Source: an uncultured virus (IMG/VR IMGVR_UViG_3300046000_006880)
Taxonomy: Duplodnaviria; Heunggongvirae; Uroviricota; Caudoviricetes
IMG/VR virus record: IMGVR_UViG_3300046000_006880
Direction: 5' to 3' (one strand)
DNA length: 20,000 bases
The translations under genes and the position numbers were made by a program. Positions 1-20,000 of the stretch are shown one piece after another. The notes below the pieces were generated by a model, which was not told where the DNA came from, made no database searches, and worked only from the letters and a program-made list of their open reading frames with translations. Each line of letters begins with the position of its first letter. Position 1 is the first letter of the stretch.

Positions 1-2
1 AA

Positions 3-1772
3 TGAAAGTGTCACAGAGACACCATTATCTGACCAGTACTTCTGAGCAGTTGCTGCCAAACCAATTTTCTCAAACAAACTAACCTGCTTTTCTGCACGTT
101 TGTGTCCAGATGCAACTGGGAAATATACTACCTGTGTATTTGCTGATACAAGGTCTGGTTCAACTTTATACCCCGCTGCTTTGAATAGGTGAAGCATTGG
201 ATCTTGGTCTCCAAAGCGAATAGCTCTAAGATAGAACTCTCCACCAGGACCCCAGTGAACTCCAGGGGTAGCACCAGAGAGAAGTGAAACAGATCCTGAT
301 GGCTTAACTGTAGTTACACGAACTGACTCACGAACACACAACCATTCTGAATATGAATGATCATATTTACGGATTGTATTATATCCTTCATCCATCCATT
401 CACGAATAACAGGAAGACCATATTCATCAGCAAAAGAAGCAATGCCTGTAAGAGATGTGCCAATACGACGATTGCGTTGCATAATACCATTTGTCTGTTG
501 CCAATGTGTAGGCATTAAAGTTACAGTTTTTCCATAAAGATAAGCAAACTTTAATGTCTTTAAAAAGTCTTCTTTAGATTCATGGCGATTAAGATGAACT
601 TCAACCAATGTACATAGTTCATAACTTTCTAGTGGCTGTTCAGCACAAGGATTAAAACCCATGATTCTAGAATCTTTATAGTCTGGTGCATCTGCAAGAC
701 GACCATAACTACGTGCAACATCTAACCAAATAAAACCTGGTTCTCCATTATCTGCAATTAAATCTACATAGTCTTCATACTTTGTTCCAACTTCAGCAGC
801 AATAGAGTTATTACTCATCCATGCCCACCCTGGTTTCTTTGGATCATATGAATTTCTTTCTGCAAATACCTCGGGATTTTTAAGATTAATAAAATCTTGA
901 TCTTCTGGTGTACCAAGTGCAAGGGTAGCAGAACGACGAACATTTCCAGAAACAACACATGTACCAATAAGATTTACAATATCTACAATAGCACGGCTAT
1001 CAAAGGCATCCCCTGCTCTAGAACCGATTACATTACGAATACGTGTATGGAGATCAATAAGTGGTGCTGGACCGCTTGCTACCCCGCCAAAGCCCTTAAT
1101 AGGGGCACCTAGAGGACGAATGAGGTCATAGGTAAACTCTTGAATAGACTGGTTTGCACGAAGGAATGAATTAATAAGTAATCTAACAGACTCAACCCAT
1201 CCTTCACGAGTATCTGGGATTTCATAAATAGATGCTGGCTCTGTTGGAGCATAGATAGACATTTGCTTGTCTTGACCAAGGGTATCAAACCCTACACCAA
1301 TACCTAACATTAATGCATCCATTACCCAAGCAAAAAGAGCACCTGGATCATTACGATCAATGTCACGAGTAGAGACCATTGCACAATTTTGAAGGGATGC
1401 TGAGTTACGCTTCTCCATAGTCATAGGAGTTCCAAATGCCCAGAGACCACGGCCTGGAGGAGTCCACTTTAATTCAAACATTCTTTGAAAGGCTTCTTGG
1501 GCAGACTTCTGTGCCTTGTTATCATTCCAAGGTAGGCGATTATCTTTAGCATGGTTTTTTTGAACTGAATACATACCCTCAATTACACGACGACATACTT
1601 CATGCCAGCGTTCTTTTGTCCCGTCTTCTTTAACACGAGAATATGTACGAATAAATGTTACCTCTCCCAGAGAGTTAGATCCTGCATCTGAGAATCCAAA
1701 TGGCGCTGGGATGGTTTGATATTTATTTACAAATTCTTCTGATAGACGAAAAGAGAATACGCTTTCTGACAT
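3..1772 (-). CDS. nrdJ: Class II (adenosylcobalamin-dependent) ribonucleotide reductase, monomeric RTPR type; 3' end outside window
   Basis: Hand translation from ATG at 1772 (GAAAGG RBS upstream): MSESVFSFRL...TFIRTYSR...KWTPPGRGLW...SLQNCAMVS...GVGFD...IKGFGGVASGP...CVVSGNVRRSA...GEPG...GFNPCAEQPLESYELCTLVE...RNRRIG...TTVKPSGSVS...WSDNGVSVT. The NPCAE active-site motif is at ~637-660. The frame reads open for ~590 codons to the edge. Missing from the ORF track because it has no stop in the window. Confidence 0.96.
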   Translation of the reverse strand, partial: MSESVFSFRLSEEFVNKYQTIPAPFGFSDAGSNSLGEVTFIRTYSRVKEDGTKERWHEVCRRVIEGMYSVQKNHAKDNRLPWNDNKAQKSAQEAFQRMFELKWTPPGRGLWAFGTPMTMEKRNSASLQNCAMVSTRDIDRNDPGALFAWVMDALMLGIGVGFDTLGQDKQMSIYAPTEPASIYEIPDTREGWVESVRLLINSFLRANQSIQEFTYDLIRPLGAPIKGFGGVASGPAPLIDLHTRIRNVIGSRAGDAFDSRAIVDIVNLIGTCVVSGNVRRSATLALGTPEDQDFINLKNPEVFAERNSYDPKKPGWAWMSNNSIAAEVGTKYEDYVDLIADNGEPGFIWLDVARSYGRLADAPDYKDSRIMGFNPCAEQPLESYELCTLVEVHLNRHESKEDFLKTLKFAYLYGKTVTLMPTHWQQTNGIMQRNRRIGTSLTGIASFADEYGLPVIREWMDEGYNTIRKYDHSYSEWLCVRESVRVTTVKPSGSVSLLSGATPGVHWGPGGEFYLRAIRFGDQDPMLHLFKAAGYKVEPDLVSANTQVVYFPVASGHKRAEKQVSLFEKIGLAATAQKYWSDNGVSVTLS

Positions 1773-1831
1773 TTATATACCTTTCAAAGTAAAATTAGAC
1801 GAGTACTTCATGTTTTCTGAAGTAGTACCTA

Positions 1832-1842
1832 AGTATAACACA
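1832..1842 (-). promoter_or_regulatory. Extended -10 promoter (TGTGTTATACT) for nrdJ
   Basis: Minus strand TGTGTTATACT ~60 nt upstream of the nrdJ ATG and directly after a terminator. The identical 11-mer precedes the transglycosylase gene at 13018-13028. Confidence 0.65.
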
Positions 1843-1846
1843 GTTT

Positions 1847-1877
1847 AAAAAGAAAAACACGCTCACTAAGAGCGTGT
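1847..1877 (-). terminator. Rho-independent terminator ending the tail-gene operon
   Basis: Minus strand ACACGCTC-TTAGT-GAGCGTGT (8-bp perfect stem, 1857-1877) followed by TTTTCTTTTT. Confidence 0.8.
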
Positions 1878-1930
1878 AAATCTTTACTTTAGAGTTAGTA
1901 CTTTTTGTAAATTAAAGTGCTACTAACTAT

Positions 1931-2497
1931 TTATACATAACGAATTGCGCGAACTGGGAAAGCACCAGTTCCTTTATCAGAGTAGTCCTGAGTGCCATCT
2001 ACCATACTTTGTATATGAGCATCTGACGTAAATTGCTCACTAGATGCCCAATAATAGGTTTGAGCAGCGGTTCCGCTTGTTGGAAAACCACCGACAACTG
2101 TTTTTTGTAAGTAAAGTTGAGCAAGTTCTAATCTTGAAGGTAAGAACCAATCCGTTTTACCGCCACCAGTATAGGAGCGGCATCTAGTTGCGGCTTTATT
2201 GGCGGTACTGTTCTGCGCCACTATCGCAATTGAGTTGGTCAATCCTGCACCGATAGCGGTGGAAGTGCCTACAAGAGTATTTCCATTTCCAGACCAATTG
2301 AGTTGTTGTGTAAGATTAAATGCTGGGGAAGTAGAAGAATTTGCTGCTTCCATATATCTTCCCCAGGATAAAGTGCTTCCAGCATCATAGAATATTTTAC
2401 CTCCGCCAGGACCAGTATCGCCTATAGAATAAACAATAGGGGCAGATAAAGATCCTGCACCTGAAAAAGATCCGACTCCGCTGAACGTATTTGGCAT
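1931..2497 (-). CDS. DUF1566/Lcl-like C-type-lectin-fold protein, putative receptor-binding or tail-associated (paralogue A)
   Basis: YSIGDTGPGGGKIFYD...GKTDWFLPSRLEL...YYWASSE...VRAIR matches the DW(F/R)LPS.xEL / YWSS / VRxxR signature of DUF1566. Confidence 0.75.
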   Translation of the reverse strand: MPNTFSGVGSFSGAGSLSAPIVYSIGDTGPGGGKIFYDAGSTLSWGRYMEAANSSTSPAFNLTQQLNWSGNGNTLVGTSTAIGAGLTNSIAIVAQNSTANKAATRCRSYTGGGKTDWFLPSRLELAQLYLQKTVVGGFPTSGTAAQTYYWASSEQFTSDAHIQSMVDGTQDYSDKGTGAFPVRAIRYV

Positions 2498-2498
2498 A

Positions 2499-2804
2499 TT
2501 ATTCTACTAGTTCTTGCCAATTAAGATCTTCTTCTACCCACATATACATTTTACCATCTGTTGGATATGAAGTAGGTGGTTCATATGATGCAGTTTCTAA
2601 ATTTAATGTCCAAGATGGGAATTGCTGAACTCCATAGCACTCTAAGGTTTGTCTTGCAATTAATTCTGATTCCGCCCAAATCCATCCTTCAACGGGATAA
2701 GAGTAGGTATCCTTTTGATCTATCCATAATTCAAAGTTATCATTGATAACTCTATCGGCTGACCAAATTAGAAAGCCGTTGTCATTTTTATAAAATCCTT
2801 GCAT
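2499..2804 (-). CDS. Small Trp/acidic phage protein, tail-fibre-associated (hypothetical)
   Basis: 101 aa with GGGAGA RBS. The C-terminal FPSWTLN...PPTSYPTDGK.Y.W.E....W motif is common in small genes beside phage fibre genes. Confidence 0.6.
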   Translation of the reverse strand: MQGFYKNDNGFLIWSADRVINDNFELWIDQKDTYSYPVEGWIWAESELIARQTLECYGVQQFPSWTLNLETASYEPPTSYPTDGKMYMWVEEDLNWQELVE

Positions 2805-2816
2805 TATATTTCTCCC

Positions 2817-3362
2817 TTATTCTACGTAACGAATTGGTCTAATATACCAGGTTCCACTTTTTGCAGTAGAAGCTTCGCCGCTGCTATAGCGACCATAAGC
2901 ATTTGTTGCACTGCTCTCAGTTGAGGACCAATAGTATGCATTACCAGCCACTGGTGAATACGAAGCCCTATTAGCAATAAATGGAGTTAATTCATCTCTT
3001 GATGGTAAGAACCAATCAGTAAATCCATTAACCTCATATGCGTCACAATATGTTCCTGCTTTACTTGCTGTATTGTTTTGTGCAACTATGGCTAAAGTAT
3101 TTGTATATCCTGTGCCAATTGCTGAAGATGTTCCAACTAAAGTATTAGTGTTACCTGACCATGTTCCTGTTGTATCACTAAAATTTGAAGCACCAGCAGG
3201 AGCTGGAGCACATTCTAAATACTGACCCCAAGATAGTGTGCTTCCAGCGTCATAAAAAATCTTTCCTCCTGCAGGACCAGTTTGACCAATAGTATAAACT
3301 GCTTTATTTTTTAAACTACCGACACCTGAGAAAGATCCTTGACCACTATAAGTACTTGGCAT
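2817..3362 (-). CDS. DUF1566/Lcl-like C-type-lectin-fold protein (paralogue B)
   Basis: YTIGQTGPAGGKIFYDAGSTLSWG...TDWFLPSRDEL...YYWSSTE...IRPIRYV. Clearly homologous over its full length to 1931-2497. Confidence 0.75.
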   Translation of the reverse strand: MPSTYSGQGSFSGVGSLKNKAVYTIGQTGPAGGKIFYDAGSTLSWGQYLECAPAPAGASNFSDTTGTWSGNTNTLVGTSSAIGTGYTNTLAIVAQNNTASKAGTYCDAYEVNGFTDWFLPSRDELTPFIANRASYSPVAGNAYYWSSTESSATNAYGRYSSGEASTAKSGTWYIRPIRYVE

Positions 3363-3368
3363 GTTGCA

Positions 3369-5117
3369 TTACCAGGCACTCATTATATTCATAAGAGAAA
3401 TATCTTGTTCATATCCACTTGCATCAAGTGATGCATGTATTGGTGATGTAATTTTTGTTGCAGATGCTACTCCAAGTGTAGGAGCAGTCATTGTTGGGCT
3501 AGTTAAAGTTTTATTTGTAAGAGTCTGTGTATTTCCAGCAGTTGTAATTATATTATCTGCAGACAAAGTTCCAACATATGCGTTACTGCCTCCAGCTGGA
3601 ACAATTCTAACGTTTGTGTCTCCACTTACTAAGAAATCACCAGTTCCGCTAATTGTGGATGTTCCTGAAAGTGTTGCACCTGATAATGTTAGTCCCGCAA
3701 TTGTTGTGACGGTAGCTCCTGAAGCAATTGATGTTGATCCAAGTGTTGGTGCTGAATATCCTGATACTGTACCCCAAGAAGTTGAAGTTCCATCTGTAGT
3801 AAGGTACTTACCTGAGTTGCTAGTTTGTGAAGCAACTAAATCAGTTCCGTTATATTTTAATGTCTTACCTGAAGCAAGATTAATATGCTCTGATGAAGTC
3901 CAAGCATCTGTAGCGTCTACCCAGTTAAAAGTTTTATCAGTTGCCCCCTTGAGTGTGAGGCCACCACCGTCGGCAGTTGTATCAGTTGGGGTATCAACAT
4001 CACCAAGGATAATATTCTTATCATCCACTGCAAGAGTAGTAGAGTTAATTGTTGTGGTTGTGCCATTAATTGTTAGGTCCCCTGAAAGTGTAAGGGATGT
4101 ACCAGTTGCAGCACCAATGTTTGGTGTTACAAGTGTTGGGGTATCAGCAAAAACAAGTGTTCCACTACCATTGTGATCAGAGATTACTGATTGAAGTTCT
4201 GATGAAGAAGTTGCTGCAAAAGCATCCAACTTATTGTTTGTAAGAGCAACAGTACCTGTAGCATCTGGGAAAGTTACTGTACGGTCACCAGTTGGATCTG
4301 CAACTGTAAGTGTTGTCTCAAATTCATTTGCTGTTGTACCTTCAAGAACGATTGAACCATCTGAAAGCGTAAGTCCTGAAACTACTGGACTTGTCAAAGT
4401 TTTGTTTGTTAAAGTTTCTGTTTTGCTTTCAGTTGATTTGGCATCTAATTGAGTTTGTATTGCTGAAGTAACACCATTAAGGTATCCGATTTCTGTATCT
4501 GTAACATCTGTAACACGAGCCTGAATTGTTGTAGTATCTACATCAAATTTACTTGTTCCAGCATTCCAGCTAATTCCATTACCTGCAAGTGTAGACTGAT
4601 CTACTTCTGCTCCACCAATTTCTGAATCTACATATTCTTGTGTTGCTACTGTTCCTGTTTCATCAGGAAATGTTATAGTACGATCTGCTGTGGGTTCTCC
4701 TGCTGAAAGGGTAAGTTCGTGAGCATCTGCTGTTGAACCTTCCATTACGATTGTTGAAGTAAATATACCAATGTCTGTAATGTCTGAAAGGTTTCCTGTT
4801 GTAATAACAGTTCCTGTAACATTTGGAATAGTAATTGTACGATCTGCTGTAGGATCTGTTATTTGAAGTGTTGTTTCAAATCCATCTGCCGTTGCACCCT
4901 CAAATGTAATACTTGAGCCAAAGGCAGGGTTTACTGTTGAATTAGCATCAATAAAGTAATCAAGGGTTAGCCAGTGATTTGTGCCATCACCAATTTTAAA
5001 CTTGTTTGTATCGGTCTCATATCCAATTTCGCCAGGTTCAAGAATGGGGCCATTTCCTGAATTTGTTGAAATCCATTGAGCCGCAGTACCTCTGCGCTGT
5101 TGCATTCTTGTTGCCAT
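3369..5117 (-). CDS. Tail fibre with major-tropism-determinant N-terminal (Mtd_N-like) domain
   Basis: N-terminus MATRMQQRRGTAAQW...PILEPGEIGYETDTNKFKIGDG..HW..L.Y is the Mtd_N-type motif. The body is Thr/Ser/Gly-rich with TLTNKTLTSP fibre motifs. AGGAGG RBS at 5124-5129. Confidence 0.8.
   Translation of the reverse strand: MATRMQQRRGTAAQWISTNSGNGPILEPGEIGYETDTNKFKIGDGTNHWLTLDYFIDANSTVNPAFGSSITFEGATADGFETTLQITDPTADRTITIPNVTGTVITTGNLSDITDIGIFTSTIVMEGSTADAHELTLSAGEPTADRTITFPDETGTVATQEYVDSEIGGAEVDQSTLAGNGISWNAGTSKFDVDTTTIQARVTDVTDTEIGYLNGVTSAIQTQLDAKSTESKTETLTNKTLTSPVVSGLTLSDGSIVLEGTTANEFETTLTVADPTGDRTVTFPDATGTVALTNNKLDAFAATSSSELQSVISDHNGSGTLVFADTPTLVTPNIGAATGTSLTLSGDLTINGTTTTINSTTLAVDDKNIILGDVDTPTDTTADGGGLTLKGATDKTFNWVDATDAWTSSEHINLASGKTLKYNGTDLVASQTSNSGKYLTTDGTSTSWGTVSGYSAPTLGSTSIASGATVTTIAGLTLSGATLSGTSTISGTGDFLVSGDTNVRIVPAGGSNAYVGTLSADNIITTAGNTQTLTNKTLTSPTMTAPTLGVASATKITSPIHASLDASGYEQDISLMNIMSAW
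4241..4912 (-). repeat. Three dispersed ~35-aa repeats within the Mtd_N fibre
   Basis: FEGATADGFETTLQITDPTADRTITIPNVTGTV / MEGSTADAHELTLSAGEPTADRTITFPDETGTV / LEGTTANEFETTLTVADPTGDRTVTFPDATGTV (approx. 4795-4912, 4640-4750, 4241-4355). Confidence 0.85.
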
Positions 5118-5144
5118 TTATAGCCTCCTGTGGTGTATGTTAAT

Positions 5145-5153
5145 ATTATATCA
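5145..5153 (-). promoter_or_regulatory. Extended -10 promoter TGATATAAT
   Basis: Minus strand TGA-TATAAT followed by a short leader with AGGAGG and the ATG at 5117. Confidence 0.65.
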
Positions 5154-5158
5154 GATAA

Positions 5159-5620
5159 TTAGTTGAAATTATCTAATGGACTTCCGCCATCATAGCTGTT
5201 TGTCCAGTACTCTGAATCATAGAATCCTGCAATTTCAGCTGATGTAAAAATTGAATCATAGAAGCCTGCATCTTGGAATACTGAAACAATAAGTCCAGTT
5301 CCGTCAATTGCAGTATCGTGAATGTGTTGTCTAAGATCGGCGGTATCGGAGAAAGTAGCAATCATAATCCATTCAGCAGCATCTGTTGAATAAATAGATA
5401 AATGTTGTGTTACAGTGTCAAACCATAATTGACCATCTACTGGACTTACTGGCTCTGTTGACTCTGTTGGTACGATTGGAGCTTTAGTGTCTACATATAG
5501 CTTTGTAGCGGCATGTGTATTTTCAGTAGGTGTATCTACTGTTACAGTACCGCCAAAAGATCCACCAAGGGCAACGATTAACCCATTTTTTACTTTAAAA
5601 TCTTTATCAGTCGTTGCCAC
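5159..5620 (-). CDS. Virion/tail-fibre-associated protein
   Basis: GTG start with AAGGAGA RBS. Contains KDFKVKNGL at the N-terminus and the fibre motifs HAATKLYVD and P.SPVDGQLWFDT. Confidence 0.65.
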   Translation of the reverse strand: MATTDKDFKVKNGLIVALGGSFGGTVTVDTPTENTHAATKLYVDTKAPIVPTESTEPVSPVDGQLWFDTVTQHLSIYSTDAAEWIMIATFSDTADLRQHIHDTAIDGTGLIVSVFQDAGFYDSIFTSAEIAGFYDSEYWTNSYDGGSPLDNFN

Positions 5621-5635
5621 TTGGTTTCTCCTTTA

Positions 5636-7321
5636 TTAGTAGTTTGAACTATTAAGTAGTGTTGCTACTGTAACAACTTCACATGCTACTGCTGCTGTTG
5701 CAATTAGTTGATAAGTATTATCAACATAGTCTGCAGAGAATGAAGCAAGATTGTTTGCATGTGTGCAAATTGTTCCATATTCAGTAATTGCAATATTATT
5801 GTTTCCATCTGTTGTAAGAAGAATTTCTGTAATTTGTGAATGTTTAGTTCCAGAAACAGGTCCAGCTACAGTAACAATATATTTTGCTGAATCATAGTTA
5901 CTAAAGGAATGAACATTTGCAGTTGAAGCAGTTCCAAATACTGTAAAGTTTGCTTCTTCTTGACGGACACCATTAAGTAAAATAGAGACTGTTGTAACAC
6001 TTGCTGGGTAAATAACTTCATCTTGAATTGCACTAGTTGCACGAACATTTGAGAAGTAAAGATTTGTGCTTCCTTCTGTTAAGTCATCTGTGTCAAGACC
6101 TGCTACAACCGCATCGGTTGCACGAGCATTTGAGAAGTAAAGGTTAGTGCTTCCTTCAGATAGATCATCTGTATCAAGACCTGCTACAACTGCGTCAGTT
6201 GCACGAACATTTGAGAAGTAAAGATTTGTACCTTCGGCAATATCATCTGTATCAAGACCTGCAAGTGCTGTTGCAATTGAGTTTGCTGCCTCATAGTTAT
6301 TAGCAAGTCCATCTGCATAATTTTGTGCATTTGTTTGTGCAGTTGCAGCAGAACCATTAGCATCATACCAACCGTCTACTGTAGTGCGATCAACAGAAAT
6401 ATCATCAGAGCCATCAAATGCAAGACCTGAACCAAGTGTTGCTGCAATGGTGTCTGCAGTAATATCAATACCTTGACCTACAGTTAATGTATTTTGCTTC
6501 TGTGAAAGGCTATTTGCCATATCAGTTGCATAGTTTGGATTTTCTGCAATTGCATTAGCTAATTCAGCAAGAGTATTAAGAAGTTCAGGTGCTGAATCAA
6601 CAAGTGCTGCCACAGAGTTATCTGTGTATTCACTAGCATATGCTTGAGTTGCAAGTATATCTGATCCCCAGAAAATGTATTCACCTGCACCTGGTGTAAT
6701 AACAACGTTACCATCACCATTAATTTCAAAGTCGCCTGCACCAGTGAAGGTAATTGCATCGCTAAATGATTTGTTTGAAAGTGTTTGTGTATCTGATGTT
6801 CCAACTACGTTACCAGTTACTCCGTGAATATTTGAAGTAAGGCCTTCGTGTGTTGAAAGGTCTGCTGCTACATCTCCTGCTGCACCAAGTACATCATATG
6901 ATCCTGCGGTTGCATCCTGTGCACGAACATTTGAGAAGTAAAGATTTGTGCTTCCTTCAGTCAAATCATCTGTATCAAGACCTGCTACAACTGCGTCAGT
7001 TGCACGAGCATTTGAGAAATAGAGATTTGTAGTTCCTTCAGCTAGATCATCTGTATCGTGGTTTGAAATATCTGATACTTGACCAGTTACATCACCAATT
7101 AAGTCTGCTGTAATTACGTTAGCAGCAAAACTTGCATTTGTATCACGAAGAACTACTGCATTTGCGTTTGCTTCTGGTGTTGCTGATCCACCAATAAGAC
7201 TAATGATGTAATCTTGGTCTGCCTGTACTTTAGTAAGAATGTCGTAGCCATTAACGGTAGCTGTTGAACCTTCAACTACAAGTCCATTCTTAATTCTGAA
7301 GTTTTTATTTACTGTTGCCAT
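5636..7321 (-). CDS. Repeat-containing tail fibre / virion structural protein
   Basis: AAGGAGA RBS, KNFRIKNGL N-terminus, five DTDDLxEGxTNLYFSNxRA repeats, a LVDSAPELLNTLAELANAI fibre motif and a C-terminal SAKY...TEI...TEYG domain. Confidence 0.75.
   Translation of the reverse strand: MATVNKNFRIKNGLVVEGSTATVNGYDILTKVQADQDYIISLIGGSATPEANANAVVLRDTNASFAANVITADLIGDVTGQVSDISNHDTDDLAEGTTNLYFSNARATDAVVAGLDTDDLTEGSTNLYFSNVRAQDATAGSYDVLGAAGDVAADLSTHEGLTSNIHGVTGNVVGTSDTQTLSNKSFSDAITFTGAGDFEINGDGNVVITPGAGEYIFWGSDILATQAYASEYTDNSVAALVDSAPELLNTLAELANAIAENPNYATDMANSLSQKQNTLTVGQGIDITADTIAATLGSGLAFDGSDDISVDRTTVDGWYDANGSAATAQTNAQNYADGLANNYEAANSIATALAGLDTDDIAEGTNLYFSNVRATDAVVAGLDTDDLSEGSTNLYFSNARATDAVVAGLDTDDLTEGSTNLYFSNVRATSAIQDEVIYPASVTTVSILLNGVRQEEANFTVFGTASTANVHSFSNYDSAKYIVTVAGPVSGTKHSQITEILLTTDGNNNIAITEYGTICTHANNLASFSADYVDNTYQLIATAAVACEVVTVATLLNSSNY
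6036..6262 (-). repeat. Tandem 81-bp (27-aa) repeats, three copies (third partial)
   Basis: Unit DAVVAGLDTDDLxEGSTNLYFSNxRAT. GTTGCACG recurs at 6036, 6117 and 6198. Confidence 0.9.
6920..7057 (-). repeat. Second block of the same 81-bp repeat, two copies (one partial)
   Basis: TGCACG recurs at 6920 and 7001, and the DNA is nearly identical to the 6036-6262 block. Confidence 0.9.
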
Positions 7322-7336
7322 TTTTTATCTCCTTAG

Positions 7337-7783
7337 TTATGCCTTCAAACCAATACGTGCATAACGTACGGTTATAGGTGTTATTCCTGGTGCTGGTGTA
7401 ACAGTTATAGCAACTGTATTTCCAGCTCTGGAGACGCTAATGGTGCCAATATTCCCATCGTTGTCTATTATTCCATATTCACTAACTGATACGTCTGTAC
7501 CGTCATTTAATATGTTTAATTCTGTAGCGTAATATTTATTATCGCCACCAGAAGTCTTTGATATTGAAATTAAGTACTTTACTAAGCGCCATTCAGTAGC
7601 ATTATAATTATTTATAACGGTTGCACTTTCAATTCCATCAATTGTACTTTCATTATTGCCTGCTGTACCAAGATCTGTACTTTGTGCAGAAAGGGTATCA
7701 ATTAAGTCTTCATAATTTGCCTGTGAAGGACGATCTCCCGTTTGGAATAAGGCCTTTACGCTTGAAAGTGATATTTTCGCCAT
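7337..7783 (-). CDS. Conserved phage virion protein (KY...TE...SEYG domain)
   Basis: N-terminal LFQTGDRPSQ.NYEDLID motif. The C-terminal LVKYLISI...YYATELNILNDGTDVSVSEYG is homologous to the C-terminus of 5636-7321. Confidence 0.65.
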   Translation of the reverse strand: MAKISLSSVKALFQTGDRPSQANYEDLIDTLSAQSTDLGTAGNNESTIDGIESATVINNYNATEWRLVKYLISISKTSGGDNKYYATELNILNDGTDVSVSEYGIIDNDGNIGTISVSRAGNTVAITVTPAPGITPITVRYARIGLKA

Positions 7784-7789
7784 AGTTGT

Positions 7790-7798
7790 ATTATATCA
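7790..7798 (-). promoter_or_regulatory. Extended -10 promoter, probable leaderless transcript
   Basis: TGATATAAT-ACAACT-ATG (6-nt spacer, no SD). Confidence 0.7.
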
Positions 7799-7842
7799 TA
7801 CGTTTATATTAGTACTGATTGGCATACCCTAAAGATAACTTT

Positions 7843-9156
7843 TTAATCAGTCTTTTCTGTCTTAGGTATTGCCAAATGATTTCCATTGCCATCTATACAT
7901 GATATTGTGTATCCAAAATCTTCTAAGTCTTTAAAAATGTCTGAAATCTTGGTCGCATCAAATATTTTTAATGTTTCAACAGGAGGTTTTTGTGAGTTGT
8001 GCTTAAACATAATAGATGGCTTAAACTTTTCAATAGTTTCTTTTGCACCTTTAATTACTAGGTGTTCTTTACCTTCTAGGTCAATTTTGATATAATCGCA
8101 GGACTCTAGGTTTAGACTATCTATGGCTATTTCTTGTTCCGATTCCCCAAAAGAATTACCATAAAGAGTGATATCCGATAAATTGTTTGCTAACACGTTT
8201 TTACTAAGCAATTCAAATAATTTTTCCTGGGGTTCAAAACAGTGAATTTTTACATTTGAGTTAATACTCTTATAAACAACGGTGTGCGAGCCAGCGTGGG
8301 CTCCAATATCTAAAATAGTTGAAGAATTTTTTATAATGTCTGATAGGTGGTTTTCAATTAGATCTTGTTCATATATTTTATTAATAGATAAAAACTTAGT
8401 AAAGTCTAGATCGTTTTTATGGTAAGAGATGTATCCACAATCTGTTGTTTTTTCTTGTACCTCTGAGTTTTTAGATTTCCAAAACTCTGTTATTTGATTA
8501 TAAGATCTTGTGTGGCTTTGTAAAATGTGGTCTTGATTTATTGATGAGTTTAATTTTAGGTTAGTAACAAATAATGGCGTAGAGTATGTTTTTGCTGTAT
8601 AATAAATAAGAAAGTCTGCGACAGATTTTTTATCTAAATAAAAATTAAACTTATCATCTGGATAGTGTTTCTTAATTAATTTTTCAGCATACTCTCTTTT
8701 GATTAAATATGCACCTGCAGACCAATCATTAATTTCTTTTAAATGAGTATTTGTGTTTATATTTATGTTATGTATTATACACATTTGTAATATATCGTAT
8801 TTTTTATTTATATTTTTTAAAAACTCAGACCAATTAAAGTCCCAATATTGAACAGTTTCAAAACTTACATCATCTTCCATAATTATTGCATAGTCAGAAT
8901 CAGAAGTTTCAAGCCAAGTTTTTATTGCTGTCAGGTGGGACATGGCTGCACCGAGTTCTGGCTTTGTTAATGTTAATGCATCAAACTTAATTACATCTGA
9001 TTCCATGTTATGGGTGTTACCATCAATTGCATCAATAAATGTAAAATCTTTTATGCCGTGACTTTTAAATTGTTTTAGCATAAAATCTTTACGATCTTTA
9101 CGATCTTTAAGGTTGATTACGTATATTGGTCCAAAGGACTCTAATTTATTATTCAA
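7843..9156 (-). CDS. GT25-family glycosyltransferase fused to an FkbM-like methyltransferase domain
   Basis: The N-terminal half has IYVINLKDRKDR, AIDG, ELGAAMSH, IIMEDD and SAGAYLI (GT25). The C-terminal half has ILDIGAHAG, FEPQ and YIKIDLEG.E (FkbM). 8-bp overlap with the upstream gene. Confidence 0.8.
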   Translation of the reverse strand: MNNKLESFGPIYVINLKDRKDRKDFMLKQFKSHGIKDFTFIDAIDGNTHNMESDVIKFDALTLTKPELGAAMSHLTAIKTWLETSDSDYAIIMEDDVSFETVQYWDFNWSEFLKNINKKYDILQMCIIHNININTNTHLKEINDWSAGAYLIKREYAEKLIKKHYPDDKFNFYLDKKSVADFLIYYTAKTYSTPLFVTNLKLNSSINQDHILQSHTRSYNQITEFWKSKNSEVQEKTTDCGYISYHKNDLDFTKFLSINKIYEQDLIENHLSDIIKNSSTILDIGAHAGSHTVVYKSINSNVKIHCFEPQEKLFELLSKNVLANNLSDITLYGNSFGESEQEIAIDSLNLESCDYIKIDLEGKEHLVIKGAKETIEKFKPSIMFKHNSQKPPVETLKIFDATKISDIFKDLEDFGYTISCIDGNGNHLAIPKTEKTD

Positions 9157-9862
9157 ACCAATATGTCCCAGCGTGGGTTACTTTTACATAAGGGGCTAAA
9201 TAGATTGTGCCGCCAAAATTCTTCCATAACTGACAAAACTGATAATCTTCAGATAATAGTCTTTCAGACTCTGGGTTAATTCCAGTGTTCCAAAAATCGT
9301 AAACTGGATCTCCTTTTTGAATGGATCCCATTCCAGATTGATCAACTCTATATTGACCAACATGTGGTTTTAAAAAATCAAAAACTTTTCTTTTAATTGC
9401 AACAAGTCCAGTTCCAACATAAACAACCTCTACTTTGTTATTTGGATTTTTTGCAAGAATTTGTTTTTGTTCTTTACTTATGTTTACATTATATATTGAG
9501 GAATGTTTTGCTAAGTTTGTTTTTCCATCTACCGCTGCTTGTGCAACTTTTTCCCAATTAATACCTTTCATGGGAACTGCAGCACCAATAATGTCAACTT
9601 CTTCTTCCACCATTTTACACACGCCTTTTGGATCAAAACCTTCGTCGGCATCAATAAAAATAAGATATTCAGAGTTAGTTCTTAAAAATATTTCAGTCAA
9701 AGTATTTCTTGCTCGTGTAATTAATGATTCATTATATAGGTCATGGTATAAAACCTCATGTCCGCGGGACCTAAGCAAATTTATTAACTCCATCATACTT
9801 TTCATAAAAATACCATGGCAGACACCACCATACATAGGAGTTGCTATACTAATTCTAGCCAA
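9149..9862 (-). CDS. GT-A fold (GT2-like) glycosyltransferase
   Basis: IATPMYGG, NESLITRARN, the DxD motif FIDAD, GTG, LSEDYQFC and HAG. TTG start directly after the upstream TAA. Confidence 0.75.
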   Translation of the reverse strand: MARISIATPMYGGVCHGIFMKSMMELINLLRSRGHEVLYHDLYNESLITRARNTLTEIFLRTNSEYLIFIDADEGFDPKGVCKMVEEEVDIIGAAVPMKGINWEKVAQAAVDGKTNLAKHSSIYNVNISKEQKQILAKNPNNKVEVVYVGTGLVAIKRKVFDFLKPHVGQYRVDQSGMGSIQKGDPVYDFWNTGINPESERLLSEDYQFCQLWKNFGGTIYLAPYVKVTHAGTYWFE

Positions 9863-10591
9863 TTAGATTACCCCCTTTATGTTATCTAGATTTTTAAAAG
9901 ACTCAACTTTATTATACCACTTCAAAGAATTTGTTTTTATTAACATTGGCATATATTTGTCCCACAATTCTTTTCTTTCAACATATGGGCTAGTTTTAAA
10001 TCTAGAGTAGTCTGATCCAGTAGTCTTTGTGTGTTTCATAATAAGTTTATCTATTACAGCTATTTTATTTTTTGGTGCCCCTAACAAAGCGTTCCATACG
10101 TGTTCCATCCCCCACATAGACTCTGTTGCTCCAAAAGTATGAGACAAATATAACATAACTTCTTTTTTAAATGATGGCGCCATGACTTCAACAAAATTAG
10201 TAAACCTTATATCTGAATCTGGTTTATTTGCAGTAATTGGAAGATTTACATTATTTACAACTGATGGCTGTGCTATCCATAAATCATATTTTTCCATTAT
10301 TAAAAACATCTCTTCTATATCTTTTATATCAATGTCTAAATCATCGTCGGGTAGCCAAATGTATCCATACTGCTGTATTTTTTCAAAATTGTCTGTTATT
10401 ATTTCTTTTAGAAATTCATATTTTGATTTTGTTTTAATGTTAAGAAAATAAGTTGATTGTGATTTATATTTTTTTAAATTTGTTTCATTGTTTCCATAAT
10501 ATATTAAAAATAAATCAACACTGTCAGACCCAACCCATTTTTCATGTAATGAATTATCTCCAACTGCAGATATAATTAAGTTTTTATTCAT
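9863..10591 (-). CDS. DUF707-family (GT-A-like) protein
   Basis: YIWLPDDD, AQPS, FTNFVEVMAP.F and WG motifs. Start placed at ATG 10591, which gives an 8-bp ATGAATAA overlap with glf, rather than TTG 10603. Confidence 0.7.
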   Translation of the reverse strand: MNKNLIISAVGDNSLHEKWVGSDSVDLFLIYYGNNETNLKKYKSQSTYFLNIKTKSKYEFLKEIITDNFEKIQQYGYIWLPDDDLDIDIKDIEEMFLIMEKYDLWIAQPSVVNNVNLPITANKPDSDIRFTNFVEVMAPSFKKEVMLYLSHTFGATESMWGMEHVWNALLGAPKNKIAVIDKLIMKHTKTTGSDYSRFKTSPYVERKELWDKYMPMLIKTNSLKWYNKVESFKNLDNIKGVI

Positions 10592-11684
10592 TCTTAGTAT
10601 CAAAACTTTCCGTAAAATTTAATGCACTTTCTATTACTTGGTGCATATCGTAATATTTGTATTCGGCAAGTCTTCCACCAAAATAAACATTTGTCTCAAG
10701 TTTTGAAAGTTCTAAGTATTTATTGTAAAGATCTTGATTTTGTTTATCATTAATTGGATAATAAGGTTCATCTCCTTTATTCCATTCAACGGGGTATTCT
10801 TTTGTTATAATTGTTTTATTAGAATTATTTTTATAAAAATGTTTATGTTCTATAATTCTTGTGTATGGCACACTTTCTTCTGTATAGTTAACAACAGAAT
10901 GACCTTGATAGTTATCTATGTCTAAAGTCTCATGCTCAAATTCTAATGGACGATATTCCAAGTCGCCAAACTTGTAATCATAAAATTTATCTATCTGCCC
11001 TGTAAATATAATATTTTGTGCAAGGCTTTTTAAAGATTCTTTATTCTCAAAAAAATCTGTATTAAGTTTTATGTCTATTCCATCAAGCATCTTTTCAAAT
11101 ATTTTTGTAAAACCCTCAGTTGGCATTCCTTGATAATCATCAAAAAAGTAATTATTGTCATATGTGTATCTTACTGGAAGTCGTTTAATAATACTAGAAG
11201 GTAAATCTTTAGGGTCTTTTAACCATTGTTTTTTTGTATATCCCTTGATTAATTTTTCATAAATTTCTTCTCCTATATTTGCAATTGCTTGCTCTTCAAG
11301 GTTTTGAGGCTCTCCAATAAATTTTTGAGAATCAATAATATCTTTTGCTTCTTTTGGAGTATTAACGCCCCAGAGTTTGTTAAAAGTCCACATATTAAAA
11401 GGTAAAGAATATAGTTCATCCTGATATTTAGCAATTACATGATGCCTATAGTTATTAAATGTTGTGAATCTATTAATGTATTCCCAGACTTTTTTATTAG
11501 AGGTATGAAAAATATGAGCTCCATATTTACTTACATGTATTCCTTCAATTTCTTCTGTATAACAATTGCCACCAATATGATCTCTTTTTTCTACAACTAA
11601 GCATTTATATCCTTTATCTGTAAGTTCTCTAGCACATACAGAACCATAAAAGCCTGCTCCAATAATTAAAAAATCATATTTCAT
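10584..11684 (-). CDS. glf: UDP-galactopyranose mutase
   Basis: FAD motif IIGAGFYG, then HIGGNCY, YGAHIFHT, GYTKKQW, RLPVR...YF.D.YQG.P, YTRIIEHKHF, EPYYPIND and GRLAEYKYYDMHQVI. Full length at 366 aa. Confidence 0.96.
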   Translation of the reverse strand: MKYDFLIIGAGFYGSVCARELTDKGYKCLVVEKRDHIGGNCYTEEIEGIHVSKYGAHIFHTSNKKVWEYINRFTTFNNYRHHVIAKYQDELYSLPFNMWTFNKLWGVNTPKEAKDIIDSQKFIGEPQNLEEQAIANIGEEIYEKLIKGYTKKQWLKDPKDLPSSIIKRLPVRYTYDNNYFFDDYQGMPTEGFTKIFEKMLDGIDIKLNTDFFENKESLKSLAQNIIFTGQIDKFYDYKFGDLEYRPLEFEHETLDIDNYQGHSVVNYTEESVPYTRIIEHKHFYKNNSNKTIITKEYPVEWNKGDEPYYPINDKQNQDLYNKYLELSKLETNVYFGGRLAEYKYYDMHQVIESALNFTESFDTKNE

Positions 11685-11685
11685 A

Positions 11686-12279
11686 TTAACTCTTTCTTGT
11701 TACTTTAAACGCAACTTGCTCATTATGGATCTGATTATTATTGCTAGAGTATGCTATAGGCTCATATTCCCAGGAGTACGTATCTAAAAATTCTGAAAAA
11801 GCTTTAAACTCATGATCCTGCCATGTTTCATAATTAAAAAATTCATCAAACAAAAAAACACAAGTCTCTCCTAGGTAAGGCTCTATAGAGTCTAAAACAT
11901 ATTTTGTAGATGAATACAGGTCTGCATCAAAATGAACAAAAGATATATTTAACTCCTCATTTAAAAAATCTAACAGTGTTTCTTGAAATAATCCAACTAT
12001 GATTGTTGCCTTATCTATTTTTGGAATTTTATTTGTAGCAAAAAGTCCTTTTTCAAAATTTGGTCGCCAGTCTTCTGGAAGCCCAAGAAAACTATCAAAC
12101 CCATACGATTTATCTGGAAAATGTTTTGAAATTATACCCAATGTTCTTCCTGAAAAAACCCCAAACTCTAAAGCAATACCATCTTTTTTTGCTTTATCTA
12201 AAGCACATTTTAAAGTATTATCTTTATGGTTTGTTTTTTCTGCTTTAAAATAAACACTATCTATAATTTCATTGTTCAT
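11686..12279 (-). CDS. TylF/MycF-like class I SAM-dependent O-methyltransferase
   Basis: LEFGVFSG.T, GFDSF.GLPEDW, G.F.ETL, VHFDADLYSST, FDE and HEFKAF. Confidence 0.8.
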   Translation of the reverse strand: MNNEIIDSVYFKAEKTNHKDNTLKCALDKAKKDGIALEFGVFSGRTLGIISKHFPDKSYGFDSFLGLPEDWRPNFEKGLFATNKIPKIDKATIIVGLFQETLLDFLNEELNISFVHFDADLYSSTKYVLDSIEPYLGETCVFLFDEFFNYETWQDHEFKAFSEFLDTYSWEYEPIAYSSNNNQIHNEQVAFKVTRKS

Positions 12280-12287
12280 TTTTTCCC

Positions 12288-12512
12288 CTAAATAATATAA
12301 TTTGAAAAACCAATAATCTGAATGCCAATTCCTGGGGGATTTGAAGCAGAATATCCTTCAATTCCTATAGTAGTAAATCTAACTCTAAATGGAAGTATTG
12401 AATTAATTACCGTCAAAGGAGCAGAATAACTTATTTGTGTTATTGGATGATTTATGGCTTTAGGAACAGTAGTTCTATTTCTGTAATCATCAATAATTAC
12501 AGCAGTTGCCAT
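12288..12512 (-). CDS. Small conserved phage protein (hypothetical)
   Basis: 74 aa, translationally coupled (TAATG) to 12512-12916. Confidence 0.65.
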   Translation of the reverse strand: MATAVIIDDYRNRTTVPKAINHPITQISYSAPLTVINSILPFRVRFTTIGIEGYSASNPPGIGIQIIGFSNYII

Positions 12513-12916
12513 TAGTCAGTTACATCCTCAATAATTATCATTTTACCCTGGCAAACTGTCCAGACTCTATCCATGTCGCTTAGTTCAACATCAAATACGT
12601 CTCCAGTTTGTAGTTGTTCTGTTTGTACAGAAGTTAAAGAAACTGTAAACTCACCAACTTCATCATTCTCTGTTGCTACGGGAACAATTGTAAAAATAGT
12701 TCCAGCAGAATCTTGTGTAAAATCTCCTGCTGCATCTGGGCGGCGGAATTCACAAAGAATATCCCAATCGGCAATTACAAGAGGATCTTTATTATCATCT
12801 GTTGTATAAACTCTAAATGCAGCAGTATCGCCTCTAACTACCGTCCAACTAACAATTGGTGGTCTTAAACCAACATCATACGCATCTTTTATTTCTTGCC
12901 CTCTATAATTAGCCAT
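12512..12916 (-). CDS. Baseplate/adaptor-like beta-sandwich protein (WTVVRGD family, paralogue 1)
   Basis: WTVVRGDTAAF...FTVSLT..QT..L...DVFDVEL...VWTVCQG resembles BppU-N-like domains and is homologous to 18245-18640. Confidence 0.6.
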   Translation of the reverse strand: MANYRGQEIKDAYDVGLRPPIVSWTVVRGDTAAFRVYTTDDNKDPLVIADWDILCEFRRPDAAGDFTQDSAGTIFTIVPVATENDEVGEFTVSLTSVQTEQLQTGDVFDVELSDMDRVWTVCQGKMIIIEDVTD

Positions 12917-12925
12917 AGTTCTTTT

Positions 12926-12934
12926 ATTATATCA
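12926..12934 (-). promoter_or_regulatory. Extended -10 promoter, near-leaderless transcript covering the glycan cassette
   Basis: TGATATAAT-AAAAGAACT-ATG (9-nt spacer, no SD). Confidence 0.65.
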
Positions 12935-12952
12935 TATATGTAGTCATTTATT

Positions 12953-12971
12953 TTGTTATCAAAAAGTTATA
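12953..12971. promoter_or_regulatory. 11-bp-period direct-repeat box (OmpR/PhoB-family type, MtrA-like), copy 1
   Basis: TTGTTATCAAAAAGTTATA, 17/19 identical to 18770-18788. It lies between divergent promoters. Confidence 0.5.
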
Positions 12972-12999
12972 AATATAACGGACAAAACGGACATTAATG

Positions 13000-13028
13000 T
13001 TGTACTGGATAGTAGATTGTGTTATACT
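13000..13028 (+). promoter_or_regulatory. Sigma70/SigA-type promoter for the transglycosylase
   Basis: TTGTAC-17 nt-TATACT with a TG extension, followed by a perfect 8-bp hairpin ATGAGACC-AATTA-GGTCTCAT (13034-13054) and an AGGAGGT RBS. Confidence 0.7.
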
Positions 13029-13077
13029 AGATTATGAGACCAATTAGGTCTCATTCGTTTCTTAGGAGGTAAAAACT

Positions 13078-13623
13078 ATGAGAGAAACAAAAGTGTGGTT
13101 TGGGGTATTGTTATTGGTGTTTACATCTGCTATTTTTTCAAATAATGCAAATGCTACTACCAAAAATAATTTACTAAATGAAGTAGCCTTGAAACAATCT
13201 ACCGCCCCTAAAGCGGTTTTTTTAGTTTCTAGGGCAAAAATGTTAAAGAAGTATGAAAATGCAGCAACTCTTTCAGACAAAGATTTGGTGCTAGTTCTAA
13301 AGGCAGTAGGGTTTAAAGGACGGGACTTGCAAGAGGCCTGGGCTATAGCAAAAAAGGAATCTAATGGACAACCTATTAGATTTAATGGCAATACAAAAAC
13401 AGGAGATAGTTCTTATGGACTATTTCAAATTAATATGATTAGTGATCTAGGTCCAGAACGTCGTGATAAGTTTAACCTTAAAACAAATTCTGATTTATTG
13501 AATCCCGTCATAAACGCAAAAATTGCATACCATATGAGCGATGGTGGTAAGAACTGGTCTGCTTGGAAAGGCATAACAGCCAAAACCAAGATGTGGATGA
13601 AGAAGTTCCCACACAACATTTAA
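13078..13623 (+). CDS. Secreted lytic transglycosylase (SLT/lysozyme-like fold)
   Basis: Signal peptide (MRETK, hydrophobic stretch, ANA cleavage motif). Catalytic AIAKKES, SYGLFQIN, L..P..NA.IA and GGKNWSAW motifs. Confidence 0.85.
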   Translation: MRETKVWFGVLLLVFTSAIFSNNANATTKNNLLNEVALKQSTAPKAVFLVSRAKMLKKYENAATLSDKDLVLVLKAVGFKGRDLQEAWAIAKKESNGQPIRFNGNTKTGDSSYGLFQINMISDLGPERRDKFNLKTNSDLLNPVINAKIAYHMSDGGKNWSAWKGITAKTKMWMKKFPHNI

Positions 13624-13630
13624 ACAAAAT

Positions 13631-13670
13631 AAAACCCCCCTTGGCTATATGCCTTGGGGGGTATTTTTTT
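13631..13670. terminator. Bidirectional intrinsic terminator between convergent genes
   Basis: AAAA-CCCCCC-TT-GGC-TATAT-GCC-TT-GGGGGG-TATTTTTTT, with an A-tract on the left and a T-tract on the right. Confidence 0.8.
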
Positions 13671-13681
13671 ATCTATGAAGA

Positions 13682-13984
13682 TTATGCGATTTCAACACCT
13701 GAGATGTGAAATGATACTGTTACTGCTGATGCAAAACCAGCAATAATCTTAGTTGTAGCAAGTACCTGCTTTAGGTCAAAAAATGCTGTTGTATTTGCTG
13801 CAATTGCAACTGTCTTTAGCATATCAACACCGTCAAGTGTAATAGTAAATGTTGCTGCTGTTGCTGCTGAGTTTGCAACTACAATGTTTGTAACAACTGT
13901 AGTAGTTGATGATGGTACTGTGTATAGTGTTGCTGATGATGTTGCTGCTGCTGTACGAGCAAGAGCCTTAGTTGTTGTAGCCAT
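13682..13984 (-). CDS. Small Thr/Ala-rich virion protein (LYTVP...ISG.E family)
   Basis: 100 aa. The TLYTVPSSTT.VVTNIVVAN...HISGVEI pattern is typical of small phage beta-sandwich virion proteins. Confidence 0.65.
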   Translation of the reverse strand: MATTTKALARTAAATSSATLYTVPSSTTTVVTNIVVANSAATAATFTITLDGVDMLKTVAIAANTTAFFDLKQVLATTKIIAGFASAVTVSFHISGVEIA

Positions 13985-14058
13985 TTATTTCTACTTTCTT
14001 TTAATAGTCGCGTCCCCGCTTTTATCGTGGATCACCTATAGTGCAATTATACAGTATT

Positions 14059-14250
14059 TTATTCTTCTGTTGGTGTTATATCTGGTGCTATGAAATTAGT
14101 GCCGTCATAGGACCAGCCAATGCCTGCGGGGTTTTCATCTGTATATTCAATAACGTTATAAATATTTATCTCATTAAAAATTTCAACTGAACTTGCAACT
14201 ATAATGTTTGTTACTTTATTGTCTGAATCAATCATTGCATATTTTTTCAT
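14059..14250 (-). CDS. ~60-aa partner of Gly-rich protein (copy 3), tail-fibre-assembly-like
   Basis: YAMID..NKVTNIIV...EYTDENPAGIGWSYDGTNFIAP, with AGGAG RBS. Confidence 0.75.
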   Translation of the reverse strand: MKKYAMIDSDNKVTNIIVASSVEIFNEINIYNVIEYTDENPAGIGWSYDGTNFIAPDITPTEE

Positions 14251-14259
14251 TTTTAACTC

Positions 14260-15147
14260 CTAGTAATAAAGGTAGAGAATACCTGCGCCACCAGAACCAG
14301 CCGTCACTCCACTATATCCACCGCCGCCGCCACCGCCACCTAATCCACCTGTTCTTCCACTTGCAATTGCTGCATAACCACCGCCGCCAGCGCCATTGAC
14401 TCCAGTTGCTCCAGCAAATTTGCCTGTGCCACCAACGGTTCCAGCATATCCAGCACCACCACCAATCCATTGTCCATTTCCACCATTGCCATGAGAACCA
14501 CCGCCACCACCAACAAGACCAGTTCCTCCAAGACCATTGCTCACGTTGTAAGCATTTCCATTTGAAGCTGTAAGGTATCCATATCCAGCTCCTCCGCCTC
14601 CAGTCCAAGCACCGTTGTTAGGTGCGCCTGATCCAGAGGAAGAACCTTCTGGAATAGAAGTAATATAAAACCCTAAAGAAGCACCTCCTGCTCCACCGCC
14701 CTGTCCTCCAGACCAGTTAGTTCCTTGACCTCCGCCTCCGCCTGCGGCAGTTCCAGTTGAACTTGGAGCACTGCCTGCTGCACCGCTAGCAGTACCAGAA
14801 TTTATCCCGCCTCGTCCCCCAGCGCCACCGCCTCTAGCAACAAGACTACTAAAAATGCTATTTCCTCCGTTAGAAGTTGCAGTTCCACCTGCGCCGATGA
14901 CTACATAGGCAGAAGGAAATACAAGACCTTGAACTAAAGAAGCACCTCCACCGCCACCTCCTGATGTAACGCCAGCACCTGAATCATAACCTTGGCCACC
15001 TCCACCGCCACCGCCGACAAGAATAGCGTAAACTTGTGTAATATTTGAAGGAATAGTAACTACTCCAGTAGACGTAATTGTTTGTTGAAGAGTTAATTGA
15101 GTTGGATTAAATCCAGAGGATGCTTCAGGGAATACTGATTGACCCAT
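14260..15147 (-). CDS. Glycine-rich (polyglycine-II-type) adhesin-like protein (copy 3)
   Basis: MGQSVFPEA N-terminus, VYAILVGGGGGGG, VVIGAGG, many GGGG runs and C-terminal GSGGAGILYLYY. Confidence 0.8.
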   Translation of the reverse strand: MGQSVFPEASSGFNPTQLTLQQTITSTGVVTIPSNITQVYAILVGGGGGGGQGYDSGAGVTSGGGGGGASLVQGLVFPSAYVVIGAGGTATSNGGNSIFSSLVARGGGAGGRGGINSGTASGAAGSAPSSTGTAAGGGGGQGTNWSGGQGGGAGGASLGFYITSIPEGSSSGSGAPNNGAWTGGGGAGYGYLTASNGNAYNVSNGLGGTGLVGGGGGSHGNGGNGQWIGGGAGYAGTVGGTGKFAGATGVNGAGGGGYAAIASGRTGGLGGGGGGGGYSGVTAGSGGAGILYLYY

Positions 15148-15243
15148 TATTTATTCTCCTCTATTGTAGGTGGTATAAAATTAGTACCGTCATAGGTGTA
15201 ACCAATGTATGCTGGATTTTCGTCTGTATATTCAACACAGGTT
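15121..15243. repeat. 123-bp junction repeat, copy A
   Basis: Ungapped hand alignment to 16134-16256 gives 14 mismatches in 123 bp. It spans the partner-gene 3' half, the RBS and the MGQSVFPEA start. A partial third copy is at 14093-14150. Confidence 0.9.
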
Positions 15244-15332
15244 TGCCTTGTTGCTTCTTGTGCTATTTCTAAATTATTGCAAACAATAACATTAATTACT
15301 GTATCTCCATTAAGAACTGCAAAGTATGCCAT
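15147..15332 (-). CDS. ~60-aa partner of Gly-rich protein (copy 2)
   Basis: MAYFAVLNGDTVINVIV...CVEYTDENPAYIGYTYDGTNFIPP, with GAAAGGA RBS. Confidence 0.8.
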   Translation of the reverse strand: MAYFAVLNGDTVINVIVCNNLEIAQEATRQTCVEYTDENPAYIGYTYDGTNFIPPTIEENK

Positions 15333-15347
15333 TTATATTTTCCTTTC

Positions 15348-16160
15348 TTACCAGTAAACAAGCACACAGCCGTTACCGCCTGAGCCACCTGTTTCAGAAT
15401 CAGCACGGACTACACCTGCACCACCAGCACCGATTGTTACTGATGTAAAAGTTGCTGGAACCCAACCCATAATAATGGCACCTGCGCCACCACCGTGACC
15501 GCCACCGCCGTTGTTTGGCACTAAAGCAGTACTCCAAGTTCCCGCACCACCACCGCCACCACCAGAACCGCCGTTAATTCCAGTAGATAGTGCAAGTATT
15601 CCTGAACCGCCTCTGCCAGTACTTGTGTAAGTTGTACCATTGAAAAATGCAGCACCGCCAGTGCCTGCTCCAAGGTTTCCAGCGCTGTTATTTCCACCGC
15701 TTGTACCTGCGCCTCCACCTGGACCATATTGACCAGCGCCACCATTTTTGCCTGCAGTGGTAGCATTACCTCCACCGCCACCGCCTCCAGATGTGCCAAA
15801 TGAAGAACCAGCAACATTTGCGCCGCCTCCACCCGCGCCAAATGCATATAAATATTGAGAAGCAGTTGTGCTACTGCCATTATTACCAGAACCTAAAAGA
15901 CCGCCTCCACCTTGAGCAAATAAACCAGCAGCGTAAGTCATTCCCCCAAAACTAGTTGGTGTTGTTGAGTTGTAAGTTCCACCACCTTGTCCTCCGCCTA
16001 CAAGAACAACAAATACATTACTTACAGGAAATGTAATTCCTGTTGTAGTAGATGTATAAGTACGTTGCAAAGTTACGCCAGAAGGCACTTGCGTAGGCAA
16101 TTGTGCGCCACTGCTTGCACTTGTTGCACTTGTTGCTTCAGGAAATACTGATTGACCCAT
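15348..16160 (-). CDS. Glycine-rich adhesin-like protein (copy 2)
   Basis: MGQSVFPEA N-terminus, VFVVLVGGG, VTIGAGG and C-terminal GGSGGNGCVLVYW. Confidence 0.8.
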   Translation of the reverse strand: MGQSVFPEATSATSASSGAQLPTQVPSGVTLQRTYTSTTTGITFPVSNVFVVLVGGGQGGGTYNSTTPTSFGGMTYAAGLFAQGGGGLLGSGNNGSSTTASQYLYAFGAGGGGANVAGSSFGTSGGGGGGGNATTAGKNGGAGQYGPGGGAGTSGGNNSAGNLGAGTGGAAFFNGTTYTSTGRGGSGILALSTGINGGSGGGGGGAGTWSTALVPNNGGGGHGGGAGAIIMGWVPATFTSVTIGAGGAGVVRADSETGGSGGNGCVLVYW

Positions 16161-16256
16161 GATTATTTCTCCTCTATTGTAGGTGGTATAAAATTAGTGC
16201 CGTCATAAGTGTAGCCAATACCAGCGGGGTTTTCATCTGTATATTCAACACAGGTT
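16134..16256. repeat. 123-bp junction repeat, copy B
   Basis: See 15121-15243. Confidence 0.9.
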
Positions 16257-16342
16257 AGTCCAGTTACTTCTTGAGCAATTGTTTGTGTTTCAGCAAGAAT
16301 GGTATTGATTACTATTCCATTTTCAATTACTGCATAATTCAT
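16163..16342 (-). CDS. 59-aa partner of Gly-rich protein (copy 1); not in ORF track
   Basis: Hand translation MNYAVIENGIVINTILAETQTIAQEVTGLTCVEYTDENPAGIGYTYDGTNFIPPTIEEK*, with AAGGAGA RBS. Paralogue of 15147-15332 and 14059-14250. Confidence 0.85.
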   Translation of the reverse strand: MNYAVIENGIVINTILAETQTIAQEVTGLTCVEYTDENPAGIGYTYDGTNFIPPTIEEK

Positions 16343-16351
16343 TTTATCTCC

Positions 16352-17296
16352 TTAGAATCGTAATACATAAACAACACCAGCGGTACCATTTCCGCCTGCG
16401 TTGCTACCAGATTGACTAGCATTTGCACCTTGTCCGCCTCTACCTGCTCCACCTGCAAAACCAGAAGTTACAGAAGCACCAGCACTTGCTCCACGTGTGC
16501 CACCACCGCCTCCACCAGTAGTTGCATTTATTACCCAAGGAGCAGTCAATGTATTAGCAATACCAGGTCCTCCACTTGCAGATCCAGATGCACCGCCTCC
16601 ACCTTGTCCTCCTGTAGTGTTAATTGTTCCTCCAGTAGCAGTTCCACCCGTGTAAGTAGCACCGCCACCCGCACTTAAAGAACCAAATGTAGTAGTTCCT
16701 CCTGAAGTTCCGTTGCTGCCGCCATTGTTTCCAAAGTTAGGTGCTCCTGCTCCACCTGTTCCAAAAGATCCAATAGTTACAGAAATTGATCCCGTTAGTT
16801 GTACAAGTCCGTAACAAATAGAACCACCACCTCCACCATTACCTCCACTTGCAAAAGTAGTATTGTTCCACCCGCCTCCGCCGCCACCGCCTCCGCCGCC
16901 AACACACACAACATAACCAATTCCAGTTCCTGTATAAGTACCTGATGATGTAATTATATCAAGAGTTCCAGTAACTGAAGATACGGGGTTTCCAGTAAGT
17001 GTTGCAGAAATTACAATAGACGAACCAGTATTAACATAATAGCCAATTCTTGTTGCTGCAGTTGCAAGATTGAAAGTAACTGTTCCAGATGCTGTTGTTG
17101 CACTTCCAATATAAGTTGTTCCATTCCAAAAATCAACAACCGCAATTGATCCAGACGCACAAGTAATTGTATAGGTACCTGCTGCAAAGGCATTCGTTCC
17201 ATTGTACATAGTGTTTGCACTTGTTGCGGTAAAGGTTTGTGCAATTGTTGAAGCCGCTGCTGCACTAGCAGCTATTGGGAAGACTGTATTTGCCAT
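16352..17296 (-). CDS. Glycine-rich adhesin-like protein with an extra N-terminal beta domain (copy 1)
   Basis: MANTVFPIA N-terminus, ~100-aa Thr-rich domain, VVCVGGGGGGGGGG, VTIGSFG and C-terminal GTAGVVYVLRF. AGGAGA RBS. Confidence 0.8.
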   Translation of the reverse strand: MANTVFPIAASAAAASTIAQTFTATSANTMYNGTNAFAAGTYTITCASGSIAVVDFWNGTTYIGSATTASGTVTFNLATAATRIGYYVNTGSSIVISATLTGNPVSSVTGTLDIITSSGTYTGTGIGYVVCVGGGGGGGGGGWNNTTFASGGNGGGGGSICYGLVQLTGSISVTIGSFGTGGAGAPNFGNNGGSNGTSGGTTTFGSLSAGGGATYTGGTATGGTINTTGGQGGGGASGSASGGPGIANTLTAPWVINATTGGGGGGTRGASAGASVTSGFAGGAGRGGQGANASQSGSNAGGNGTAGVVYVLRF

Positions 17297-17307
17297 TGTT
17301 ATTTCTC

Positions 17308-17373
17308 CTATATTGTTGGATATTTGAATATGTCAAGGTCAGCTGCTTCCACTGGAAAATCTCTGCGACCCAT
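17308..17373 (-). CDS. 21-aa micro-ORF leading the Gly-rich array; not in ORF track
   Basis: AAAGGA-N7-ATG, MGRRDFPVEAADLDIFKYPTI*. Its TAG overlaps the next gene's RBS (TAGGAGA). Confidence 0.5.
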   Translation of the reverse strand: MGRRDFPVEAADLDIFKYPTI

Positions 17374-17416
17374 TAGTTAGTCCTTTGTTAAAATAAAGCG
17401 GTAGCCTTATAAACAC

Positions 17417-17425
17417 ATTATAACA
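17417..17425 (-). promoter_or_regulatory. Extended -10 promoter TGTTATAAT for the Gly-rich array
   Basis: Lies immediately after the collagen-gene stop and ~45 nt upstream of the micro-ORF. Confidence 0.6.
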
Positions 17426-17429
17426 TATA

Positions 17430-18158
17430 TTAAGATACAGAGATATAGACAGATTTAATCATTGCTTCACATGGATTATCTGTTCTTATTTGTGGTATTG
17501 CTCCAAAAGATTGTATTTTTTGATCCTCAACAAAAACGGTCTGCTCAATAGAAAAATCATAGTCATACTGGTATTTTAAGTTTCCTACATAGGACAATGG
17601 AGATATAGAATCATTGTCTAAAAATGTTTTAAACCAAACCTCAGTATTTGTTGTATATGTGGTCAAGGATACGTTATAACGAATTGTTACTATTGCTCCA
17701 ACATTTAAGGTTTTAAAGTTTAACTTCTGTGTAGATTTGTTCCATAAAGAAACATTGCCTTTAGGTAAATAAGCCTCTTGTGTATTACTTGATGTGCTAT
17801 TTAGTAAAAGGTTAACCCAACCATCTTCACCTTCATTAATTCCAGTTCTTTCTTGTTTAGGATATTTATTTTCATAATATCCCCAACCAATCATCTGTTC
17901 AGAAGGAGATGCTAAACTTTTACCATTAATTCCATTTTTACCATCTTTGCCATCTATACCTGGATCGCCTTTATCGCCTTTTAATCCTTGTATACCCTGT
18001 AAACCTTGTGGGCCTATTTCTCCTTTAGGACCTCGCTCACCTGTGGGCCCAGGTACTGGAAGAAATAAAAATTGACCATCACTGTCTTGAGACTGTTCTA
18101 CTTTAGTAGCGTATGTAGATTTTTTAATTGGCGAGTCCATACTTTTGGATACAGCCAT
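17430..18158 (-). CDS. Collagen-like (Gly-X-Y) fibre protein with C-terminal globular domain
   Basis: 15 consecutive triplets: [45 protein letters not shown]. Confidence 0.85.
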
Positions 18159-18164
18159 AAGGTG

Positions 18165-18248
18165 TTACTTCTTTACTTTAAATATTGTCCCGTTTATCTT
18201 AATGATAGGTGGGAGTTTAATGTTTGTGTCATTAATTTTAATTATCAT
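18165..18248 (-). CDS. 27-aa basic micro-protein; not in ORF track
   Basis: MIIKINDTNIKLPPIIKINGTIFKVKK*. It has an ATGA overlap with the stop of 18245-18640 and fills the intergenic gap almost exactly. Confidence 0.6.
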   Translation of the reverse strand: MIIKINDTNIKLPPIIKINGTIFKVKK

Positions 18249-18640
18249 AAAACACTCACAGGTGTAATATCTCCAAGAACACAAATTGTTCCAATTACTG
18301 GAGTCCAAGTTATTGTTGTATTTCCGTCTGGAACTGTTGCTTGTAAATCAAAAGAAAGTTCTGATACTACTGATTTATATTTTGTTCCCCAATTTGCTGT
18401 AGTTTCTGCTGGAGCTGTAACTGTCACAACGCTATTAGCTACTGTTACTGGAAGGTCATCTAAAACGTCTGATGTTGGATCATAAGCTGTTGCAGAGTAT
18501 GTCCAGCCATCTGTATCAAATTCTGTAACTTCGTCATTTTCAAGAAGGGATACTGTAAATGAGGCAGAATCACCACGAACCACAGTCCATTGTATATTTG
18601 CTGGGGTGGCCCCAAATTTTTCTATTGTAGGTGAGCACAT
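18245..18640 (-). CDS. Baseplate/adaptor-like beta-sandwich protein (WTVVRGD family, paralogue 2)
   Basis: IQWTVVRGDSASF...FDLQ...TWTPVIGTI.V.GDIT is homologous to 12512-12916. Confidence 0.6.
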   Translation of the reverse strand: MCSPTIEKFGATPANIQWTVVRGDSASFTVSLLENDEVTEFDTDGWTYSATAYDPTSDVLDDLPVTVANSVVTVTAPAETTANWGTKYKSVVSELSFDLQATVPDGNTTITWTPVIGTICVLGDITPVSVL

Positions 18641-18647
18641 ATCATTG

Positions 18648-18656
18648 ATTATACCA
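18648..18656 (-). promoter_or_regulatory. Extended -10 promoter, probable leaderless transcript
   Basis: TGGTATAAT-CAATGAT-ATG (7-nt spacer, no SD). Confidence 0.7.
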
Positions 18657-18659
18657 TAA

Positions 18660-18718
18660 TAAATAGGATTGACTCCTAGGGGCAGTGGGGTGGGTAGAGA
18701 GCAACCTAGGAGCCAACC
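18660..18718 (-). ncRNA. Candidate small RNA: 14-bp stem with a 24-nt C/U-rich loop
   Basis: GGUUGGCUCCUAGG-[UUGCUCUCUACCCACCCCACUGCC]-CCUAGGAGUCAAUC. It pairs fully only on the minus strand (two G-U pairs) and begins 7 nt below TGTTATAAT (18725-18733). Confidence 0.55.
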
Positions 18719-18769
18719 ATTATGATTATAACATTATATTATAAATTAACCAGGGTATATGAATTTTAA

Positions 18770-18788
18770 TTGTTATCAAATTGTTATA
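18770..18788. promoter_or_regulatory. 11-bp-period direct-repeat box (MtrA-like), copy 2
   Basis: TTGTTATCAAATTGTTATA (reverse complement TATAACAATTTGATAACAA). TGTTAT occurs at 18771 and 18782. Confidence 0.5.
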
Positions 18789-18919
18789 TTAGTAATAGTA
18801 CCAAATGTCCACTTTATACCAATAGGCCAGAGTATTGATAGTGTATACTTAAAATATATAAAGAAAAGAATAACTAACTAGTAAGGTTTTTAAGATATCT
18901 TATATATTATATATAGTAG

Positions 18920-19204
18920 TTATTTAGAGCGAGAAACATATTCAAGCAATATCTCATACATATGATCTAGTTTATCACTAGTTGCTTTTCTCAATTGCTT
19001 TGCTTCTTCTTGTTCCGCTTTAATTGCCCTAATTTCATCACGCATGCTGGTTCCGCCGTTAGTTTTGGTTTCGGCACGAATATCGCAAACCGCTTCGTGT
19101 ATAGGCTTGATCTGGACTTTAATATACCAACGAATTCCGCTAAGTAAAATTCCCCCGATTGAGAGTAATGTAAGGACAAATCCTGCCCATTCGGTTGCGG
19201 TCAT
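18920..19204 (-). CDS. Single-pass membrane protein with coiled-coil tail (actinophage lysis-region type)
   Basis: N-terminal TM helix (WAGFVLTLLSIGGILLSGIRWYI), NGGTSMRD motif and a helical C-terminus. Preceded by TGATATAAT-N9-ATG (19214-19222). Confidence 0.7.
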   Translation of the reverse strand: MTATEWAGFVLTLLSIGGILLSGIRWYIKVQIKPIHEAVCDIRAETKTNGGTSMRDEIRAIKAEQEEAKQLRKATSDKLDHMYEILLEYVSRSK

Positions 19205-19358
19205 AATAAGATAATTATATCATTATATAATATTAAAAAATACAAGTTCGCACGATATAAGTCTTCGCCAATTTTTAAATTCGCCGAAATAGAGGGTATT
19301 AAACCACCTATGTACAAACCCTGCATTACACATGCAAATATGTACAATATACGGTGTA

Positions 19359-19387
19359 TGGACATATAAACCTTTCTACGCTACAAT
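19359..19387 (+). promoter_or_regulatory. Promoter TGGACA-17-TACAAT, probable leaderless transcript
   Basis: -35 at 19359-19364, -10 at 19382-19387, ATG 6 nt later at 19394. Confidence 0.6.
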
Positions 19388-19393
19388 TGGATA

Positions 19394-20000
19394 ATGGTAG
19401 ATAGCATCAAAGATATTCTGAAAATATTTTTAATTGAGAAGTTACGGCTTCATCACATGTTATACCGACTGCCTGCGATATCTGAATTCCTGGAAGAATT
19501 AATTGCTGAGGTTTTGCAGGAAAACGGATACCCAAATGACTGGAAGCCAAATCGCTCACATACTGTATCTAAAGACCTCACGTTGCTCGGTTCAAAAGAC
19601 CTAACGCTAAATGAGGGAAAGTCTTTTTCAATTAAGTCTGGTATTTATGATCCAAAAAAGAAAACCCTAAAATTTTCGGGGAGTAGATTAGGAAAACACG
19701 ACACAATAGAATCTATGGTAGAAGCAATAGAAGATACTCATGCAGATTTCTACATATGCCTTGCAAAAGCCCCAGAAGACTGGTCTAATATACCAGGAAA
19801 GGCAGATCCTAAGTGTTATTACCTATTTGTATTTGAAGCCTCTAAATTAGACTATAATGGCCAATGGGGTGTGAAAGAATCTAAGAAAGGTGGTTTTAAA
19901 TACGTGATAGATAAACCAGGCTTTCATGCTAAAATATCTGCGTCAATGTCATATCAACTCTGGACTACCGTGGATTGTTCTATTATAGGCGATCCAGAGA
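19394..20000 (+). CDS. Putative PD-(D/E)xK restriction-endonuclease-like protein; 3' end outside window
   Basis: Hand translation MVDSIKDILKIFLIEKLRLHHMLYRLPAISEFLEELIAEVLQENGYPNDWKPNRSHTVSKDLTLLGSKDLTLNEGKSFSIKSG...FSGSRLG...DFYICLAK...YYLFVF...SMSYQLW, open for ~202 codons. It shows a helix-E / D / SxK catalytic-like spacing. Confidence 0.55.
   Translation, partial: MVDSIKDILKIFLIEKLRLHHMLYRLPAISEFLEELIAEVLQENGYPNDWKPNRSHTVSKDLTLLGSKDLTLNEGKSFSIKSGIYDPKKKTLKFSGSRLGKHDTIESMVEAIEDTHADFYICLAKAPEDWSNIPGKADPKCYYLFVFEASKLDYNGQWGVKESKKGGFKYVIDKPGFHAKISASMSYQLWTTVDCSIIGDPE

What the first reader, a model, noticed from the sequence alone, without database searches (positions are those of the whole stretch)
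18660..18733. Candidate phage small RNA: long stem presenting a C-rich single-stranded loop
Seen: a GC-rich island in a very AT-rich intergenic region. TGTTATAAT lies 7 nt upstream of a 14-bp stem that closes perfectly only on the minus strand (two G-U pairs), with loop UUGCUCUCUACCCACCCCACUGCC and a U-rich tail. The downstream gene has its own separate promoter (18648-18656), so this is not simply its leader. An MtrA-like box lies just upstream. Established: actinobacterial 6C RNA and several other sRNAs use C-rich loops to pair with G-rich or SD sequences. Inference: a ~55-nt trans-acting sRNA that could silence SD-led host mRNAs or mimic or sponge 6C-type regulation. This would be notable in a phage whose unit-leading genes are leaderless.
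Basis: partly seen in the sequence, partly recalled or inferred. Interest (0 to 1): 0.7.

Follow-up and report, generated by a model that had tools for sequence, protein, structure and literature searches.

The report
Conserved actinophage hairpin small RNA
A roughly 60-base hairpin RNA gene with its own promoter, kept in many uncultured lake phages of actinobacteria, has a C-rich loop that matches, and partly changes together with, the ribosome-binding site of a small gene at the head of the phage's helicase block, so it is probably a phage-made translation regulator that also ends the upstream transcript.

Summary
On the minus strand a 14-bp stem (18718-18705 with 18680-18667, two G-U pairs) encloses a 24-nt C-rich loop. 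A TGnTATAAT box lies 6 nt upstream and a U-rich tail follows, just before a second promoter and a leaderless ATG. The stem covaries strongly: 98.7% of cells pair, 9 of 10 pairs have double changes, and 0 of 500 shuffles reach this. The loop core stays nearly constant across many different stems. There is one copy per genome and no Rfam match, even at E<=10. The phage is a 98-kb lake actinophage with WhiB and a Streptomyces-phage-like portal.

The loop is complementary to the unusual G-rich ribosome-binding site of a 69-aa gene (phrog_5189) that heads a 102-aa/DnaB helicase block. That start region ranks first or second against the genome's own loop in 4 of 7 genomes, tied second to third in one and about eighth in this one, and is absent from the six listed in one. 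Divergent relatives show compensating changes.

Metatranscriptome contigs cover the hairpin, and one stops 16 nt past the stem. No discrete transcript has been shown. This scan found the same family earlier on other DNA.

The parts
18725..18733 (-). P1: extended -10 box (TGTTATAAT) of the hairpin RNA
   Evidence: Read. It fits the phage's own promoter consensus TGnTATAAT, seen before about 20 genes. A -10-like hexamer lies at the 5' edge of the hairpin in all 65 distinct related regions. The script named it in 58, and the other 7 show TATAAT in the printed string.
18705..18718 (-). 5' arm of the 14-bp stem; the inferred transcript start is at its first or second base
   Evidence: Covariation. 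The start is inferred from the 7-nt distance between -10 box and ATG in the phage's leaderless genes. It was not measured.
18681..18704 (-). 24-nt C-rich loop; the core around CCCACCC is nearly invariant among relatives
   Evidence: The loop core occurs once in the 98-kb genome. It is complementary to the ribosome-binding site of the small gene at genome 46420-46629.
18667..18680 (-). 3' arm of the stem
18657..18666 (-). U-rich tail (6 U of 10); probable 3' end of the hairpin RNA and of the upstream mRNA
   Evidence: The RNA-library contig of run X23 (504 nt, depth 45.9) covers 18651-19153 and stops here without a loose end. This is a weak hint, because contigs cannot define ends.
18638..18656 (-). 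P2: TGGTATAAT plus 7 nt plus the leaderless ATG of the 131-aa gene (phrog_1084) that opens the tail-fibre genes
   Evidence: TGGTATAAT is present after the hairpin in 63 of 65 distinct related regions.
18920..19204 (-). Upstream 94-aa gene (membrane helix plus coiled coil) whose transcript appears to end at the hairpin
   Evidence: The X23 contig spans this gene's 3' part, the spacer and the hairpin.

Best explanation
This is a small RNA gene of about 60 nt. P1 (TGTTATAAT) is read by the host sigma-A-type polymerase and starts transcription at the foot of the stem. The hairpin and its U-rich tail end the RNA. The same hairpin also ends the transcript of the upstream 94-aa gene and so separates it from P2, the leaderless promoter of the tail-fibre genes.

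The stable stem holds out a 24-nt C-rich loop. The loop base-pairs in trans with the unusual G-rich ribosome-binding site (GGGTGGG in this genome, 3 to 13 nt before the ATG) of a 69-aa gene (phrog_5189, genome 46420-46629, minus strand). The reading frames of that gene, a 102-aa gene and the DnaB-like helicase gene overlap end to start, and SSB and the DNA polymerase III alpha subunit follow. Pairing would block the 30S subunit. Through translational coupling it would then turn down the helicase block, most plausibly as replication gives way to late gene expression.

Shown here: the structure, its strand, its conservation, the conserved promoter boxes, the complementarity and its partial co-variation, and that the region occurs in RNA libraries.

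Inferred: use of P1, the exact ends of the RNA, pairing in vivo, the sign of the effect (repression) and its timing.
For: Structure and strand:
- (see the observation check).

Family:
- The hairpin lies upstream of the 131-aa gene in every locus with enough upstream DNA. Of 80 loci, 77 carry it, 2 are cut off by a contig end and 1 is cut inside the loop.
- It was found on the gene strand in 78 of 80 loci fetched through the upstream gene. The two missed loci (L123, L161) show a diverged hairpin by eye.
- 58 of 80 loci examined, out of at least 120 hits to the loop motif, are family members.
- There is one copy in this genome.

Promoters:
-.

Actinophage context:
- WhiB, a DNA polymerase III alpha subunit, RecA and DnaB are present.
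- The portal is 46% identical to those of Streptomyces phages.
- whiB as a marker of actinophages is from passages of PMC10202952.

Target:
- GGGTGGG occurs 4 times in 196 kb of both strands of this genome. One is the antisense of the loop and one is this ribosome-binding site.
- This start region ranks 1 of 149 called genes.
- The same site is G-rich and loop-complementary over 6-9 bp in all 15 genomes compared (sequences).
- Cognate pairs score higher than swapped pairs: 262 against 239.5 +/- 8.3, p = 0.005, 13 distinct pairs.
- Rank of the homologous start region against its own genome's loop among about 1000 permissive candidate starts: 1 of 939 (G006), tie 1-2 of 1054 (G001), tie 2-3 of 975 (G009), about 8 of 935 (G000); tie 1-2 of 1098 (G035), 2 of 1175 (G038).
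- In the five most divergent genomes the helix uses the other side of the shared core. One position changes on both sides together: C with G in G006, G035 and G038, and U with A in G009 and G032.
- G011 and G014 differ by one extra C in the loop and one extra G in the site.
- Other high-ranking start regions are not homologous between genomes.
- The target start region is unstructured, z +0.3 to +0.6.

Expression:
- Contigs of two RNA-library runs of one study cover the hairpin at depth 46-48, against 2-4 for most other pieces laid from those runs. One of them stops 16 nt after the stem.

Mechanistic precedent:
- The C-rich loops of 6C pair with G-rich ribosome-binding sites without a chaperone (passages of PMC6486639).
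Against: - No read-level evidence exists for a discrete 60-nt RNA or for a start at P1. The RNA data are contigs of libraries that may hold DNA.
- The second contig, from a relative 92% identical, reads through the hairpin into the next genes.
- In this genome the perfect helix is only 7 bp. In a free duplex scan the start-region match was no better than with shuffled loops: best -21.2 against -19.9 +/- 2.1, with 25 of 100 shuffles as good.
- Among permissive starts, several false starts in Gly-rich genes score a point higher.
- In G032 the target was not among the six best of 1196. There the loop was extracted too long, at 27 nt, and the match is 7 bp.
- In the main clade the cognate loop is not always the best partner. 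The site of G002 would pair better with the loops of G004 or G014.
- The sequences are related, so the permutation p is not a true probability.
- In the divergent genomes part of the conserved core (the ACC after TACCC) does not pair with this site, so something else also constrains the loop.
- The 11-nt loop complement inside the 682-aa PA14-domain gene is not conserved in 5 relatives, which shows how easily single-genome matches arise.
Confidence: 0.5

Rival explanations
1. The element acts only in cis. It is the terminator or insulator between the upstream 94-aa gene and the leaderless tail-fibre operon. Its conserved loop is the landing site of a phage or host protein, for example an antiterminator that lets polymerase from P1 and upstream read into the late genes. 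This would resemble a promoter-proximal terminator ahead of late genes in lambdoid phages.
For: - The position is fixed just before P2 in 63 of 65 distinct regions.
- One RNA contig stops 16 nt past the stem, and another, from a relative, reads through.
- The sequence P1, then hairpin, then late genes recalls PR'-tR' of lambda (recalled, not tested).
- Part of the loop core is not explained by the proposed target.
Against: - A terminator needs no conserved 24-nt loop and no promoter of its own.
- No candidate RNA-binding antiterminator was found among 128 proteins scanned against Pfam or PHROGs.
- In two loci (L122, L129) the hairpin and P1 are kept while P2 and the downstream gene are replaced.
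- This reading does not account for the loop-site complementarity or its compensating changes.
Confidence: 0.2
2. It is a trans-acting RNA aimed at host mRNAs with G-rich or Shine-Dalgarno leaders, or a mimic or sponge of host 6C-type regulation.
For: - C-rich loops pairing with G-rich sites is the documented mode of action of 6C in actinobacteria (PMC6486639 passages).
- Near-invariance of the loop across very different phages would fit a conserved host target.
- Part of the core is unexplained by the phage target.
Against: - Nothing was tested on host sequence.
- There is no similarity to 6C at any threshold.
- The loop lacks the CCTCC of an anti-Shine-Dalgarno sequence.
Confidence: 0.15
3. 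It is a protein-binding decoy or substrate RNA. The C-rich loop would bind a host factor that prefers C-rich single strands, such as Rho or a KH-domain protein, or a ribonuclease, without base-pairing to any mRNA.
For: - The loop is C-rich, G-poor and conserved in sequence.
- The phage has a 70-kb one-strand gene array that would need protection from Rho.
- Rho's preference for C-rich RNA is recalled, not tested.
Against: - 24 nt is short for Rho loading.
- No evidence was gathered for this reading.
- It does not explain the compensating changes with the ribosome-binding site.
Confidence: 0.08
4. It is a DNA-level element, for example a single-strand hairpin for replication or packaging, or a cruciform.
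For: The inverted repeat exists in DNA as well, and G-T pairs are tolerated in single-stranded DNA.
Against: - The strand bias matches the direction of transcription.
- Promoter and tail are conserved in the right places.
- There is one copy per genome, between genes, and it is covered by RNA-library contigs.
Confidence: 0.03

Closest known systems
6C small RNA of Actinobacteria (Rfam RF01066; B11 of M. tuberculosis)
   Same: It occurs in the same host phylum. C-rich single-stranded loops on stable stems pair with G-rich ribosome-binding sites and repress translation without Hfq or ProQ. A replication gene (dnaB) is among the 6C targets (passages of PMC6486639).
   Different: There is no sequence or structure match: 0 Rfam hits at E<=10, and 0 matches for RF01066 in the genome. 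This RNA has one hairpin rather than several. It is phage-encoded and about 60 nt long. Its loop motif is different, and its proposed target is a phage gene.
Phage and prophage base-pairing RNAs that cover a ribosome-binding site (c4 RNA of P1/P7, DicF of the Qin prophage, OOP of lambda): recalled, not read here
   Same: They are short phage-encoded RNAs that pair with a start region and block translation of a phage or host gene.
   Different: They belong to enterobacterial phages and are unrelated in sequence. c4 is processed from a longer transcript, and DicF uses Hfq. None is a single hairpin with a C-rich loop. All these points are from recall.
Phage-encoded small RNA acting on replication machinery (bioRxiv 10.1101/2024.10.31.621285; only the search listing and start of the abstract were seen)
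   Same: It is a phage small RNA linked to replication functions.
   Different: By its title it acts on the host's replication machinery. I did not read the details.
Intrinsic (Rho-independent) terminators
   Same: It has a G+C-rich stem followed by a U-rich tract at the end of a transcription unit, and an RNA contig ends just after it.
   Different: The loop is 24 nt, against the usual 3-8, and is conserved in sequence. The element has its own promoter. The tail is only moderately U-rich. The consensus scan did not list it.
The same and a sister hairpin family noted earlier in this scan (e1-5797828; e1-6020570, e1-6063680)
   Same: e1-5797828 describes the same hairpin ahead of tail-fibre genes on another genome. 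The other two describe a hairpin whose loop matches the ribosome-binding site of a small gene heading the helicase-primase block.
   Different: Those are unchecked AI notes on other DNA. Here I tested the target idea on this family and this genome myself.

Membership tests
6C RNA (RF01066) | Match to the Rfam covariance model at or above 47 bits | tested here: not met
   There were no Rfam hits in the window at gathering score and none in 18560-18960 at E<=10. RF01066 had 0 matches in the whole 98-kb genome. The control rang in Corynebacterium glutamicum only, below the cut-off.
6C RNA (RF01066) | Several stem-loops carrying the conserved cytosines | tested here: not met
   There is a single hairpin. 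The 6C feature is taken from passages of PMC6486639.
6C RNA (RF01066) | C-rich loop pairs with G-rich ribosome-binding sites (the way it works, not membership) | tested here: inconclusive
   Complementarity, rank tests and partial co-variation support pairing with one phage start region. No binding or reporter assay was done.
Trans-acting base-pairing small RNA | Own promoter and terminator, giving a discrete transcript | tested here: inconclusive
   The -10 box and tail are conserved at fixed places. RNA-library contigs cover the element. Transcript ends and a discrete species were not shown.
Trans-acting base-pairing small RNA | Complementarity to a target that is kept through compensating changes | tested here: met
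   There are 13 distinct pairs with p = 0.005. One position changes on both sides in 5 of 5 divergent genomes. There is an indel pair between G011 and G014. Caveats: the genomes are related, cognate is not always the best partner, and G032 is a miss in the rank test.
Intrinsic terminator | G+C-rich stem directly followed by a U-tract, with a short loop | tested here: inconclusive
   The stem and a tail of 6 U in 10 are present. The 24-nt loop is outside the usual range, and the scan did not list it.
Intrinsic terminator | Transcripts end a few bases after the stem | tested here: inconclusive
   One RNA contig ends 16 nt after the stem with no loose end, while another, from a relative, reads through. 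Contigs cannot define ends.
tRNA / tmRNA | Cloverleaf detected by ARAGORN | tested here: not met
   0 genes were found in the window.

The most novel reading that the evidence does not exclude
A widespread, previously undescribed class of minimal phage riboregulators. Each is a single hairpin with its own promoter that doubles as a terminator. Its loop co-evolves with the ribosome-binding site of the first gene of the replication (helicase) block. It would give abundant freshwater actinophages a protein-free, chaperone-free switch that shuts down replication genes when the virion genes come on. The part of the loop not explained by the phage target would reach a second, possibly host, target.
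Probability: 0.4. Interest if true: 0.72.

Novelty: new variant of a known kind. Interest (0 to 1): 0.62.

Why it matters
Small RNAs of phages that infect actinobacteria are almost unknown. My two literature searches listed no paper on a small RNA of freshwater actinophages, and Rfam holds no matching family.

This family occurs in many contigs from lake metagenomes. At least 58 of the 80 motif loci examined are members, and its candidate target gene is in at least 578 viral contigs.

If the pairing holds, it gives a simple, testable case of RNA-based timing of phage replication in a phylum that lacks Hfq. It would also be a natural set of co-evolved loop and ribosome-binding-site pairs, useful for studying chaperone-independent RNA regulation. 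It further shows that one hairpin can serve as a gene, a terminator and an insulator.

Tried and rejected
- Rfam at gathering score and at E<=10, and ARAGORN: nothing found.
- INPHARED blastn with 1.2 kb around the element: no match.
- Second copies in the genome: none.
- Free duplex scan of the loop over the whole genome. The top hits were Gly-codon runs (GGT GGC repeats) in the three Gly-rich fibre genes just downstream. I judged this a composition effect, because the contiguous pairing is only 5-6 bp.
- Free duplex scan over start regions: not better than shuffled loops. I replaced it with an ungapped-helix score.
- The 11-nt loop complement in the mRNA of the 682-aa PA14-domain gene, and the 8-nt complement at the GVWGG codons of the phage whiB. 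The 11-mer is not conserved in 5 relatives; only the hairpin loci themselves matched exactly. I dropped both.
- The ribosome-binding site of the 180-aa gene just upstream of the target, which pairs with the 5' half of the loop over 9 bp including 3 G-U. I did not follow it in relatives.
- A recurrent 45-aa ORF among the top hits in G001 and G035. It lies antisense inside the portal gene, so it is an artefact.
- Host search. A PstS-like query in the genome collection gave 9 distant hits in unrelated phyla. So no host targets were examined.
- 22 of the 80 loop-motif loci were not family members and look unrelated.
- The model R1 found the hairpin in only 3 of 30 contigs that carry the target gene. 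Most of those contigs are fragments. In two complete genomes (G035, G038) the hairpin is present but too diverged for the model.
- An extended permutation test with 19 pairs was not run.
- Parts of the window without RNA-contig cover are not used as evidence.

Full report
**What is there**

The window is part of a 98,083-bp IMG/VR virus record, at 73870-93869 on the plus strand. The record is 92% complete by CheckV and has 36.5% G+C. All genes from about genome position 93.2 kb down to 19 kb lie on the minus strand.

The finding lies in a 279-nt spacer between two minus-strand genes. Upstream is a 94-aa gene (19204-18920), which has a membrane helix and a coiled coil. Downstream is a 131-aa gene (18640-18245, phrog_1084), which is followed by collagen-like and Gly-rich tail-fibre genes.

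Read on the minus strand, the spacer ends with these parts:
- an extended -10 box, TGTTATAAT, at 18733-18725
- 6 nt of spacer
- a 14-bp stem, 18718-18705 paired with 18680-18667, with two G-U pairs
- a 24-nt C-rich loop at 18704-18681
- a tail with 6 U in 10, at 18666-18657
- a second extended -10 box, TGGTATAAT, at 18656-18648
- 7 nt, then the ATG at 18640

The minus strand folds at -30.6 kcal/mol over 120 nt (z -2.8; 1 of 200 shuffles as good). The plus strand does not stand out (z -0.6; 48 of 200).

**More than chance**

Loci were fetched through the downstream gene (80 loci) and through the upstream gene (80 loci).
- The hairpin is upstream of the 131-aa gene in every locus with enough upstream DNA. 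Of 80 loci, 2 are cut off by a contig end and 1 is cut inside the loop.
- On 45 distinct regions, RNAalifold predicts a 10-bp core, and 9 of its 10 pairs have changes on both sides.
- In the pair count, 98.7% of 450 cells pair. 0 of 500 shuffles reach the observed values for four of five measures, and 24 of 500 for the fifth. Slid controls pair at 24-59%.
- 47 of the 450 cells are G-U or U-G. They would be mismatches on the other strand, so the structure belongs to the transcribed (minus) strand.
- A covariance model scores 85 bits on the minus strand and 25 on the plus strand, and finds no second copy in the 98-kb genome.
- It finds the element on the gene strand in 78 of the 80 loci fetched through the upstream gene. 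The two missed loci show a diverged hairpin by eye.
- Across at least six different stem sequences the loop keeps a nearly constant core.
Of the 80 loci listed, 58 are family members by the model and 22 look unrelated.

**Not a known family**

Rfam gives nothing at gathering score for the window, and nothing at E<=10 for 18560-18960. RF01066 (6C) has no match in the genome. ARAGORN finds no tRNA or tmRNA. The nearest cultured phages have no DNA similarity.

**Host group**

The genome encodes a WhiB-like protein, a DNA polymerase III alpha subunit, RecA, a DnaB-like helicase, SSB, PstS, Hsp20, thioredoxin and a ribonucleotide reductase. Its portal is 45-47% identical to those of 130-kb Streptomyces phages. 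whiB is used as a marker for actinophages (passages of PMC10202952). The DNA is held by 22 lake or freshwater metagenome runs. I could not reach a host genome.

**Promoters**

About ten genes of this phage have TGnTATAAT-type boxes 7 nt before the ATG, so they are leaderless. About ten more have the same box 25-30 nt before a GGAG-type ribosome-binding site. Both boxes around the hairpin fit this consensus.
- A -10-like hexamer lies at the 5' edge of the hairpin in all 65 distinct related regions. The script named it in 58, and the other 7 show TATAAT in the printed string.
- TGGTATAAT follows the hairpin in 63 of the 65.
- In the two exceptions (L122, L129) the hairpin and its box are kept while the downstream gene is replaced.
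- By the spacing seen at leaderless genes, the RNA would start at the first or second base of the stem and be about 60 nt long. This is inference.

**Expression**

Two metatranscriptome runs of one study hold parts of the stretch as contigs.
- In X23, a 504-nt contig at depth 45.9 with 17 differences covers 18651-19153. It runs from inside the 94-aa gene through the spacer and hairpin and stops 16 nt after the stem, with no loose end. The other X23 pieces listed have depth 2-4.
- In X24, a 1056-nt contig at depth 48.4 with 86 differences, from a relative, covers 17942-18988. It reads through the hairpin into the next two genes.

Contigs cannot give ends, strand or level, and RNA libraries can hold DNA. 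So this shows only that the region occurs in RNA libraries. It is a weak hint that the hairpin ends the upstream transcript, with some read-through.

**What the loop does**

Notes from earlier sessions of this scan reported two things. One is the same hairpin family on another genome, with function untested. The other is a sister hairpin whose loop matches the ribosome-binding site of a small gene heading the helicase-primase block. I tested that idea here.

In this genome the heptamer complementary to the loop core occurs four times in 196 kb of both strands:
- once opposite the loop itself
- once antisense to a gene
- once inside the reductase gene
- once 3-13 nt before the conserved ATG of a 69-aa gene (phrog_5189, genome 46420-46629, minus strand)

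The frame of that gene overlaps the start of a 102-aa gene. The frame of the 102-aa gene in turn overlaps the start of the DnaB-like helicase gene. SSB and the polymerase follow.

The evidence for this target is as follows.
- With an ungapped-helix score, this start region ranks first of 149 called genes.
- Its ribosome-binding site is unlike the GGAG-type sites of the other genes.
- The site is not buried in structure.
- In 14 further genomes that hold both elements, the site is again G-rich and complementary to the genome's own loop over 6-9 contiguous pairs.
- Cognate pairs beat swapped pairs: 262 against 239.5 +/- 8.3, p = 0.005, 13 distinct pairs. Relatedness inflates this figure.
- Against about 1000 permissive candidate starts per genome, the homologous start region ranks 1 of 939 (G006), ties 1-2 of 1054 (G001), ties 2-3 of 975 (G009) and is about 8th of 935 here.
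- It ties 1-2 of 1098 (G035) and is 2 of 1175 (G038). It is not among the six best of 1196 in G032, where my loop extraction was too long and the match is 7 bp.
- Other high-scoring start regions are not homologous between genomes. One recurrent 45-aa ORF is antisense inside the portal gene.

The clearest sign of co-evolution is in the five most divergent genomes. There the helix keeps the shared five-base core but extends to the other side of the loop. One position is C in the loop with G in the site in three genomes, and U with A in two. G011 and G014 differ by one extra C in the loop and one extra G in the site.

**Against this reading**

- The perfect helix in this genome is only 7 bp.
- The free duplex scan was no better than with shuffled loops.
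- The cognate loop is not always the best partner in the main clade.
- Part of the conserved core is not used by this target in the divergent genomes.
- No transcript ends, binding or effect have been measured.
- Single-genome matches are easy to find and misleading. The 11-nt complement in the PA14-domain gene is not conserved, and the strong free-duplex scores on Gly-codon runs in the fibre genes rest on 5-6-bp helices.

**Comparison with known systems**

The element works like the 6C RNA of actinobacteria. In 6C, C-rich loops pair with G-rich ribosome-binding sites without a chaperone, and dnaB is among the targets (passages of PMC6486639). It fails the membership tests for 6C. From recall, it also resembles phage RNAs that cover a ribosome-binding site, such as c4 of P1/P7, DicF and OOP. 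As a terminator it is atypical because of its long conserved loop and its own promoter.

**Verdict**

The element is a real, widespread, strand-specific RNA structure that is absent from Rfam and that this scan had already met on other DNA. The most likely function is a trans-acting anti-ribosome-binding-site RNA for the phage's helicase block that also serves as terminator and insulator (confidence about 0.5). A purely cis role, host targets and protein binding remain open.

An extended permutation test with 19 pairs was not run. The supplements of the papers cited were not opened.

Noticed in passing
window 15443-16878 (Gly-rich fibre genes 14260-15147, 15348-16160, 16352-17296): DNA contigs of two lake runs join 15564-15566 to 16872-16878, skipping about 1.3 kb. 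Other joints skip 205-927 nt (table 5). Strains therefore seem to differ by loss or recombination among the three paralogous Gly-rich tail-fibre genes, which would be a host-range cassette.
   Followed up: no
L163:9279-9327 (genome 28279-28327, minus strand; outside the window): A second long hairpin lies here. A C-rich 5' arm pairs with the G-rich ribosome-binding site of the 176-aa gene at genome 27743-28273, and a TGGTATACT promoter box lies in the loop. Read-through transcripts would therefore hide the site, while transcripts from the inner promoter would expose it.
   Followed up: partly
window about 18747-18790, minus strand: Operator-like repeats of ATAAC and GTTAT half-sites lie 30-60 nt upstream of P1. 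A CTGG motif lies nearer to it. Both recur in most relatives. I did not test that.
   Followed up: no
window 12512-12916 and 18245-18640: These are two paralogues of phrog_1084 (134 and 131 aa). Each heads a run of fibre genes behind a leaderless TGATATAAT/TGGTATAAT promoter. Only the second is preceded by the hairpin.
   Followed up: no
window 7843-12279: A block of glycosyl- and methyltransferase genes sits among the tail-fibre genes. A second sugar-modification block lies at genome 13-19 kb. This suggests glycosylated virion proteins or modified DNA.
   Followed up: no
Neither file holds an N. The cause is unknown.
   Followed up: no
genome 21172-21459 (outside the window): The codons for the GVWGG motif of the phage whiB gene carry an 8-nt complement of the loop. 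This is probably a by-product of Trp-Gly-Gly codons. I did not check it in relatives.
   Followed up: partly
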